Assembly: GCA_964458565.1 (NCBI GenBank) | Contig: CAYWJO010000011.1 | Span: 1 to 64,000, forward strand | Direction: 5' to 3' | DNA from: an uncultured archaeon | GTDB taxonomy: Archaea > Asgardarchaeota > Thorarchaeia > Thorarchaeales > Thorarchaeaceae | DNA: 64,000 nucleotides | Shown here: positions 1 through 64,000 of the stretch, piece by piece | Layout: every line of letters starts with the position of its first letter | Numbering within the stretch: position 1 is the first letter of the stretch | Notes under the pieces: generated by a model | Database searches by the model: none | Seen by the model: the letters and a program-made list of their open reading frames with translations, nothing else | What the model was told of the DNA's origin: nothing | Program-made: the position numbers and the translations under genes

Positions 1-138
1 TACCTACTGAGCCACGATGGCATGTTCTCGCACTCACGCTCCAGATTACAATATTAACATTGCTGTTTAGCTGCATTGTGGATACAACGAGATGAACAAA
101 TCCATCAGGACTTTTTTGAATGCGGTGATAAACTCAAA

Positions 139-1005
139 TTACTCCTGTTTATTAATATCGTAATGGATTTTGGTCATTCCAAGAATAAGCATTGGTATGA
201 AGATCAGAAGATCGATACCTGCTCCCAGAAGTGCCACGCCTCCAACTACAAGAGATATCGGGTCAGTAAATGAAATGACGCCTCCAAAAACGTACGAATA
301 GATTGCGTATGGAATAAACCAAATCAGTAACAAAAAGACATAGACCGTCCATAGTCCAAAGACTCTGTTCATGTTCTTTCTTACGGCTCTAAACGAAAGT
401 TTCATTCCTTCAATGATTGGTGAGGAATCGATAACTGCATGGATGTGTAATTGAAGGAATCCCAGCACAATGAAAAACCATACAAATCCCGCGACACCAA
501 GAACGATGTCAACTGGAAATGGAAAAGTACCGAAACCATAGAGTGATGATACCCCTATCCACAAACCCACTGCCGGTACAATCGCCACCGTGGCATTCAC
601 AAGACAGGTTAAGGTCAGAGGTATGAATTTTTGTCTTAACCAGAGAATAGCACCCAATGCCGTACTAAAATGTCCTGATACTATATCCCCACTCAAAATA
701 TACACTGCGCTAAAGAGACACGCGAACAATGCTACACCCGCAATAATAACTCCAACGAATGGTCCACTTACTATCCACAGAAGACCTGAGACGATATACT
801 GAATCATCGAGTCTATCAGATTAAACCAAACAAGAACAAAGTCTAAGCTTTGGTTTACAATCATCAGAATAACCGCATACCCAATGCTGGCAATCAAAAT
901 CGGAATACCTACAAGACCGATGGATCCCATCATCGCAATCAGGATCTTAAGGAAATTGGACCTGAGGTATCTCCAGCTTGTCTTCATATCGTCCACTATT
1001 GACAT
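139..1005 (-). CDS. Multi-pass membrane protein, hypothetical
   Basis: 288-aa ORF with ~6 hydrophobic segments; no diagnostic motif. Confidence 0.75.
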   Translation of the reverse strand: MSIVDDMKTSWRYLRSNFLKILIAMMGSIGLVGIPILIASIGYAVILMIVNQSLDFVLVWFNLIDSMIQYIVSGLLWIVSGPFVGVIIAGVALFACLFSAVYILSGDIVSGHFSTALGAILWLRQKFIPLTLTCLVNATVAIVPAVGLWIGVSSLYGFGTFPFPVDIVLGVAGFVWFFIVLGFLQLHIHAVIDSSPIIEGMKLSFRAVRKNMNRVFGLWTVYVFLLLIWFIPYAIYSYVFGGVISFTDPISLVVGGVALLGAGIDLLIFIPMLILGMTKIHYDINKQE

Positions 1006-1112
1006 CCTGAACTCTCCGAACTGACGTTATACACAAACTATCCGAATAATCTTCTGGAAAGCTAGATTCTGATATAAGTGATTACTCAGCATCTGATTGT
1101 GAATACCTGTCA

Positions 1113-1913
1113 TCATGCCGCAAAGAGTAGCGTGAAGATGTTATCTAGAATCATCATTATGAAGAATCCAATCATGATGCCCCAAGTTGCCAGACGTGCG
1201 TTTCCTTCCGAATGACTTTCAGGCACCATCTCATCTCCAATTACAAAGATCATGGCTCCTGCAGCAAATGCCAATCCATAGGGAAGTAGCGAAGATGCGA
1301 AGGTCACAACAGAAACACCAAGGATGCCTCCAATAGGCTCTACAAGGCCTGTGAGTAATGCAAGCCCGCCCGCATATTTTCTTGAATAACCCTCTCGAAC
1401 CAAGGGTGCTGCTACTGCAAGACCCTCTGGTATATTCTGAAGTCCAATCGCTACAGCAACTGATATTCCCGTAAGCGGATTCTCTGTTCCAAAAGACACT
1501 CCTACTGCAAGACCCTCTGGGAAATTATGAATGGTGATGGCCAGAACAAGCAACCATACTCTAGCCATGCTTGATGATGGACCTTCTTGCCCTTTCTTGA
1601 AGTGCTCATGAGGAATATATCGATCAGAAACATGGACGAATAAGCCCCCCAATAGAAAACCAAACCCGACTACAGTGAATATTTGTATCACATCATTTGA
1701 TAGGAGTACAATGTCTAATGCTGGTACAAGAAGACTGAATGCGGATGCTGCTAACATAACTCCTGCTGCAAAACCTAGCATGAGATCAAGGGTTCTTCTA
1801 GTAAAATCCTTCTTCACAAAGATTGGGAGTGCACCAAGTCCTGTCGCACCGCCAGCAAGTAGACTAGCAAGAAGTCCTAAAATAATTGGGTCATCAGGAA
1901 GTACAAGCTGCAT
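1113..1913 (-). CDS. zupT: ZIP family (GufA/ZupT) divalent metal transporter
   Basis: Motifs LGFAAGVML, HNFPEGLAVG, QNIPEG, EMVPESH; probable start is ATG at 1913 (ORF track extends to 2000). Confidence 0.92.
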   Translation of the reverse strand: MQLVLPDDPIILGLLASLLAGGATGLGALPIFVKKDFTRRTLDLMLGFAAGVMLAASAFSLLVPALDIVLLSNDVIQIFTVVGFGFLLGGLFVHVSDRYIPHEHFKKGQEGPSSSMARVWLLVLAITIHNFPEGLAVGVSFGTENPLTGISVAVAIGLQNIPEGLAVAAPLVREGYSRKYAGGLALLTGLVEPIGGILGVSVVTFASSLLPYGLAFAAGAMIFVIGDEMVPESHSEGNARLATWGIMIGFFIMMILDNIFTLLFAA

Positions 1914-2094
1914 TACTATGCCTCGGATTACAAGCCTTTTTGCAATCCTGTATAAGATACTTTTCAAAAGACTGTATTCCGAATTAAAATATTGGAACAC
2001 GTGTTCTATAATAAGTGGGATGAAATTGTCAGAGAGATTGAGGGAATACTCGAAGGGGCATCAAATAAGCTTGCAGAATGAAATATGATTGATG

Positions 2095-2201
2095 TGGTGG
2101 GCCCGGCGAGATTTGAACTCACGACCGTTCCCCTGTATGGAGGAAATCTCCAAACATACAGGTTATGAGCCTGCTGCTCTACCAAGCTGAGCTACGGGCC
2201 C
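2095..2201 (-). tRNA. tRNA with CAU anticodon, most likely tRNA-Ile2, carrying a 30-nt insertion (2128-2157)
   Basis: Acceptor stem GGGCCCG/CGGGCCC-A-CCA, D arm GCTC/GAGC, anticodon arm GCAGG-CTCATAA-CCTGT, T arm GTGAG-TTCAAAT-CTCGC; the GGGCCC acceptor is typical of archaeal Ile tRNAs. Confidence 0.85.
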
Positions 2202-2337
2202 TTGATATCACACAGGTTGCATGTGCTATCCCTATTTGATATTAACGTTGTGTTAAATTGTATTGACCAATGATATTTTTCTCCGACTTTAAATGATGCA
2301 ATCGAAACAACGAATAAACAGGAACGGGACCGAGATC

Positions 2338-2682
2338 ATGATATTGCTATTCACCTCTGAAACATGCGCATGGTGCGATATTTTGAAGACCATGATTAGA
2401 ACAGAGGGGCAAAACATAATGTGCAGTAATATACTCTATGAGGTAAACATCGATCGACACAGGTATATTGCTGAGGCATATGGAATACATGCTGTGCCAA
2501 CACTCATTTCTGGAACTAATATAATATCTGGACTTCCTTCTGCTGAGGAGTTACACTCTTTCCTCTTACAATCAGTATCTAATAGTCCTTCAGAAGACCG
2601 GGAAAATAGACCACGAAGTGTTATTCGCACAGTGAGTGATATATCAGGTCATACTACATCTATCGAGAGAATCGTTCAGTGA
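2338..2682 (+). CDS. Thioredoxin-family protein
   Basis: FTSETCAWC (CxxC) and YGIHAVPTL cis-Pro motif; probable start 2338. Confidence 0.8.
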   Translation: MILLFTSETCAWCDILKTMIRTEGQNIMCSNILYEVNIDRHRYIAEAYGIHAVPTLISGTNIISGLPSAEELHSFLLQSVSNSPSEDRENRPRSVIRTVSDISGHTTSIERIVQ

Positions 2683-2733
2683 TATGTCCTCTGCATAATG
2701 TTAATAACATAATACTTCTTCCGCTGCGAAATG

Positions 2734-2811
2734 GCCCCGATAGTGTAGTCCGGCCCAGCATCTGGGGTTTTCGACCCCAAGACCCGGGTTCGAATCCCGG
2801 TCGGGGCACCA
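2734..2811 (+). tRNA. tRNA-Glu(TTC)
   Basis: GCCCCGA/TCGGGGC-A-CCA acceptor, anticodon arm TGGGG-TTTTCGA-CCCCA, T arm CCGGG-TTCGAAT-CCCGG. Confidence 0.95.
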
Positions 2812-2814
2812 TAC

Positions 2815-3678
2815 TCATTTCTCAGTAAGTTCCAGAAGCATATTGAAGTCTGAGGCTATATAGGAGTGCGTTAGTGCACCTGATGAGAGAACATCTGCTC
2901 CATTCTTTGCATAGTCCTCTACACTACTCTCATCAATACCGCCCGAGGCTTCAAGGATTATCCTGTCACGCAATCCCATTTCATTCAGTTTCTTATGCGC
3001 CTTAGCAACCTCATCCGGCGAAAAATTATCAAGGAGGATGATATCAGCTCCTGCTTCTACAGCAGCAATACACTCATCGATATCTCTCACTTCACATGAT
3101 ACCTTCTTGGTGAATGACACTCTCTCACGAGCTGCCTTGACAGCTTCTTCCGCTGAACCTATCACCGAGATGTGGTTATTTTTGATCAGAATCATATCGT
3201 CAAGAGCATAACGATGAGGGTCTCCACCTCCAACTTGAACAGCTCGTTTCTCAAAGAATCTAAAACCGGGAGTTGTTTTTCTCGTAGCCGCAACTCTTAC
3301 TTTGGGATTTCCTTTTCTAGCTAATTTCAACATATTATGCGTTTTTGTGGCAGCACCACTCATTCGCATAATGATATTCAGACACACTCTCTCAATCTGA
3401 AGTATGATACTGGCCTTTCCCATTACTCGTAATACGGGTTGTTTCTTATCTACCCAACTACCTTCAGACACTAGAACTTCAGATTCTAATCCCATTATCT
3501 CTGCTATAGCTGCAGCCTCTTTGATACCAGCTAAAACGCTCTTACTCTTCGCATAGAACGTCCCAACTCCTTTTCCATCATGAGTGCCCAAAATAGATGT
3601 TGTCAAGTCACCGGTCCTAATATCTTCGTCTAAGAAATCCTTGAGTCTTTCGATGATTTCTGGTGGCAAATCAGTCAT
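2815..3678 (-). CDS. nadC: Nicotinate-nucleotide pyrophosphorylase (quinolinate phosphoribosyltransferase)
   Basis: ATRKTTPG, HRYALDD-IKNNH, ILLDN, EASGGI motifs. Confidence 0.96.
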   Translation of the reverse strand: MTDLPPEIIERLKDFLDEDIRTGDLTTSILGTHDGKGVGTFYAKSKSVLAGIKEAAAIAEIMGLESEVLVSEGSWVDKKQPVLRVMGKASIILQIERVCLNIIMRMSGAATKTHNMLKLARKGNPKVRVAATRKTTPGFRFFEKRAVQVGGGDPHRYALDDMILIKNNHISVIGSAEEAVKAARERVSFTKKVSCEVRDIDECIAAVEAGADIILLDNFSPDEVAKAHKKLNEMGLRDRIILEASGGIDESSVEDYAKNGADVLSSGALTHSYIASDFNMLLELTEK

Positions 3679-3695
3679 TACATGTTTCCTCCTTA

Positions 3696-4340
3696 CTAAC
3701 CTCTGGGATGTTTTGGATCTCTCACTATGTTTCCCCTCGGTGATTCTTCACCAAATATCTCTGCTTGAAATGCCATGAACTCAGTCTTTGAGTCTTTCCA
3801 TGCATCTTCCGGTAACCATGCCTTGTTACAGGTGTGTTCTAAAAATTGCTGTACATTCCAACCCCAATCTACGGGGACCTGTGGTAATAATAATCCACGA
3901 TTTGCACCTCTAGTAGCTATTAATCCATCCCGTCCCACTTCTACAAGTGTAAGGAGTTGTACGGGGTCATCATATTCTATTTTCTTCGGAGGGGTCAATA
4001 CGCTCAGTTCCACGATTATTGAATCTAATTCCTTTACCGATATCGGAGCAAATCTTGGATCGTTTACTGCTGCATCAATTGCTGAGTCTATTGTGGCATC
4101 GATCAGTGATTGTGTAGGATAGGGTCTCCCAATACATCCACGTAGTGATACTTCCCTCGTTTTCAAAGAATTCAATGTCACGAATACACCTGAATTCTTT
4201 TTTAGATGGTCGGGAATGTTCTTGGGGGTTTCAATTCGTTTTTTCGTAGTGACATATTCATCTACAGTCTTTCTAGCGAGGCGAACTAGAAGATCTCCGT
4301 CCGATTTGGAATAAGTTTGAGGCAATTCTAAACAACTCAT
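3696..4340 (-). CDS. AMMECR1-domain protein
   Basis: GVFVTL, LRGCIG, DPRF, GLLLPQV motifs. Confidence 0.93.
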   Translation of the reverse strand: MSCLELPQTYSKSDGDLLVRLARKTVDEYVTTKKRIETPKNIPDHLKKNSGVFVTLNSLKTREVSLRGCIGRPYPTQSLIDATIDSAIDAAVNDPRFAPISVKELDSIIVELSVLTPPKKIEYDDPVQLLTLVEVGRDGLIATRGANRGLLLPQVPVDWGWNVQQFLEHTCNKAWLPEDAWKDSKTEFMAFQAEIFGEESPRGNIVRDPKHPRG

Positions 4341-4380
4341 TTCTCTTGTAACAATATCCTGTTATTTGTTTTGCAGTACA

Positions 4381-5688
4381 CTATTTCATCAATGGGACTC
4401 GCCCAGCAATTCCTGGTTCAATTAGGAACTCGTCATCAGAGAAGATTATTTGGCCTCCTACAATTGTAGTCGCAGGTTTCGCAAGAGCAATACGACCTTC
4501 AAAGGGTGTAATTTTGGCCTTTGAATAGAATCGCTCTCCAGTTATTGGATATCTTCCTTGTCTTACTATTATAATATCTGCATCATACCCTTCTGCAAGT
4601 ACACCTTTGTTGTATAGCCCCATAATCAGCGCAGGTCCTGACGAACAGCTTCGTAGATATTCCGCCCATGTGAGTCTGCCCTCAAAGACTTCTGTCAAAA
4701 GTAATGGAACTGTGGTCTCCAATCCTGGAATTCCTGACTGCGCTTTCAAAAACGGTTTCTTCTTTTCCTCTTCAAGGTGTGGTGCATGATCAGATGCAAC
4801 GCAATCAATTGTACATGTTCGAAGCCCGTTTAGTAAAGTGTCTGAATCATATGGTGATCTGAGTGGAGGGAGCATCTTTGCAGTCCCATCCTCATGGAAC
4901 GAATCGATACTATTCAAGAATAGATGATGTGGTGTGACTTCAGCTGTAAGATTAGATTCGGATCTGTTCTCAGAGATTAATTTCATCGTTGTTGCACAGC
5001 TTACATGGCATACATGCAACCGATTCCCAATTTCAGATCGTGTTTCAATGAATCTCTGGAGTGAGTCCATTTCACTGGAACAACTATGAATCCTGAAAAA
5101 TTCGTCTTTATCCTTTGGTTTCTTTGTAGGATCTGCAGAGTCTGGATGAATGAGCAATGGAACGCCAAGTTCCAAGGCGAGACTGGAACAGGCAGTAACT
5201 CTCGCTTTGGTATATTCTACTCTTTTGTCCAGAGGACTATATGGATATACTTTGACGCCCAATATGCTTGACTTTACTGATCTGTCAAAATCCCCCACTT
5301 TGTTTGGAATCCCCGCATAAAATCCTACATTCACAAACCGCTTAGACGATGCGATTTCAATCTTTTTCTCAAGTACTTTCTTAGTTAATACAGGGGGATT
5401 TGAATTAGGCATATCAATAACAGTTGTTACCCCTCCTGCAGCAGCAGCTTGGGTTCCTGTAAAGTAATCCTCCTTTTCAGATTCGTTAAGATCTCTAAGA
5501 TGAACATGAATATCTATAGCTCCGGGAAGGACATACATACTCTCACAATCTAAAATTTCTCTTGCTTTCGGTGATTCTGTTTCTCTGTAGATTCCATCAA
5601 TGCGGCCTCCTGTAATTGCAACTGTTTGGGCAACTTCTCGACCGTCTACAATCACAATCCCGTTTTTTAGAAGCAAATCTACAGTCAT
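4381..5688 (-). CDS. pyrC: Dihydroorotase (amidohydrolase family)
   Basis: DIHVHLRD, GGVTTVIDMPN, EVTPHHL, PPLR, SDHAPH motifs. Confidence 0.88.
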   Translation of the reverse strand: MTVDLLLKNGIVIVDGREVAQTVAITGGRIDGIYRETESPKAREILDCESMYVLPGAIDIHVHLRDLNESEKEDYFTGTQAAAAGGVTTVIDMPNSNPPVLTKKVLEKKIEIASSKRFVNVGFYAGIPNKVGDFDRSVKSSILGVKVYPYSPLDKRVEYTKARVTACSSLALELGVPLLIHPDSADPTKKPKDKDEFFRIHSCSSEMDSLQRFIETRSEIGNRLHVCHVSCATTMKLISENRSESNLTAEVTPHHLFLNSIDSFHEDGTAKMLPPLRSPYDSDTLLNGLRTCTIDCVASDHAPHLEEEKKKPFLKAQSGIPGLETTVPLLLTEVFEGRLTWAEYLRSCSSGPALIMGLYNKGVLAEGYDADIIIVRQGRYPITGERFYSKAKITPFEGRIALAKPATTIVGGQIIFSDDEFLIEPGIAGRVPLMK

Positions 5689-5727
5689 CTTATTTCGTCA
5701 TTCTATTGAATGAACTGGCTCTTAGAT

Positions 5728-6543
5728 TTAGCTGTCCGTTTCTGGAACCTTGAATTTATTCGCTACAAAACGTGTGAAGTCTGTAGAACTTATGATGCCC
5801 ATGAGTCTGTTACCTTCTCCAACAACAGGTAACGTGTTTAGATTTGCATCGAGCATCATCGTTGCTGCTTCAGCTATGGAGATATCTGGTGAAGTTAGGG
5901 GTGGTTGTTTTATCATAGCATCTACAACCCTTATCTGTCTCACCTGATTTGCTCGGTACTTATCAGGAACCTCCACACTAAATCGTGCCATTGCTTCAGC
6001 TACTGATCGCTCTGTAAGAAGCCCCAATACCCGACCTCCATCTGTGACAGGAAGTCCAGAGTAACCAGCTGTGAGCATTTCTAGTCTAGCTTTAACAAGC
6101 CTTTCTACTGGATTGACTACTAGGAGTTGTTCTGTCGTCATAAGATCTTTGACATACACCTCTTCAAACTTTTTCACCAATTCAGTAATTTCCTTCTTAC
6201 TAATCACACCAACGAGTTTATCATCATCCATGACTGGGCAACCACTCATTCCTCTGTCAAGCATCATTTTGGCTACTTCTGTCACATCATCACTTGGAGT
6301 GGTTGTGATGACAGTATCAGTCATTGCACTTGAAACATGCAATCTACCAATTGAAACAGCAACAACCTTGCTTACACCTAATCTATCTGCAATATCCGCA
6401 TAGGTTAGGATTCCCTTTAATGATCCATCTTCCATCACTATTAGTCTATCGACACCCTTCTTATCTAACAAATCGAGTGCGTATGATAATCGTTGATCTT
6501 TGTCAATCGTAATTGGTTCTGTCATTATTTGGCTGACTTCCAA
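5728..6543 (-). CDS. Four-CBS-domain protein
   Basis: Four CBS repeats (V-x-x-I/L-M-T ... PV ... GI/VI). Confidence 0.92.
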   Translation of the reverse strand: MEVSQIMTEPITIDKDQRLSYALDLLDKKGVDRLIVMEDGSLKGILTYADIADRLGVSKVVAVSIGRLHVSSAMTDTVITTTPSDDVTEVAKMMLDRGMSGCPVMDDDKLVGVISKKEITELVKKFEEVYVKDLMTTEQLLVVNPVERLVKARLEMLTAGYSGLPVTDGGRVLGLLTERSVAEAMARFSVEVPDKYRANQVRQIRVVDAMIKQPPLTSPDISIAEAATMMLDANLNTLPVVGEGNRLMGIISSTDFTRFVANKFKVPETDS

Positions 6544-6634
6544 TATTTAAGCCTCCATAGATTATTCCATTTATTCATCCAATAGCTACTTACAACATAT
6601 TACGAATTTGAGTGTTGGGGAACTACACAAATTT

Positions 6635-7201
6635 CTAGGTTGGAGTTTTACAGTTCTCGCAGAGGTATTCTCCATCATCTAGGGTTAAATCAGTGGAGTA
6701 TTCACCGCAGCTGTCACAAATGCCTCCGTATGTTACCAGCTCGTCTTCTTCCTCCTGTTCTTGTCTTGTTTCTTCTTTCATACGAAGCGACTCGACCAAA
6801 ATGTCGATTAGTTCTGGTGACCATCGAAGAAGGTCTCTAGAGGTTATAATTCCTGCAAGAGAGTCTTTCTTCAAGACTGCAACTCTACGGATATTTCCTC
6901 GTGCCATGACACGCATCGCTTCTGTCAACGGAGTTTCTGGAGTCACATGAATTAGAGGTGAAGACATTATCTCTTTGGCTGTGACAGTTTTCGGGTCCTT
7001 ATCCTCAGCAACAACCCTCCTTACAATATCTGATTCTGTCACTACTCCAACTGGACGTTCTCTATCCACAACAATGAGTGCACCTATATCCATATCTCTC
7101 ATAGATGTTGCGAGTTCAGATATCGGTGTATCAGGTGTGATGGTTACAACATTAACCGACATAATCTCTCTAACGGACATTGTGTGGGAGGGATCTGACA
7201 T
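6635..7201 (-). CDS. CBS-pair protein with C-terminal Zn ribbon
   Basis: Two CBS repeats followed by CDSC...CENC. Confidence 0.92.
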   Translation of the reverse strand: MSDPSHTMSVREIMSVNVVTITPDTPISELATSMRDMDIGALIVVDRERPVGVVTESDIVRRVVAEDKDPKTVTAKEIMSSPLIHVTPETPLTEAMRVMARGNIRRVAVLKKDSLAGIITSRDLLRWSPELIDILVESLRMKEETRQEQEEEDELVTYGGICDSCGEYSTDLTLDDGEYLCENCKTPT

Positions 7202-7294
7202 AAAGACTACCTCTTTCTATAATCATGCAGCACAACAATATGCTGCTCGTCTTCGATTTTCCAGATGGATAAAAGTCTACCTCTATCTTATCTT

Positions 7295-9322
7295 TCACTT
7301 GACAATCTCACCCTCTCCGGGTGGAAGGACTCTCATCATGTCTTCTTGCGGAAGTTGTTCGAGTAGAGAAATAGCCTCTTCAGGAACCAACTGCTTAAGA
7401 TTAAACAAGATATCTTTTACAAGTTGACCTTTCTTCTTCTCACCGGGAACTACTCTCACATAGTATTCTGTTTGGCTCTGGACCGCATTTGGTGGTCCTG
7501 ATATTGGAATTACATAATCATCCTCAATAAGTACTCCAACTAGGAGACCAATAGAAACGTTGCGAATATAATTCTTGGTTCCATAAATCATGACAGCACC
7601 TGATGGGAGATATTCACCTGTAGGGGGAGTAAAACTGACTTGTTCGGGAGTGACCCAATATGCATCACCGCTCGATAAACCATCTTGCCAAGCTCTGGAG
7701 AATGTAACCGCAAATTGTGCTGCCTCTTCTAATGTACGATCACCCGGCTGACCTTCTGGCGCTTTTACCAACACATATGGTGCGCCGTGTACAGAGGCGT
7801 GTAGGAATACATCACTAGGTTCCATTTGCCGCTTTGCCAGCCTCTCATTTGTGCGTGTATCTCTTCCTCCTAAAACGAGAAATCCTTCAGATGAAGTAAA
7901 CCATCTAAACTTCTCATACCAGCGTTTCTTTCTGATTTTAATTGCTTTCAGCTCTTTTTCTGGCTCAATCGTCATTTCATCAAGTCTTTGAAGTTTCTCT
8001 CTTGTCTTCTCAATCTGCTTTTCAGCTCCAGCAATTTTTGATTTAGACTTCTTTGCCTCATCATATGCCTGTGAGGCATTATCCTGCGTATTGAATCTAA
8101 TATCCAACTTCACATCAGTATCGTTCACTTCAACAATGATTTGAGCTTGCGATGGTACAATCTTCTTTACCATCAAAGCTGATTCGATTCCCTGCTCTTT
8201 ACCTTCCTCAACCCGCTTTATGATCTCATCCCATGAGAAACCATTAGCTCTAGCTTGTGTGATAGTCTCAAGTACCTCAGTCACTAATTGAAATTGAGAA
8301 TAGATTAATTCCCCCGCCTTTTGTAGTTCCTCTGCCTTCTCCTTCAGTCGTGCAATTCCCTCTTCCTGCCTATCAATTATCGTCTGTAGCCGTTTTTGCT
8401 CTTTGGTCTTTGCATCCATTTGCACCGTGTCTTCAAGCTCATCATCCGATACACCATAGAACTCATCAAGTGCATTGCTGTAGGATTCATAAGACTGGAA
8501 TTGACTCTCATCATAGATTGTGAAAGGGAATGGAATAAATGCCAGAAATTCGTCTTCTTCGTCCTGTTCTTCGTCATATTCATTCAGAATAATTCTTGGT
8601 TCATTCACACCATCTAGTAATTTTCGAGTGAACTTTTCCACTCCTGATTGAAGGTCTTTCATCATTTGTTCGTCTATATCCACAGCATTAGTACCAGGAG
8701 ATATTCCTGAGAGGGCACAAATCTCCTCACAGCTTAATGAGTCCAAATTGAGTCGACTTGTGAGAGTTCTCAATATGTTTGCTTTTGAACTTGATACAAG
8801 ATCATACAATTGTCCGGTCTCGAAAGAGAAAATATCTGTCCCTCTTGGAGGAGGGAAGATATAGGTTGCCTTCGGTATTACATCTCTGTCGCGCATCCGT
8901 CTATATTTCATAGCAACAAAAATCGTATCTTCTGGGTCAAGAAGTAACAGATTTCCTTGTCCAAATAACTCAGCTACAATCTTGTAAGATGATTCTTCAT
9001 CACCCACCTCAATTACAACTATTCGATCAAGGTCATGCTGTTTTATACTGTGAATCCTTCGATCTCTCAGATACTTGCGTAAGACCGTGCAGAACTTTGA
9101 CGGAACTCTTGGAGCGACTCTGCGATATTCGGTCTGATGGATTCTAATTCCTGGTTGAATAAGAAGGTTTGATGTACCTCCCGCTGGTTGATATAGCTTC
9201 AAGACGAATGTATCTCCATACTGATATACATTCTTGATGAACGAGCCCTCTGCTGCATTCTTCAGTTCAGGAAGAATCATCCTGATATCGATGTTACTCA
9301 TAGTTTCCTTCATTTCATTCAC
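7295..9322 (-). CDS. rqcH: Ribosome quality-control factor Rqc2/NEMF (NFACT family)
   Basis: LRKYL...DRIV, ELFGQGNLLL, coiled coil, WYEKFRWF...GGRD...NE, FSRAW. Confidence 0.93.
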   Translation of the reverse strand: MNEMKETMSNIDIRMILPELKNAAEGSFIKNVYQYGDTFVLKLYQPAGGTSNLLIQPGIRIHQTEYRRVAPRVPSKFCTVLRKYLRDRRIHSIKQHDLDRIVVIEVGDEESSYKIVAELFGQGNLLLLDPEDTIFVAMKYRRMRDRDVIPKATYIFPPPRGTDIFSFETGQLYDLVSSSKANILRTLTSRLNLDSLSCEEICALSGISPGTNAVDIDEQMMKDLQSGVEKFTRKLLDGVNEPRIILNEYDEEQDEEDEFLAFIPFPFTIYDESQFQSYESYSNALDEFYGVSDDELEDTVQMDAKTKEQKRLQTIIDRQEEGIARLKEKAEELQKAGELIYSQFQLVTEVLETITQARANGFSWDEIIKRVEEGKEQGIESALMVKKIVPSQAQIIVEVNDTDVKLDIRFNTQDNASQAYDEAKKSKSKIAGAEKQIEKTREKLQRLDEMTIEPEKELKAIKIRKKRWYEKFRWFTSSEGFLVLGGRDTRTNERLAKRQMEPSDVFLHASVHGAPYVLVKAPEGQPGDRTLEEAAQFAVTFSRAWQDGLSSGDAYWVTPEQVSFTPPTGEYLPSGAVMIYGTKNYIRNVSIGLLVGVLIEDDYVIPISGPPNAVQSQTEYYVRVVPGEKKKGQLVKDILFNLKQLVPEEAISLLEQLPQEDMMRVLPPGEGEIVK

Positions 9323-9376
9323 ATCGCAGTCCGATATTGTTATAACATAGTCGATAAACGAACCAACAACAGCTCG

Positions 9377-9775
9377 ATGGTGAATATTATGTCAGCAATC
9401 ATCAATCCGCTTCGAACACTCTTTCAACGTATGTTTAGACGTTGGGCCGATAATCCTCAAGACCAACAATACTACTTGAAGATGTTCTTTGCACTCATAT
9501 CCGCAATCGTCTGTGGTGTTGCAGGGATTGCTTTTGCTGGTATCAGAGGAATAATGTTTGGATTTCTAATGTATGTAGCCTCGCTGTTTGTAATTGTCTA
9601 TCTTCTTGATATTGACCCAGAATCAATAGGTGGCCGCCAGAAACTTGTGACAAACACCCTGCCTTCCTTTCTACTCCTTTGGGTGCTTCTCTGGACACTA
9701 ATCTATACCCTCGCTCTTCCACAATCTATCATTGATTTACTTCCAATAATTGCTAACGTCACTATTTCCGGTTGA
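9377..9775 (+). CDS. EMC6/Rab5-interacting-protein-like three-TM membrane protein
   Basis: Three TM helices, SAIVCGVAG and C-terminal SFLLLWVLLWTLIYTL, resembling the EMC6 FxxxWTxxY signature. Confidence 0.65.
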   Translation: MVNIMSAIINPLRTLFQRMFRRWADNPQDQQYYLKMFFALISAIVCGVAGIAFAGIRGIMFGFLMYVASLFVIVYLLDIDPESIGGRQKLVTNTLPSFLLLWVLLWTLIYTLALPQSIIDLLPIIANVTISG

Positions 9776-9945
9776 TTGCGTCTTTGAGAAAATCACAGCT
9801 GTAAAGCATGTGTGAGTCATAAAAGGTCTGCAACCATCATTTTTTTCACAAAAATGGACCGTCCTGTTGCGAATCCCACAATGCTTAATAATCTGCAGAA
9901 TGAAAAATAGCTGCCAAATCTAGTTCTTGAAGGTGCTATATCGAA

Positions 9946-10416
9946 ATGGATGATCTTGACAAGTCCCTTATCCGATTTCTTCAACGTGATGCACGGACTC
10001 CATTCACCAAGATTGCAGAAGAACTTGGACAACCTGATACTACGATACACTTCAGAACACGAAAGCTGAAAGAGAAAGATGTTGTTTCAAGATTTAGTGC
10101 AATAGTAAATCCTAAGGCGCTTGGCTATTCCACAGCTGCAATTCTTCGAATCGAAATCGGTGGACATATAATTCCCGAGATAAGTAAAGATAGGTCTCGG
10201 TCTTTTGCTGAAGAGCTAGCTCAAGATGAGCAATACCTCTGGGTAGCAGTTGACAAAGAACCCATGACCGTCTATGCCCTTGTGATGGGGTTTGATGAAA
10301 CTGATTTGACTACACGTGCTGAAAAACTCCGAAAGACTGCGGATGTTGTAGATGTCACAATAACTCCTGTCGGGAAAGTTGTAAAGGGATGGGAGATAAC
10401 AGGTTGGCCTCAATAG
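9946..10416 (+). CDS. Lrp/AsnC family transcriptional regulator
   Basis: MDDLDKSLIRFLQRDARTPFTKIA HTH start. Confidence 0.92.
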   Translation: MDDLDKSLIRFLQRDARTPFTKIAEELGQPDTTIHFRTRKLKEKDVVSRFSAIVNPKALGYSTAAILRIEIGGHIIPEISKDRSRSFAEELAQDEQYLWVAVDKEPMTVYALVMGFDETDLTTRAEKLRKTADVVDVTITPVGKVVKGWEITGWPQ

Positions 10417-10430
10417 AAGGTGAGTGTTTT

Positions 10431-11138
10431 ATGAGTCGCACACAGACAGGCATCACCGGTCTTGATGGTCTTATGGATGGGGGCTTTGTTAGAGGCAGCA
10501 CTATTCTTCTATCTGGTCGAAGTGGTTCTGGAAAGACAATCTTTGGATTACAATTCCTTTACTTTGGTGCTACTAAATATGATGAGTCCGGAGTATTAGT
10601 TACACTTGAAGCCAGACCAAAAGATCTACGTGAAGAAGCCCTTCGGTTTGGCTGGGATTTTAAGGTATTAGAAGATCAAGAAAAATTAATTCTCATCGAC
10701 GCGGCATCTAATAAAGCAGGACTTGCCACATCTGAGAAATTCACTCTTAAACGAGGTTTTGATATTACTGCTCTAGCTGAGGCAATCTATGCAGCAATCC
10801 AGAGTATTGGTGCTAAACGAGTGGTTATAGACTGTCTCTCTGGTCTGAGTATTAGGTTCGATGAACCATCCGAAGTTCGTACTACAGTATTCAGAATAGG
10901 TTCGCTTCTTCGTGAGCTTGGAGTCACATCGATTCTTATAGGTGAAACCAACAGCCCTGTTGAGCAGAGTAAAGCCGGTGTGGAACAATTTCTTACGCAA
11001 GGTCTTATTGTACTTAATTTGACAGAAGGCGATTCAGGTTTGGAAAGGGACCTAGTCATTTGGAAGATGCGTCAGACATCTCATAGCCTAAAGAAACATC
11101 CATTCAAGATTGATGACAAAGGAATATCCCTGATTTAG
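10431..11138 (+). CDS. KaiC/RAD55-like single-domain RecA-superfamily ATPase
   Basis: TGITGLD-GG, Walker A GRSGSGKT, RVVID, KMRQTSH; GGTGA SD before ATG at 10431. Confidence 0.92.
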   Translation: MSRTQTGITGLDGLMDGGFVRGSTILLSGRSGSGKTIFGLQFLYFGATKYDESGVLVTLEARPKDLREEALRFGWDFKVLEDQEKLILIDAASNKAGLATSEKFTLKRGFDITALAEAIYAAIQSIGAKRVVIDCLSGLSIRFDEPSEVRTTVFRIGSLLRELGVTSILIGETNSPVEQSKAGVEQFLTQGLIVLNLTEGDSGLERDLVIWKMRQTSHSLKKHPFKIDDKGISLI

Positions 11139-11626
11139 AAAAAGGCGAACAACTGAATCATTAGATATCCTATAAACAAAAGAGGAATCAATGCAGGTAT
11201 TCTCGTTTCCTCTTTATTTCTCAATTGAGACCATATAATACCAAGAATCAACATCGCGAGGATTTGAAGAGAACCTGCAATGAATGCCTCAAAATACACC
11301 CATTCCCATTCAGTAAATTCAATTCCAGGACTTATAATAGAAACTAAGATGAACATCTTGACATCTGCTCCTCCCATTACTTTCCTATTATACAGGAACA
11401 AGGGTAAGGCCGATGTGACTAAAGCAAAGAAATGTAATTGCCAATTATTGATTATATGTCCAGTAAATATCCCGATAATCACACCAATGACTCCCAATAC
11501 GAGAAACACTCGATTAGAAACTCGTCTATCTCTCAGATCGAAAAAGCTAGTTATGATAAACATGACATCCAAGGTGATGAATGCAATAATCGATGCTTCA
11601 TTGATGATGAGTACCATACAAAACAC
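11135..11626 (-). CDS. Prepilin peptidase (A24 family)
   Basis: DLRDRRVSN and MGGADVK catalytic-Asp motifs in TM context. Confidence 0.85.
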   Translation of the reverse strand: MFCMVLIINEASIIAFITLDVMFIITSFFDLRDRRVSNRVFLVLGVIGVIIGIFTGHIINNWQLHFFALVTSALPLFLYNRKVMGGADVKMFILVSIISPGIEFTEWEWVYFEAFIAGSLQILAMLILGIIWSQLRNKEETRIPALIPLLFIGYLMIQLFAFF

Positions 11627-11778
11627 CTTGAAGTATAATGATGAATTCCATTCTTTAGTATATAGACATCACTAATACGTACGAACAGCAAGACAGATTA
11701 ATAGCGATTTTTCAGACTCGTCATGACAGAGATATCCGACCTCTGTTTACAATCAAAATTCAACAGAAGCTGATAGTC

Positions 11779-12666
11779 TTGAAAGATCCATATCAGGTAA
11801 TACATGATACTACTTTCCGTCTTTTGAAAATGGCGGCCACAGTACTGCCAAAGGACATTGAAGACGCTCTAAGAGCTGCTCATGACCGTGAAACTAATGA
11901 AACCGCGAAGACACAGTTCTCAGCAATCTTGAAGAACATAGAAATTGCTAGAACTGGAATTCCCATGTGCCAGGATACAGGCATAATGATCTTCTATGTG
12001 AAGGTTGGTGAGAAGTTTCCATTCATTGGTGAGATCAAAACTGCTCTTGAAGCTGGCACAAAGAAAGCAACTGCGGAGGTCCCTCTAAGACCCAATGCTG
12101 TAAATCCTATTGTAGGTGGAAATAGTGGTGATAATACTGGTAAGAAAATCCCTTGGATTAATTGGGAGATAGTCCCCGGTGACGGTCTCGAGATAACTGC
12201 ATTTCCAAAGGGTGGGGGGAGTGAGAACGCAAGTATTGTAGGTATGTTAAAGCCTGGTGTCGGTCTTACGGGTGTAAAGAAACTGATTGTCGACAACGCC
12301 TTGAGCTATATGGGAAAAGCATGTTCTCCAAACATCATCGGTGTCGGTATTGGTGGAGGTGCTGATATCGCCATTAAAATTGCTAAAGAACAACTAAGAC
12401 GCCCTTTGAATGACAGGCATCCTGAACCTGAAGTGGCAAAGATCGAGGCGGAACTCATGGATGCCATCAACACATCTGGGATAGGTCCAATGGGTCTCGG
12501 GGGTGACACAACAGTTTTGGGAGTTAAGGTCGATTATGCTATGAGGCATCCTGCGAGTTTACCTGTTGGTGTTGCTGTACAATGTTGGGCTGCACGTCAT
12601 AGTAAGGCAATAATCTCGAAAGACTTGGATGTTGAATACATCACTCATCCTCTGGAGGGACACTAG
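11779..12666 (+). CDS. Fe-S fumarate hydratase, alpha subunit
   Basis: PMCQDTG, PKGGGSEN, GIGPMGLGG, QCWA. Confidence 0.92.
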   Translation: MKDPYQVIHDTTFRLLKMAATVLPKDIEDALRAAHDRETNETAKTQFSAILKNIEIARTGIPMCQDTGIMIFYVKVGEKFPFIGEIKTALEAGTKKATAEVPLRPNAVNPIVGGNSGDNTGKKIPWINWEIVPGDGLEITAFPKGGGSENASIVGMLKPGVGLTGVKKLIVDNALSYMGKACSPNIIGVGIGGGADIAIKIAKEQLRRPLNDRHPEPEVAKIEAELMDAINTSGIGPMGLGGDTTVLGVKVDYAMRHPASLPVGVAVQCWAARHSKAIISKDLDVEYITHPLEGH

Positions 12667-12667
12667 A

Positions 12668-13276
12668 ATGGCTGAATATCATCTCACAACACCACTCTCT
12701 GAAGAAGAAATTCGGAAACTAAAAGTTGGTGACATTGTCTATGTTACAGGCGAACATGTTTACACAGCTCGTGATGAAGCACATGAACGAGCCTTGCACA
12801 TGTACGAAAAGGGCGAAAAGCCTCCTGTAGACTTTGAAGGTAGTGTAATCTATCACGTTGGTCCTGTAGCTTGGCAAAAGGATGGTAAATGGCAAATCGT
12901 ATCCGCAGGACCCACGACAAGCATCAGGATGGAACTATTCGAAGATGAGTTTCTTCGCAAGTACAAAGCCAGAATCTTGGTAGGGAAGGGCGGAATGGGT
13001 GCTAAGACGCTAGCTGCTCTAAAAGAAGTTGGCGCTGTATACACAAGTTATACTGGTGGGTGCGGTGCTCTAGCTGCGAAAGGCCTCAAGGAAGTTCGTG
13101 CGTATGAGTGGTCTGATCTTGGTATGCCTGAGGCGCTCTGGGTCATCACCGCAGAAGAATTCGGTCCATTACTTGTTACAATGGACTCACATGGGGATAG
13201 TCTTCACGATGTGATTGATGAGCGAGTCAAGGCAAAGAAAGCAGCCATTTACGCTAAAATTGGGATTACTGAATAG
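12668..13276 (+). CDS. Fe-S fumarate hydratase, beta subunit
   Basis: TARDEAH, GPTTSIRM, GKGGM, LGMPEA; ATG at 12668 directly after the alpha stop. Confidence 0.92.
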   Translation: MAEYHLTTPLSEEEIRKLKVGDIVYVTGEHVYTARDEAHERALHMYEKGEKPPVDFEGSVIYHVGPVAWQKDGKWQIVSAGPTTSIRMELFEDEFLRKYKARILVGKGGMGAKTLAALKEVGAVYTSYTGGCGALAAKGLKEVRAYEWSDLGMPEALWVITAEEFGPLLVTMDSHGDSLHDVIDERVKAKKAAIYAKIGITE

Positions 13277-13284
13277 GCATATCG

Positions 13285-13310
13285 GAGCTTCATAGAGTTT
13301 CATGAAGCTC
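13285..13310 (+). terminator. Stem-loop after fumarase beta
   Basis: GAGCTTCAT-8nt-ATGAAGCTC followed by a pyrimidine tract. Confidence 0.6.
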
Positions 13311-13575
13311 TCCTTTCACTCTTTTAGAACTCTTGTTGATATTGTAACGAAATTGGTCGAAATTTCCCGGAAATCTTCTAAATTGAGATATCTAATTCCT
13401 TGTTTATGGCAAAAAGTCGTATTGGTTTATATCTATCTACCAGAAGAAACAATATCAGTCGTTTTTTCCCAATAGGGAGATTTTTGAGAGGGACTAAATC
13501 TCCATGAAAAGCCAATTTAGCAGATATTGCCATCATACATATCGAAATTATACTCAAAATGGAGGCACTTGAACA

Positions 13576-13764
13576 TTGGATTTCGAAACCGCGATAATTT
13601 TGGACATGATTCTCAGTTCTGAAATTCCGTATGAGGACAAAAACTCAGTAAGATTTGAGGTTGATGAGCAATATAACCACCCCCAATACATGAAGATATG
13701 GATTATTTCATTAAATGAAGTAAGTGAAGAAAAACAATCTGTTTTCATCGAACAATTTCATTGA
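13576..13764 (+). CDS. Small acidic hypothetical protein
   Basis: 62-aa ORF, TTG start with GGAGG at 13561; hairpin downstream at ~13807-13835. Confidence 0.45.
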   Translation: MDFETAIILDMILSSEIPYEDKNSVRFEVDEQYNHPQYMKIWIISLNEVSEEKQSVFIEQFH

Positions 13765-13921
13765 AAATATTGTTTTTCTTCCTTTTATAATCATAGAAAA
13801 ATTCGGTTTCCTTCACCCCCCCTCTTGAGGGGAAAGTAGCATTTTCTCTTAATTTATTATCAACACTAGGTTCCTAGAAGTTCAACCATCAATTCACTGA
13901 ACAATAAGTCAGTGAAGAACA

Positions 13922-14008
13922 ATGATGTACAGCGACGATCCCCTTAACGGCCCCGAGATCCCATGGAATAATGATGATCCACTCAATGGACCTGAACTTC
14001 CCTGGTGA
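13922..14008 (+). CDS. 28-aa micropeptide MMYSDDPLNGPEIPWNNDDPLNGPELPW with a duplicated core
   Basis: Translated directly from the sequence; the repeat copies differ mostly at synonymous positions; AT-rich box upstream and hairpin downstream. Confidence 0.75.
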   Translation: MMYSDDPLNGPEIPWNNDDPLNGPELPW

Positions 14009-14042
14009 ACTCAATCAAAGTTCGAGTGCCTTAGAAATCTAT

Positions 14043-14077
14043 GAGATACGGAAGGGTATAAAGTCCCTCTGTATCTC
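14043..14077 (+). terminator. Stem-loop after the micropeptide gene
   Basis: GAGATACGGAAGGG-8nt-CCCTCTGTATCTC, followed by a T-rich tract. Confidence 0.6.
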
Positions 14078-14370
14078 TAGCAATTTCTTTTTTAATTCCA
14101 ATTCCAACCATTTTAAGCAGTTTATCTGCTCCCCTCATTGTTTTGATTTATTGATTACTATCCAAATAGGGGAATCATTCCATAAATTGCTATAAAAATT
14201 ATTACAAGTACAAATAGGAATAATAGGATGTTCCCAGTATCCATTCTTATGCACCCCGGCTGAAATTAAATCACTGAACTTTCCTTATTATAATTAGGTG
14301 TGCCAATAATATTAGGCATTTCTGACGTAACATTTTGGCGCGAAATGAAGAAATGCGCAATCGAGATAAC

Positions 14371-14859
14371 TTACTCCTCAAATCTATCATCCGCAATATA
14401 GCGCTCATCATCAGATGACATTTCTTTAATCCACCCATCAACAACGCTCTTTCTATCATCAAATTTTGAGATATAGGGTTTGATATCAAGAAGCGGAGTG
14501 CCATTCAACATATCAGCACCTCTAAACACTATAATATGTCTGCCAACTTCAATAAATTCCACAATCGAAATACCAATTGGATTGGGACGAGAAGGAACCC
14601 TTGTAGCAAATACACCATGCTGTCTATCATCAAGATATGGCGTGACCAACAATTCAGGTTTTTTTGCTCTATCAAACCAATAAATCAAATACCCATGAGA
14701 AAAGAGTTCCAAAGACTTGAGACCTGCTGAATATTCTGGATTGATAATCGCCCGTCCAACGCTCTGCGAATATATTGGTTGAATAGGCGTGCTTTCGCTT
14801 GACTCGTACTCTGTTTCGATAACTCCAATGGGAACAACTCGATATTCTGAAGATGACAT
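14371..14859 (-). CDS. tsaA: tRNA m6t6A37 methyltransferase TrmO/TsaA
   Basis: GVFATRVPSRPNPIG, GTPLLDIKPY. Confidence 0.93.
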   Translation of the reverse strand: MSSSEYRVVPIGVIETEYESSESTPIQPIYSQSVGRAIINPEYSAGLKSLELFSHGYLIYWFDRAKKPELLVTPYLDDRQHGVFATRVPSRPNPIGISIVEFIEVGRHIIVFRGADMLNGTPLLDIKPYISKFDDRKSVVDGWIKEMSSDDERYIADDRFEE

Positions 14860-14992
14860 ATATCCTTATTTCTCTCACTTCACTATAACGATTTTGTTCT
14901 AATAGAAAACATACCCTCAACAGTAAGCTATAAACGTTGAAACTTGACCGCCGAGTCCGTACAAGACAGAGCTCTCTATTGGAGGACTATCA

Positions 14993-16690
14993 TTGGAACA
15001 ACTTCCTTACAAGACAATTCTTTGTGACGTTCTCGTTGTGGGTGCTGGTGGTGCAGGCTGTAGAGCTGCAATCGAAGCATCAAAACACAACTTAGACGTC
15101 ATCATGCTCAGTAAAGAGCTCCTCGGTAAGGCTCATACAGCAATGGCCGAGGGCGGTTATAATGTATCATTAGGCAATGTTGACCCTGATGACGATCCTG
15201 AAACCCACTTCAAAGATACAATAGTTGGTGGGAACTATTTGAATAACCAGAATCTTGCTGAAATTCTTGTCCGTGATGCACCTCAGAGGATCTTTGATCT
15301 CGAGGATATGGGTGCTGTGTTTGACAGGACACCAGAGGGCAAGATTGCACAACGCACATTCGGTAAGCAATCTTGGCGACGGACTGCCTATGCATCTGAC
15401 CGAACTGGTTCTGAGATCATGGTGACATTGACGGAGGGTATTCGAAAGGCCTCAGTACGTGTGTTCGATGAAGTATTTGCTACCAAACTCCTAGTCACAG
15501 ATGGTAAAATCTCAGGAGTCACCGCTGTTGACCTTAAGTATGGAGACTACCTAGTCTTCAGAGCGAAATCTGTAGTCATGGCGACTGGTGGTGCCGGTCG
15601 GATTTTCAAAGTCACAAGCAACGCACAACTCGACGTTGGTGATGGTTACGGAATGGCATATGAGGCTGGTTGCGAACTAATAGATATGGAAATGGTGCAG
15701 TTTCACCCTACAGGTCAGGTTGTACCTGAATCAGCGCGTGGACGACTAGTTACCGAAGCAGTTCGAGGAGAAGGAGGAATTCTTCTGAATAATAAGGGAG
15801 AACGATTCATGAATCGCTACTATCCCGAAGTTATGGAGTTAGCTGGTCGCGATCAAGTAGCTCGATCAATTATGACTGAGGTATTAGAGGGTCGTGGGTC
15901 TCCAAATGGTGGAGCATATCTGAGTATTAGTCATCTGCCTGCACAAATCATTGAGTACCGCCTAGAAAGCATGATTGAGCAGTGTGAAGACTCTGGAGTA
16001 GATCTAAGACATGAACCAGTCGAGGTATCACCAACAGCACACCATTTCATGGGTGGTATCAGAATCGATGAGAACTCAGCTACGAACATACCTGGACTCT
16101 TCGCATCTGGGGAATGCACTGGTGGAGTTCATGGTGGTAACAGACTTGGTGGAAATGCCCTAGCTGATACTCAAGTCTTCGGTGCGCTTTCTGGCGAAAA
16201 CGCAGCTCAGTATGCAAAACATGCATCTCATCTTGGAGTTAATCGAGACGAAATCCACCACGAATTCAAAAGATTGGAAGACATGCTGAGGCGTGATAAA
16301 GGAATCTCTCCAGCTGATGCAAGAAGTGAACTCACTGAACTGATGTGGGCCAAAGTTCAGATATTTCGAAAGGAAGAAGACATGGCTAGTGCGGTAAAAG
16401 AACTGAGAAGAATCGAGAAAGAGGTTGTACCAAATATAAAAGTCGATGTACCAGTCAAGCGTTTCAATCCTGGTTGGCATCAGGCAATGGAGTTTGTTCA
16501 TATGGTGACCACAGCAAGAATGGTCGCTGAAGCCGCAGTAATTCGAAAGGGCAATAGGGGTGCCCATTATCGAGTAGATGCTGATCCAAACGATAAGGGT
16601 TACTATAATATCGTTATTCGAAAGGGCAACGATGGCGAAATGGAATTGGAAAAGACGGACTTAGTGATTACCAAGATAACTCCACCATAG
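14993..16690 (+). CDS. tfrA: Thiol:fumarate reductase flavoprotein subunit
   Basis: GAGGAG FAD fold, QFHPTG, TEAVRGEGG, HHFMGG, HGGNRLGGN; adjacent to a CCG-type B subunit. Confidence 0.88.
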   Translation: MEQLPYKTILCDVLVVGAGGAGCRAAIEASKHNLDVIMLSKELLGKAHTAMAEGGYNVSLGNVDPDDDPETHFKDTIVGGNYLNNQNLAEILVRDAPQRIFDLEDMGAVFDRTPEGKIAQRTFGKQSWRRTAYASDRTGSEIMVTLTEGIRKASVRVFDEVFATKLLVTDGKISGVTAVDLKYGDYLVFRAKSVVMATGGAGRIFKVTSNAQLDVGDGYGMAYEAGCELIDMEMVQFHPTGQVVPESARGRLVTEAVRGEGGILLNNKGERFMNRYYPEVMELAGRDQVARSIMTEVLEGRGSPNGGAYLSISHLPAQIIEYRLESMIEQCEDSGVDLRHEPVEVSPTAHHFMGGIRIDENSATNIPGLFASGECTGGVHGGNRLGGNALADTQVFGALSGENAAQYAKHASHLGVNRDEIHHEFKRLEDMLRRDKGISPADARSELTELMWAKVQIFRKEEDMASAVKELRRIEKEVVPNIKVDVPVKRFNPGWHQAMEFVHMVTTARMVAEAAVIRKGNRGAHYRVDADPNDKGYYNIVIRKGNDGEMELEKTDLVITKITPP

Positions 16691-16702
16691 GAGGCAATCA
16701 AC

Positions 16703-18274
16703 ATGGCGAAAATTATCAAAGCTAAAGTTTACAGGTATAATCCCGATACTGACGATGCACCATATTATCAAAACTTTGATGTCGAATATGAAACCGGAAT
16801 GACTGTCCTTGACGCTCTCTTAGACATCCAAGACAAATACGATTCAAGCTTGGCCTTTAGATGGGAGTGTAGAGGTGGTCAGTGTGGTTCTTGTGCAGTC
16901 AAGGTCAATGGAACAGCCAGAATCGCCTGCAGGACAAAGGTAGAGCCAGATGAGAACCTTCTCATTGAGCCACTTGAGAAGATGCCCATCATCAAAGATC
17001 TTGTGACTGATATGGCTCAGACGACCTACCGTATAAGACGAATTCGCCCCTATGTTTCTCGTGACAAATTGCCTGAACAACATCCTGAGATAATTCATGC
17101 TGAAGAGATAGAAAAGCTTCGCGAGATACGAAAATGTATCGAGTGCAGCGCGTGCATTTCAAACTGTCCCATCGTTCATGAGACTTGGGATTATCCTGGA
17201 CCTATGATTATCCGTCAGATTGCACGACTTGAGTTAGACCCACGAGATGTAGAAGATCGTGTTGCAATGGCAATGAACGAGTCTTTGTATAGCTGTACGA
17301 CCTGTCGGATGTGTACCGATATATGTCCAAAGAAGATTGACATTCCAGGTCTAGCAGTGGAATTACTACGTGCCAAAGCAGTAGAGGCGGGATATCCACT
17401 AGCATCTGGTCAACAAGGCTTTATTGATTCTGTCAATCAGACAGGACGTTCCGTTCCAGAAAAGGGTATTCCATTGTTGAAGGGCATAGACACTGAAGAG
17501 TTTCTTGTCAAAAATCCGCAAGGACGTGTAGGATTCTTTACTGGTTGCCTTATTGATTATAGAATGCAGAGTACGGGGAAAGCGCTGATTGACGTCTTGA
17601 ATCGAAATAATGTGGATGTCATTGTGCCGAAAGAGCAATGGTGCTGTGCAAGTCCTGCATTCAGGACTGGAGACTTAACCACTGCTTATGCCTCCGCTGA
17701 ACGAGTGACTGAGATATTTGAAGCTGCTATGGAGAAATATGAATTCGATACAGTTATCGTAGCATGTGCAGGTTGCGGTAAGACACTCAGACAGGATCAT
17801 AGGCCTCTCATCGAGGAGAAACGTGGTACACCTCCGAAATTCATGGTCTTTGATCTTGCAGAATATCTACTTGATGTAATTGGTGAAGATAATCTTGTAA
17901 AACCGAAAGGCGAAATTAAGATGAAAATCACGTATCACGAACCATGCCATCTCGGAAGAGGCCAAGGGGTTATTGATCAGCCTATTGAGCTTCTGAAGAT
18001 GATACCAGGTGTGGAGTATATCGATGACCCATACAAAAATCGATGTTGCGGTGCTGGGGGTGGAGTTCGTGCTGGTCAGCGTGAGCTCTCTATGAAGATT
18101 GCTCTAACCAAACGTGAGTATATTGAGGCAACAGGTGCTGACATGGTGACAACGGAGTGTCCATTCTGTACAATTCAACTCATTGATATTCTGAAGGAAT
18201 CGGACAAAGGTATCCAGACCCGTTATATTCCTGATCTCCTCGCTGAATCTTACAGACTTGGTGATGAGGAGTAA
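16703..18274 (+). CDS. tfrB: Thiol:fumarate reductase Fe-S subunit (SdhB-like domain plus HdrD-like CCG domains)
   Basis: CRGGQCGSC 2Fe-2S; CIECSACISNCP and CTTCRMCTDICP 4Fe-4S; WCCASP, YHEPCHL, CCGAGGG, CPFC. Confidence 0.88.
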   Translation: MAKIIKAKVYRYNPDTDDAPYYQNFDVEYETGMTVLDALLDIQDKYDSSLAFRWECRGGQCGSCAVKVNGTARIACRTKVEPDENLLIEPLEKMPIIKDLVTDMAQTTYRIRRIRPYVSRDKLPEQHPEIIHAEEIEKLREIRKCIECSACISNCPIVHETWDYPGPMIIRQIARLELDPRDVEDRVAMAMNESLYSCTTCRMCTDICPKKIDIPGLAVELLRAKAVEAGYPLASGQQGFIDSVNQTGRSVPEKGIPLLKGIDTEEFLVKNPQGRVGFFTGCLIDYRMQSTGKALIDVLNRNNVDVIVPKEQWCCASPAFRTGDLTTAYASAERVTEIFEAAMEKYEFDTVIVACAGCGKTLRQDHRPLIEEKRGTPPKFMVFDLAEYLLDVIGEDNLVKPKGEIKMKITYHEPCHLGRGQGVIDQPIELLKMIPGVEYIDDPYKNRCCGAGGGVRAGQRELSMKIALTKREYIEATGADMVTTECPFCTIQLIDILKESDKGIQTRYIPDLLAESYRLGDEE

Positions 18275-18281
18275 TATGAAC

Positions 18282-18302
18282 GAGAGGAGATAATCTCCTC
18301 TC
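18282..18302. terminator. Stem-loop between convergent tfrB and the HxlR gene
   Basis: GAGAGGAGA-TAA-TCTCCTCTC followed by a T tract. Confidence 0.6.
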
Positions 18303-18314
18303 TTTTCCTATTTT

Positions 18315-18677
18315 TCAATAATCAACCCACTTCTTTCCCCACTCTCGAATATAATCCAATGCAGGTTTCAATTCCAGACCCTTCTCAGTTAATGAATACT
18401 CGACACGCGGTGGTATCTCTGCAAAAGCCTCTCTCTTGACAACGCCAAAATCTACTAGTTCTTTCAGTCTCTCTGTGATTGTCTTCGTACTACCCCTTAC
18501 CTCTCTTGTAATTATATTGAATCTAGCAACTCCAAATTCAATCAGAACTCGAAGAATACCTAATGTGTACCTCTTGCTGAAGAGGGACAGAACTCTTCTG
18601 TAAGGACACTGTTCAGTGCAATACTCTTGAATCCCTTCAAGACAGCGTTTTTTTTCTTTGACTTCTACGTTTTCCAT
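18315..18677 (-). CDS. HxlR family winged-helix regulator
   Basis: CP...RF...LKEL...EIPPRVEYSLTEKG. Confidence 0.92.
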   Translation of the reverse strand: MENVEVKEKKRCLEGIQEYCTEQCPYRRVLSLFSKRYTLGILRVLIEFGVARFNIITREVRGSTKTITERLKELVDFGVVKREAFAEIPPRVEYSLTEKGLELKPALDYIREWGKKWVDY

Positions 18678-18690
18678 AGCTCCACCACCA

Positions 18691-18712
18691 TTGCTTTACT
18701 TCTGTAAAGCAA
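18691..18712. promoter_or_regulatory. Perfect 9-4-9 palindrome, putative HxlR operator
   Basis: TTGCTTTAC-TTCT-GTAAAGCAA between the divergent HxlR and methyltransferase genes. Confidence 0.65.
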
Positions 18713-18775
18713 CTTTATTGCTTTCCTCTTTCCCATTTAAATACTTTAGAAATTACACTATTTATAGTGATATAA

Positions 18776-19312
18776 ATGAGTACCGTTCACAGACATCAAT
18801 CAAATATCAGCTATAAGATAATGGCCGCCTATCTGAGATTTCGAGAGCGTTCCAGAAGACCTACAGCCCTTTTACAACGACTTGGGGTTGATAGGGGTCA
18901 TTCAGTACTTGATTTTGGATGTGGTATTGGAAGTTATTCAATTCCTGCAGCTCATATTGTTGGCCCTGAAGGCCATGTCTATGCACTAGATATTCATCCG
19001 GTTGCTATTGCACAAGTCAGGAAACGAGTTAAGAATGAAAACCTCAAGAATGTGTCAACTATCCAATCTGGACTTGAAACAGGTTTGGATAGTTTGAGCT
19101 TGGACTTCGTTTTTCTCTTTGATGTCTTCACTTGGATAAGCAACAAAGAAGAACTCATAAGTGAACTCTATAGAGTTTTGAAGAAGTCTGGTGTATTTGC
19201 TGTAATAATCGATCATATTGAACCATCTGAGTTCACGAAGGTTATTGAAAGGACAGACCTATTCACCATTGACAGTCAGGAGGAAAATCTCTTTATCTTA
19301 AGCAAGGCGTGA
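18776..19312 (+). CDS. Class I SAM-dependent methyltransferase
   Basis: VLDFGCGIG motif I, VYALDI, LYRVLKKSG. Confidence 0.9.
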   Translation: MSTVHRHQSNISYKIMAAYLRFRERSRRPTALLQRLGVDRGHSVLDFGCGIGSYSIPAAHIVGPEGHVYALDIHPVAIAQVRKRVKNENLKNVSTIQSGLETGLDSLSLDFVFLFDVFTWISNKEELISELYRVLKKSGVFAVIIDHIEPSEFTKVIERTDLFTIDSQEENLFILSKA

Positions 19313-19319
19313 TTTCTAA

Positions 19320-20588
19320 TCATTTACCCTTAAGGTATTGTCTGAGCATTCTATGGACCTGAAGAGCAGCAAGGGGTTTTGATATAAGTTTCATATCAGC
19401 TAACGACCACATTCCCTGGGTGAAGATTACAACATGTGATTCTCGTTCATCACCATTTATTGCACACATTGCATATTGAGAAGCTCGAATCAAATCCCAC
19501 TCATCGTTTGTTGTCTCTTGAATAGCTCTCTCAAATGTATGAGATTTTAAATCAACCATCTTGTCCCAATAACCGTTGGTGGTTTCAGACAACCAATCTC
19601 TAACTCTTTCTGTATGAGGTAGGTCAATTTGAGTCGGTTGTATATCCCAATCAGTTCCATTTCGTTCCACAATGAGGGATTCCATCTTGAGATTGTCTTC
19701 AGAAAGCATTTCTGAACCAATATTTCGTTCAAGACGTTTCAGAAGCCATATAGTGGTATCCGAACCGATAAGCCCGGTACGAGTTGCCTCAGCGATTCTG
19801 TGAGCAAATATTCCATTGTGTCCAAGAATACCGTATTTCACTGCTGCAGTTGCGAAAAGATTACTATATGCTGTAAGATTTGTAGGTTTAGTTAGGTGTC
19901 TAAAGTCTATCTCAGCAGGAAGCCCATCTGGTTTATTTGCAGGCGTCTTTCTTGCAAGATACTCTGTCAGGTGCCAAAGTACTGCTCTATGCGGGAAGCT
20001 GAATTTTAGTGAAGGTAATTCAGCAATTAATGACATTGGCATTATGAATGCGTGTCCTAAATTATCTGCATCTTCTGCAGCAAGAGTGATTGTTCTTCGA
20101 ATGAATCTGATGGGATCCTCCTCGTTTGCAAGGGTTGTTGCATCTTGAAGGGCCGCCATGTGACTATGTTCTCTTATTGACTGTGTATAGGCATGGGTGA
20201 CATTGTACAGTGAATCCGTTTTAGGCTCGTAGTCATAACGTGGACCTTTATCTGATTTCCAATGGTCTATAGCAGCAAGATGCATTGTTAACCGTTGCAT
20301 CAGAACTAATTGTAGATGCTCTCTGAATTCATCTGGTAGATTTCTTTTGATGTCTTCTGAATCATCAGTTAATAATTTGGGATTTGGACCTAGATCTTCA
20401 ATCATGCGATGTATTGCATATGTGATTATTGTAGAATGTGCTGTATCGAATTCATGTTCTTCATGCCATGCTGCGGCGTGCATCATGATAGCCCATAACG
20501 CAGCTGGTTGTCCTGAGGTTACTGTCTTTCGAAGTTGTGTGAAAGCATCTTTGATATCTCCTTTAACGCATGCCTGAAACAGATTCAT
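19320..20588 (-). CDS. Helical hypothetical protein with four H-x-x-I pseudo-repeats
   Basis: 422-aa ORF; AHSTI, GHAFI, GHNGI, SHVVI. Confidence 0.75.
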   Translation of the reverse strand: MNLFQACVKGDIKDAFTQLRKTVTSGQPAALWAIMMHAAAWHEEHEFDTAHSTIITYAIHRMIEDLGPNPKLLTDDSEDIKRNLPDEFREHLQLVLMQRLTMHLAAIDHWKSDKGPRYDYEPKTDSLYNVTHAYTQSIREHSHMAALQDATTLANEEDPIRFIRRTITLAAEDADNLGHAFIMPMSLIAELPSLKFSFPHRAVLWHLTEYLARKTPANKPDGLPAEIDFRHLTKPTNLTAYSNLFATAAVKYGILGHNGIFAHRIAEATRTGLIGSDTTIWLLKRLERNIGSEMLSEDNLKMESLIVERNGTDWDIQPTQIDLPHTERVRDWLSETTNGYWDKMVDLKSHTFERAIQETTNDEWDLIRASQYAMCAINGDERESHVVIFTQGMWSLADMKLISKPLAALQVHRMLRQYLKGK

Positions 20589-20686
20589 TATACCTCAACG
20601 AGGGTGAAGGTATCGATTAGTGCATTTATCTGTTGGGCAATGAATATACAGGATGGCATGATGAAATTAATCCACTTTTTTCTGAA

Positions 20687-21340
20687 CTAAACATCTTCTT
20701 CATATATTGCACCTGACTTGAGTTCATTCATGAACCGTTCCCGATTTTCTTCAGGCACTGAATTGAATGCACAACCAAAATTGGGACAAGCTGAGCAACA
20801 CCATTGACGTAGCGTCATAACAAATGATCCTACTACAAGCAATTGAACAATGACCCAATCTAGTCTATTCCAAAAATATACTATGGGAAATAAATACGAG
20901 AACGCAACCCATGCAATAAACACCAGTCTTCCTGCAGTACTTACAGGTGATGGGTCATATTTGAATAGTTTCGGACTCCCCCAGTTTGCTAGACAATAGA
21001 ACCTACCTTCTTTTCCATACTCTTTTCCGGAGTATTCATAGCATGGGCAATGTCTACATAGAACATACCACTCAATCCCTCCTGCAAAGAAAATCATTGA
21101 TATGACAAAATAAACAGGAATCATTAGGGTAGATTCTGATAATACAAGTGATCCTAGTCCTAATGCATTCCCTAAATCATATGTAAACCCAAAATAGATT
21201 ATGTCTGATTGTAGCATTCCCAAGATAGCTATTAACATTGGTATCCAACCCATAACCGCAAACCATCGAGCTTCGCTCCCGCTATATCGTGCGACAATTC
21301 CGCAGTATACCTTTTGTCGCTTATCATCATTGGTAGTCAT
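20687..21340 (-). CDS. Cys-rich membrane protein
   Basis: ~4 TM helices with LCRHCPCY...CLANWG and CCSACPNFGCAFN; probable start 21340. Confidence 0.75.
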   Translation of the reverse strand: MTTNDDKRQKVYCGIVARYSGSEARWFAVMGWIPMLIAILGMLQSDIIYFGFTYDLGNALGLGSLVLSESTLMIPVYFVISMIFFAGGIEWYVLCRHCPCYEYSGKEYGKEGRFYCLANWGSPKLFKYDPSPVSTAGRLVFIAWVAFSYLFPIVYFWNRLDWVIVQLLVVGSFVMTLRQWCCSACPNFGCAFNSVPEENRERFMNELKSGAIYEEDV

Positions 21341-21463
21341 TTCAGTATCTCCTTGAAAATTCTCTACAATTTCTGGACGTATGATTTGAATATAAGAAGT
21401 TGCGAGCTTCACACTGTATCATACGAAAAAAGAAGTGTTTCTCAATAAAGAACAGGTTCGTCT

Positions 21464-21982
21464 TCATGAAACAATGAACGACTCGCGACACATTGGGCAG
21501 GTGATTGTTTCTCCTTTGACTGCTATTCGATCTAAATCTTTTCTACAAAATGGACAAGCTGCAATGGTTTTGGGCTGAGGACCTGTTCCTGTGCCAAGTA
21601 TGAAGTCTCCAGCATCACGGTCAATACGTCCCGATAATTCGCGCCCATCAAGAAGGTCACTGAGAATTCTAGCCACGTTAGCAGCATTGACACCAGATTC
21701 TTGAGCTATCTTCTCAATAGAAATTCGCCGCATTTTCTGGACTGCGTGTTTAACTGCGGTTACTGGATTGGTCGCTAACCCTTTCTCTGGTGGTGATTGT
21801 AGAAAAGCACGTGCTTCGATAAGACCCGAAGTTCCCGTTCCAATTATTTCCAACTTACTCTTTAGGTCTGCGAGATTTCTTTGATATTCCTCTTCTGAAA
21901 CAAGACCCCTCATATAGTCAAGATCCAGGTCTTTTATGGCTGCTTCAATCTTATCGGCATCTTGATGGTCACTCATAGTCAA
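21464..21982 (-). CDS. SHOCT-like helix, PCI-type winged helix and Zn-ribbon protein
   Basis: GLVSEEEY; ISIEKIA...V...L..LL....LSGRID...G; CPFC...CPMC. Confidence 0.7.
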   Translation of the reverse strand: MTMSDHQDADKIEAAIKDLDLDYMRGLVSEEEYQRNLADLKSKLEIIGTGTSGLIEARAFLQSPPEKGLATNPVTAVKHAVQKMRRISIEKIAQESGVNAANVARILSDLLDGRELSGRIDRDAGDFILGTGTGPQPKTIAACPFCRKDLDRIAVKGETITCPMCRESFIVS

Positions 21983-22218
21983 ACAAGCCTCAATTATTCA
22001 CATTCGTTTATCAGACACTTCCATATAAGAAGTCTGAGTTATGCAATTCACCTATACTCTTCCATAGTACTCCTCAATCACAGACTAATTTCGAATATTA
22101 TTCGTTATTAATGATTTAAAGAATCAATAACGCTTTTCTACTGATTATCGACATTATCAGACACGTTAGAATCGCTTTAGCATTTATTCCTTTAAGACTC
22201 ATTATATACTAACCCTGA

Positions 22219-23421
22219 ATGGATTGGGATAGGTGTTACAATTTGAAGAACAGAACGAAGCTGTTGCTTACTACGATATTAGCATTGTTCCTGCTAGCGC
22301 CACTCATGGTTCAGGTCGATGCTTTGCAGATGGGTCCTGGTAATCCCCAAGGCCCTCCGACAGATCCGGGAAAGATACCCGATCATGAAATTGGTCCAAA
22401 TGGAACAGTATGGATAAAAACAGACATTATCACAATAATGGCAAATGGTGAGTTTCCATCATTCCACTTTTGGTATACAGCTGACGATAATGGTGCTAAC
22501 GCTAAATTCATGCTTTCCTACAATGCAATTGTAGAATTTGAGGACGCCAATGGTGATTTAGCATTCCAGAGCAATGAAACATTGAATTTTGCTCCTTTAG
22601 CTGCGTATGAATGGATTCTCCAAACTGGAGAAATAACTGATGGTGAAATTACCACAGAGGTGTGGCTAAAATACACTAAGAGCGGCACCCGAGCTGATGG
22701 ACCACTGGCTGGTGTCGAACCTGCTATGGACGGTCCTGGTTCAGTCCATGAATATGAAGATGTTAGCATCCAAATATGGGCTCATATCTATCTTGAGGAC
22801 TATTATGGAGCTGTCACTGATAGTAATGGAGTGAAAGCTAACTACACAATTGCAGGTGGAAGTGAGCTGAAGATGGACATAATGATTGGTAACTTCCCAT
22901 TCAGCACAGAAACATCAAGCGTAGCTCTTCAGACCCTTCTAAAAGAAAATGGAGCTGCTGGTGATATGAACCAAAATCAACACAGATACATGACTCGTGA
23001 GAGAACTCGAAACATGACGGGTGATTCATCTAACGTGAGTCCAAATATGACCCAAAGTGAATCGATGTTTATGAACCGAGTTGAGAATCACACCCAGAAA
23101 GTTGATTTTACCAACACAGAAACAGGTACTGTTGAAGGTTTCTTCAGTTGGGTCGACAAAGCCATTATTACCTTGCCTGGTGAAGAGAGTGAGGTAGTAG
23201 ATGTCACAGTCTCCTATGTTCCTACAATGAATGGATTGGCACTCTATCTAGCTTATCCCAACTTCGATAATGGGACACTATTGCACGACCCATCAATCGG
23301 TCTAATTGAAGATTCGGCGCCACTAACCACCACCGATTTCCTCCCTAGTCTGTATTTGATTGCTGGCATAGGTGCTGTAGCAATCGCAATTGTGGGTATT
23401 GCTTTTATTCGCAGAAAGTAA
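22219..23421 (+). CDS. Secreted, C-terminally membrane-anchored surface protein
   Basis: Signal peptide, several N-x-S/T sequons, HDPSIG, then TM helix and RRK tail. Confidence 0.8.
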   Translation: MDWDRCYNLKNRTKLLLTTILALFLLAPLMVQVDALQMGPGNPQGPPTDPGKIPDHEIGPNGTVWIKTDIITIMANGEFPSFHFWYTADDNGANAKFMLSYNAIVEFEDANGDLAFQSNETLNFAPLAAYEWILQTGEITDGEITTEVWLKYTKSGTRADGPLAGVEPAMDGPGSVHEYEDVSIQIWAHIYLEDYYGAVTDSNGVKANYTIAGGSELKMDIMIGNFPFSTETSSVALQTLLKENGAAGDMNQNQHRYMTRERTRNMTGDSSNVSPNMTQSESMFMNRVENHTQKVDFTNTETGTVEGFFSWVDKAIITLPGEESEVVDVTVSYVPTMNGLALYLAYPNFDNGTLLHDPSIGLIEDSAPLTTTDFLPSLYLIAGIGAVAIAIVGIAFIRRK

Positions 23422-23429
23422 TATCCCTC

Positions 23430-23459
23430 GGTAGTGGGTCCCACTCTAGGGTCACTACC
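23430..23459 (+). terminator. Stem-loop terminator
   Basis: GGTAGTG...CACTACC followed by a T tract. Confidence 0.55.
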
Positions 23460-23514
23460 ACTCTTTTTATTTCATTAACATCTACGTTCATATGGCTGTG
23501 AAACACACGAATCA

Positions 23515-24519
23515 TTGGAAGTGAATCAACTGATAAAGACGAGATATCTTGTATTAATACTGGTAGGCATAATTGTATCAATTCATATATCACCTACAAC
23601 TGTGTCAGCACAGACAAGTACCAACCTTACACTTGAATCGGTTGATATTGAACTTATTATGGACACCAATGGTACAACACACCTACTATTAGAATCACAA
23701 GTTCATAATACAGGCTCAATAGCTGTTTCTGAGATGAGCTATCATATCGATTCATTGGATGCAAACTTGGTCTGTGCTTCCGTGGATCAACAAGAAGTCA
23801 TAGGGTCAGTTTCAGTTGAAAATCGTTACACTGTTTTGACAATACCATTTCCTGAAAACCTCAATATCAATGAGTCAGTAAAGGTATGTTTTGAAATTGA
23901 GGTAAATGATCTTCAGTCAAACATCCGGCTTACAGAGGATAGTGCCTATTACAATGGCGACATTCTATATTATATTCGTCCAATTAATGAAATGCACAAT
24001 ATCACACTCTCAATTGTACTACCTCAACATACATCACTCTCAATAGAATCGGTTGTACCCATCTATCCCGAACCAAACTATAATTCTACAGATGGATTCT
24101 CTCTACGCTTCACATGGGAAACTCCCATCCTACGCCCGGGACAGGAGAAGGTCTTCATCGTATCTTTCCGTTTTCCCAACGTTGCTCCAGTTCAACCTGT
24201 TGTTGTTTCTACACTTCAGTTACTTAGTGTCATAATTGGTATTGTAATTGGGATTGTTTCTACCTTAGTCGGACCAAGAGTCTATGAACGGCTTAAACGA
24301 GTTGGAGATGTACGAATAGTCGGCGTAACAAATGAGGAAGAAGAGGTATTGGACATCATACGAGACAAAGGGGGCTCGTGTCCACAGAAGGAGCTCTATA
24401 CTGAGATGAATTTATCTCAATCTAAGGTCAGCATCATTCTCACAAACCTTGAAGAGCGAGGTCTCATCAAAAGGTTCCGAGATGGGCGAGAAAATAGGGT
24501 GCATTTGCTAGAAGAATGA
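23515..24519 (+). CDS. Membrane-anchored protein with extracellular beta domain and cytoplasmic winged HTH (COG2512-like)
   Basis: Signal peptide, TM helix, then EEEVLDII...QKEL...SQSKVSIILTNLEERGLIKRFRDGREN. Confidence 0.85.
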   Translation: MEVNQLIKTRYLVLILVGIIVSIHISPTTVSAQTSTNLTLESVDIELIMDTNGTTHLLLESQVHNTGSIAVSEMSYHIDSLDANLVCASVDQQEVIGSVSVENRYTVLTIPFPENLNINESVKVCFEIEVNDLQSNIRLTEDSAYYNGDILYYIRPINEMHNITLSIVLPQHTSLSIESVVPIYPEPNYNSTDGFSLRFTWETPILRPGQEKVFIVSFRFPNVAPVQPVVVSTLQLLSVIIGIVIGIVSTLVGPRVYERLKRVGDVRIVGVTNEEEEVLDIIRDKGGSCPQKELYTEMNLSQSKVSIILTNLEERGLIKRFRDGRENRVHLLEE

Positions 24520-24522
24520 GAT

Positions 24523-25242
24523 TCACCGTCTCTCTAGTCTCTTACCCTCGGGGAGGTCGTCAAGGAGTAGACCTTTTTCCTCAGCAGCTGTTACTGCCTT
24601 TTTCGCTTTAGTGCCGCCTATGTTTTCTAGAGCTCCAGCCGCAGTCTGTCTTACAAAGACTGACTCATCGTCCAACACTTCGATAAGAGGGTCGATTGCT
24701 TTCTTATCCTTACGCTCTCCGAGTTGCGCTGCAGCGTGTATACGGACCATGTACCTACCATGCTTTAGACATTTCACGAGGTAACCCGTTGCTCTTGGGT
24801 CCTCTAAGTCCCCTAACGTATCAATTACCCCTAGCAGAACCTGTTCATCATCACTCTGTAGTTCCTTTGCTAGTTCATCTAGCTCAGGTGATGCTTTTTT
24901 GGTAGCTCTTTTCTTTGCAGTCGCTTTTCCTTGCTTTGCTATTTTCTTTTTCTTCGCAGTCCTTTCCGATGGGCCTTTCTCAGCCAGTTTCTTAGCTTCT
25001 TCGATTATTCGATTTGCCATAACCTCTCCAATGCCATCTACTTTTTTCATAAGTTTACTAGAATCTGTTTTAGTAAGACTTGCGACAGTTTTGAAACCGC
25101 CCTCCCGAAGGCTATCTGCTGTCTTATCACCAACACCTGGAATATCTGTTAGCGAAACCTTCTTTGGAGTTGACTTTTCGGAGGTACCTTTTGTACTCTT
25201 TTTGGTGTCTTTTTTTGCGGTTTTTTGGGGCTTGCTTGACAA
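24523..25242 (-). CDS. Lys-rich helix-hairpin-helix and HEAT-repeat protein
   Basis: LTDIPGVG and VDGIG HhH motifs; VRIHAAAQLG and VRQTAAGALE HEAT repeats. Confidence 0.85.
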   Translation of the reverse strand: MSSKPQKTAKKDTKKSTKGTSEKSTPKKVSLTDIPGVGDKTADSLREGGFKTVASLTKTDSSKLMKKVDGIGEVMANRIIEEAKKLAEKGPSERTAKKKKIAKQGKATAKKRATKKASPELDELAKELQSDDEQVLLGVIDTLGDLEDPRATGYLVKCLKHGRYMVRIHAAAQLGERKDKKAIDPLIEVLDDESVFVRQTAAGALENIGGTKAKKAVTAAEEKGLLLDDLPEGKRLERR

Positions 25243-25365
25243 CGGTTGGCCTCCCCTGATAATAATATCTTATAATTTTGAAAACCAATCTAATCATATA
25301 AACAGTACTCCACATCACAAACGCCTTAACTTCAACATGAAATGCTGATGATAGGTGGCTTTGCG

Positions 25366-25755
25366 ATGCACGAATTCTCAGCAGCTTGTTCTATTGTAGA
25401 TGCAGCAGTAGCAGCAGCTGTGAAACATCATGCTAAGCGGGTTACAGCTGTCTTTATTGAGATTGGACAATTTACCTTTCTTATTCCGGAGCAACTGGAA
25501 TTTAATTTCGAAATCGCATCTAGAAAAACTGTTATTGAGGGGGCAAAGCTGGTAATTACCATAAAAAAGGGGCGGGTAATGTGTAATGATTGTGGAACTG
25601 AAGGTGAGGCCCAATCTATACCTGATATCCCTGATCAGATAGCAATGTTTGCACCAATGAAATGTCCGAATTGTGGAAGCAGTGCAACTGTAATCACTGG
25701 TGGAAAAGAATTCATAATCTCGAATATCGAAGCTGAAATTTCAGACGGTTCCTGA
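25366..25755 (+). CDS. hypA: Hydrogenase nickel metallochaperone HypA
   Basis: MHE start, CNDC...CPNC, GGKEFII. Confidence 0.93.
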   Translation: MHEFSAACSIVDAAVAAAVKHHAKRVTAVFIEIGQFTFLIPEQLEFNFEIASRKTVIEGAKLVITIKKGRVMCNDCGTEGEAQSIPDIPDQIAMFAPMKCPNCGSSATVITGGKEFIISNIEAEISDGS

Positions 25756-25774
25756 TGGAATCCGCACGTAAGAT

Positions 25775-26152
25775 TTAGATTAGAACTGCGTTAAGTACTC
25801 CGTCCTGACCAGGTCTATTTGTGACAAGAGCACGCCCTTTGGATGTTTTTATGATTGTACCCTTAGTAATGACCTTACGACGCTGGTAGTCCATGTTTGC
25901 TTTGTTTTCCTCAACATCTAATAATTCGGCGCGTGTGGTTTCATTACTCTTAGGATCTGTTAAATTGACCATATTCAGTTTCAAGGCTGGAGTCTTGGTG
26001 TGCAATCCTTTAGTAGAGAGTAATCTTCTCTTGGGTTCTCCCATAAGTGTTTCAGTTGGAGTACGTCCCATCTCATGCTTCCTTTTGCTTCGGAATTCCC
26101 TAAGCTTAGCACCTGTTGGTTTTCTTCCAGACCTTCTATGCCAAATTCCCAT
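25775..26152 (-). CDS. rps8e: 30S ribosomal protein S8e (eS8)
   Basis: RKPTG...KRKHEMGR, ITKGTII, RPGQDG. Confidence 0.96.
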   Translation of the reverse strand: MGIWHRRSGRKPTGAKLREFRSKRKHEMGRTPTETLMGEPKRRLLSTKGLHTKTPALKLNMVNLTDPKSNETTRAELLDVEENKANMDYQRRKVITKGTIIKTSKGRALVTNRPGQDGVLNAVLI

Positions 26153-26300
26153 TTCTGACTACCTCTTGTAGGGTCAATGAGGCTCCTCTTGTTGTCGTTT
26201 TAAGGATTATGCAATGGTTCTGGTCACTCATAGTGAAATCGACCTGTTCAAATACCACTTATATCTCATTAGAAAACAAGATCTATCTTGAGGTTATGTC

Positions 26301-27314
26301 ATGTCTAAGATTGAGTCAGCCCATGGTGGCGGCGGTAAGATTATGCAATTACTTCTAGAAGAAGTTATTATTCCTGCATTCACTCGGAGAAAGATTGGCG
26401 ATATCGGACTTGATGAGATGGATGATGGAGCCACATTTCAAACTAATGGGTCTCAACTTATTGTTTGTACAGATGCACATACAGTTCAACCTCTATTCTT
26501 TCCGGGTGGAAATATTGGTACTTTGACAGCTTGTGGTACAATAAATGACCTCTCAGTGATGGGTGCTGAACCTATCGCTATGACTAATACGATAATAGTA
26601 GAAGAGGGGTTTCCCATTGACACCCTTGAGATTATTCTCAAATCAATTGATGATGTTATAGCTCCCCTTGGGATTGCAATGATTGCTGGAGATACTAAAG
26701 TAATGCCATCCGGTACTCTTGACCAGCTTGTTATGTCTTCAACTGGGATTGGACGAGTGTATCTTGATAAGCCAATCCGTGATGCTGGTGCGAATCCTGG
26801 TGATGATATCATATCGACAGGACCCATCGGCGATCATGGAACTTCTTTGCTTGCGCATCGTGAAGGTCTTGAGTTCAAGACGGATCTTATAAGTGATGTC
26901 GCGCCGATTTGGCTGCCAATACGTGATTGTCTAGATATTGGAGGGATTCACGCCATGAAGGATCCTACACGTGGTGGTACTGCAGTTGCTCTAAATGAGA
27001 TTGCTGCTAAATCTGGTATCGAAATTGAGCTCGATGAGTCCGAAATCCCAGTTCGGTCCGAAGTAAAATCTCTTTGCGATCTCCTTGGGTTAAATCCCCT
27101 TCATATGAGCTGTGAGGGTACTGTTCTTATGACCGTGGATTCCGAGTTCACATCTTCTATATTGAACGCTCTTAAAAATCACAATAGAACTAAAGATGCA
27201 AAAGTAATCGGAAGCGTAAATATTGGAGAAGGAAGAGTTGTGATGAATACTATGATAGGAGGTCGGAAACTGGTACAGGTACCCTATGGTGAGCCTGTTC
27301 CTAGGGTCTGTTGA
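26301..27314 (+). CDS. hypE: Hydrogenase maturation protein HypE
   Basis: HGGGG, PLFFPGG, GTINDL, MKDPTRGG, C-terminal PRVC. Confidence 0.96.
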   Translation: MSKIESAHGGGGKIMQLLLEEVIIPAFTRRKIGDIGLDEMDDGATFQTNGSQLIVCTDAHTVQPLFFPGGNIGTLTACGTINDLSVMGAEPIAMTNTIIVEEGFPIDTLEIILKSIDDVIAPLGIAMIAGDTKVMPSGTLDQLVMSSTGIGRVYLDKPIRDAGANPGDDIISTGPIGDHGTSLLAHREGLEFKTDLISDVAPIWLPIRDCLDIGGIHAMKDPTRGGTAVALNEIAAKSGIEIELDESEIPVRSEVKSLCDLLGLNPLHMSCEGTVLMTVDSEFTSSILNALKNHNRTKDAKVIGSVNIGEGRVVMNTMIGGRKLVQVPYGEPVPRVC

Positions 27315-27874
27315 AAGTAATCTACATCTAAATCTTCTTCAGCAGAACGTTTTTCCTCAAGTATCTTCTTCATCTTGAATTTGAGCTGTGCCTTCAATTT
27401 GATTTTATCCCTGTCTAATCCAAAATAATCTGCAAAAAGATCTGTTGTTATTATCTTCTTACTTCGTCCTTCAGGTGTTGAATTGATGAACTTCTTGGCT
27501 TCCAGCTCCTTAACATGATCATATACATGTGTTCCTCTCTGAGTCACCAAATCTGATTGAATAATTGGTTGTCTTAGTGCGATAAAGACAAGCGTCTGTA
27601 AAGTTGCATAGGACAAGAGGCCTCCCGGAATGAATTTATTAACCCTTGGGGTGAGTTCTGGTTTTAGTTGCAAAACATACCGGTCCTTAGGAAGCGCGAC
27701 TACTTCAAGGGCTCCCCCTTTTTTGTGATATTCAAATGATAAATCCTGTAGTAGTTTCTGAGTTGTAGATTCTGCTTTCCCTAAGAGGTCAGCTAACTCC
27801 TCAAGTGTCATTGGTCGACCAGTCACGTAAAGAGCTGCTTCGAGAGTAATAAGGTCGTCATTCATATCTATCAC
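27284..27874 (-). CDS. scpB: SMC-associated subunit ScpB
   Basis: LEAALY, LQTLVFIALRQPI, RG, TTDLFADYFGL; in an operon with scpA and smc. Confidence 0.92.
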   Translation of the reverse strand: MIDMNDDLITLEAALYVTGRPMTLEELADLLGKAESTTQKLLQDLSFEYHKKGGALEVVALPKDRYVLQLKPELTPRVNKFIPGGLLSYATLQTLVFIALRQPIIQSDLVTQRGTHVYDHVKELEAKKFINSTPEGRSKKIITTDLFADYFGLDRDKIKLKAQLKFKMKKILEEKRSAEEDLDVDYFQQTLGTGSP

Positions 27875-28588
27875 CTACATCTTAAGCTTGGTCTGAACTT
27901 CAACTAGTCTCTCAGCGCTCTTTTCAGGTGGGCTCAGAAGCTTGACCCATATGATTTCTTCATCATCCATCCAAATGTCAACATAGCTTCTGGCAAACAA
28001 ATGGAGTAGAGCAAAGAAGGTGCGAACTATCTCCTTTCTCGAATTATTCATAAGAATTTCTACAAATCGTGAAATCGCATTAATCTCCATCATTCCGTTC
28101 AAATCAGCGTAAATCTCAGAGATAATCTCTTCCACATTGGATTCATCTATCTCCATTATGATTGAAGGAGATCCAACCTTGGAGATTCCAGTTCTACCTC
28201 TGGGACTTGGTCGACTTCTCACTCCCTTTGTCAACACACGATCCATGGCAACAAGCAATTCCTCAAGAGTAACACGACGGTTGCTTAACCTAAATGGTGG
28301 TCGGATGAGCGGAATTACAAGATCTTGTTCGTTGTCTTCTTCTTCAGGAGGTAGTATTCCCAACTGAACTAGTTCTCTTGTCTTTTTCATGAAAATGACA
28401 GATGCAGAATAGAGTGCACTTCCTGACACCCTGAAATCGATATCACCAAGAAGTTTCATTTCACGTAGAAATGAACCAATCAGCTGTCCTACGTCAACAT
28501 TCCATGGCTCGATTTTGTCAAGCTGGAGCACATCTGTGAGGAGGATATAGGGTGGTTCTGTCCAGAAAGGTCCTTTCTCATCACTCAT
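27875..28588 (-). CDS. scpA: Kleisin ScpA
   Basis: IEPWNVDV, RRVTLEELL, FFALLHL; directly downstream of smc. Confidence 0.88.
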   Translation of the reverse strand: MSDEKGPFWTEPPYILLTDVLQLDKIEPWNVDVGQLIGSFLREMKLLGDIDFRVSGSALYSASVIFMKKTRELVQLGILPPEEEDNEQDLVIPLIRPPFRLSNRRVTLEELLVAMDRVLTKGVRSRPSPRGRTGISKVGSPSIIMEIDESNVEEIISEIYADLNGMMEINAISRFVEILMNNSRKEIVRTFFALLHLFARSYVDIWMDDEEIIWVKLLSPPEKSAERLVEVQTKLKM

Positions 28589-31500
28589 GCTGAAGATGAC
28601 ACCTCCTCTAGGTCTACAGAAACAATTCGAGATATCCCATCTTGATTTGAAACACCAATAAGAAGATCAGCTTTTCGTAAAGTGGTTTCTCTAAGTGATA
28701 CAACAATGAATTGAGATGATTTAGACATCTCTGAGATAAGATTCGCCACGTTGTGTGCATTCACATCGTCTAATGCCGCATCAATCTCATCAAACACATA
28801 GAAGCTCGCAGGGCTATACATCTGTATAGCAAATATCAGTGCTAGACCTGTGATAGTCTTTTCGCCACCACTCATTGCATCTAGAGTCACCAAATCCTTT
28901 CCCCGAGGTTTTGAGCGAACTGTGATGCCTCCCATGAGTGGATGTTCCGGATTTTCTAGCATTAATGTAGCTTCTCCGCCTGGAGATAATTTAGCAAACA
29001 CCTTTGAAAAATTATCCGCTATCTCATTGTACACAAGAAGGAACTTCTGAGTCTTCTCTCTTTCAATTTCCTCCATGAAGGCCACAATTTCTTTGTGTTC
29101 TTCTTCTAGTTTTTCCTTCTTTTCTACAATTTCTTCATATTTGTCCTTCTCAAGTGTATAATCTGTTAGAGATTTCAAATTGACTGGACCCATTGCTTCA
29201 AGCTCTCGCTCAAGCTCACGAATCTTCTCCAATAGCTCATCAATTTCACGATACGTCAGTTCCTGTTTCTTCTCTCTTTTTGCAAGTTCCTCATCTACAG
29301 GAGTCATTGATGCAAGTTCCGCCATCTGAGCTACAATATCTGTTTCAAGTCTGGATTGTTCAGTCTGGAGTCGATACACTGCTTTTTCATTCTGTGTTTG
29401 AGCTTCTCGTATCTCTTCTTGTCTTGCTCTGAGATTTCTGAGTTCTTCTTTGAGTGTTAATTGTCTGACTCGCTTATCTTTAACAGCATCATCTATTCTA
29501 TCTCGCTCATCCTTCAATTTGAGAAATTCACTCTCTCTCTCAATAACATCCAATTCCAAGCGTTTTACATTCTCTTGAAATCCAGGAAGGGCATCTTTTA
29601 GGTTCTGAAGTTGAATTCCAAGCTCAGTTGCCTTTGGACTTAGCCGCTCTTCAACTGCAACTTTTTGTCCTGTTACAATACTGTTTATCTCATCTCGCTC
29701 AGTCTTATTTTGTGCAAGAATTTCCTTGAGATCTTTGATTTCTTGATTGATTTCAGCAGCACCGGATTTTACAAGTGTTTCATTGGCCTCATCTCTGAGA
29801 TTGCGAACTCTTTCACGATGTTCACTGAGTTCACCGTCACGTACGCGTAATTCTTCAATCTGACTTTCAAGAGCTTGTGTAGTTAATTTCGCGTTTTCAA
29901 TTCTCTCTCTTAGTGCTTTCTCTCTAGCTTTTTTCTCCTTCTGTTTTTCTTCAAAACCTTCTAATTCTACACGCTCCCGATAGGTCTTATTGGACAGATC
30001 ATGAAGGTCATCCTCCAGAGTATATTTCTGATCTCGTAATTCATCCTGCTGCTTTGTTAGATCAGCCAATATTGTTTCGAGTCCCTCAAGCTTCTTAGAT
30101 ATCTCAGGTGATGTGTCCTCAATCTGCAATGACAGTCCTGCGGCACCTCGTTGGTAGTAACCCCCTGTGATCAATCCGCTTGTTTCAACAAGATCGCCCT
30201 CTAAAGTGACAGCTCTCTTTCCCTTGAATCCGAGTTTCTTAGCAGTGGTGAAATCTTCTGTGACTATAGTATCTGAAAACACAAATTCGAATGCTGGAAG
30301 GAATTGTTCAGCAAATTCGACCAGATCAATAGCAAAACCAATGATTGTGCCATCGCTTGGTAGACTACTAGGAGATTTCGATTTTATTTTATTCAATGGA
30401 ATGAATGAAGCGCGTCCAACTTTTTCCTGTTTCAAGATTTCAAGACATCGTGTTGCCACATCTTCATCATCGACTACTATGTGGGATAATCGACTTCCTC
30501 CAGCAACCTCAAGAGCAACCGAATATTCCGGATCAATCTTTCCGAGTTCTGCAACGGTTCCATGGATTCCATCAACTACGCCTGTATCGCGAAGTTCGAG
30601 TACTCTAGCAACTGCCCTTCTCCGTTTCAGAAATGTTTCTTCTGCTTCTCTTAATGCATCTTGTCGAGCTTGAAGTTTAATCAGTTCTTCGCGTAAGCTG
30701 TTTACTATTTTTGCTGTTTCTATAACTTCTGCATCCACAAAAGAGAGCCGTTCTAACACTTTCTCAAGTTGGCCCTTTTTGGAGGTTTCAGTTTCTTCCA
30801 TCTCCTGAAGAGTTTTGCTTCGAGTTGGTATAATTTCAGCAAGTTCAGTAAGTTCGTTCTCTGTTGTTCTTAAGCTCTCTTCCGAATCTCGAATCTCTTC
30901 AAAGGCAATACCAAGTTCCTTGTTATCAGATTTGATTGCCGATCGAATTTCAGAAACGCCCTCATCGAGTTGCACCATCTGAGTATTTAATTCTTGAAGA
31001 CGTTGAGTTGTTTCCAGATATGTTGTCTGTGCCTGTTCAGCAAGTTCCTCAAGCTTAGATATGCGCCTACCCGTTCCCTCAATTTCCTCATCTAGTATTT
31101 TTAACCGATCACTTTTCTCCGTTATTTTTAATTGAGATTCATCTATCTCACCCTGAATTTCTAATAGAAGCTCTTGCGTCTCGTCGTGCTCACGATTGGC
31201 TTTAGCAAATTCAGCTTGCGCTCTCTCAAGATTCGCTTTCGAATGTTCTACAGCCGCAGAAACAACACCAAATTGTTCTGAAACCCTGACTGAATCTCCA
31301 CCAGTTATTTGATCAATTAATTTGTCAATATCTTCTATTTCTGCTTCTGTTTCGAGCAGAGATTTTTCAACCACGGTAATCTCTTTTGTTAGTCCTTCCT
31401 CTTCTTCTGCTCTCTCCGCTAACGTTTCATTGATTGTTTGAATTCGATTACGTCCTTTGAGTAGGTTCCAAGCCATATGATCAATTCTGATCTCTTGGAT

Positions 31501-32175
31501 TTTATTCCGAACTTCAGTGTATCTAAATGCGTCATCTCTCTCCATCTGGAGCCGCTCCAATTGACGGCGTCGCTCCTGAAGTTGAGTGTCAACTTTACCA
31601 AGATTAGATTCGCTCTCAGCTAGTTTCTTCAATGCACGGTCTTTCTGTTCATCATAAGCTGATATTCCAGCTATCTCCTCAATCAAGTTTCGACGATCAG
31701 TTGGACTTACTTTGACCATCTGTGCGATTTCACCTTGAAGGACGAGATTATACCCATTAGGATCTACACCTATACTTCCAAGAACATCAAGTACAGCGTT
31801 CCTAGTTACAGTCTTGCTATTGATACGACAAACTGATTTTCCTGTGTCATCAAACTCTCGGACTACAACTACTTTGTCTGCCTCAACTTGGAGTTTTCTA
31901 TCCTTGTTATTGAAGTGTAGTTCTACAGTTGCTGATTTTGCTTTTGGTGGCATATCCGGTTTTGGTGGTGAATAGAGAAGATCTGAAAATACGGTAGCAC
32001 GAAGCGTTTTTGCACTGAGTTGTCCGAGTACAAAGAGAACCGCATCAATGACGTTTGATTTTCCTGAACCATTTGGTCCCATGACACATGTGAATCCAGG
32101 ATTAAATTTGATGGTGACGGAGTCTCGACCAAATGATTTGAAGCCTTTAACTACTAGCTTCTCTATCCAAACCAA
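28585..32175 (-). CDS. smc: Chromosome segregation ATPase SMC
   Basis: GFKSF, GPNGSGKSN, QG loop, hinge, MSGGEK, FDEIDAALD; probable TTG start at 32175 after a GGGAG SD (ORF track extends to 32280). Confidence 0.97.
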   Translation of the reverse strand: MVWIEKLVVKGFKSFGRDSVTIKFNPGFTCVMGPNGSGKSNVIDAVLFVLGQLSAKTLRATVFSDLLYSPPKPDMPPKAKSATVELHFNNKDRKLQVEADKVVVVREFDDTGKSVCRINSKTVTRNAVLDVLGSIGVDPNGYNLVLQGEIAQMVKVSPTDRRNLIEEIAGISAYDEQKDRALKKLAESESNLGKVDTQLQERRRQLERLQMERDDAFRYTEVRNKIQEIRIDHMAWNLLKGRNRIQTINETLAERAEEEEGLTKEITVVEKSLLETEAEIEDIDKLIDQITGGDSVRVSEQFGVVSAAVEHSKANLERAQAEFAKANREHDETQELLLEIQGEIDESQLKITEKSDRLKILDEEIEGTGRRISKLEELAEQAQTTYLETTQRLQELNTQMVQLDEGVSEIRSAIKSDNKELGIAFEEIRDSEESLRTTENELTELAEIIPTRSKTLQEMEETETSKKGQLEKVLERLSFVDAEVIETAKIVNSLREELIKLQARQDALREAEETFLKRRRAVARVLELRDTGVVDGIHGTVAELGKIDPEYSVALEVAGGSRLSHIVVDDEDVATRCLEILKQEKVGRASFIPLNKIKSKSPSSLPSDGTIIGFAIDLVEFAEQFLPAFEFVFSDTIVTEDFTTAKKLGFKGKRAVTLEGDLVETSGLITGGYYQRGAAGLSLQIEDTSPEISKKLEGLETILADLTKQQDELRDQKYTLEDDLHDLSNKTYRERVELEGFEEKQKEKKAREKALRERIENAKLTTQALESQIEELRVRDGELSEHRERVRNLRDEANETLVKSGAAEINQEIKDLKEILAQNKTERDEINSIVTGQKVAVEERLSPKATELGIQLQNLKDALPGFQENVKRLELDVIERESEFLKLKDERDRIDDAVKDKRVRQLTLKEELRNLRARQEEIREAQTQNEKAVYRLQTEQSRLETDIVAQMAELASMTPVDEELAKREKKQELTYREIDELLEKIRELERELEAMGPVNLKSLTDYTLEKDKYEEIVEKKEKLEEEHKEIVAFMEEIEREKTQKFLLVYNEIADNFSKVFAKLSPGGEATLMLENPEHPLMGGITVRSKPRGKDLVTLDAMSGGEKTITGLALIFAIQMYSPASFYVFDEIDAALDDVNAHNVANLISEMSKSSQFIVVSLRETTLRKADLLIGVSNQDGISRIVSVDLEEVSSSA

Positions 32176-32444
32176 GACGGACTCCCTTCTAATATTGATA
32201 TTCGCAATTGCTCCCAAGCTCTGAGGCGTGCCAGCATTACCTGGAAGATACACGGTGTTTAATTTCACCGTTGGTAACACTCAGGTATTACCTGGATGAT
32301 ATCCAGAATACCATCTGTGTTTTATTGAGCATCAACACTTGTCTACAAAAAGGTACCTCTATTGCCGTTTATTGTCATTTGAGCAAACTTGAGTATCAAG
32401 TTGTCCGCCCAGAAACGGCACTAGGCTCATGTTGTTGAACATCC

Positions 32445-32858
32445 ATGAATTTTCTAGCTGCGTTGCCACTGAGCACCATCCGAAGTAGAGATTGGAAGTT
32501 GCCTACTATTGGAGATACTCCGATGTATGATGACATTAGGGTCATCGTAAGGCATAGGAGTGATTGTATTGATGTTGCTCTCACACATATCCTCCATTTG
32601 CAGGGTTGGTCGAAGCGATTTAAGAATCAATGGCGCGGAATGGTTGTTCGTGATTATGATTTGGATGATGTGGTTCCTGATAAAACAACTAGGAACCAAA
32701 TGAAACTGATTGCACTGACGATACTTCCATGGCTAGCGAATATGTATGATGATGTCATTCTGTCTGAAGATACCAAGATCAATCTGAATGAAGGTATGAG
32801 AGAGGTGATGAAAGAATTAACAGAGTATCCTGACTCTATTGAAGAGGATGATGTGTGA
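32445..32858 (+). CDS. Hypothetical protein, possibly N-terminally truncated
   Basis: 137-aa ORF with acidic tail; in frame with upstream ORF 32208-32438 across a single TGA. Confidence 0.55.
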   Translation: MNFLAALPLSTIRSRDWKLPTIGDTPMYDDIRVIVRHRSDCIDVALTHILHLQGWSKRFKNQWRGMVVRDYDLDDVVPDKTTRNQMKLIALTILPWLANMYDDVILSEDTKINLNEGMREVMKELTEYPDSIEEDDV

Positions 32859-32894
32859 AGAACGGCATAAGAGCAGTTATCTGAAGAAGCTGTT

Positions 32895-33627
32895 GTGTAT
32901 ATTGGAGGGAGTAAGGTGTATTCTCGAAAAACAGTGACTATGGTCTTGCTTGGGCTTGTTATGTCATTTGGTGTGCTTCTCACAGTATCATTGATGGATT
33001 CGCAAGGAACTAGTTTACCGAGAGGCGCCTTCACACCTTCAAATGAGTATACCCTTCAATTCTCCACCTTCTTAGGCGGTACTGACAGGTATTCTCAAGG
33101 ACTCAGGGAAAGAGAGCTTTAGCACCGGATGTTCCAATATATATTTGGTTTCTTCGCGAGAACTGTGGATTGCTGGTTATACAAAGTATTCTGGATTTCC
33201 AACCACTGAGGATGCTTTTGATAGAACATTCAACAATGAAGATGGATATTTTATGATGATAGACCCTATTAGTTGTAGTCTTAACTATTCCAGCTTCTTC
33301 GGAGGGTCATCTCAAGATTCCATCTATAAAATAGTGATGACTTCTCAAGGAGAGATAGTGTGCGCTGGTTCTACATATTCAGCTAACTTCCCAACTATGA
33401 ATGCGTTGCTTTCAGAAAAACCTGGAGATCGTGATGGCTTCGTGTTCAAACTCATATTGAATGAGACCACCTCTACCGCTTTCTCCTCGACTTCCACTAT
33501 TACACCAACAACATCCTCCATATATACTTCAATGGATATGATCTATGTTGCACTAGCGGGAGTGAGTCTGGGTGTGATAGTTCTGGTTGTTATCGTTACT
33601 ATTGTTAGAAAAAAGCGCACATTGTAA
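32895..33627 (+). pseudogene. Disrupted SBBP-type beta-propeller surface protein
   Basis: Two ORFs: signal peptide + FSTFLGG; then AGYT..FPTT.DAFD, YSSFFGGS, GSTYSANFPT, Thr-rich linker and TM-KK tail; most repeats appear deleted. Confidence 0.7.
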
Positions 33628-33888
33628 ATGGAGCTAGAACTATCAATAAAATGACATCAAGAAGTCTGTATTTATCACTAAGAGCGAGCTATTGATAATT
33701 ATCTGGTATTCTGTAACATTGTAAATATTTCCCTATTGTTTCATCACATTATGATACATGGATGTACTCCCAATCACAGTTTAGCCTATGCTAGTGAAAA
33801 CATGATTGTTTCATGAAGTGACTATCATATCAATGGTCAAGTATATTTATCCTCTCTATATCAGTTAATGTGCCCTATAGTAAACGCC

Positions 33889-34260
33889 TTACTTAATCAT
33901 TGAAACTAAGGCACGTCTTAATGCTATTCTGAGGAGCCCCATTGACTCACGGGCACCTTCGCCTGCCATCGCAGCAAGTACCAGTTTCACATCCCCTAGA
34001 ATGATTGTGAATCCTTTTTCTGATGCTATACTGACTTCTTTTAGACCGCCCTTATCGAGATTAATAGCAAGCTGAGAGGAATTTCCTGCAATCTTGACAA
34101 CAAGTCCCGCGACATCCTCGTGTCTTATTCCGCCACTCAAAGTATGACCAAAGATGACGCCTCCTTTTATATCGCTAACAATTATTCCTTCCAAATCCGG
34201 GTTGGCTGCCATGGTTTCTGCTACAATTTGCTCAATCTTTTCTTTCTTGACCATTGACAT
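33889..34260 (-). CDS. Roadblock/LC7 domain protein
   Basis: LEGIIVSDIKG, helix, GGLKEVSI, MGLLRIAL. Confidence 0.8.
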   Translation of the reverse strand: MSMVKKEKIEQIVAETMAANPDLEGIIVSDIKGGVIFGHTLSGGIRHEDVAGLVVKIAGNSSQLAINLDKGGLKEVSIASEKGFTIILGDVKLVLAAMAGEGARESMGLLRIALRRALVSMIK

Positions 34261-34416
34261 ATTCTCCTAAGCGGCTTATTACTAGCATAGATGTGACTCT
34301 TATGTACTTTATAACTTCTGTGTTGCTATTTGTATTTTAGGACCACTCATACTTGTTGTCCCAAAGTTTAATATCGTTCACGGTAAGAAACCGCCAAATC
34401 TTTTGGAGATAAATTA

Positions 34417-36036
34417 ATGCCCATGCTCAAAACTAGCTCTGAGGCTTTTCCCTCATCCAGAGATATGATGAAGGACATTCCTTATGTCCTACGTGTTCGG
34501 TTTGGAGAACTAGCCGATGATACAACTAAGATTGTGGGAAAGCCTATCGCCTGTCACAAATGTAATGGATTCCTTTTGAGTGTTGAACAAATTAAGGAAG
34601 ACCCAAAAGTAGGCAGGCATTTCATTTGTCCCTTCTGTAGCACATTAAATGTTATTGAGGGAGAGATTGTATTCGCAGGATCGGATTCCGATTTTGAACT
34701 TGAACCACCCACGGTGACTGACACAACAACAGATGTTGTCACATCTGGTGGTAAATCATTCTTGGCACTCATTGATGTGTCAGGGTCAATGTCAGGTGGC
34801 AATCTTGCAGCTGTGAAACGTAGTCTGACGACTTCGATAGAGAGTCTCGCTGCTAATTCACCAGACACCCTCTTCGGACTAATAGAGTTCGAGAGTTCAG
34901 TTTTACTCAGGAATTTAGAAAATGGTGCACCACTTGAATTACCACAGGACACTTTTGCGAATCTTGATAGTATCATGGATGCAACAAAGAAGATGCTTGA
35001 CAAGGTGAAGCTTATACCTGTTGGTAAGAACTCTGATTCGATTAAGAAGCATGTTCAAGCATTACGCGACCAAGGAGGTACTGCTCTTGGTCCCGCTGTG
35101 GCTATGGCGTATGTTATTGCTAAACATCGTAGTGTTGGACGTGTAGTACTTCTTACTGACGGACTAGCAAATGAGGGAATTGGCGCCTTAGAGGGATATC
35201 AAGTCACTCCCCCCACTCAATATTATGAGGGCTTGGGGCAACAATTCCGAGAACTCGGCACTTCTCTTGATGTTGTAGGAATTGCTTCAGGTGCAGGGAT
35301 GGAACTAAAGACTCTTGGTCTCCTGCCCGAGGCTACTGGTGGTCAGATGTACTATGTAACTCCAAACGAGCTTGATAGAAGTATATCCGAACTTGCAGGA
35401 GCTTCTCTCTTAGGTCGTGACGTTGAGGTTCGGCTTATCACTCCTCCTGGAGTCAGGGTCAAGGATGCATCTGGTGTATCCAGAGCAGTTGTTGATGAGC
35501 TAACCAAGAAGCAAGATAGTAAAATCGGTGTTGTTGGAAACCGCCATGAACTTTACTTCGAAGTAGAACCTAAATCTGAGATAAAGGAGGAAGAAGTGCC
35601 TATTCAGGTACAAGTTTCTTATACGGATGAAGATGGCTCTCGTCGCGTTAGGGCTCTAACAACAAAGCTCAAGGTTGCAAGGAATGAGGAGGAGGTCCTA
35701 AAAACCCTTGATCCTACGGTTGGCGCTGTCTTTGTCACTCAGAAAGCAGGTGAGGAAGCATTTCGTGGAGATCGTGAGAAGGGTAAGAAGCGAATCGCAA
35801 CATTTCGATCAGCTCTGAAGAGTAAAGCTGAGGGTGCTTCCGGTGGGGCAAGAGCACGATTTGAGAAAGCAGATGATGCACTTGAATCTGAGGAAGAGGA
35901 ACTTGAGATGCAGATGAAGGAGATGGAAGAAGCACCTTCTGCTGCGCCCTCTGCTGCAGCTGACATGGTTTCAACGCAAAATCTTCGACAGATGAAGAGA
36001 AGCTCAAAAGACCTGTTCGAAGACGAAGAAGAGTAA
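34417..36036 (+). CDS. Sec23/Sec24-type Zn finger, vWA and beta-sandwich protein
   Basis: PIACHKCNGFL...FICPFCSTLN; MIDAS DVSGS, GGTALGPA, LLTDGLAN; QVQVSYTDEDGSRRVR. Confidence 0.8.
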   Translation: MPMLKTSSEAFPSSRDMMKDIPYVLRVRFGELADDTTKIVGKPIACHKCNGFLLSVEQIKEDPKVGRHFICPFCSTLNVIEGEIVFAGSDSDFELEPPTVTDTTTDVVTSGGKSFLALIDVSGSMSGGNLAAVKRSLTTSIESLAANSPDTLFGLIEFESSVLLRNLENGAPLELPQDTFANLDSIMDATKKMLDKVKLIPVGKNSDSIKKHVQALRDQGGTALGPAVAMAYVIAKHRSVGRVVLLTDGLANEGIGALEGYQVTPPTQYYEGLGQQFRELGTSLDVVGIASGAGMELKTLGLLPEATGGQMYYVTPNELDRSISELAGASLLGRDVEVRLITPPGVRVKDASGVSRAVVDELTKKQDSKIGVVGNRHELYFEVEPKSEIKEEEVPIQVQVSYTDEDGSRRVRALTTKLKVARNEEEVLKTLDPTVGAVFVTQKAGEEAFRGDREKGKKRIATFRSALKSKAEGASGGARARFEKADDALESEEEELEMQMKEMEEAPSAAPSAAADMVSTQNLRQMKRSSKDLFEDEEE

Positions 36037-36046
36037 TTATGCAATC

Positions 36047-36068
36047 GTGACGTCAATTTTGGCGTCAC
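36047..36068 (+). terminator. Stem-loop after the vWA gene
   Basis: GTGACGTCAA...TTGGCGTCAC followed by a T7 run. Confidence 0.55.
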
Positions 36069-36221
36069 TTCCTATTTTTTTCCCAATTTCGCGTAATACA
36101 AAGCTAATAAATGCGCAAAATATACTCTCTTGGCTAGGAATATTAGCACAATTCCTAAATACCCAGACGCGGCGTAAGAATTACGAAGCGTTAACAATTG
36201 ACAGCAGCGGAGATTCGGTAA

Positions 36222-36515
36222 TTGATAAGTCAAGACAAACTCCAGGAAATCCTCAATAGGCTTAAAGCACAAGAAGGTGTTCGTGGAGTAGTAGTAACCA
36301 CAATGGAGGGGTTACCCCTCAGTAGTGATCTTGACGCAGACACTACCGAGAATGTTGCAGCCATCATAACCTCGCTTGTGGGAAAGGCACTAGATGCAGT
36401 AAAAGAACTTAAGGAGGGTAATCTCTCCTTTCTGACACTTGATACATCAAAGGGCCAAATAAATATCGCACCGGAACCAAAAGAGGGCCTAATATTAGTG
36501 GTCCTGAAGATATAA
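36222..36515 (+). CDS. Roadblock/LC7 domain protein (dynein-light-chain roadblock-like)
   Basis: [26 protein letters not shown]...LSFLTL...LILVVLK. Confidence 0.85.
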
Positions 36516-36536
36516 TGATGAAATGGAGTTAGAAAA

Positions 36537-37004
36537 ATGAGCGATCCGAAAGCCTTCGATAAGATTCTCACCGATATCATAAGACAAGATAAGGGAATCA
36601 AAAAAATCATACTAACAGATAAGACTGGTCTCACCATTGCTAATGTAAGCAAATTGTCATACTATCCAGTAGATGTCGACTCCATAGGTGCAATTGCAAG
36701 CGCTGTGTTCTGTGCAAGTGAGGAACAAGGTAAGAACCTGCAGATTGGTGAACTTGAGATAGTCACATCCGAATTCTCTGAAGGCAAGATTTTTGCATCC
36801 GCTTGTGGAAAAGGTGTTCTTTGTGTTGTGTCAGAGGCTGAGGTAAATATCGGTCTAATTCGTTTGCTCATGAAGAAACAAGGCTTGACTCTTGCACAGG
36901 AGCTAGACAAGTTCCTTACTGTAGATTCCTCTGGTCCGGGTAAGGACAAAGAACTTGATGAGGAAGACTTACGCTCTGCTCTTGCTGAACTAGAGAAAGT
37001 ATAA
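36537..37004 (+). CDS. Roadblock/LC7 protein with C-terminal extension (MglB-like)
   Basis: IILTDKTGLTI, GAIASAVF, VNIGLIRL, acidic C-terminal helix. Confidence 0.85.
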   Translation: MSDPKAFDKILTDIIRQDKGIKKIILTDKTGLTIANVSKLSYYPVDVDSIGAIASAVFCASEEQGKNLQIGELEIVTSEFSEGKIFASACGKGVLCVVSEAEVNIGLIRLLMKKQGLTLAQELDKFLTVDSSGPGKDKELDEEDLRSALAELEKV

Positions 37005-37232
37005 TCTCTGTTAGCGCAAATACTCGTAACTCCAGAAGTCCCGTGCCACAAAGGCTTTTATTAGGCTGGACTGTTAGAACATCCAGCCCTGAAACTAGAC
37101 TTCATGTTCAGAGAGCTAACCCATCAACATTGACCTCGTCAATCAAAATATGCAGTGAATCAATGAGGTGTAAAAAATTAGGAAGGACCTCTCATTAACA
37201 CTCACCAAAACCCGAATTAGTGGAGGCTTTTT

Positions 37233-37796
37233 ATGAGAAAAGACTTAGCTGGCCGCATACATCTTAAGCTTGTCTTCTATGGTCCATCACTAGGAGGCAA
37301 AACAACTGCATTAAGATGGTTGTACGGTAAAGTCGAAGGCCTGCAGAAAGGTGAGTTCACTGCTATCGAGGATGAAACGAATCGGACCTTATTCTTCGAC
37401 TATGTACCAATGAGTGCAGGTGGTCGAGTGCTGTTTGATGTGTTTACTGTTGCAGGCCAGAAGCGACATAGACATCAAAGAAAGGTTGTTCTTCAAGGCA
37501 CAGATGGAATCCTATTTGTCGCAGACTCTTCCCCCGATCAACGTGAAGAGAACACAGAAAGCTTTGAGGAGCTCAAGTTATTTCTCGGAGATGCGTTGGG
37601 TCGTGAAATCCCAATAGTTGTTATGTTGAACAAGCGTGACCTACCAAACAGGATGTCACGAGACGAAATGCTTGACCTGCTCGGTCTAGGTGGGAACGTA
37701 CCTATATATGAGACAATAGCTGTCCAAGGAGTAGGTGTAAAACGAGCTTTCCAGTCGATAGCGCGAGAAGTGATATTGAAACGAATGTACAAGTAG
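37233..37796 (+). CDS. MglA-like small GTPase
   Basis: G1 GPSLGGKTT, RTLFFD, TVAGQ, DGILFVADS, G4 NKRD. Confidence 0.9.
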   Translation: MRKDLAGRIHLKLVFYGPSLGGKTTALRWLYGKVEGLQKGEFTAIEDETNRTLFFDYVPMSAGGRVLFDVFTVAGQKRHRHQRKVVLQGTDGILFVADSSPDQREENTESFEELKLFLGDALGREIPIVVMLNKRDLPNRMSRDEMLDLLGLGGNVPIYETIAVQGVGVKRAFQSIAREVILKRMYK

Positions 37797-37805
37797 GGTG
37801 AGACC

Positions 37806-38177
37806 ATGGCAGAAACACGTGGAGATACTCTTGAAGGTGTATTGAATGAGTTACAGGGTAGTATACCCGAGATTGAGGCATGTGCCATTGTGAGTGTTGA
37901 GGGTCTACCAATTGTGTCGGCTCTACCAGCTGATGTTGATGAGGCTAAAGTCGCTGCTATGACTGCTGCTATGTTAACCCTCGGCGAAAAAGCGGCGATG
38001 GAACTTGGAAAGGGTAATCTTGAACAGGTCAATGTCAAAGGTGTTGATGGGTGGCTACTTGTCGTAGCAGCTGGTATGAATGCATGTCTTACTGTATCAA
38101 CCACTGCTAATGCCAAATTAGGGCTAATCTTTCTTGACATGAAACGTGCTGCTGATAAGATTGCAAAGATGATTTAG
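37806..38177 (+). CDS. Roadblock/LC7 (MglB-like) protein
   Basis: IVSVEGLPI, VAAMTAAMLTLGE, GNLEQV, KLGLIFLDM. Confidence 0.9.
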   Translation: MAETRGDTLEGVLNELQGSIPEIEACAIVSVEGLPIVSALPADVDEAKVAAMTAAMLTLGEKAAMELGKGNLEQVNVKGVDGWLLVVAAGMNACLTVSTTANAKLGLIFLDMKRAADKIAKMI

Positions 38178-38241
38178 TCCGTAGTTCAATCCTGACACTA
38201 ACATCAAGTCTTTTAGGGGAACACATTCAGCTCGAATGTAG

Positions 38242-39021
38242 GTGTTGAACTACTTGAATCTCGCTGGGCCCGTCTATAGACTGTACGAGTATTGGCTTTA
38301 CCAACAATTGGACAAAAAGAAAGCCCCCCATCATGTCGGTATCATTCTAGATGGTAATAGACGATATGCCCGTGAACATGGAATTGACATGCCATGGTTT
38401 GGCCACCATAAAGGTGCTCAGAAAGTCATGGAAGTTCTTCGCATTCTTTGGGAGGCTGGAGTGAAGGTATGTACCCTCTATGCCTTCTCAGCTGAGAATT
38501 TCGATCGTACAGATGATGAGATTAATGAAATCATGATAATTGCACGTGAAAAGTTCAATGAGGTTGTCGGTAACCCAGATGTTCATCGTCATCGTGTTCG
38601 AATCAGAGCAATCGGACGAACTGACCTTTTACCAGAAGAAGTTCAGGATTCAATTCAGCTTGCTGAAGCAGAAACCGCACAATATAGCGATCATATATTG
38701 AACGTAGCAATCAGCTACACAGGGAGAGCTGAGCTCGTTGATGCTGTTCGTTCGATTGGGGAGAAGATACAGTCTGGTGAGTTATCACCGAGTGCTATCG
38801 ATGAGCGTGTGATTGAAACCCATCTCTATACCAATGGTGTTCCTGATCCCGACCTCATCATACGTACTAGTGGTGAAGAGCGCCTCTCTGGATTCTTACT
38901 CTGGCAATCTGCATATTCTGAGCTCTATTTTGCTCAAATTTACTGGCCTGCAGTGAGAAGGATAGACATCTGGCGTGCATTGCGATCGTATGAAAAACGA
39001 CACCGACGTTATGGAAAATAA
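38242..39021 (+). CDS. uppS: cis-Prenyltransferase (polyprenyl diphosphate synthase)
   Basis: HVGIILDGNRR, YAFSAENF, DPDLIIRTSGEERLSGFLLWQ, RRYG. Confidence 0.95.
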   Translation: MLNYLNLAGPVYRLYEYWLYQQLDKKKAPHHVGIILDGNRRYAREHGIDMPWFGHHKGAQKVMEVLRILWEAGVKVCTLYAFSAENFDRTDDEINEIMIIAREKFNEVVGNPDVHRHRVRIRAIGRTDLLPEEVQDSIQLAEAETAQYSDHILNVAISYTGRAELVDAVRSIGEKIQSGELSPSAIDERVIETHLYTNGVPDPDLIIRTSGEERLSGFLLWQSAYSELYFAQIYWPAVRRIDIWRALRSYEKRHRRYGK

Positions 39022-39132
39022 AATAGCCATCAATAGCAAACGTTACACAGCCTTTTATGTAATATGACTTGAAATGTACGATGGAATAGAACTGAGTCGG
39101 AATCTTGTAAAACGAACAGGAGAAAAACGCTC

Positions 39133-40329
39133 TTGACGAGAAGGCCAATTGATGTGTATCGGGGAATAATGGAGTCACAGCTGGACTCAGGTCTCTCTCC
39201 ACACATCACATCTTTTGTGAATCAATTTTCTGATTATACGTTTGCTGGACATCCTGTTTCAGCACATATTACGAGATTTCTTGACATAATTGCGCGATTG
39301 GTAGCATATCTGGATTCAAGAACAGTCGCTGGACTTGAAGATCTCACCCTCGCAATTGACACTCTTGATTATTTTTCATCATCATCAAAATGGTGGAATA
39401 TTGAACGCAAGGATCCCAGTTTCATAATTAAACCTCCTGCACAAGACCCCCGAGAACTCATGGGATTGTTAGCTAACGTAACAGTCGATAGTGGAACAAT
39501 GAGCAGAATCACAGGTTCTATTGAACGCCTAGCTAGATTTCTAGATGAGCATAAGTTCACTCACCAAGAAGCATCTGATAAGCTGTCTGAATCTTTGGCA
39601 TCAATGTGGGTCTTACTAAGTGCATTTGCCTGCAAGGGGCAAGGTCGTAATGTCACATCCGAGAATGACTTTGAGATTGCTTATGATACTGTACGCATAC
39701 TGCTCTTTCATTGTACACGCGATAATTTTAGAACACTGACTTCAGTTCGCTTACTCGGAATGAGCAGCAAGCTAGCAAAAGTAACAACAATCGGGATCTC
39801 TCCCGGGTTTGAAGACAGATTAGATTCTTCCATTGCTTCCACGCTTGAAAATTCGTATCATGAAGAATCCAATGCTCCAACTCACAAACTATCTACCTCT
39901 ATACGTCATGTGTTTACAAATTCTCTTAGACTGCTATCGCAACTTGAGGCTCTTGAGCGCGGTCTTGACAGAATAGAAGCTTCTGATTATCAGAGTGTTA
40001 TTAGGGGTGCGTTAGACAGGCTATCTTCTATGAATATCGATGAAGGAATTCTGCACACTGAGACCCTTGCGATAGGGCTATTCAAGAGAACCGAATTATC
40101 AGAAGAATTAGTTCAAAGAATGGACCTACTTGCTCGGCGTCTTGAGGGACTCATTGTAGCTGCAACAGGAAATCGGGAGTTTCTATTCAAGTATAGTAAA
40201 CTTGTTCCAAGATTGTTGTCTTTGATACTCCTCTTAGCAGGTGGTACTATTGATAAGTCTAGGAACTCCGTTGAATATGATGACATCGAGCGAGCCATGA
40301 TTTTAGTTCACTCATTATTCAGCAGCTAA
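39133..40329 (+). CDS. Helical hypothetical protein with four lid/histone-fold-like repeats
   Basis: 398-aa ORF with four R-x-[TNS]-V-x(2,3)-D-x(3)-A-like motifs. Confidence 0.75.
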   Translation: MTRRPIDVYRGIMESQLDSGLSPHITSFVNQFSDYTFAGHPVSAHITRFLDIIARLVAYLDSRTVAGLEDLTLAIDTLDYFSSSSKWWNIERKDPSFIIKPPAQDPRELMGLLANVTVDSGTMSRITGSIERLARFLDEHKFTHQEASDKLSESLASMWVLLSAFACKGQGRNVTSENDFEIAYDTVRILLFHCTRDNFRTLTSVRLLGMSSKLAKVTTIGISPGFEDRLDSSIASTLENSYHEESNAPTHKLSTSIRHVFTNSLRLLSQLEALERGLDRIEASDYQSVIRGALDRLSSMNIDEGILHTETLAIGLFKRTELSEELVQRMDLLARRLEGLIVAATGNREFLFKYSKLVPRLLSLILLLAGGTIDKSRNSVEYDDIERAMILVHSLFSS

Positions 40330-40337
40330 TTCTTTAA

Positions 40338-41084
40338 CTAGTGCTCAGCAGTTTCTTTTTTATCCGGATTTTCGATTAGAATTCTTGCATCAACAACAAG
40401 AGCACCTTTACCCTTTTCATACACAAATGTGGGATTGCAGTCTAGTTCAGTAATTTCTGGGTTTTCATCAATCATTTTGGATACTTTCATGATAATTTCT
40501 ACAAGTGCATCCACATCTCTTGGTGCCTGACCTCTGATACCTTCCAATATCTTTACTGCCTTAATTTCATTAATCATCTCACGCGCGTCTATTTCCTCCA
40601 TGGGAATTAGTCTAAAGGTGACATCCTTCAGAACCTCAACGAAAATACCACCAAGTCCAAACATAAGTGCATGACCGAACTGTGGATCACGCGTGACACC
40701 CACAATGACCTCTGTGCCTTGTTCAGCAAAATCTGTGATGAATACACCCCTGCTCAAGTCAATTGTGATACCTTTCTTTTCTCCATACTTCTTCGCATTT
40801 TCCATTATCTCATCGAACGCCTTTCGGACTTCTTCCTCGCTCTTAAGATTGAGTTTTACTCCACCTGCATCCGACTTGTGTAAAACGTCTTTAGATAATA
40901 TCTTCAAGACGACTGGGAATCCAACTTCCTTAGACTTTGCTACAGCCTCATCAGCAGTAGCAGCAGTCGCATAAGGTGGTATCGGAATTCCATATTCTCT
41001 CATAATATCTTTCGCTTCATGTTCAAGAACGAAGGTACGTCCTTCTTCCAATGCCGTCTTGAAAATCTTCTTTGCTAACTTCAT
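40338..41084 (-). CDS. acdB: ADP-forming acyl-CoA synthetase, beta (ATP-grasp) subunit
   Basis: GFPVVLKI, HKSDAGGV, DPQFG, FGLGGIFVE, ELDCNP, VDAR. Confidence 0.93.
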   Translation of the reverse strand: MKLAKKIFKTALEEGRTFVLEHEAKDIMREYGIPIPPYATAATADEAVAKSKEVGFPVVLKILSKDVLHKSDAGGVKLNLKSEEEVRKAFDEIMENAKKYGEKKGITIDLSRGVFITDFAEQGTEVIVGVTRDPQFGHALMFGLGGIFVEVLKDVTFRLIPMEEIDAREMINEIKAVKILEGIRGQAPRDVDALVEIIMKVSKMIDENPEITELDCNPTFVYEKGKGALVVDARILIENPDKKETAEH

Positions 41085-41127
41085 TATCTTAGACCTCTGA
41101 CACTATTTTCTGTTTGACTTGTTGTAT

Positions 41128-42570
41128 TTATGGTTTCTCGGAACCCTTTGCCTTAATGAATTTGTCACCATACTTGATTTCCCCGTATCGAGCTAGAGCC
41201 CATGCTGCAAGAGCACCCTTTTCACCAGTAGCATAAGTAGGCACACCCATCAATTCCATTATTTCCCCAGCTTTTCTAGTGAATGCTCCGCCCTGTGATA
41301 CTACTATGAATGGCTTTCCTGACTGTCTTTGCCAATTGGAAATCACATTAGTTATTTCCATTCCTAGTGTGGGTGTTTGAAGTAGCATACCAACTACGAA
41401 AATATCGTATTCTTCACTCTTTATTGCTTCATCAAATACAACATCATATCTATTCGAGTCTGAATCACCAACCACATCACAGGGATTGCCCCATGCACAA
41501 TATGAAGGAAGTCTCTCTGCGAGCCTCTTGTCTAGTTCTTGGGACGGATGGGGCATAGCAAGATCTAATGCATCAAGGGCATCTGTAGTCATGACTCCCA
41601 ATCCCCCACCGTTGGTTATCATTAACACACGATTTCCTTTTGCCGGAGGCTGCAGAGCAAGTGCTTTTGCCATATCAAACATCTCCTCGAAGTTCTGCGC
41701 TCTAATGATTCCTGATTGATGGTATGCGGCATCAGCTACATTGTCTGAACCTGCTAAGGAGCCGGTATGTGATATTGCTGCTTCCATTGCTCGTGCACTC
41801 CTGCCTGACTTCACCACAAGAACTGGCTTGTTCTTTGTGACATTCTGTGCAGTCTCAAAGAAAGACCGTCCTTTTCCTGGGTCATAACCCTCAGTGTAAT
41901 AGCAAATCACTTGAGTAGATGTATCCTCACCCAGAAAACATAACAAGTCATCATCATCGACATCACATTTGTTCCCCAATGAAATCAGCTTACTGATACC
42001 AAGACCAAGCTCTGAGGTCCAATCTGAAATAGCTGCAGCAAATGCACCTGATTGTGAAACAAGTGAGATATTTGCGACATTGCTTGCCCTTGGTCTTCCG
42101 CATCTATGTTCAGGAAGGAAGAATGTATCAACATGTGTATGCGTATCAATCACACCAACACAGTTTGGACCAATAATTCGGATACCATTCTGTCTTCCAA
42201 TGGCCACAATTTCATTCTCAAGCTCAGTACCTCTCTCACCTGTTTCAGAAAAACCACCTGAGATGACTATAGCTGCTCTAATACCTTTCTTTGCAATATC
42301 ATCAAAGACCATAGGCGCATAACGTGCCGGTACTGCTACAACAACCATATCTATTTGATCGGGAATATCTTGCAGGGTTGGATAACAGGGGATGCCTAGT
42401 ACATTATCATACTTCGGATTAACTGCGTATACCTTTCCAGTATAATGTGGTTTGATGAAGTTCTGTACGATTGCCTGTCCTACACTGTTTGGTGATGCTG
42501 AGGCTCCATATATGGCCACAGTCTTGGCAGAGAAGAACAAATCCAAGTCGGAAGTCACGCAATGTACCAC
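41128..42570 (-). CDS. acdA: ADP-forming acyl-CoA synthetase, alpha subunit
   Basis: GAS, GGFSE, GPNCVG, SQSGA, SHTGSLAG, TNGGG. Confidence 0.93.
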   Translation of the reverse strand: MVHCVTSDLDLFFSAKTVAIYGASASPNSVGQAIVQNFIKPHYTGKVYAVNPKYDNVLGIPCYPTLQDIPDQIDMVVVAVPARYAPMVFDDIAKKGIRAAIVISGGFSETGERGTELENEIVAIGRQNGIRIIGPNCVGVIDTHTHVDTFFLPEHRCGRPRASNVANISLVSQSGAFAAAISDWTSELGLGISKLISLGNKCDVDDDDLLCFLGEDTSTQVICYYTEGYDPGKGRSFFETAQNVTKNKPVLVVKSGRSARAMEAAISHTGSLAGSDNVADAAYHQSGIIRAQNFEEMFDMAKALALQPPAKGNRVLMITNGGGLGVMTTDALDALDLAMPHPSQELDKRLAERLPSYCAWGNPCDVVGDSDSNRYDVVFDEAIKSEEYDIFVVGMLLQTPTLGMEITNVISNWQRQSGKPFIVVSQGGAFTRKAGEIMELMGVPTYATGEKGALAAWALARYGEIKYGDKFIKAKGSEKP

Positions 42571-42664
42571 AGTAAGGCTCTCCTACTAAGTAAGTGACAT
42601 AACCCCTTTTTCATAGCCTATACTTGTAGCTTGTTGTGTGGTATCAATATCCTAATAGCAAATT

Positions 42665-43708
42665 ATGAGAACCCCAGCATTGAGAATAATGACCTTTGAT
42701 ATTGATGAGGATGGTCCTCTAGTCATGCAGTCATCGATTGAGGAATTAGATAACTGGATATTGAAAGGATTCGGGATACGTACCCAGAACTTCGGACAAG
42801 ACATCTTTTTCTATAGTCCTACATCCTATCCTCACAATATTGAAGATCATCGTATTTCCAATACAGATAATTTTGTATCCCTTAGTGTAACGGGTACCAG
42901 CTGTTCTCTTATGTGTAAACACTGTGAGGGACGCTTTCTGAAAGGAATGGAACCGACTATCACTCCTGAAGCGCTGTATGAAAGATGCGAAGAAGTATTT
43001 CAGAATGAAGGTGAAGGCGTACTAATCAGTGGTGGCTCTAATTCAAGAGGTCATGTTGTACTTGATAGATTTGTGGATACGATTTCCAAGGTCAAACGAA
43101 ACTTGAATCTCAAAGTTGTTGTCCACACAGGTTTGGTTGATGAAGATACTGCTCAAAAACTTGGACAAGCAGGCATAGATGCGGCAATGCTTGATATAAT
43201 TGGAGATGATGCAGTTTCAGAGGATGTCTATCGAATTCCAGATGGTCCAGAAAAGATGAACCGTTCAATGGCCTTATTATATGAGCAAGGCATTCCTTTA
43301 GTGCCTCATTTACTGGTTGGTCTAAACTATGGTCATCTGTCTGGAGAGCTAAAGGCTTTACAGATGATTTCCTCATTCAAACCTGAAGCTGTTGTGGTGA
43401 TTGCGTTAAATCCGATACGAAATACCGCAATGGAACATGCAACACCACCTTCCCCTGAGAATATCGGCCGAGTTCTTACCGTGGCGCGTCTTGGGATGCC
43501 TACAAGCCCACTTCTACTCGGTTGTGCTCGTCCGTTAGGGAAACACAAAATTGACACCGATCTATATGCGGTAAGATGTGGAGTCAATGGAATTGCTTAC
43601 GCAAGCCAAGATGGTGTTGATTTTGCTAAGTCAAAAGGTCTTAGTCCTATATTCAGAGATGTGTGTTGTAGTCTTGCATACCAGATGATTGGCTCAATCG
43701 GTTTCTGA
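42665..43708 (+). CDS. Radical SAM protein (COG1856-like)
   Basis: SVTGTSCSLMCKHC, LISGG, HTG, VPH, LGCARP. Confidence 0.88.
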   Translation: MRTPALRIMTFDIDEDGPLVMQSSIEELDNWILKGFGIRTQNFGQDIFFYSPTSYPHNIEDHRISNTDNFVSLSVTGTSCSLMCKHCEGRFLKGMEPTITPEALYERCEEVFQNEGEGVLISGGSNSRGHVVLDRFVDTISKVKRNLNLKVVVHTGLVDEDTAQKLGQAGIDAAMLDIIGDDAVSEDVYRIPDGPEKMNRSMALLYEQGIPLVPHLLVGLNYGHLSGELKALQMISSFKPEAVVVIALNPIRNTAMEHATPPSPENIGRVLTVARLGMPTSPLLLGCARPLGKHKIDTDLYAVRCGVNGIAYASQDGVDFAKSKGLSPIFRDVCCSLAYQMIGSIGF

Positions 43709-44240
43709 CTAACCATCCTACTAATTCATATCCCCCATCAAAAAACCAGAGTCCTACAGCTGCAAAGAGGAATGGAGGCCAGGGGATTGAAAGGAGTAAG
43801 ACTGATAGTTTGAGAGTGAGCCTGTAAGCAAAGAAACGGCTTGCTCTAGGTGAAGCGGTTTCATCTGCCCAATCATTACCTCGTTCATCTAAGATTGCAG
43901 CAAGTAGCAAGCATACCAGCAAAGCGAGCCATCCAAACCAATCTGATATTGGTGGTACACCAAGAATTAACAAAATACCGAAGATAGCTGCGAATCCTCC
44001 TAGATATCCAACACTGTCTACTTTTCCAGAAAGAATCACACCAATAATGATTGCTGATAATAAAACCAGGTCCCATTCGGATACAGCCATGAGAATACCG
44101 AAGAACACGCCTGCTAAAGCTAATGGCGCTCCTGCTAAAGAGGGACGTTCCAGCTCATCAAGCAGATCATCACCCAGCTTGAGCGAAACTCCAGCAGAAA
44201 AATAAACACTGAGATACAGGATAAACTCAAACTCGGTCAT
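43653..44240 (-). CDS. Integral membrane protein
   Basis: ~6 TM helices with KLGDD, GKVD and LDE motifs. Confidence 0.75.
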   Translation of the reverse strand: MTEFEFILYLSVYFSAGVSLKLGDDLLDELERPSLAGAPLALAGVFFGILMAVSEWDLVLLSAIIIGVILSGKVDSVGYLGGFAAIFGILLILGVPPISDWFGWLALLVCLLLAAILDERGNDWADETASPRASRFFAYRLTLKLSVLLLSIPWPPFLFAAVGLWFFDGGYELVGWLVRNRLSQSSGMQDYNTHL

Positions 44241-44289
44241 CGTATTTACTCCGGAGTTAAAGGTGGCCCCTCAGCCTAGTAGTGCTGTC

Positions 44290-45001
44290 CCTCAGCCTAA
44301 CTATGACACTTCATCGCTCGTTTTGAGCATTAGTAGCCAATTGACATCATCAGGACAGCATTTTGAAATAGATTATTTCAGTCTTATAGTTTTGTAAAGA
44401 GAATCAAACCTTTTGGCTACTTTGAAACTCAATTTCATGAAATCCAATTATAAATAACTCATTGAACTACGAGAATATTTTTTATAAACCACCATAATCA
44501 TATATTTATCAAAAGATTCAATGATTCATTAACTAAATAAGTGAACTCCAACTATATACCTATTTTAACTGATATAAGAATCAGCACGCTTCTGAGCATC
44601 TTTCTCAGTACGACCAAGCTTGACTTGTTCTGCACTGATCTTTTCGTATCTCTCCTCAAACACATCATACGCTCGCTTGAGGAAGAGCATACCAAAGATG
44701 TATTCCTTGAACTCAGCAGCATCCATCTTTCCACGAAGGATATCAGCAGCTGCAAAGAGATGACGTTCTAGTTGTTGAAGGGTCAATCGTGCCATTTGTT
44801 TAGCGCCCCATCTCAAACATCCTGAATAGATTCGAAATGCCAACTGTTGTACAAAACTCTTTCCTAACCAATCTCATAATTGACTATACATCACCATAAT
44901 CAAAGTGGTGACACTGGTAAGGGTAGGGTGGAACGCATGAGTTTCTTATTGTTGAGATTCACTCACTATAGAAATAGGTCAGCCTCAGCCTAACTATGAC
45001 A
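44290..45001. mobile_element. Relic integrated element bounded by 19-bp direct repeats
   Basis: CCTCAGCCTAACTATGACA at 44290-44308 and 44983-45001; AT-rich interior with an hsdM fragment. Confidence 0.6.
44565..44795 (-). pseudogene. hsdM: Truncated type I restriction-modification M subunit (N-terminal domain only)
   Basis: [33 protein letters not shown], ending after 76 aa. Confidence 0.85.
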
Positions 45002-45029
45002 ATGATGTATCTTGCTATAGAAATCGGTC

Positions 45030-45314
45030 CTATTCAAGAATTACAGGAGTCCCAATCGCTTGTCCAGGCAGGTTCGTCCGGAATTTTGCTCGGACAGCTC
45101 CACTATTACCATGAGGTCCAAGAATCTTTCCAAGAATCTCTTTTCCAGCCTCGGATGTCCATTTGACTTTCCTTCCAACAAGTGTAGATGCTTCAGCTTT
45201 TGTTTTTATCTCATCAAATACTAAAAGGACCTGATTTGGATGCTGGAGATGTTTTCCTCTACGATAGCTTGTAACGACGCCTTCTAGGCCCTTTTTCAAT
45301 TCACTCTTAGACAT
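45030..45314 (-). CDS. rpl35ae: 50S ribosomal protein L35Ae (eL33)
   Basis: SYRRG..Q.PNQ, GKI..PHGNSGAVRAKF..NLPGQA. Confidence 0.93.
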   Translation of the reverse strand: MSKSELKKGLEGVVTSYRRGKHLQHPNQVLLVFDEIKTKAEASTLVGRKVKWTSEAGKEILGKILGPHGNSGAVRAKFRTNLPGQAIGTPVILE

Positions 45315-45383
45315 CTGGTCTAACTCCTGTTGGCAATTCTCGTTCACGCCCTTCGAGATTCATATAAGACTTACTGAATGGAT

Positions 45384-46019
45384 TCATTCTAGGTCTAATC
45401 CATCAGTTTCAGAGGTAGGCATTCCTGCTTTTGCTATTCTTTTCTCTTCGGATTCTAGTATTACACTTTTCCCCTTCTCTAGTAGGACATCTCGAACCGA
45501 ATAGCCCAATGGATCCTTGAGCTGTGCAATCCTGAAAAGTGCAAACCAAGTATGGCCATCACTATTCTCCTTTGCACTATAGAGATCATCGACAATCACT
45601 CGAGCCTTACTAATTATATCAACTGATGAACTGATTTCCATCACTAAATCTCGCTCTTTTTCATTTACCTGTTTGACTCTCCATACCATTTGTGCAGAAC
45701 TTAATCCTGCTAATCCTAATACGAAAGCAACAATTACTACTGCATTCAAAAGCTCTGGTAAGAGGCTGGAATAGTACGCTAATACCAAGACGACAGAAAC
45801 CAGCACAGAAAGAAAGACAATTGCATCGAGGATTGCATTTCCTAATCTAGTCACTCGCCATTTGTAATATCTTGAGAGTGGATTTTTTGGAGTCCTGAAA
45901 TGTGTGATATCCGTGATATATGCATCGCGCGCTCTTCTGTTTATCAAAATCATGAAAAATTGGATGACAAGTGCTGCAAGTATTGTCTGATAAATTGCTA
46001 TTTCAACAGGAGTTTGCAT
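45384..46019 (-). CDS. Membrane hypothetical protein
   Basis: 211-aa ORF with 3 TM helices and a soluble C-terminus. Confidence 0.7.
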   Translation of the reverse strand: MQTPVEIAIYQTILAALVIQFFMILINRRARDAYITDITHFRTPKNPLSRYYKWRVTRLGNAILDAIVFLSVLVSVVLVLAYYSSLLPELLNAVVIVAFVLGLAGLSSAQMVWRVKQVNEKERDLVMEISSSVDIISKARVIVDDLYSAKENSDGHTWFALFRIAQLKDPLGYSVRDVLLEKGKSVILESEEKRIAKAGMPTSETDGLDLE

Positions 46020-46166
46020 TTGATATTCTCAATAGTACATTACGTTTAAGGCTATTGAACGTGGAAATCATCGATTACTTTCGGAATCCTCTCCATGCAA
46101 ATCATGTTCGCTTAAACAGACAATCGCTTTCCAGAAAGCTGAACCTTACATAAGCCCTCATAGAAA

Positions 46167-46243
46167 TGGGATTAGTTAGAAAGCTTAGCGTGTTCGGGTC
46201 CTGCCCTCCCGGAATTCGACCTGGACTCGCTCCCACTTTTTTT
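46167..46243 (+). ncRNA. Candidate small structured RNA
   Basis: GC-rich stem AGCG-GTTCGGGTC/GACCTGGAC-CGCT followed by T7 in an intergenic gap. Confidence 0.3.
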
Positions 46244-46288
46244 CGATATACGAATGACTTATCTCCGTTATAGACACGATGCCAACTT

Positions 46289-47215
46289 GTGTCCCTCATG
46301 AAGCGTGTCATTCACATCAATCTGGATCGCGTTAACTCGCTCAAGGATTTTGTACAATCCATGGATGATGTTGGTGTACTGGGAGCTGGTCGCTTAGGCA
46401 GAGCGTCAAATATTGTATCTCGCATGTTCGAGGATAAAGACTGCTTCACTTATCTCGCTATGTCTGGTCCTATGGTTCCTGGTGGTCTACGAGAAATCAT
46501 CAGAATGCTTGTCGAAAGGGATTTAATTGATGCTATAGTGACGAGTGGTGCCAATATTGTACATGACCTCGTGGAAGCGTATGGTGGTGCTCACTATAGA
46601 GTTCCGCAAGGTAAGAATGATTCAGAATTACGAGAAGCTGGTATGGGCCGCATTGCTGATATATTTGTAAGCGAAGCAGATTTTGAAATCTTTGAGAAGA
46701 GAATCTATGAGTTTCTGGACTCTTTGACAAACGAGAAAAGAACTTCACTTGCACCAAGTGAGTTTCTCAGAGAGCTTGGTATGACATTTGAAGATAACAA
46801 GTCGATTGTCCACCAAGCAGCACTACATGATGTACCAATATTCTCCCCCGGTCTCATGGACTCCATGCTCGGTTTTCACCTGTATACATATAGCACCATG
46901 AAGGAGCTCTCTCTAGATTTTGTGAAAGACCTCAGAATTCTCGGAAGCATTGTTACAGAAACAAAGAAAACTGGCGCAATCATGCTTGGTGGAGGTCTTA
47001 CAAAGCATTTCACAATGGGTAGTACAATTCTCCGAGGAGGACTAGATTTAGCGGTTCAAATAACAATGGATCGTCCCGAGGGGGGAAGCCTTGGAGGCGC
47101 CCCTTTGGAAGAGGGGGTCTCATGGCAGAAAGTTCAGACTAAAGCCAACTTCGAGACCGTAATAGGTGATGCCACTATCATATTTCCTTTGATGATTCTA
47201 GGGACTCTCCCGTAG
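46289..47215 (+). CDS. dys: Deoxyhypusine synthase
   Basis: GLR, IVTSGANIVHD, GGG..KH, GSLGGAPLEEGVSWQK, DATI.FP. Confidence 0.93.
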   Translation: MSLMKRVIHINLDRVNSLKDFVQSMDDVGVLGAGRLGRASNIVSRMFEDKDCFTYLAMSGPMVPGGLREIIRMLVERDLIDAIVTSGANIVHDLVEAYGGAHYRVPQGKNDSELREAGMGRIADIFVSEADFEIFEKRIYEFLDSLTNEKRTSLAPSEFLRELGMTFEDNKSIVHQAALHDVPIFSPGLMDSMLGFHLYTYSTMKELSLDFVKDLRILGSIVTETKKTGAIMLGGGLTKHFTMGSTILRGGLDLAVQITMDRPEGGSLGGAPLEEGVSWQKVQTKANFETVIGDATIIFPLMILGTLP

Positions 47216-47938
47216 TGGTCCATCAACATATCCAGCTTCTATTCCAGATTGAAGTCTTCTTCTGAGGAGAGCTCCAATATCCGTCAGAATGATTCCTGCA
47301 AGAAATGCAAGACCAAATTCTGCAAGTACAATGATCTCAGTATACCAGTTGCCGTAAATTATTCGATATGCCGCCTCAAGAATCAGGAATATGGTTGCTA
47401 CAACGAGAGAGGCCATTATACCGATACGGAAAAGCTGGCTTGCACGAGTTGCTTTTGATGTGATAGGCTTGAATTTCAATTCAGGGTCAGTTGCTTTCGC
47501 ACGAACAAAACGACCTTCCAATGTCTGTGCCTTGAAGAATGCTTCAACCTCTTCTATTCCAATCTCGTACATATTCGCGGAAATATACGTAACTCTTGTG
47601 TACTTCAGCGCAGCACCTCCGCTGAAGATAGTTAATACTGCAATCACAATGATGAACAATATTCCCTCTACGAGGATAAAGAGCGCAATAAGAACAACCG
47701 CGGCTAGCATAATGATGATGCATAAGATATCTATGACGGCAGCAAATGATTCTGACATTCCTTTGGATGTGACCTTCATAGCTTTTTTCGCGTCTTTCAC
47801 TCCAACCCACGTATGGTCTGCTTGTAAACTCAAGGGCATTCCAAAATGCTTCTCAATCGAACCTGTTATTTCGTCCTTACCTCTTCCATAGACTGCTAGA
47901 TTGATCCATGTACTAGCATCACTTGTTTCACTACTCAT
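47198..47938 (-). CDS. Membrane hypothetical protein
   Basis: 246-aa ORF with ~4 TM helices. Confidence 0.7.
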   Translation of the reverse strand: MSSETSDASTWINLAVYGRGKDEITGSIEKHFGMPLSLQADHTWVGVKDAKKAMKVTSKGMSESFAAVIDILCIIIMLAAVVLIALFILVEGILFIIVIAVLTIFSGGAALKYTRVTYISANMYEIGIEEVEAFFKAQTLEGRFVRAKATDPELKFKPITSKATRASQLFRIGIMASLVVATIFLILEAAYRIIYGNWYTEIIVLAEFGLAFLAGIILTDIGALLRRRLQSGIEAGYVDGPLRESP

Positions 47939-48023
47939 GGCGCATTCCCTAACCTTTCACGAATCTTGCATAATCCGAAGTAGTGTTTTCTAATCAATAC
48001 TTCTATTGAAGGTTTGAACCTTG

Positions 48024-48464
48024 TCACTCTTCTCCATGAGTTATTGACACATCTTGGTCAAAGAGACTCGTGGTGAAGATCCACCCCAGTCCGAGTGCAA
48101 TCAATGAGAAACTCAGACCCAATAGAATTCCCAACTGACGAAGATCCACACTAAGCATACCAATCAGAAATCCATAAACTGATGGACTGATTGCGAAAAA
48201 CGATACGAGAATAGCACCTCCCAATGGTTGAATCTTCTTGTTATCCCGAAAATATCTGTAGAACAGTGACTGTATTCCAATACTGGTCGGCATCATGGCA
48301 ATAAGAATCAATGAAAACAAAGTAACTTCCGTACCTTGTGGATTAGGATTTTCTGGAAAAATGAATCCGAATAATGTGAAGATACCGATACAAACAGCAA
48401 CATAAATCCAAACAAACCTTGCTCTCCTGAGCTGCTGGTCCTTACTTAATATTCTCTCTCCCAT
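48024..48464 (-). CDS. Four-TM membrane hypothetical protein
   Basis: 146-aa hydrophobic ORF. Confidence 0.7.
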   Translation of the reverse strand: MGERILSKDQQLRRARFVWIYVAVCIGIFTLFGFIFPENPNPQGTEVTLFSLILIAMMPTSIGIQSLFYRYFRDNKKIQPLGGAILVSFFAISPSVYGFLIGMLSVDLRQLGILLGLSFSLIALGLGWIFTTSLFDQDVSITHGEE

Positions 48465-48689
48465 AATTCACGCCTTATGTCATTATTCTTGTATTGTATT
48501 CACTCAAAAATCTTGCCAACGGAAGAATCAGTAAGCACTGGAACGCAATCTTGTTGCTAGTCTCGCATGTGTAGATTTTCATAAAAGAGCATCTTTACTT
48601 TATTGAATGGATTTAAATAAAATCGTACGAATGGTCGGCAGATTGGAATCAAATACTTCACACACATCCAACGAGTTTTCAAATCCAAA

Positions 48690-49265
48690 TTGATTATGAA
48701 ATCTGGTAATGAAGGTATAGACTTGAAAACACATATCCAATTTATCACAGTTTTCATGACAGTCCTTATTTTTGGTTCTTCTCTTTCTCTCATTTCAGAT
48801 AGGACTTACCATTGTCACAACTTTTTCCATATAGCAGATGATTTAGGACCTCATTACAGTAATTTTGAATTTCCATATTCACAATCATTTGATGAGTACT
48901 TTCAGGGTAGTGTGGAAATTGATGTTATTGATGAGGATGGGATTGATCAGGTTTGGTGCTCATACAAGAAGAATGGAACCAGCTCTTGGAGAAACGTTTC
49001 AATGACCCTTACCAGTAATGTGACCTATTTCTGTTACATCAATGGGTATCTGGATTCCTACACTAATGTTTGGCTGTTTCAAATTCATGCAAATGATACT
49101 ACTGGATTTTCTACCACATCAGATATCTACTCTGGGGAGATATATTATGACGAAGGTGATGGTCCAATTCCGGAGTGGATCTATCTGGCTTCAATTATTG
49201 CCGCTGGCTCAATCATCATACTTGTGTTAGTTGCCATTGGCTGGTGGTACAGGAAACGTCAATGA
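48690..49265 (+). CDS. Secreted Ig-like, membrane-anchored protein (paralog 1)
   Basis: Signal peptide, GPHYSNF, D.DGIDQVW, ANDT.G, TM helix, WWYRKRQ. Confidence 0.8.
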   Translation: MIMKSGNEGIDLKTHIQFITVFMTVLIFGSSLSLISDRTYHCHNFFHIADDLGPHYSNFEFPYSQSFDEYFQGSVEIDVIDEDGIDQVWCSYKKNGTSSWRNVSMTLTSNVTYFCYINGYLDSYTNVWLFQIHANDTTGFSTTSDIYSGEIYYDEGDGPIPEWIYLASIIAAGSIIILVLVAIGWWYRKRQ

Positions 49266-49991
49266 GTCTGTTTGAGACCGAGATTATCGCAAAGGAGTTA
49301 GAGAGCTGTGAACGGGAGGTTACATTCATTCAGTTTCTTCAAGGGCACTCTTACTTTGTTTGAATTTATATGAAGAAGAGTTTATTCTATTACTAGTGGC
49401 ATGCTATGGTGGTAAAGAAGCAACTCATTCCAATACTACTCATTTCGATGTTCCTCTTTTCACTCCTGACTCCTTCCCACGTATCATATCAGGCATCAAT
49501 TGTACCCGACATGAAATTAGGCGACATGGATGGTCCTTCATTCTCTAATTTTCATTTAGATCCATCAGATGCTGACACATATTATGCAGATTACCAAGGT
49601 CTTGTAGAAGTCGATGTCGATGATATAGATGAAGTCGATATGGTATGGTTACAATATCACTGGGAGGATGACTCATCGTGGTCTAATGGGATAATGGAGA
49701 GCCAAGCGCCATTTCATAATGAAACATACACTGGCTATATCATTGGTATTCTTCAACCTGGTGACAATCGATTTTTTGTCAAATTTTTTGCGAATGATAC
49801 TTTTGGGAATCTCGCTGAGTCCGAAATTCACAACAGGACTGTCTATTATATGAGAGAAGAAGGTCCAACACCATTTCTCTACTATCTCATTCCAGCACTG
49901 GCTGTTTCAAGTGTTGTGCTTGTATTGATTGGACTTGGTTTCTGGTGGTACAAGAAACGTCAATGAGTCTGTTTGAAACTGCGATCATCGC
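49241..49991 (+). repeat. Two 50-bp direct repeats (49241-49290 and 49942-49991), 45/50 identical
   Basis: Direct alignment spanning both paralogs' stop codons. Confidence 0.85.
49406..49966 (+). CDS. Secreted Ig-like, membrane-anchored protein (paralog 2)
   Basis: Signal peptide, GPSFSNF, DIDEVDMVW, ANDTFG, TM helix, WWYKKRQ. Confidence 0.82.
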   Translation: MVVKKQLIPILLISMFLFSLLTPSHVSYQASIVPDMKLGDMDGPSFSNFHLDPSDADTYYADYQGLVEVDVDDIDEVDMVWLQYHWEDDSSWSNGIMESQAPFHNETYTGYIIGILQPGDNRFFVKFFANDTFGNLAESEIHNRTVYYMREEGPTPFLYYLIPALAVSSVVLVLIGLGFWWYKKRQ

Positions 49992-50181
49992 GAACTACAC
50001 AATTAAGCGGGAACGCAATCATGTTGCTAGTACCACATGTGTAGTTCACTCTCAAAATATCGTTCTGTCGAGAGTTTTATTCTCGTACAAAAATGGGTTG
50101 CTACTCCGCAATCCTTTTATTCATTCCAAAAGCGGTCACTCTGAACCGATTAGTGATGACTATAATTTACTCAGGTGATAC

Positions 50182-50727
50182 ATGATGGCAAAACGTCCTG
50201 GTCATTGTTACAGAGAATGCGACCGCCAACCATTTGTACGCAAGAAGTACATTCATCGTCAACCCCCAAGCCGAATCATGAGTTTTGATATGGGGAATAC
50301 ATCAGGTGACTTTGAGGTAGAGATGTCATTGATTGGTCTTGAACGTTGCCAGATTCGCCATCAAGCACTAGAAGCTGCACGTGTTGCCTGTAATCGTATG
50401 CTAACAAAGATGATTGGTAGACAGAAGTATCACATGAGGATTCGTGTCAAGCCATACCATTATCTGCGTGAGAACAAGATGATTAGTGGAGCAGGGGCGG
50501 ACCGTGTGCAAGATGGGATGCGTAAATCATTTGGAAAAGTCATCGGTGTAGCTGCTAGGGTTAAACCAAATCAACCGCTAATCACAGTGCGATGCAATCC
50601 TGCAGGTATCAAGCAGGCAAGAATCGGTCTGATGCGAGCCGCACCCAAGTTCCCAACACCATGTAAGATAGTCTTTGACAAGATTGACCCTGATTTAAGG
50701 CGAAGACTTGGATATGGAATTGATTAG
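50182..50727 (+). CDS. rpl10e: 50S ribosomal protein L10e (uL16)
   Basis: RPGHCYR, ALEAARV, RENKMISGAGADRVQDGMR. Confidence 0.96.
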   Translation: MMAKRPGHCYRECDRQPFVRKKYIHRQPPSRIMSFDMGNTSGDFEVEMSLIGLERCQIRHQALEAARVACNRMLTKMIGRQKYHMRIRVKPYHYLRENKMISGAGADRVQDGMRKSFGKVIGVAARVKPNQPLITVRCNPAGIKQARIGLMRAAPKFPTPCKIVFDKIDPDLRRRLGYGID

Positions 50728-50822
50728 TCACGAAATCTGAATAGTGCCTTTTTGATATTACTTGGTAGTCAAGTTTAGAAGCCATTTTAGTAAAACTCCA
50801 ATCCATAGATGACCTTCTGCGG

Positions 50823-51557
50823 TCAATCCGCATCATTCTTTTCAAATATACGGTCACGTATCTTCCGTATAGTACCCGTGAGTGTTGTCACCTCTCGTCC
50901 GGTCATGAATGCACGTCCTAACAAATTACGAAAAACTCGTTTCGCAATTGGTTTTCTGAACTCCTTAATTGATAGATCATCAACAGTTTCATCAAAGAAT
51001 ATAGCAGCCTGATCCTTTTCTTTACGTGTTGCTGCTCTAGCTTCTGTAGGCAATCGTACACCCTCGGTGGCATACTTTGAATAGAGCTGATACAGAGTAA
51101 CCCCCACCGCATGACTGAGATTCATACTAGAATATTCAGATGAAGTTGGAATAGCGAATGCCAAATCACACATGTCAACCTCTGCATTAGTAAGACCAGA
51201 GCTCTCCCTCCCGAATACTATAGCTAGCTGTCCCTCGATTGAAAGTGGATCTGGCAACTCTCGAAGTGGAACTAGCGCTCTGGTTACACTATGATTTCTA
51301 CCCGCTCGAGCTGTCGCTGCCCATGCATTCTGCACATCATTGAGTGCATCTTCAAGTGTTTCATAGATTTCAGCCCCCTCCAGAATATCAATTGCATTCA
51401 CAGAGAATCTTTGGGCTTCTTCATGTCTTCTAAGGTCTTTTCCTGCGATTCTTAAATGAGTGACACCAAAGTTAGCCATGACTCTAGCAGTAAAACCAAC
51501 ATTACCTGGAGTTTCAGGTGCTACAAGGATAATAATGATATTTGGTAGTCCAGTCAA
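50823..51557 (-). CDS. trmJ: TrmJ-type SPOUT tRNA 2'-O-methyltransferase
   Basis: PETPGNVG..AR.M.NFG, FGRESSGLTN.E, SMNLSHAV. Confidence 0.9.
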   Translation of the reverse strand: MTGLPNIIIILVAPETPGNVGFTARVMANFGVTHLRIAGKDLRRHEEAQRFSVNAIDILEGAEIYETLEDALNDVQNAWAATARAGRNHSVTRALVPLRELPDPLSIEGQLAIVFGRESSGLTNAEVDMCDLAFAIPTSSEYSSMNLSHAVGVTLYQLYSKYATEGVRLPTEARAATRKEKDQAAIFFDETVDDLSIKEFRKPIAKRVFRNLLGRAFMTGREVTTLTGTIRKIRDRIFEKNDAD

Positions 51558-51568
51558 AAAGGATACCC

Positions 51569-52753
51569 CTACCTATGCATCAATTGTAAAATATCCCCCT
51601 CTTGAAGAGGATAGTTGAGACCAACCTGTCGCCGTTTTATTTTGTCTGATTCACGGATGATTACCGCCGCACGAAACCTTTCAATGAAGAGTACCTTGTG
51701 CACCTTTTCTGCTGCGTCCTCCACTACTGCGCCTATTGGTAAGACTAATGGTCGCTCTTCATGCTTCTTTCCAGGTAGCTTTGTGTAGATTCTCAATATG
51801 TCAAGATGTTGATAAAGCGCCCACTTCATTGGTTCGATATTCTCATTTCTTTCCACAGAAATTGGGATGATTTCAAATCGCTTACCATAGTTCTCCTCAA
51901 GGTATTTGAACTGTACCTCGGAACCCGGACTATCACCTTTTGTGGCAATTACAAGCGCTCTAACATATGAAACGCTTGCATCCATTGCATCAATGAGCTG
52001 TTGATAGGTTGCAGGTTTCTGGAATCTAACAATGATATTGGTGATTCTTCTGACTTCAAGGTAATCGTATACTTCCTGAATGTTTCCGTCATAGAATTGC
52101 TTACCGTATATCATTAGTCCACCTGAGCCTGTCCTCTCTACTCTGACAGTGGTTGCTTCTCGATTGAGGCGTATTCTGGCTTTATCTATCTCCCCAAGTA
52201 TAATCTCCATCTGTGATTCAACATCCTGGGAGAGATCAATAATTATCGCAATACAATCTGTATTTCGAGCCACTGCCATTGATTGTCTGCCAATTCCTGT
52301 ATCGTAACTACCTTCAAAGAGGCCTGGTAATTCTACAAGTTGAATATTGACATCATCCAGATTCATCATTGCTGGTGTTGGAATTGGAGTGGAATGAGGA
52401 TAATCCGCGACTACTAAATCTGCATTACTCACTGCATTGATCAGAGCCGATTTTCCACAATTTGTGACACCCAATAGACAGATTTGTCCTGCTCCTTCTT
52501 TTCTGATTGCTCCCTCATCTGAACCACCACCACCACTTCGACGACTACGTTCTTGTTCTCGTTTCTTCTCGAATTCTGCCTTGAGTTTCGCCAATTTTTT
52601 CCGATAATCCCCTACCATTCGTTCGCCGCCTTTATGACGTGGGGCTAATGATAGAAGCTTCTCTAGCTCTTTGATTCGCTGCGCTAAATCCTCTGTATCT
52701 TCATAGACTTGACGTTGCTTATCAAATTCAGGTGTCACATTTGTAGGGGACAA
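51569..52753 (-). CDS. DRG/OBG-family GTPase with TGS domain
   Basis: HKG.E, GVTNCGKS, YP.ST, IQLVELPG, RIYTK...GDIL. Confidence 0.9.
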   Translation of the reverse strand: MSPTNVTPEFDKQRQVYEDTEDLAQRIKELEKLLSLAPRHKGGERMVGDYRKKLAKLKAEFEKKREQERSRRSGGGGSDEGAIRKEGAGQICLLGVTNCGKSALINAVSNADLVVADYPHSTPIPTPAMMNLDDVNIQLVELPGLFEGSYDTGIGRQSMAVARNTDCIAIIIDLSQDVESQMEIILGEIDKARIRLNREATTVRVERTGSGGLMIYGKQFYDGNIQEVYDYLEVRRITNIIVRFQKPATYQQLIDAMDASVSYVRALVIATKGDSPGSEVQFKYLEENYGKRFEIIPISVERNENIEPMKWALYQHLDILRIYTKLPGKKHEERPLVLPIGAVVEDAAEKVHKVLFIERFRAAVIIRESDKIKRRQVGLNYPLQEGDILQLMHR

Positions 52754-52829
52754 GAGCTAATCACTCGCTTTGCTACTGCATTCGATAGTTCGATACTCTC
52801 AATTATGAAGCTTTCTTTGAAGATATTTT

Positions 52830-53423
52830 TCATTTCGAATCAAGCTGATAATTGATATCCAGAATGAACCTCTCTGGAGTCGAGGGTTTTTGCACGTTAA
52901 TAGAAGGTATGTTTTTCATACTCTCATCAAGCATACCCTGACGAAGCTCGAAGATGAAGACGCCCTCTGTTTTATCATTCAATTCATTTAAGGAATCTTG
53001 AACTCGTGAATCTGCTCGGTATATCTGATGATTATCCCATGTTTGAATTAACTCAATGATAGATGATTTAGTAATCTGAATGCCATTATCCAGTTTTTTC
53101 TGTTCCCCTTCTTCAAGACTATCCAGAAGTTCAGATGCCTTCAGAATGAAAAACGATATCGACCTCTCATCAGGAGATACTCTTCTGAGGTCTTTTCCTG
53201 GAAATGTTATAGCACGACATACTTCCTCTTCAACTATTGCCAATGTTACTTCAGTATCACGACGCATATCATTTGAAAGGAAGAGGCCTACATTTACACA
53301 CCTGCATCCAGTAATAATCTCAGGACTATTCTCTCCTGATTTTACTTGATGTCTATCTATTGGGAGGGAATCAAAAACTACTACAAAGTGTCGATAGCTC
53401 ACTTGAGCATTCTCCAATTCCAA
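52830..53423 (-). CDS. trmY: Divergent TrmY-like tRNA m1-pseudouridine54 methyltransferase (SPOUT)
   Basis: R.FVV, RCVN..LFLSNDMRRDT, LRRVSPDERS; C-terminal knot motif looks degenerate. Confidence 0.7.
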   Translation of the reverse strand: MELENAQVSYRHFVVVFDSLPIDRHQVKSGENSPEIITGCRCVNVGLFLSNDMRRDTEVTLAIVEEEVCRAITFPGKDLRRVSPDERSISFFILKASELLDSLEEGEQKKLDNGIQITKSSIIELIQTWDNHQIYRADSRVQDSLNELNDKTEGVFIFELRQGMLDESMKNIPSINVQKPSTPERFILDINYQLDSK

Positions 53424-53427
53424 TTGA

Positions 53428-54768
53428 TTATCCAGTCAACCCAGGAATTCCTGGGAGTCCACCTCTTCTGCCTCTTCTCTGCTTTCCAAATGTCTTCATC
53501 ATTTTTTGCATTTGTTGATGCTGTTTGAGAAGGTCTCTGACATCCTTTCCTGATGTACCAGAACCAAGCGCAATCCGTTTGATTCGTGAGGATTTCAATA
53601 TCCTGGGATTATCGAGCTCTTGTCTTGTCATGGAATTCATTATCACTTCCCAGCGTTTCATATTCTCTTCCTGGATTTCGGCCATATTGTCTGGAAGCTT
53701 GTATTGCAGACCGAGCATCTCCATGACTTTTCCAATGGGCCCCATTTTCTTGAGTTGTTTTAGTTGTCCCATCATATCCGTTAATGAGAATTGACCCTTC
53801 ATCAGACGCTTTGCAGCATCATCATCGACTTCTATCTGTGCCTCTCGTACTTTATCGATGAGTCCCTTGATATCTGACATTCCCAGTAGACGACCAGCAA
53901 ATTTCGTGGGATTGAATGGTTCAATGGCATCCATTCCCTCGCCTGACCCAATGAATTTGATGGGTGCCTGTGTTGCAGCAACTGCTGATAGTGCTCCACC
54001 TCCTTTTGCACTACCATCGAGTTTTGTCACTATAATCGATCCGATATCTGTTGCAGTCTTGAAAGCTTTAGCTTGGACGCCAGCTTGTTGTCCAAGTGTT
54101 CCGTCAACCACCAAGATAATCTCTTGAGGCTTGACCGCCTTCGAGATATCTTTCATTTCTTTTATGAGGCTTGTTTCCTCTCGATGTCTTCCTGAGGTGT
54201 CTAGAAGTATTAGTTCGATGCCTCGTTTCTTTAACTCTTCAAATCCTTTCTTCGCGAGTTTCACAGCATCCTTTTGATCTTCATCTCCCCAAAAGGGGAC
54301 GTTCGATTTTTCTGCAAGTTGTTTCAATTGACTATATGCGCCAGGACGAAAATTATCTGCACATATTACACCTGTTTTGATTCCTCTTTTCTGGTAATAT
54401 CTCGCAAGTTTTCCGATTGTAGTTGTCTTACCTGAACCCTGAATTCCAACCATCATCACGAGGTTCGGTTTTCCCGGATGAATTGTAAGAGGAACCGTCT
54501 TCTCTCCTAGAAAGAATGCCAGCGTGTCCCAAACTACTCTTACGATATGCTCTCTTCTAGATACCCCCCTTGGAAGGGATTCGTCTAGTGCTTGTTTCTG
54601 GACTCGTTCTGTAATCGCCATGACTAATGAAACATCTACATCTGCCTGCAGGAGTGCCCTCTGGATATCTTTGACCAGCTCCTTTACCAGTTCCGCATCA
54701 ATGACATTAGCGCCAAATAATTTCTTGAGCGCGGAGTTGAGTGATTTACCAAGGCCTTCTAGAACCAC
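53428..54768 (-). CDS. srp54: Signal recognition particle protein SRP54
   Basis: ALLQADV, GIQGSGKTTT, DTSGRH, TKLDGSAKGGG, Met-rich M domain. Confidence 0.97.
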   Translation of the reverse strand: MVLEGLGKSLNSALKKLFGANVIDAELVKELVKDIQRALLQADVDVSLVMAITERVQKQALDESLPRGVSRREHIVRVVWDTLAFFLGEKTVPLTIHPGKPNLVMMVGIQGSGKTTTIGKLARYYQKRGIKTGVICADNFRPGAYSQLKQLAEKSNVPFWGDEDQKDAVKLAKKGFEELKKRGIELILLDTSGRHREETSLIKEMKDISKAVKPQEIILVVDGTLGQQAGVQAKAFKTATDIGSIIVTKLDGSAKGGGALSAVAATQAPIKFIGSGEGMDAIEPFNPTKFAGRLLGMSDIKGLIDKVREAQIEVDDDAAKRLMKGQFSLTDMMGQLKQLKKMGPIGKVMEMLGLQYKLPDNMAEIQEENMKRWEVIMNSMTRQELDNPRILKSSRIKRIALGSGTSGKDVRDLLKQHQQMQKMMKTFGKQRRGRRGGLPGIPGLTG

Positions 54769-54895
54769 TTCTTTTCACCATTCTACTGACATTTCTCTTT
54801 TTTGTCCATATCAACCTTCGCCTCTGATTAATCCATTCTAGATATGAAAATGTCTAAAAAGAAGTGTAATTTTTCCATAGTGCAGTGAGAGTTTA

Positions 54896-55372
54896 ATGCC
54901 AAAAGTCGAAGGAATTCGAATCGTAAAGATATCAGATGGAACTGTGATTGATCACATCGATGCGGGACATGCTCTGGAAGTATTGGAGATTCTAGGAATC
55001 ACTGGAAAGGGAGGGAGCATAGTCACATTGGCAATGAACATCAGCAGTTCAAGGATTGGAAAAAAAGATATTGTGAAGATTGAGAATAGAGTCATTGAGG
55101 ACACTGAGGTTGACAAAATTGCATTGGTTGCACCTGAAGCAACAATAAACATCATCAAGAATTCCGAGGTTGTTAAGAAAACACGCGTAGAACTTCCTGA
55201 ACGAATTTCAAATGTCGTTAGTTGTCCTAATCCTCGCTGTGTCACTAATAAAGAACGAGAGCCTATTGTCCCAAAATATGAGGTTGTTTCAAAGTCTCCT
55301 GTTGTACTGAAGTGCCTGTATTGTTGGAATCTGATTGAGGAAGCAGATATAATTAGCCAATTTACTGCCTAA
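54896..55372 (+). CDS. pyrI: Aspartate carbamoyltransferase regulatory subunit
   Basis: GTVIDHI, KKDIVKIE, CPNPRC...CLYC. Confidence 0.95.
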   Translation: MPKVEGIRIVKISDGTVIDHIDAGHALEVLEILGITGKGGSIVTLAMNISSSRIGKKDIVKIENRVIEDTEVDKIALVAPEATINIIKNSEVVKKTRVELPERISNVVSCPNPRCVTNKEREPIVPKYEVVSKSPVVLKCLYCWNLIEEADIISQFTA

Positions 55373-55454
55373 TAGGCCTCTAAAATCCATTTGGAAACAG
55401 TTTTTAGAGGCATGCAACTTCGCCAACAGAACCCTGACTACGACGTGACGCTTT

Positions 55455-55778
55455 ATGGTCAATGAAAAGATAGCAGTGATTGGTGATAGAGACACTGTCA
55501 CTGGACTTCGTATGGTAGGTGTTCACGATTGTTCTGTCCCTGAAACGCCTGAAGAAACACGTGAACAGCTTCTAAAGTACTTTAGAGACCCTACGACAGG
55601 TCTGATTCTAATAACAGAACCATTGGCAAAGGATGTCGAAGATACTATAATTGATCTCTCTGAATCGCCAGTACCAGTGATTATGCTAATACCTGATCGA
55701 GATGGGTCCACTGGTGCATATGAAGTAGTCCTGAAAGAGCTCATTAGACGAGCTGTTGGCATCGAGATTAGCATCTAA
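55455..55778 (+). CDS. atpF: A/V-type ATP synthase subunit F
   Basis: KIAVIGDRDTVTGLRMVG...IRRAVG. Confidence 0.93.
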   Translation: MVNEKIAVIGDRDTVTGLRMVGVHDCSVPETPEETREQLLKYFRDPTTGLILITEPLAKDVEDTIIDLSESPVPVIMLIPDRDGSTGAYEVVLKELIRRAVGIEISI

Positions 55779-55804
55779 TTCCCATGAGAACGGAGTGAAC
55801 GATA

Positions 55805-57604
55805 ATGTCTGAAGAAACCGGTAGAATTGAAACTATTGCTGGACCAGTTGTGAAATGCAGTGGATTATATGCAGTGAGAATGTACGAGGTTGTCCGAGTT
55901 GGCAACGAAGGCCTAATTGGAGAAGTAATTGAGGTCGCGGAGAACGAAGCCACTGTGCAGGTCTACGAAGAAACATCTGGTCTCGCTCCTGGTGAACCCG
56001 TGGTAGCCACGAAAGATGCCTTATCTGTCGAGCTTGGACCGGGTCTCCTTGGATCTATTTACGATGGAATACAAAGACCACTACCTGAATTAAAGGCACT
56101 ATCAGGTGACTTCATAAAACGTGGTCTTACGGTTCAGGGCCTCGACAAGGAAAAGAAATGGGAATTCACTCCATCAGTGAAAGTTGGTGATTCTGTCGTT
56201 CCTGGTGATGTCCTAGGAACTGTTCCTGAAACGGGCATCATAACAAGTAAGATTCTTGTTCCTGTTGGCGTGGAAGGAGAAATAGTGGAGATAGTATCAA
56301 AGGGCAAATACACTGTTATAGAAACCATTTGCAAGGTCAAGGACATTCATGGCGATGTTCATGATGTGATGATGATGCAGCGAACTGCTGTTCGTATTGG
56401 TCGACCCTACAAAGAGCGCGTTAATCTTGATACACCTCTCATTACGGGACAACGTGTTATTGATACCTTCATGCCTCAAGCTAAAGGCGGCACCGGTGCG
56501 ATTCCTGGTGGATTTGGTACGGGTAAGACTGTAATACTGCATCAATTTGCTAAATGGGCTGACGCTCAAGTTGTTGTATACGTTGGCTGTGGGGAAAGGG
56601 GTAATGAGATGACCGAAGCACTTGAAGAATGGCCTCATCTTAATGACCCTCAGAGTGGACGCCCATTGATGGAGCGTACAGTCCTAATTGCTAACACCTC
56701 AAATATGCCAGTTGCTGCACGTGAGGCATCCATCTATGTTGCAGTCACACTTGCAGAATATTTCAGAGATCAGGGATTCGATGTAGCACTCATGGCTGAT
56801 TCTACATCCCGTTGGGCTGAGGCTCTGCGAGAGATTTCTGGTCGACTTGGTCAATTACCTTCAGAGGAAGGATATCCTGCGTATCTGGGTTCACGTTTGG
56901 CTCAATTCTACGAACGTGGAGGAAGGATTAAGGCTCTAGGATCGGAGGACCGGATAGGATCTATAACTCTATGTGGTGCTGTTTCGCCTCCTGGTGGTGA
57001 CTTTTCAGAGCCTGTCACACAAGCCACTCTTAGAATCGTGAAGGTCTTCTGGGCACTCGACAAGGACTTGGCAGCGCGTAGATTCTTCCCAGCTATCAAC
57101 ACGTTGACCAGTTATTCACTATACCAACAAACATTGGAAAAATGGCATCGTGCAAATCTAGGCGCAGACTGGCCTGAGCTCGTACGGGATGCTATGGCGC
57201 TTCTGCAAAAAGACCAAGAGTTACGTGAGATTGTACAGCTTGTTGGTCCTGATGCTCTCCCTGAATCAGAAAGAGCAACACTTGAAGCCGCTCGGATGAT
57301 AAAAGAAGACTTCCTCACTCAGAGTGCACTTCATGAAATTGATACATACTCTCCAATAAAGAAGACATATCGGATGTTGCGTATCATAATAAACTTCTCA
57401 CATAAGATGGCTGAAGCCGTCAAACTGGGTATCAGTGTTCGTAGGATTCTTGAACTCTCTGTGTTAGATAATATTGCACGAATGAAGATTGCTCCTTGGG
57501 ATACCTATGATAAAACCATGGATAAAATTGAGAATAAGATGAATATGGAATTCCAATCGCTCTATCAGGAAGCCACCGATGGGATTGCTCCCAGTATATC
57601 ATAG
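55805..57604 (+). CDS. atpA: A/V-type ATP synthase catalytic subunit A
   Basis: GGFGTGKT, GCGERGNEM, DSTSRWAEALRE, GYPAYL; no intein. Confidence 0.97.
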   Translation: MSEETGRIETIAGPVVKCSGLYAVRMYEVVRVGNEGLIGEVIEVAENEATVQVYEETSGLAPGEPVVATKDALSVELGPGLLGSIYDGIQRPLPELKALSGDFIKRGLTVQGLDKEKKWEFTPSVKVGDSVVPGDVLGTVPETGIITSKILVPVGVEGEIVEIVSKGKYTVIETICKVKDIHGDVHDVMMMQRTAVRIGRPYKERVNLDTPLITGQRVIDTFMPQAKGGTGAIPGGFGTGKTVILHQFAKWADAQVVVYVGCGERGNEMTEALEEWPHLNDPQSGRPLMERTVLIANTSNMPVAAREASIYVAVTLAEYFRDQGFDVALMADSTSRWAEALREISGRLGQLPSEEGYPAYLGSRLAQFYERGGRIKALGSEDRIGSITLCGAVSPPGGDFSEPVTQATLRIVKVFWALDKDLAARRFFPAINTLTSYSLYQQTLEKWHRANLGADWPELVRDAMALLQKDQELREIVQLVGPDALPESERATLEAARMIKEDFLTQSALHEIDTYSPIKKTYRMLRIIINFSHKMAEAVKLGISVRRILELSVLDNIARMKIAPWDTYDKTMDKIENKMNMEFQSLYQEATDGIAPSIS

Positions 57605-57658
57605 ACAATACTGAAAATCGGGGTAACAGTGGTCTTTATCGCTTAGATTGCTAAAGTA

Positions 57659-58219
57659 ATGTGTGAAATGAATTCCAATAACAAACTCTCTAGGATACAT
57701 AAAGCGATTGAAGAATGCAAGTTATGTGATCTTCATAAGACTCGAACTAATGCAGTTCCCGGTGAAGGTCCTGAAACCGCAGAAATGATGTTTATTGGTG
57801 AGGCTCCAGGTGCAAAGGAGGATGAGTTGGGACGTCCATTTGTTGGTCGATCTGGGATTTTGTTGACTGAATTATTCTCGGAGGTCGGAATTGAACGGGA
57901 TCAAGTCTTCATCACCTCTATTCTAAAATCACACCCTCCAAATAATCGAAAACCCACATCCGAAGAAATCGAAGCATGTCTTCCTTATCTTCATCATCAA
58001 ATCGAGGTAATTTCTCCCAGAGTAATCGTTCTGATGGGTTCCGTGGCCGTCACAGCCCTAATAGGTCCTTGGAAAATGGGGGAGGCTCATGGCAAGTTTC
58101 ACGAGTCTGCGGATGGACGTCTGTTCTTCATTACATACCATCCTGCAGCTGCCCTGCGTTTCACTCGATATCGTGACATTATGCTGGACGATTTACGCAA
58201 ACTACAGGCAAATCTCTAG
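57659..58219 (+). CDS. udg: Family 4 uracil-DNA glycosylase
   Basis: CKLC, GEAPG, GRPFVG, HPAA. Confidence 0.92.
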   Translation: MCEMNSNNKLSRIHKAIEECKLCDLHKTRTNAVPGEGPETAEMMFIGEAPGAKEDELGRPFVGRSGILLTELFSEVGIERDQVFITSILKSHPPNNRKPTSEEIEACLPYLHHQIEVISPRVIVLMGSVAVTALIGPWKMGEAHGKFHESADGRLFFITYHPAAALRFTRYRDIMLDDLRKLQANL

Positions 58220-58258
58220 GAGTGTGGCGGTTAAATTGTATCAGCACGACTTTGTATT

Positions 58259-58777
58259 GTGTACCATATGTCAATCCAGTGTTTGTCAATTGTACCCCTC
58301 CAGATACCAATAGAGAGCAGTTTCCCAGACTGGCTGAATATGATGGATGATATTTTGAATGTCTTCCTTGCATTCACTATTCGTGGTTACCTGATTCTGA
58401 TACTTCTGGGTCTTATGATTTATGTCACCGGACTCGGAGATGGTCTTGCAAAGAGTCTTGTTATTGGCGGGATTGTGATATACTTCATTGGTCCTTTTGT
58501 TTTGGACTTTGCAGCAGGTATTATTGGAGTTGATCCTCCAACCATTGAACACGCAACCTCGTCTTGGCTAGCTATGTTTGGAATGCCTGACGCAGAGATG
58601 ATTGCATTCATAGTAACAATTGGTGACATTGTAATCGCGGTTTGTGTTCTTATTGGTACTATACTATACTTTACTCCTTCCTCTCCTGATTTACGTTCTC
58701 GTGGCCAATCCCTTATTGTGAGAGGATTAATCCTTGCACCAATGCTACTTTTCTTTCATATTGCTCCATGGATTTGA
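58259..58777 (+). CDS. Membrane protein with two helical-hairpin repeats
   Basis: Four TM helices in two similar hairpins; start uncertain. Confidence 0.7.
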   Translation: MYHMSIQCLSIVPLQIPIESSFPDWLNMMDDILNVFLAFTIRGYLILILLGLMIYVTGLGDGLAKSLVIGGIVIYFIGPFVLDFAAGIIGVDPPTIEHATSSWLAMFGMPDAEMIAFIVTIGDIVIAVCVLIGTILYFTPSSPDLRSRGQSLIVRGLILAPMLLFFHIAPWI

Positions 58778-58864
58778 ATCCAAATCTACCAAGGTAAACT
58801 CTTAAATTCCGCAATAACTTCCAACTCTCCGGCCTAATTGTGGGTTTTCCAAGAGGTTTCTAAA

Positions 58865-60265
58865 ATGACACGTGAATCATCTATTATGTATCGTACAGTT
58901 AGTGACGTCAGTGGACCGATATTGATTATAGAAAATACACACAATGTAGCTTATAATGAAGTTGTGAAAATTCGTGCACCAAATGGAATTCTCTTGACAG
59001 GAACGGTTCTAGAAACTGGACGTGGTCGGGCGGTAGTTCAAGTCTTTGAGGGGACTAGTGGACTCGACACTGATACAACTTCAGTTCGATTCACAGGTGA
59101 GACCCTGAAGCTACCGGTTTCCACTGAAATTCTAGGACGCGTTTTAGATGGATCTGGCAATCCCCTTGATAAGGGTCCACCATTATATGCTGAAGACAGA
59201 TGGGATATCTATGGCTCACCAATAAATCCGTACGCCCGGCAATATCCTCGACAACCAATTCAAACTGGCCTATCTGTTATTGATGGTCTAAATACACTGG
59301 TTCGTGGACAGAAACTACCAATCTTCTCAGGTTCGGGTCTTCCACATAATCGAATTGCAGCGCAGATTGTAAGACAAGCAAAGATTCCTGGAGAAGAAGT
59401 TGATTTTGCCATAGTATTTGCTGCAATGGGTATCACAGCAACCGAGGCTCAATATTTTATGAACTCGTTCGAAGAAACTGGAGCCTTAGAACATACAGCG
59501 CTATTCCTTAATCTTGCAAACGACCCTGCGATTGAGAGAATTATTACACCACGTGCCGCACTGACTGCAGCGGAATATCTTGCTTACGAATCCGAGATGC
59601 ATGTTCTTGTACTACTGACTGACATGACAAATTATGCAGAGGCTCTTCGAGAGATAAGTGCAGCACGATCTGAGGTTCCGGGCCGTCGTGGATATCCCGG
59701 GTATCTCTATACAGACTTGAGTATGATATACGAACGTGCAGGGCGAATTAATGGCAGGAACGGCACAATCACTCAGATGCCAATTCTATCCATGCCTCAG
59801 GATGATATGACTCATCCAATTCCCGACTTAACCGGTTATATTACTGAAGGTCAAATGATTGTTGGTCGTAGTCTTCATAGACGAGGTATCTATCCTCCAA
59901 TCGATCCCGGTCCATCTCTTAGTCGATTGATGAAAGAAGGGATTGGTGAGGGCATGACACGATTCGATCACCAGGAAATACAGGCGCAGCTCTACTATGG
60001 GTATTCTGAAGGCCGTGATCTTAGAGATTTGGTCGCAGTTGTAGGTTCAGAAGCTTTGACCGATCGTGATCAGAAGTATCTCAAGTTTGCTGATGATTTT
60101 GAACACCACTTCATTAACCAAGGCGAATTCGAAGATCGTTCATTTGAGGAAACGCTAGATATCGGCTGGAACCTTCTAAGTGAGTTTCCAGAGCGCGAAT
60201 TAAAGAGATGCGATCCTGAAACAATTGGTTGGGCTCGTGACAAAGGAGTTTATTCCCCATCGTAG
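58865..60265 (+). CDS. atpB: A/V-type ATP synthase subunit B
   Basis: [49 protein letters not shown]; probable start 58865. Confidence 0.97.
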
Positions 60266-60275
60266 ATATAATGAA

Positions 60276-60995
60276 TCAATCCATTATCGGATTTCTTATT
60301 CCTCCCAATGAATAATAGATGTTGTATAGATGATTTGGGTCAACCCACGATTTGATTTCCTCATACGGATTCTTTCGCGTTAGGGCATAATCTGTCAGGA
60401 TTCTCAATAGATCTCCTTTGAATCCTACTACTCCATGAATTTTGTATCCAGCTGCAGAGTATGCTTTAACCATCTCGATGTTCGCTGGGATGTAGATTAT
60501 ATTTTTGGATGAGTTTATTCTCTGAAAGCAAATTATTGTTCGATTGAGGTCTGAGGACCACTTAGTTCCAAGTGATCTCATATAGTCCGAACCTATGGCC
60601 AGATATATCAAGTCATAATCAGTATCACATATTTTTTGAAAATCTACAGGGATATTCAAATCCTTTGAACGTGAAGATATCTCTTCCTTCTTCATTCCAG
60701 TGAAACTACAATCATATGGAGGGATATATTCATCTTCATGCAAAATTCCAAATCCTGCAGATATGATGAAAAAATCAGCATTAATTTTATTAATCCCCCT
60801 CAGATTAGTTATAGCTCTTTTCAACTCCCTATTTTGATACCCAGTATACATTGATCCAGCTCTATACTGAATATCCAAGAACCGCTTCCTCCACTGTCTT
60901 GTCTGCTCGATTGAAGTCAATTCCCTGCAACTTGGCTGGTTGATATGAGAAATCGCTTTCTTCTTCCCACAACTACTGACAATACATACCCTCAC
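60276..60995 (-). CDS. YaaA/DUF6884-like protein
   Basis: IVSSCGKKK, A..MYTG, IISAGFG, I.PYD. Confidence 0.7.
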   Translation of the reverse strand: MRVCIVSSCGKKKAISHINQPSCRELTSIEQTRQWRKRFLDIQYRAGSMYTGYQNRELKRAITNLRGINKINADFFIISAGFGILHEDEYIPPYDCSFTGMKKEEISSRSKDLNIPVDFQKICDTDYDLIYLAIGSDYMRSLGTKWSSDLNRTIICFQRINSSKNIIYIPANIEMVKAYSAAGYKIHGVVGFKGDLLRILTDYALTRKNPYEEIKSWVDPNHLYNIYYSLGGIRNPIMD

Positions 60996-61018
60996 TAAAT
61001 CACACTCAGAACCGCGGT

Positions 61019-61894
61019 TTATCGAACTCTAATACGTTTCACCTTCTTCTTGGTCTTCTCTCTAATCCCCTTCTCAGTATTATCATAGTGTATAATAGCA
61101 GTAACCATATAGTCATCTGAGCTGTCTGTTGATGCCAATTCTATATAGATTTCCGAATGCAAGGGCTCAACACTCAACGATGCGGGTAGGAATCCGACTA
61201 CCACCGTCCGATCTTCTGGTGTCCACCCATAAGGTGACACACCAACTATATCCAGACCCTCTCCGGTTGAGAGTTTTACTTCCACATTCTGATATGGATG
61301 GATGTAATTATTGATTATTACCATCTTCAAATTAATGCGTCCATTTTTCCGGACAACAGCTTTAGCACTCATATCGATATCCGGAGGTCTAAACGTTCCT
61401 TTCAGACTCTTTCTTCCTCTTCTAGATGTCTTTCGAACTATAGATTTTCCTTCAGGAAGATGGTCTTTTCCACCATAAGGTCCTTCATTTAACCGATCGG
61501 GATTCTCAGCCCACTTAATGAGTGTTCTGAAGCCACTTAGTTTGACAACATTCACTCGCCCCTTAGTTGAGGTTTGTTTTTCCTGCTCATTTCTTATGGC
61601 CTCTATTACTCCTCCTCTAATGGCATCTTTGGTAACATTCTCGAACTCAATCATTTCTCTGAAGGTCTGAGTCCAGCCATCAATAAATTCAACAATCTCT
61701 CGTGCTGCTGGTAATCTCTTTTGATTATCAGCAAACCACATTTTCCTTGTCACTTTTGCATAGTGAGGTGGTGCAAATGCAGAACAAGCTCTTTGCCATT
61801 CTATCAGATCACAGATTTTGAGAGCAGGTGCTATTTGAGAAGAAACAATCCTTTTCTGAGATTTATCCAATTCATCTCTCTTTCTTTCAGACAT
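61019..61894 (-). CDS. Hypothetical protein (helical N-terminus, basic linker, beta-sandwich C-terminus)
   Basis: 291-aa ORF with GAGGGGG SD. Confidence 0.75.
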   Translation of the reverse strand: MSERKRDELDKSQKRIVSSQIAPALKICDLIEWQRACSAFAPPHYAKVTRKMWFADNQKRLPAAREIVEFIDGWTQTFREMIEFENVTKDAIRGGVIEAIRNEQEKQTSTKGRVNVVKLSGFRTLIKWAENPDRLNEGPYGGKDHLPEGKSIVRKTSRRGRKSLKGTFRPPDIDMSAKAVVRKNGRINLKMVIINNYIHPYQNVEVKLSTGEGLDIVGVSPYGWTPEDRTVVVGFLPASLSVEPLHSEIYIELASTDSSDDYMVTAIIHYDNTEKGIREKTKKKVKRIRVR

Positions 61895-61912
61895 AAATAC
61901 CCCCTCTCAGAG

Positions 61913-62036
61913 CAGATAAGGTGCCGCCCCCCTTCAGAAAAACCAAAGGGGGACGAGTATAATGACTATCGTCTTCTAGTACGAACCAGAAGACTTCATG
62001 CCCTTCTGATAGAGTGAATTAACTCCGCCCTATCTA
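61913..62036 (-). ncRNA. Candidate structured leader RNA (riboswitch-like)
   Basis: Closing stem plus three internal hairpins; G-U pairs favour the minus strand; TATA-like box ~25 nt upstream. Confidence 0.5.
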
Positions 62037-62102
62037 TAACTAAGTTACTCTCAAATACATATAAGCACCTTCTTGGTTGTAGGTGACTAACAAACACTTG
62101 AT

Positions 62103-62441
62103 CTATTCGTCGATTCCATGTTGAAGATAATACCCTGTTTCCTTCTTCGCTCCAAAACTTCTTACACCATTTGATTTCAATTGCTGTTTGATATCTCTTG
62201 CCTGACTTGTGTTTATCTCTCCCTGTTTAACAAGATAATCAACAATCTCAATAGCCTGTGATACTGTATCACATCTCCGAATGTAGTCAATGACGGTGGG
62301 AGTATAGGGTTCTTTTTGGGTTGCTTCGGATTCTTCAGACAATGTACGAACTCCATCAATCTTGTGTCTTAGAGCACCTCCGGATTCCATCTCGTCAGCT
62401 AAAGCAGGGAATGCCTCCTCGAATTTTCGTTCGTCTGACAT
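62103..62441 (-). CDS. DUF2095-like archaeal protein
   Basis: PTVIDYIRRCDT..QAIEI.DY...GEI...GVRSFG.KKE.GYY. Confidence 0.82.
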   Translation of the reverse strand: MSDERKFEEAFPALADEMESGGALRHKIDGVRTLSEESEATQKEPYTPTVIDYIRRCDTVSQAIEIVDYLVKQGEINTSQARDIKQQLKSNGVRSFGAKKETGYYLQHGIDE

Positions 62442-62551
62442 ATGATTTCACCGAATTTTTGAATTGCACTCTATAATTGATTAACTTAAGTAAATCTCGG
62501 AATTTGGACTTATAATCTTTGACGAGAGGCACTCTTTCATGTAAAAACATG

Positions 62552-64000
62552 CTATGTTATGAAACTCCATGGTAGCTGATTCCGAAGGCGTACTCCATTA
62601 TGTGCAATATCAAAGAATGTAGTTCCTGTTTCCTTTTCCGCCTTCCTCCATCCGCTAAGACCCCCATGTTTTGATGCGACGTGAATCACACGTCCTATCG
62701 AACGGTCTCCTAGAGATAGTACTGCTTGTATTCTTGCATGCCGTGGGTCTAAAGATTCAAACGTGACTCGTGCAACATTTCTCAGATTAGTCTCAATGGA
62801 GGCGAGTTTCATTCTGATTTCTTCTAGAGATGGTTGAGGCTCACGTTGAAATCTTGTGTGTGCTTTTGGGATATATGGGTTCACACTAGATGTGATTCGA
62901 ATATTGAATTTACTTGCCAACTGTTTGGTTTGATGAGCAATTTCTAGAACATCCTGTTCGGATTCACCTGGAAGTCCTACTATATAGTAAAGCTTGACAG
63001 AATACATACCTGCTTCAGTGGCAATTTTTACAGCATTCTCTATATCTTCATCCAACAGTCCCTTTCCCATTTCCTTTCTCAGAGCGGACGATCCAGTTTC
63101 AGGTGCGATTGTAAGTGTTCTTTGACCGCCTTCGATTAATCGGCTGACTAATGAGGAAGTGACGCTATCCGCTCTCAAGGAAGGGACCGAAAGCCCATAT
63201 CCTCTGGATACAATGTAGTCCGCTACATCATCAAGTCTATCCATATCTCCAAGTGAAGAACCTATCAGGGAAACTTTTTTCGTAGGTGTTTCTTTGAAAC
63301 CTTTTTCAAGAATCTCAGTTACTGATTCGAGCGATCTTATCCTACGAGGTCTGCATATGTGCCCCACTAGGCAGAATTTACAGGAGTGGCCGCACCCTCG
63401 AGTTATTTCAATCAAAAATGATTTTCCAAAAACAGGCTCAAGCTCGTCCCCATCCGGAACATCTGGTATAATCTGTCCTGTAGGGTGAAAAAGTGGATTC
63501 AGGTCAGGAATTATGAGTCTCTTGACTGTTACCTGATTCTCACTCGGCACATAGACTCCAGAGATAGCCGCGAGCGATGTAATCGCATGTTGCCTTGATT
63601 CACACTCAACTACTATATCTAGTATCTCTTGGATTACTTCGTCACCCTCTCCAATCACAAAAGCGTCTATGAAGTCTACGTATGGTTCCGGATTCGCGCT
63701 GACAACAGGACCCCCCATGATGACAATAGGATCTTCAGTTGTTCTTGATTCTACAAGGACCGGAATATCTCCATCATTCAACATCTGTAAAACATTGAGT
63801 ATGTCTTCTTCATAAGAGAGTGAAAAACCTATGATGTGGTTTGATTTCAACGGGCGTCTTGACTCTACGGATTTTGACTGTGAGTATGTTCCATACCTGA
63901 AGTATCTCTCACAGGAAGCATCTTCTCTCCTATTTATCAATGAATAGAATAAATGAGTAGCAAGATTAGTCATTCCTGCACGATAAGTAGAGGGATAGCA
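62552..64000 (-). CDS. B12-binding-like radical SAM protein, 5' end outside the window
   Basis: EITRGCGHSCKFC, SLRAD, TIAPETG, KLYYIVGLP; frame stays open to the window edge (CYPSTYRAGMTNLA). Confidence 0.9.
   Translation of the reverse strand, partial: CYPSTYRAGMTNLATHLFYSLINRREDASCERYFRYGTYSQSKSVESRRPLKSNHIIGFSLSYEEDILNVLQMLNDGDIPVLVESRTTEDPIVIMGGPVVSANPEPYVDFIDAFVIGEGDEVIQEILDIVVECESRQHAITSLAAISGVYVPSENQVTVKRLIIPDLNPLFHPTGQIIPDVPDGDELEPVFGKSFLIEITRGCGHSCKFCLVGHICRPRRIRSLESVTEILEKGFKETPTKKVSLIGSSLGDMDRLDDVADYIVSRGYGLSVPSLRADSVTSSLVSRLIEGGQRTLTIAPETGSSALRKEMGKGLLDEDIENAVKIATEAGMYSVKLYYIVGLPGESEQDVLEIAHQTKQLASKFNIRITSSVNPYIPKAHTRFQREPQPSLEEIRMKLASIETNLRNVARVTFESLDPRHARIQAVLSLGDRSIGRVIHVASKHGGLSGWRKAEKETGTTFFDIAHNGVRLRNQLPWSFIT

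Follow-up and report, generated by a model that had tools for sequence, protein, structure and literature searches.

A tandem-core micropeptide gene in a Thorarchaeota genome and its fast-evolving family of tiny proline-rich genes, found mostly beside the gene of one orphan protein

Background

Circuits formed by a small peptide and a cytosolic receptor are well known in Bacillota and their phages. In the RRNPP and Rgg/SHP systems (Phr/Rap, PapR/PlcR and AimP/AimR), a cytosolic receptor or regulator is encoded next to a very short peptide gene, the peptide has its active part at the C-terminal end, and it diversifies fast between lineages. The genes described here are like them in these respects, but their partner is predicted to be Lrp/AsnC-like and not a TPR protein, the Thorarchaeota peptides lack a signal sequence and have neither export nor import genes near them, the cores are in tandem and the host is an archaeon. 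We know of no peptide and cytosolic-receptor circuit described in Archaea.

The known ligands of the Lrp/AsnC regulators (FFRP) and of NirDL/AhbAB are free amino acids or siroheme, NirDL being a siroheme decarboxylase made of two fused Lrp/AsnC-like modules. To our knowledge, Lrp/AsnC-type proteins sense free amino acids and not gene-encoded peptides. The partner protein studied here matches these proteins at fold level (residues 322-656 and 485-635), but it has no sequence-level family match and carries an extra N-terminal region of about 320 residues. A third comparison is offered by multi-core precursors such as those of the cyanobactins, the dikaritins and yeast alpha-factor, with which the present family shares invariant cores, variable linkers and a core number varying among relatives, but here there is no leader or signal, and neither recognition sequences nor a processing enzyme are found nearby.

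Genes of this kind fall below the length that gene callers usually require. The one that is the subject of this report lies in a stretch of 64,000 nt from an uncultured archaeon, which as a whole is called the window, and was noticed in a first-pass annotation as a 28-aa micropeptide under protein-level selection.

Results

Structure of the micropeptide gene

The ORF with two DDPLNGPE[I/L]PW cores proposed by the first-pass annotation was found at 13922-14008 with the sequence it had given. The features of the locus, in window positions, are the following.

13853-13860, forward strand: AT-rich TTTATTAT, a possible TATA box judged from its sequence
13912-13916, forward strand: GTGAA, a Shine-Dalgarno-like element 5 nt ahead of the ATG, with the counterpart GGTGAA at the paralog on contig C12
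13922-14008, forward strand: micropeptide coding sequence, 28 codons and a TGA stop, reading MMYS, core 1, NN, core 2
13934-13966, forward strand: core 1, DDPLNGPEIPW
13973-14005, forward strand: core 2, DDPLNGPELPW, its Trp being the C-terminus of the peptide
14043-14077, forward strand: stable 3' stem-loop with arms at 14043-14055 and 14065-14077
14084-14093, forward strand: oligo-T tract TTTCTTTTTT, by its sequence a likely archaeal termination signal
14371-14859, reverse strand: TrmO_N gene

An in-frame TGA at 13913-13915 lies directly 5' of the ORF, which is not the tail of a longer one, and both the AT-rich box and the downstream hairpin that had been pointed out earlier are present. The 3' region of this copy (95 nt) folds at -30 kcal/mol (z = -5.6); a strict bacterial-type terminator scan flagged neither this hairpin site nor that of the C12 copy, and no significant RNA family was detected by Rfam over 13000-14600. 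The assembly is considered sound at this point because the locus is found at 100% identity in three public assemblies; the locus is present in SRR9710542, SRR9700687 and SRR8557365. The ORF is best explained as an independently transcribed gene.

The encoded peptide of 28 residues is acidic (no Lys or Arg), proline-rich and predicted to be disordered, and structure prediction, a check suggested in the first-pass annotation, modelled it alone as coil. Only the four residues MMYS precede core 1, nothing follows core 2, and the 28 residues include nothing that looks like a hydrophobic signal segment.

Selection on the coding sequence

Between the two 33-nt cores there are 10 nucleotide differences, 9 of which are at third codon positions. 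Eight codon pairs differ synonymously, exactly as had been listed, and the ninth differing codon, ATC/CTT, corresponds to the Ile/Leu exchange. When the 10 differences were placed randomly, one amino-acid change at most was obtained in 5e-5 of the trials, and the sense-frame dN/dS between the cores was 0.03. The back-translated core pattern, expected 0.00 times in shuffles of the window, occurs twice, and when 29,522 small ATG-ORFs of the genome were screened for repeats, the window ORF and its C12 paralog alone had peptide repeats that are almost perfect while their nucleotide identity is low.

This paralog (G000:C12:5163-5246) was the only further copy obtained in a six-frame scan of the 3.73-Mb genome. 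It has 27 codons and keeps the two-core layout, and what it has in common with the window copy is only the coding stretch and the GTGAA element before the ATG, the flanks being unalignable. Of the 16 nucleotide differences between the two copies, 12 fall at third positions, with dS saturated, dN of 0.08 and dN/dS of 0.11. The sense frame had the lowest dN/dS among the six frames and was the only one with a conserved start and stop. An antisense gene was considered and rejected: the -1 frame is open, but its dN/dS values were 0.21 and 0.16 and its ends are unrelated between the two copies. At the matching place downstream of the paralog there is a 3' stem-loop (z = -7.4) that is non-homologous to the one in the window, with a TTCTTTTTT tract at a similar distance. 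No promoter or operator motif common to the two copies was found beyond chance, and no protein family in the genome ends in E[IL]PW.

The earlier claim of a translated repeat under purifying selection was thus borne out both by the random placement and by the comparison with the paralog. The 28-codon ORF is a real gene under purifying selection, and the window copy is a stand-alone paralog, one of two copies in this Thorarchaeota genome. The genome is placed in Thorarchaeota by the names that its relatives' proteins carry.

Searches for homologs and the syntenic family

No convincing match came from direct searches with the peptide and with profiles, whether in 60 relatives or in 400 phylum genomes. 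The contig collections (genome, metagenome and viral), searched by back-translated patterns, returned single matches that were off-frame chance, the 1.84 billion protein representatives contributed no convincing match but only unrelated repeat proteins summing weak scores, and among PDB sequences no chain matches the peptide. A non-functional ORF, arisen by chance or left over from a repeat protein, would agree with the lack of matches in the 400 phylum genomes, the contig collections and the protein representatives; a fragment of a decayed repeat protein was also one of the outcomes that, according to the first-pass annotation, would undo its proposal. Against this stand the two paralogs, the strong purifying selection in the sense frame, the start, stop and Shine-Dalgarno-like element that have been kept, and the syntenic family members in other genera described below; besides, the repeat proteins that were matched are unrelated proteins. 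We find this explanation hardly credible, and it is already close to refuted. Another such outcome, a lack of homologs, would have been accepted wrongly from the sequence searches, which miss the true family because the cores diverge fast. Synteny revealed a family with variable core number tied to an Lrp/AsnC-like protein, which is what the motif search proposed at first did not reach.

The gene that links this family was found next to the paralog:

G000:C12:2987-4960: partner gene, encoding a 657-aa orphan protein

It ends 203 nt upstream of the C12 micropeptide copy, and homologs of its product are present in 36/40 genomes of the family at 25-30% identity. Among the first 11 relatives' loci, 6 have, ahead of the partner gene and in its orientation, an EP[W/F]-stop micro-ORF at a distance of about 170-230 nt. 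With expected counts taken from the six-frame background of the present genome, the 11 upstream windows held six EP[WF]-stop occurrences against 0.018 expected and five PEP[W/F]-stop occurrences against 0.0006 expected. In total, 22/41 partner loci have a linked candidate micropeptide, the remainder (about half) having none under the filters used.

The linked members have from 1 to 5 or more cores and end in P-W or P-F, and in other genomes most of them have (G)GTGA 5-9 nt before the ATG. The sole feature conserved across genera is the C-terminal aromatic residue (...P-[WF]-stop). An M-x-Y-N-D-P start and a P-[WF] end are common to the present peptide and to the members of genomes G008, G011 and G032, close relatives that also have the downstream placement in common. 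The G008 member is found just 3' of the partner gene in the same orientation, as the C12 copy is; G032 has one copy on either side of the partner gene, its member being composed of two DPSDPLTEPF cores, and G030 has one copy. The peptides of the present genome end in I/L-P-W, the usual end in the family being E-P-W/F.

The window copy has the marks by which the family was defined, that is, at most 60 codons, the (G)GTGA element, acidic Pro-rich cores and P-W or P-F before the stop, but it lies away from the partner gene, for which a distance of up to about 500 nt was used; the paralog, at 203 nt, is adjacent. It differs from the other Thorarchaeota members in being unlinked, and the linked copy of this genome is downstream of the partner and not upstream. 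Because the single partner gene of this genome is on C12, any action of the window copy would have to be in trans. A parallel case for an unlinked copy was found in G004, which has a linked copy and a second one on another contig with no partner gene near it; between these two there are 32 nucleotide differences (25 in third positions), with identical cores and random flanks.

We conclude that the window peptide belongs to a fast-evolving family of tiny Pro-rich genes, mostly adjoining one orphan protein of about 660 aa. No published description of the peptide or of the P-W/F-ended family was found in a full-text literature search, and we regard the family as undescribed.

The arrangement in most relatives, with the micro-ORF 130-230 nt ahead of the Lrp-like gene and in its orientation, and only the C-terminal ...P-[WF]-stop conserved across genera, could also correspond to a cis-acting leader peptide or uORF, whose translation would control the downstream gene, for example through a pause of the ribosome at the Pro-rich end or the last Trp/Phe codon. 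We consider this very improbable, because the window copy is followed by a hairpin, a T-tract and a convergent gene, with no same-strand gene before them, and because the C12, G008, G011 and G355 peptides are downstream of, or convergent to, the partner gene. Tandem duplication of a whole core and strict conservation of ten core residues would likewise be unexpected in a leader.

Sequence resemblance suggested one more candidate function. The conserved stretch of Sec31 reads G-P-Q-N-G-W-N (PMC2653190) and a role of the WN motif in Sec31 has been described (PMC7594496). The peptide contains G-P-E-I-P-W-N, the string G-P-[QE]-x-x-W-N is unique in the 7.5 M six-frame residues of the genome, and a protein with Sec23_trunk and Sec23_BS domains is present, so that a mimic of the Sec31 'active fragment', which has a conserved Trp-Asn in a disordered Pro-rich stretch contacting Sec23-Sar1, acting on the Sec23/24-like protein and the small GTPase at 34.4-37.8 kb of the window might be imagined. 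The W-N junction is kept, however, in no other family member and the resemblance is on that account taken as a coincidence; the PDB, as noted, holds no chain matching the peptide, conservation across the family is seen for the Sec24-like protein but not for the peptide sequence, and the comparison was made post hoc. Its probability seems to us negligible. As a separate observation on that region, window 33889-38177 was compared with L091 8330-10952 of a relative, where the GTPase is 91% identical and the roadblock-GTPase-roadblock group is kept; at that place the relative has no called Sec23/24-like gene, and SMC/ScpAB genes lie upstream instead.

Several other ORFs came to light in these comparisons. 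A multi-core family member with GLRPYSPGPEPF units was found in genome G027 (L062, about 1040-1302, forward strand), broken by a run of N. The assembly seems to have been interrupted by the tandem cores, and MAGs may therefore show fewer cores than there are. In the present genome, a 12-mer ending in PEPLPW (L129, about 3929-3967, forward strand; G000:C26:14929 onward) fits the family pattern, has a strong GGAG Shine-Dalgarno element and sits between two wHTH proteins and an MFS transporter, and a 15-mer ending in PEWPW (G000:C66, about 11398, reverse strand), near Csa1/CARF genes, also fits it.

The partner protein

Neither the 657-aa protein alone nor its family gave any sequence match in Pfam, NCBIfam or the PDB, and no Pfam wHTH or AsnC match was obtained. 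A model built from a 12-sequence alignment reached a pLDDT of 76 and a pTM of 0.68. Foldseek matched it to NirDL with E = 7e-6, and the alignment covered 266 residues within model residues 322-656 (VIA Z = 11.0). Residues 485-635 match four whole Lrp/AsnC regulators, some of them amino-acid-bound entries, with Z about 6 and 133-142 residues aligned, and the N-terminal region of some 320 residues is without an assigned fold. According to the model, the C-terminal half is predicted to fold as two Lrp/AsnC-like modules, each with a winged helix and a RAM ligand-binding domain (beta-alpha-beta-beta-alpha-beta), the resemblance being at fold level only. A regulatory role is not established by these matches, because the best structural match, NirDL, is an enzyme and Pfam recognises neither a wHTH nor an AsnC domain.

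The prediction of a complex between the partner and the peptide gave a score of 0.25 with the mark at 0.32, which is no verdict either way. No operator-like motif common to the two peptide promoters and the partner promoter was found above shuffled controls.

Neighbourhood of the window copy

At 13277-14992 of the window, the interval between FumB and SdhA measures 1.7 kb and holds the micropeptide gene and the reverse-strand TrmO_N gene. FumB and SdhA are adjacent in nearly all genomes of the family, with a spacer of 130-830 nt. No ORF cognate to the micropeptide was found between FumB and SdhA of relatives, and no homolog of it in the region 3' of their TrmO orthologs.

This location raises the question of a bivalent microprotein with short linear motifs, acting whole inside the cell on another oligomeric target, an enzyme for instance, as archaeal small proteins are known to do, in which case the linkage of the family to the Lrp-like gene would reflect co-regulation and not binding. 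The peptide is disordered and acidic, with tandem motifs and its own transcription unit, and the window copy is placed among TCA-cycle genes, with fumarate hydratase on one side and SdhA on the other, far away from the Lrp-like gene. In addition, archaea translate many small ORFs that lack annotation (PMC11456600). On the other side, no candidate target is indicated by any of the data and the two copies have no common neighbour, the only consistent association being the adjacency to one protein family. On balance we hold such a function to be unlikely, while giving it some weight.

Three further small ORFs were noted around this interval and its counterparts. At 13576-13764 (forward strand), just upstream of the micropeptide gene, there is a 62-codon ORF, followed by an 18-nt inverted repeat (13726-13781); it matches only itself among 5.8 billion proteins. 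Convergent with the micropeptide gene, at 14158-14244 (reverse strand), lies a strongly hydrophobic micro-ORF of 28 codons with one predicted membrane helix and GGGGTG before its ATG, and no equivalent of it was found 3' of the TrmO orthologs of relatives. Genome G020 has, between an MBL-fold gene and its TrmO ortholog, a 34-codon ORF (L081 1992-2096, reverse strand) with acidic runs punctuated by Trp and a Trp at its end; its DNA is low-complexity and GAT-rich, and it is non-homologous to the present peptide.

Processing enzymes

The first-pass annotation had placed a RiPP precursor among its possible readings while observing that no maturase is adjacent. This observation is correct, and no maturase, protease or transporter lies close to either copy. 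A multi-core precursor modified by enzymes encoded elsewhere, through a Trp cross-link or macrocyclisation after Pro, could account for invariant cores with varying linkers and for the varying number of cores across the family, and the genome does encode one prolyl oligopeptidase and one RRE-radical SAM-SPASM protein. However, a leader would be limited to four residues and there is no follower. The RRE-radical SAM-SPASM enzyme, the only one of the genome, is AhbD/NirJ-like and is kept at 71-79% identity in 27/40 relatives whatever their peptide, none of these being matched by the peptide searches, and it adjoins a protein with a Cys/His-repeat tail that is likely to be its own substrate. No YcaO was found in the genome. 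Modification in trans therefore appears quite improbable to us, and the RiPP part of the earlier interpretation did not hold.

The pair just mentioned is of interest in its own right. The 725-aa protein (L098 3694-5871, reverse strand; G000:C3:61693-63870) ends in a C-terminal run of CHSAC-type Cys/His repeats, and the PqqD(RRE)-radical SAM-SPASM enzyme (L098 6447-7874, forward strand; G000:C3:64446-65873) is divergent to it; the two are possibly an enzyme and its substrate.

Discussion

Among the interpretations given in the first-pass annotation, the results agree best with action in trans as a signalling-peptide precursor or a short-linear-motif peptide. The form of it that we favour, tentatively and at somewhat less than even chances, is that the peptide acts in trans as a ligand of the Lrp/AsnC-like partner, with its C-terminal aromatic residue in a RAM pocket, switching the activity of the partner. 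Binding to the partner would be by the entire peptide or by pieces released by cleavage behind each aromatic residue; the amino-acid pocket of the RAM modules would take up the C-terminal aromatic residue with its free carboxylate; and this occupancy would switch the partner. The role of the window copy would be to provide this ligand in trans as well, under a second promoter with its own control. We infer the binding, the binding pocket, the processing and the regulatory outcome from the gene context and the predicted fold, and the genomic linkage of the family to the partner is not proof of binding.

Cores have been amplified independently in several lineages, which suggests either a cleavage that releases several ligands or avidity to an oligomeric receptor. 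Tyr3 of the peptide occupies the position of a preceding core's Trp, which is consistent with cleavage after each aromatic residue. A more general proposal, which we regard as doubtful, is that in Thorarchaeota tandem-core precursors are cut after each Trp or Phe, giving identical ligands of about 11-13 residues for a tandem Lrp/AsnC-like receptor, with unlinked genes feeding the same receptor. The C-terminal aromatic carboxylate of each released peptide would then fit the RAM pocket, and the lineage-specific core sequences would make private peptide-receptor pairs.

Only synteny and codon-level selection tests reveal tiny genes that diverge this fast. If the ligand reading is true, the system would be an archaeal counterpart of bacterial peptide signalling. 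A conserved pairing of micropeptide and Lrp-like protein across this Asgard family would add a new class of ligand to the regulator superfamily, and would give a candidate signalling system for the prokaryotes most closely related to eukaryotes.

Follow-up and report, generated by a model that had tools for sequence, protein, structure and literature searches.

A structured 5′ leader RNA, predicted to gate a ribosome-binding site, upstream of an uncharacterized gene in Thorarchaeota

The TPP riboswitch of Escherichia coli thiM (RF00059) is what we take to be a translational platform that works with an anti-Shine-Dalgarno (anti-SD) and an anti-anti-SD sequence, and the leaders of E. coli ompA and Lactobacillus slpA are presumably structured 5′ UTRs that stabilize a transcript or set its level of expression. 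We compared both kinds of leader with an RNA element on the minus strand of a 64,000 nt stretch of DNA from an uncultured archaeon of the Thorarchaeaceae (assembly GCA_964458565.1, contig CAYWJO010000011.1, positions 1 to 64,000; hereafter the window), which precedes a gene for a 291 aa protein of no known family. As in thiM, a tract beside the ribosome-binding site has a choice of two partners, the SD sequence itself and an upstream strand whose pairing with it would close a domain of several helices, and in the present leader these two pairings are mutually exclusive. Unlike thiM, the leader matches neither the TPP class (RF00059) nor any other class and has no known ligand; its host is an archaeon, it occurs in two genomes, and its closed state is predicted to be a minor one. 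With the ompA and slpA leaders it shares a stable hairpin at the very 5′ end and further hairpins ahead of the SD, but whereas we take those leaders to lack a conserved SD-masking alternative, both homologues described here keep one, together with a conserved single-stranded block. The element is a real, selected and previously uncatalogued structured SD-gating 5′ leader of very narrow distribution, and in our model it probably controls access to the ribosome-binding site. We place the probability of the reading as a whole, that of a selected, folded cis-regulatory leader that is possibly a two-state translational switch, at roughly 0.55.

The element sits in the gap of about 208 nt that separates a full-length DUF2095 gene (62441-62103, with TAG as its stop) from the 291 aa gene (61894-61019, with its ATG at 61894). 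A radical-SAM gene (63973-62552) lies upstream of this pair and a DUF6884-like gene (60995-60276) comes next after it, all on the minus strand. The pairing of the DUF2095 gene with the 291 aa gene is kept in 20 loci of the family, and the corresponding intergenic gaps on two metagenome contigs, P0002 of JGI 3300042731 and P0017 of ENA ERZ23498359, 3668 and 1165 nt long, measure 207 and 174 nt. The stretch is present in salt-marsh metagenomes; the DNA runs examined contained the same strain alone, with zero variants within the leader element, and no RNA runs with this stretch are listed among the public runs. Elsewhere in the window, Rfam returned a 104 nt tRNA match (2098-2201, minus strand, 60.4 bits) that is absent from the ARAGORN output and is probably an intron-containing tRNA gene.

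The structural model of the 291 aa protein (pLDDT 84.8) has a helical N-domain (residues 1-136), followed by a basic disordered linker and a C-terminal beta-sandwich (about residues 170-291). No Pfam family matched the protein above cut-off, the sub-threshold match being Coatamer_beta_C (E 0.071). Foldseek lists the gamma-adaptin ear and the GGA/gamma-COP (COPI) appendage domains, and the top rows from the ESM Atlas are eukaryotic coatomer-beta (whole beta-COP) clusters, with TM values by query of 0.46-0.50 over 184-196 residues. Because integrin, macroglobulin and many other sandwiches rank as high or higher in VIA-align, this likeness is not distinctive, and a coatomer- or adaptin-like identity was set aside as weak. 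As modelled, the features of the protein point to no ligand.

A promoter, GAAGGTGCTTATATG (62058..62072), composed of a BRE-like stretch and a TATA box, lies at the upstream edge of the element; the TATA box reads TTATAT at 62064-62059, as the original prediction had it. The sequence GGTGCTTATAT occurs once in the 3.7 Mb genome, and the motif GAAGGTGCTTATAT is found upstream of the orthologous gene at three loci of another genus (L004, L006 and L010) and also at L043, the homologous locus described below. The variant TAGGTGCTTATAT occurs at L024, and a related box stands 51-164 nt ahead of the start codon in at least 14 loci; the orthologous genes all have long leaders, which vary in sequence. 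As the motif is both unique in the genome and common to the orthologous loci, we regard it as the 291 aa gene's own promoter. Archaeal transcripts start at a fairly constant distance from the TATA box, and on this basis transcription would begin near A62035, an A that follows a T about 24 nt past the box, giving a leader of about 140 nt. A spacer of 25 nt here and of 24 nt in L043, different in sequence, separates the box from the conserved block ATAGGGCGG. An A/T-rich stretch between two of the hairpins described below, P3 and P4 (TTATAC at 61962-61957; TTTTATC in L043), may serve as another TATA box, in which case the mRNA would start inside P4. Between the structure and the SD or ATG there is no promoter motif of comparable kind, no gene and no long T-run. 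The original prediction had offered a novel cis-regulatory RNA or ncRNA; the position of the element between a conserved TATA promoter and the SD and ATG of the gene makes it a 5′ leader and not a gene of its own, so that an uncatalogued leader before an uncharacterized gene stands and the separate-gene reading is disfavoured.

All of the sequence features from which the structure had been proposed are in place in the window. The minus strand from 62065 to 61890 folds at -63.4 kcal/mol (z -4.67), which 0 of 200 shuffles equalled, against -36.6 kcal/mol (z -2.19) for the plus strand, in agreement with the claim that G-U pairs limit the fold to the minus strand. The element itself folds at -54.3 kcal/mol, a value reached by 0 of 7405 random 136 nt windows of the same genome (mean -26.4, sd 6.1 kcal/mol). 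Taken together, the z value, the shuffles, the strand contrast and the genome background indicate a genuine structure, one that stands out in this genome and is specific to the strand encoding the 291 aa gene.

The proposed fold consisted of a closing stem around three hairpins. In the closing stem, P1, a first G-tract that resembles an SD, UAGAUAGGG (62036-62028), is complementary to CCUUAUCUG (61921-61913). Within it lie P2, a weak 4 bp helix of GAGU (62025-62022) with ACUC (62015-62012); P3, a 9 bp hairpin of GUCUUCUGG (61994-61986) with CUAGAAGAC (61979-61971) and the loop UUCGUA; and P4, a 13 bp hairpin (61955-61943 with 61937-61925, including an extra C-G pair) with a C-rich 5′ arm, a G-rich 3′ arm that holds the third G-tract, and the loop UUUUU (61942-61938). 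Only P3 and P4 are robust among these, each with a pair probability of about 1. P1 is seen in the centroid of an isolated 124 nt piece and has a probability of about 0 in the full leader, where it is displaced by a 5′ hairpin, hairpin A (62008..62034, GAUAGGG-C-GGA(GUUAA)UUC-A-CUCUAUC), with a pair probability of 1.0. Hairpin A, which lies inside a conserved block, takes up the 5′ strand of P1 and also P2, which survives within it. For the 136 nt piece, the claimed four-helix structure comes to -47.2 kcal/mol against a minimum of -54.3. Imposing P1 carries a penalty of 6.7 kcal/mol here and of 5.7 kcal/mol in L043. The closing stem is able to form in both sequences but is disfavoured, as hairpin A wins, and our model treats the four-way junction that P1 would close as an alternative state.

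Between hairpin A and P3 lies an unpaired block, GAAGGGCAUG (61997..62006), which contains the second G-tract and an upstream AUG; the RNAalifold consensus pairs its AGGG with CUCU. Beyond P4, the pyrimidine tract ACCUUAUCUG (61913..61922) forms the 3′ strand of P1 and is the predicted anti-SD, and the SD itself, AGGGGGU (61905-61899), constitutes the fourth G-tract, 5 nt ahead of the ATG. The upstream AUG opens a 7-codon frame into P3 (MKSSGSY, 61976-61999, minus strand), and in L043 this AUG is kept and opens a frame of 3 codons; because the G-rich box is just 1 nt away, its use by ribosomes is doubtful. A 9 nt near-repeat, UC(A/U)GAAGGG, at 61930-61938 and 62001-62009 makes the second G-tract a copy of the start of the 3′ arm of P4, and hints that the leader may have grown through local duplication of an SD-like segment.

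The AUGAA and GAUA that flank P3 had been read as a tandem G-A-like loop. A K-turn requires a three-nucleotide bulge, tandem sheared G-A pairs and a Watson-Crick stem, all conserved, and the flank does not fit this consensus: AUGAA...GAUA has an A left unpaired and lacks a complementary C-stem, and in L043 it is lost, the flank there reading AUGGA...GUUU without the 3′ GA. A K-turn/L7Ae motif was accordingly rejected. The same flank was compared with the eukaryote-like SECIS (eSECIS) elements of Asgard archaea, where a stem of 7-15 bp stands on the core [A/G]UGA_[G/A]A and the host gene has an in-frame UGA (Sec) codon and carries the element in its 3′ UTR (PMC11227280). P3 loosely resembles these in having AUGA on its 5′ side and GA on its 3′ side, and its 9 bp upper stem falls inside the published range of 7-15 bp (PMC11227280). 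Unlike an eSECIS, P3 has an extra A between core and stem, its loop has no unpaired A run, its 3′ GA is replaced by GU in L043, and it belongs to a 5′ leader whose neighbouring genes have no in-frame UGA. With the core lost in the homologue, DUF2095 ending in TAG and the 291 codons open without UGA, a SECIS element was dismissed.

One homologous leader was found, at L043:1900-2028, in a Thorarchaeota MAG (NCBI assembly GCA_016840225.1) that was reached through a protein search for closer relatives; its DUF2095 protein is 68% identical to that of the window, and the N-terminus of its downstream protein 58% identical. A covariance model built from the present sequence alone scores the L043 leader at 30.8 bits (E 1e-6). 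In the model-fitted alignment, 98.5% of the pair cells are standard pairs, ten pairs are changed on both sides (three in P1, two in P3 and five in P4), and a further seven show a one-sided change that keeps the pairing; 0 of 500 shuffles matched this degree of pairing, and slid controls fell to about 50% paired. P3 of L043 is an 8 bp hairpin in the same place, with two two-sided and two one-sided changes, and its P4 is a 14 bp hairpin with five pairs changed on both sides and three on one, all still paired. Covariation in orthologues, the check that the original prediction had named, is thus seen as compensatory changes in P3 and P4; as only two sequences carry the element, it rests on one pairwise comparison in a structure-fitted alignment, and two sequences are too few for a statistical test of the R-scape type. 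Indels in the loops put the P3 and P4 columns out of register in a plain MAFFT alignment, from which the pairing is therefore unreadable.

Because the fitted alignment leans toward the model, L043 was also folded alone, and again produced the 5′ hairpin, P3 and P4, together with a small hairpin in which the SD is masked (z -3.1); its equivalent of hairpin A is AGGG-C-GGAG(UCAA)CUCC-CUCU. The hairpin A block, ATAGGGCGGAGT.AA.TC.CTCT as DNA and ATAGGGCGGAGU.AA.UC.CUCU as RNA, is identical to L043 at 20 of 23 positions, and GAAGGGCAUG at 10 of 10. Strong divergence is seen in the helices, in the linker between P3 and P4, in the 25 nt spacer that follows the TATA box and in the DNA ahead of the promoter. 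Judged from these two sequences, unpaired blocks that stay near-identical while helices and spacers diverge are the pattern expected of a functional RNA.

Searches for further copies came back empty. Neither BLAST nor the single-sequence covariance model detected the element among 85 genomes of the family and 22 orthologous loci, and a two-sequence covariance model found no copy in the 22 loci or in 86 other representative genomes of the class (the 85 of the family and one further of the class), so the RNA family is very narrow. The loci L044 and L045 are without the element, metagenome scans revealed no closer locus, and viral contigs scanned with P3 gave no match. The leaders of the nearest outgroup loci, L034 and L035, are different and weakly structured (z -1.05 and -1.82), which, together with the absence from 86 genomes, suggests that the element is young and dispensable for the gene family. 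The loci with the closest DUF2095 genes (79% identity; L040:1839-1945 and L041:881-990) are missing the 291 aa and DUF6884 genes, and DUF2095 is followed directly by a convergent ATPase B gene; they keep a promoter-like box and the first ~60 nt of an L034-type leader, and from this arrangement it looks as if a two-gene cassette has been deleted.

How the leader might affect translation is suggested by its complementary tracts. Each homologue has four G-tracts, namely AUAGGG at the 5′ terminus, GAAGGGC, the G-rich 3′ arm of P4 and the SD, as well as three pyrimidine tracts, namely CUCU, the C-rich 5′ arm of P4 and, just ahead of the SD, ACCUU (UCCAC in L043). The ensemble predictions have CUCU holding the 5′ G-tract and the SD pairing mainly with the last pyrimidine tract, at a probability of 0.3-0.55 here and, through the equivalent UCCACU, of 0.31-0.38 in L043. 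G-rich boxes occupy the corresponding place in the orthologues, the genome-wide consensus upstream of genes is GGAGGTGA, and across the whole genome the box GGAGG/AGGTGA is enriched at -15 to -9 upstream of long ORFs; from these sequences, canonical SD-led initiation appears to be in wide use in this archaeon. By the rules of base-pairing, AGGGGGU should be able to pair with ACCUCCU; the assembly contains no 16S gene. Its sole 5S rRNA candidate (G000:C55:19270-19352, listed as L001) is short, at 83 nt, and scores 32 against the Rfam cut-off of 38 bits.

The masking of the SD had originally been assigned to the CCCCCU arm of P4. This assignment did not hold: P4 has a probability of about 1 in both sequences, and the partner of the SD is instead the 3′ strand of P1. 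As P4 is the most stable helix in both homologues, a switch operated by its CCCCCU arm is less likely. For the upstream helix that was to capture the P4 arm, UCAGAAGG/UUUUCUGA, the complementarity does exist, with a weaker equivalent in L043 (GAAGG/CUUUC), but because the most stable helix would have to open, we give it little weight. In silico, mutually exclusive pairings gate the SD in both homologues, and forcing P1 frees the SD.

Our model, in which two-state control of translation is the most likely mechanism, has the logic of an anti-SD/anti-anti-SD platform. The mRNA of the 291 aa gene would be transcribed from the GAAGGTGCTTATAT promoter with an untranslated leader of ~140 nt, comprising the conserved 5′-terminal hairpin, the long hairpins P3 and P4, and the pyrimidine tract by the ribosome-binding site, and this leader would act in cis, its likeliest target being the initiation of translation, with an effect on mRNA stability as a further possibility. 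By default, the SD would be masked by the pyrimidine tract ACCUUAUCU and the 5′ G-tract tied up in hairpin A. With P1 formed instead, the 5′ G-tract would take the pyrimidine tract, CUCU would move to the second G-tract, and the SD would be freed. Candidate triggers for a shift of the balance are temperature, the kinetics of co-transcriptional folding, a protein or a small molecule. P1 is unpopulated in the equilibrium ensemble of the full leader, and the dual complementarity of the 5′ G-tract may be a by-product, because this tract resembles an SD.

The permanence of the folded parts would also suit a leader that does not switch at all, in which the 5′-terminal and long hairpins protect the mRNA from 5′ exonucleases or fix the level of translation. 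P3 and P4 are always folded, the presumed 5′ terminus is capped by a stable hairpin of probability 1, the alternative fold is unfavourable, and the orthologous genes all have long and varied leaders. We nevertheless consider constitutive action unlikely, as it leaves unexplained both the near-perfect conservation of the unpaired GAAGGGCAUG and the presence, in both homologues, of an SD-masking tract that is able to pair with the 5′ end.

Distinctly more doubtful is a true riboswitch native to Asgard archaea, whose four-helix aptamer, closed by the 5′ end of the mRNA and the anti-SD tract, would bind a small molecule that stabilizes P1, frees the ribosome-binding site and so switches on translation of the 291 aa protein. 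Conserved unpaired blocks beside covarying helices are compatible with an aptamer, as is the double role of the 3′ strand of P1 as anti-SD in both homologues, and the gap of 6-7 kcal/mol between the two states is within the range that a ligand could supply. Rfam 15 has no match in the region at the gathering threshold and, at E up to 10, a sole match that lies outside the element on the other strand, in keeping with the original prediction, in which the element was not recognized as TPP, FMN, fluoride, 5S, SRP or tRNA; the lack of any known family again agrees with a new class. Against this, no ligand can be inferred, the controlled gene having no known family or pathway, and P1 is disfavoured. 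Riboswitches are associated with a coherent metabolic or transport function, whereas here we see a single gene family with no Pfam match above cut-off. The element is confined to two known genomes, unlike most riboswitch classes, with none in the 86 other representatives of the class, and two sequences preclude R-scape-type statistics. On present evidence, the riboswitch label is unwarranted.

It is very improbable that the element is a free-standing small RNA gene, driven by a promoter of its own, which the 291 aa gene merely follows. In favour are the TATA box ~25 nt ahead of the first helix, ends that can pair through P1, as in many stable RNAs, and the U5 run in the loop of P4. However, genera without the element conserve this promoter ahead of the downstream gene, no second promoter-like motif of that kind precedes the ATG, and the SD comes 8 nt after P1 here and 4 nt after it in L043. 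No match to 5S, SRP or RNase P was found at the element, a tRNA identity was rejected by tRNA search, and reading the sequence revealed no boxes of C/D or H/ACA guide RNAs. The U5 run is in the P4 loop here (61938-61942, minus strand) and in the P3 loop in L043 (L043:1951-1955), that is, not at the same place. Oligo-U runs are able to stop archaeal RNA polymerase, and early termination within the leader at U5 is conceivable; the position of the run differs between the two sequences, and attenuation at this site was discarded because it is not conserved.

The least probable account, a DNA-level operator at the start site with hairpins that are incidental palindromes or the remains of an insertion, draws on the overlap of the most conserved block, with its dyad symmetry ATAGgG..CtCTAT, with the inferred start, and on an absence from most relatives such as an insertion would show, but helix G-U pairs are mismatches in DNA, the other strand folds much worse, the two-sided changes that P3 and P4 pairing survives are needless for an operator, and the element occurs once and has no terminal repeat family. 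A MITE, for which several genomic copies, terminal inverted repeats and target duplications are expected, was likewise rejected: by BLAST and the covariance model the element is present once, which also answers the original question of a repeat, and no flanking duplication abuts the stem. A relic of a TnpB omega-RNA was discarded on finding no match longer than 18 nt elsewhere in the genome, and an RNA G-quadruplex from the four G-tracts on account of loops of 20-50 nt and of tracts that are paired in the predicted folds.

Overall, the value of the leader is limited by its very narrow distribution and by the uncharacterized function of the gene it would regulate. It nonetheless provides a testable example, with a promoter conserved across genera, a 140 nt leader with two covarying long helices and two conserved single-stranded blocks, and a ribosome-binding site that has a conserved masking partner. 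If the two-state model is true, control by SD sequestration in the bacterial style would be at work in an Asgard archaeon.
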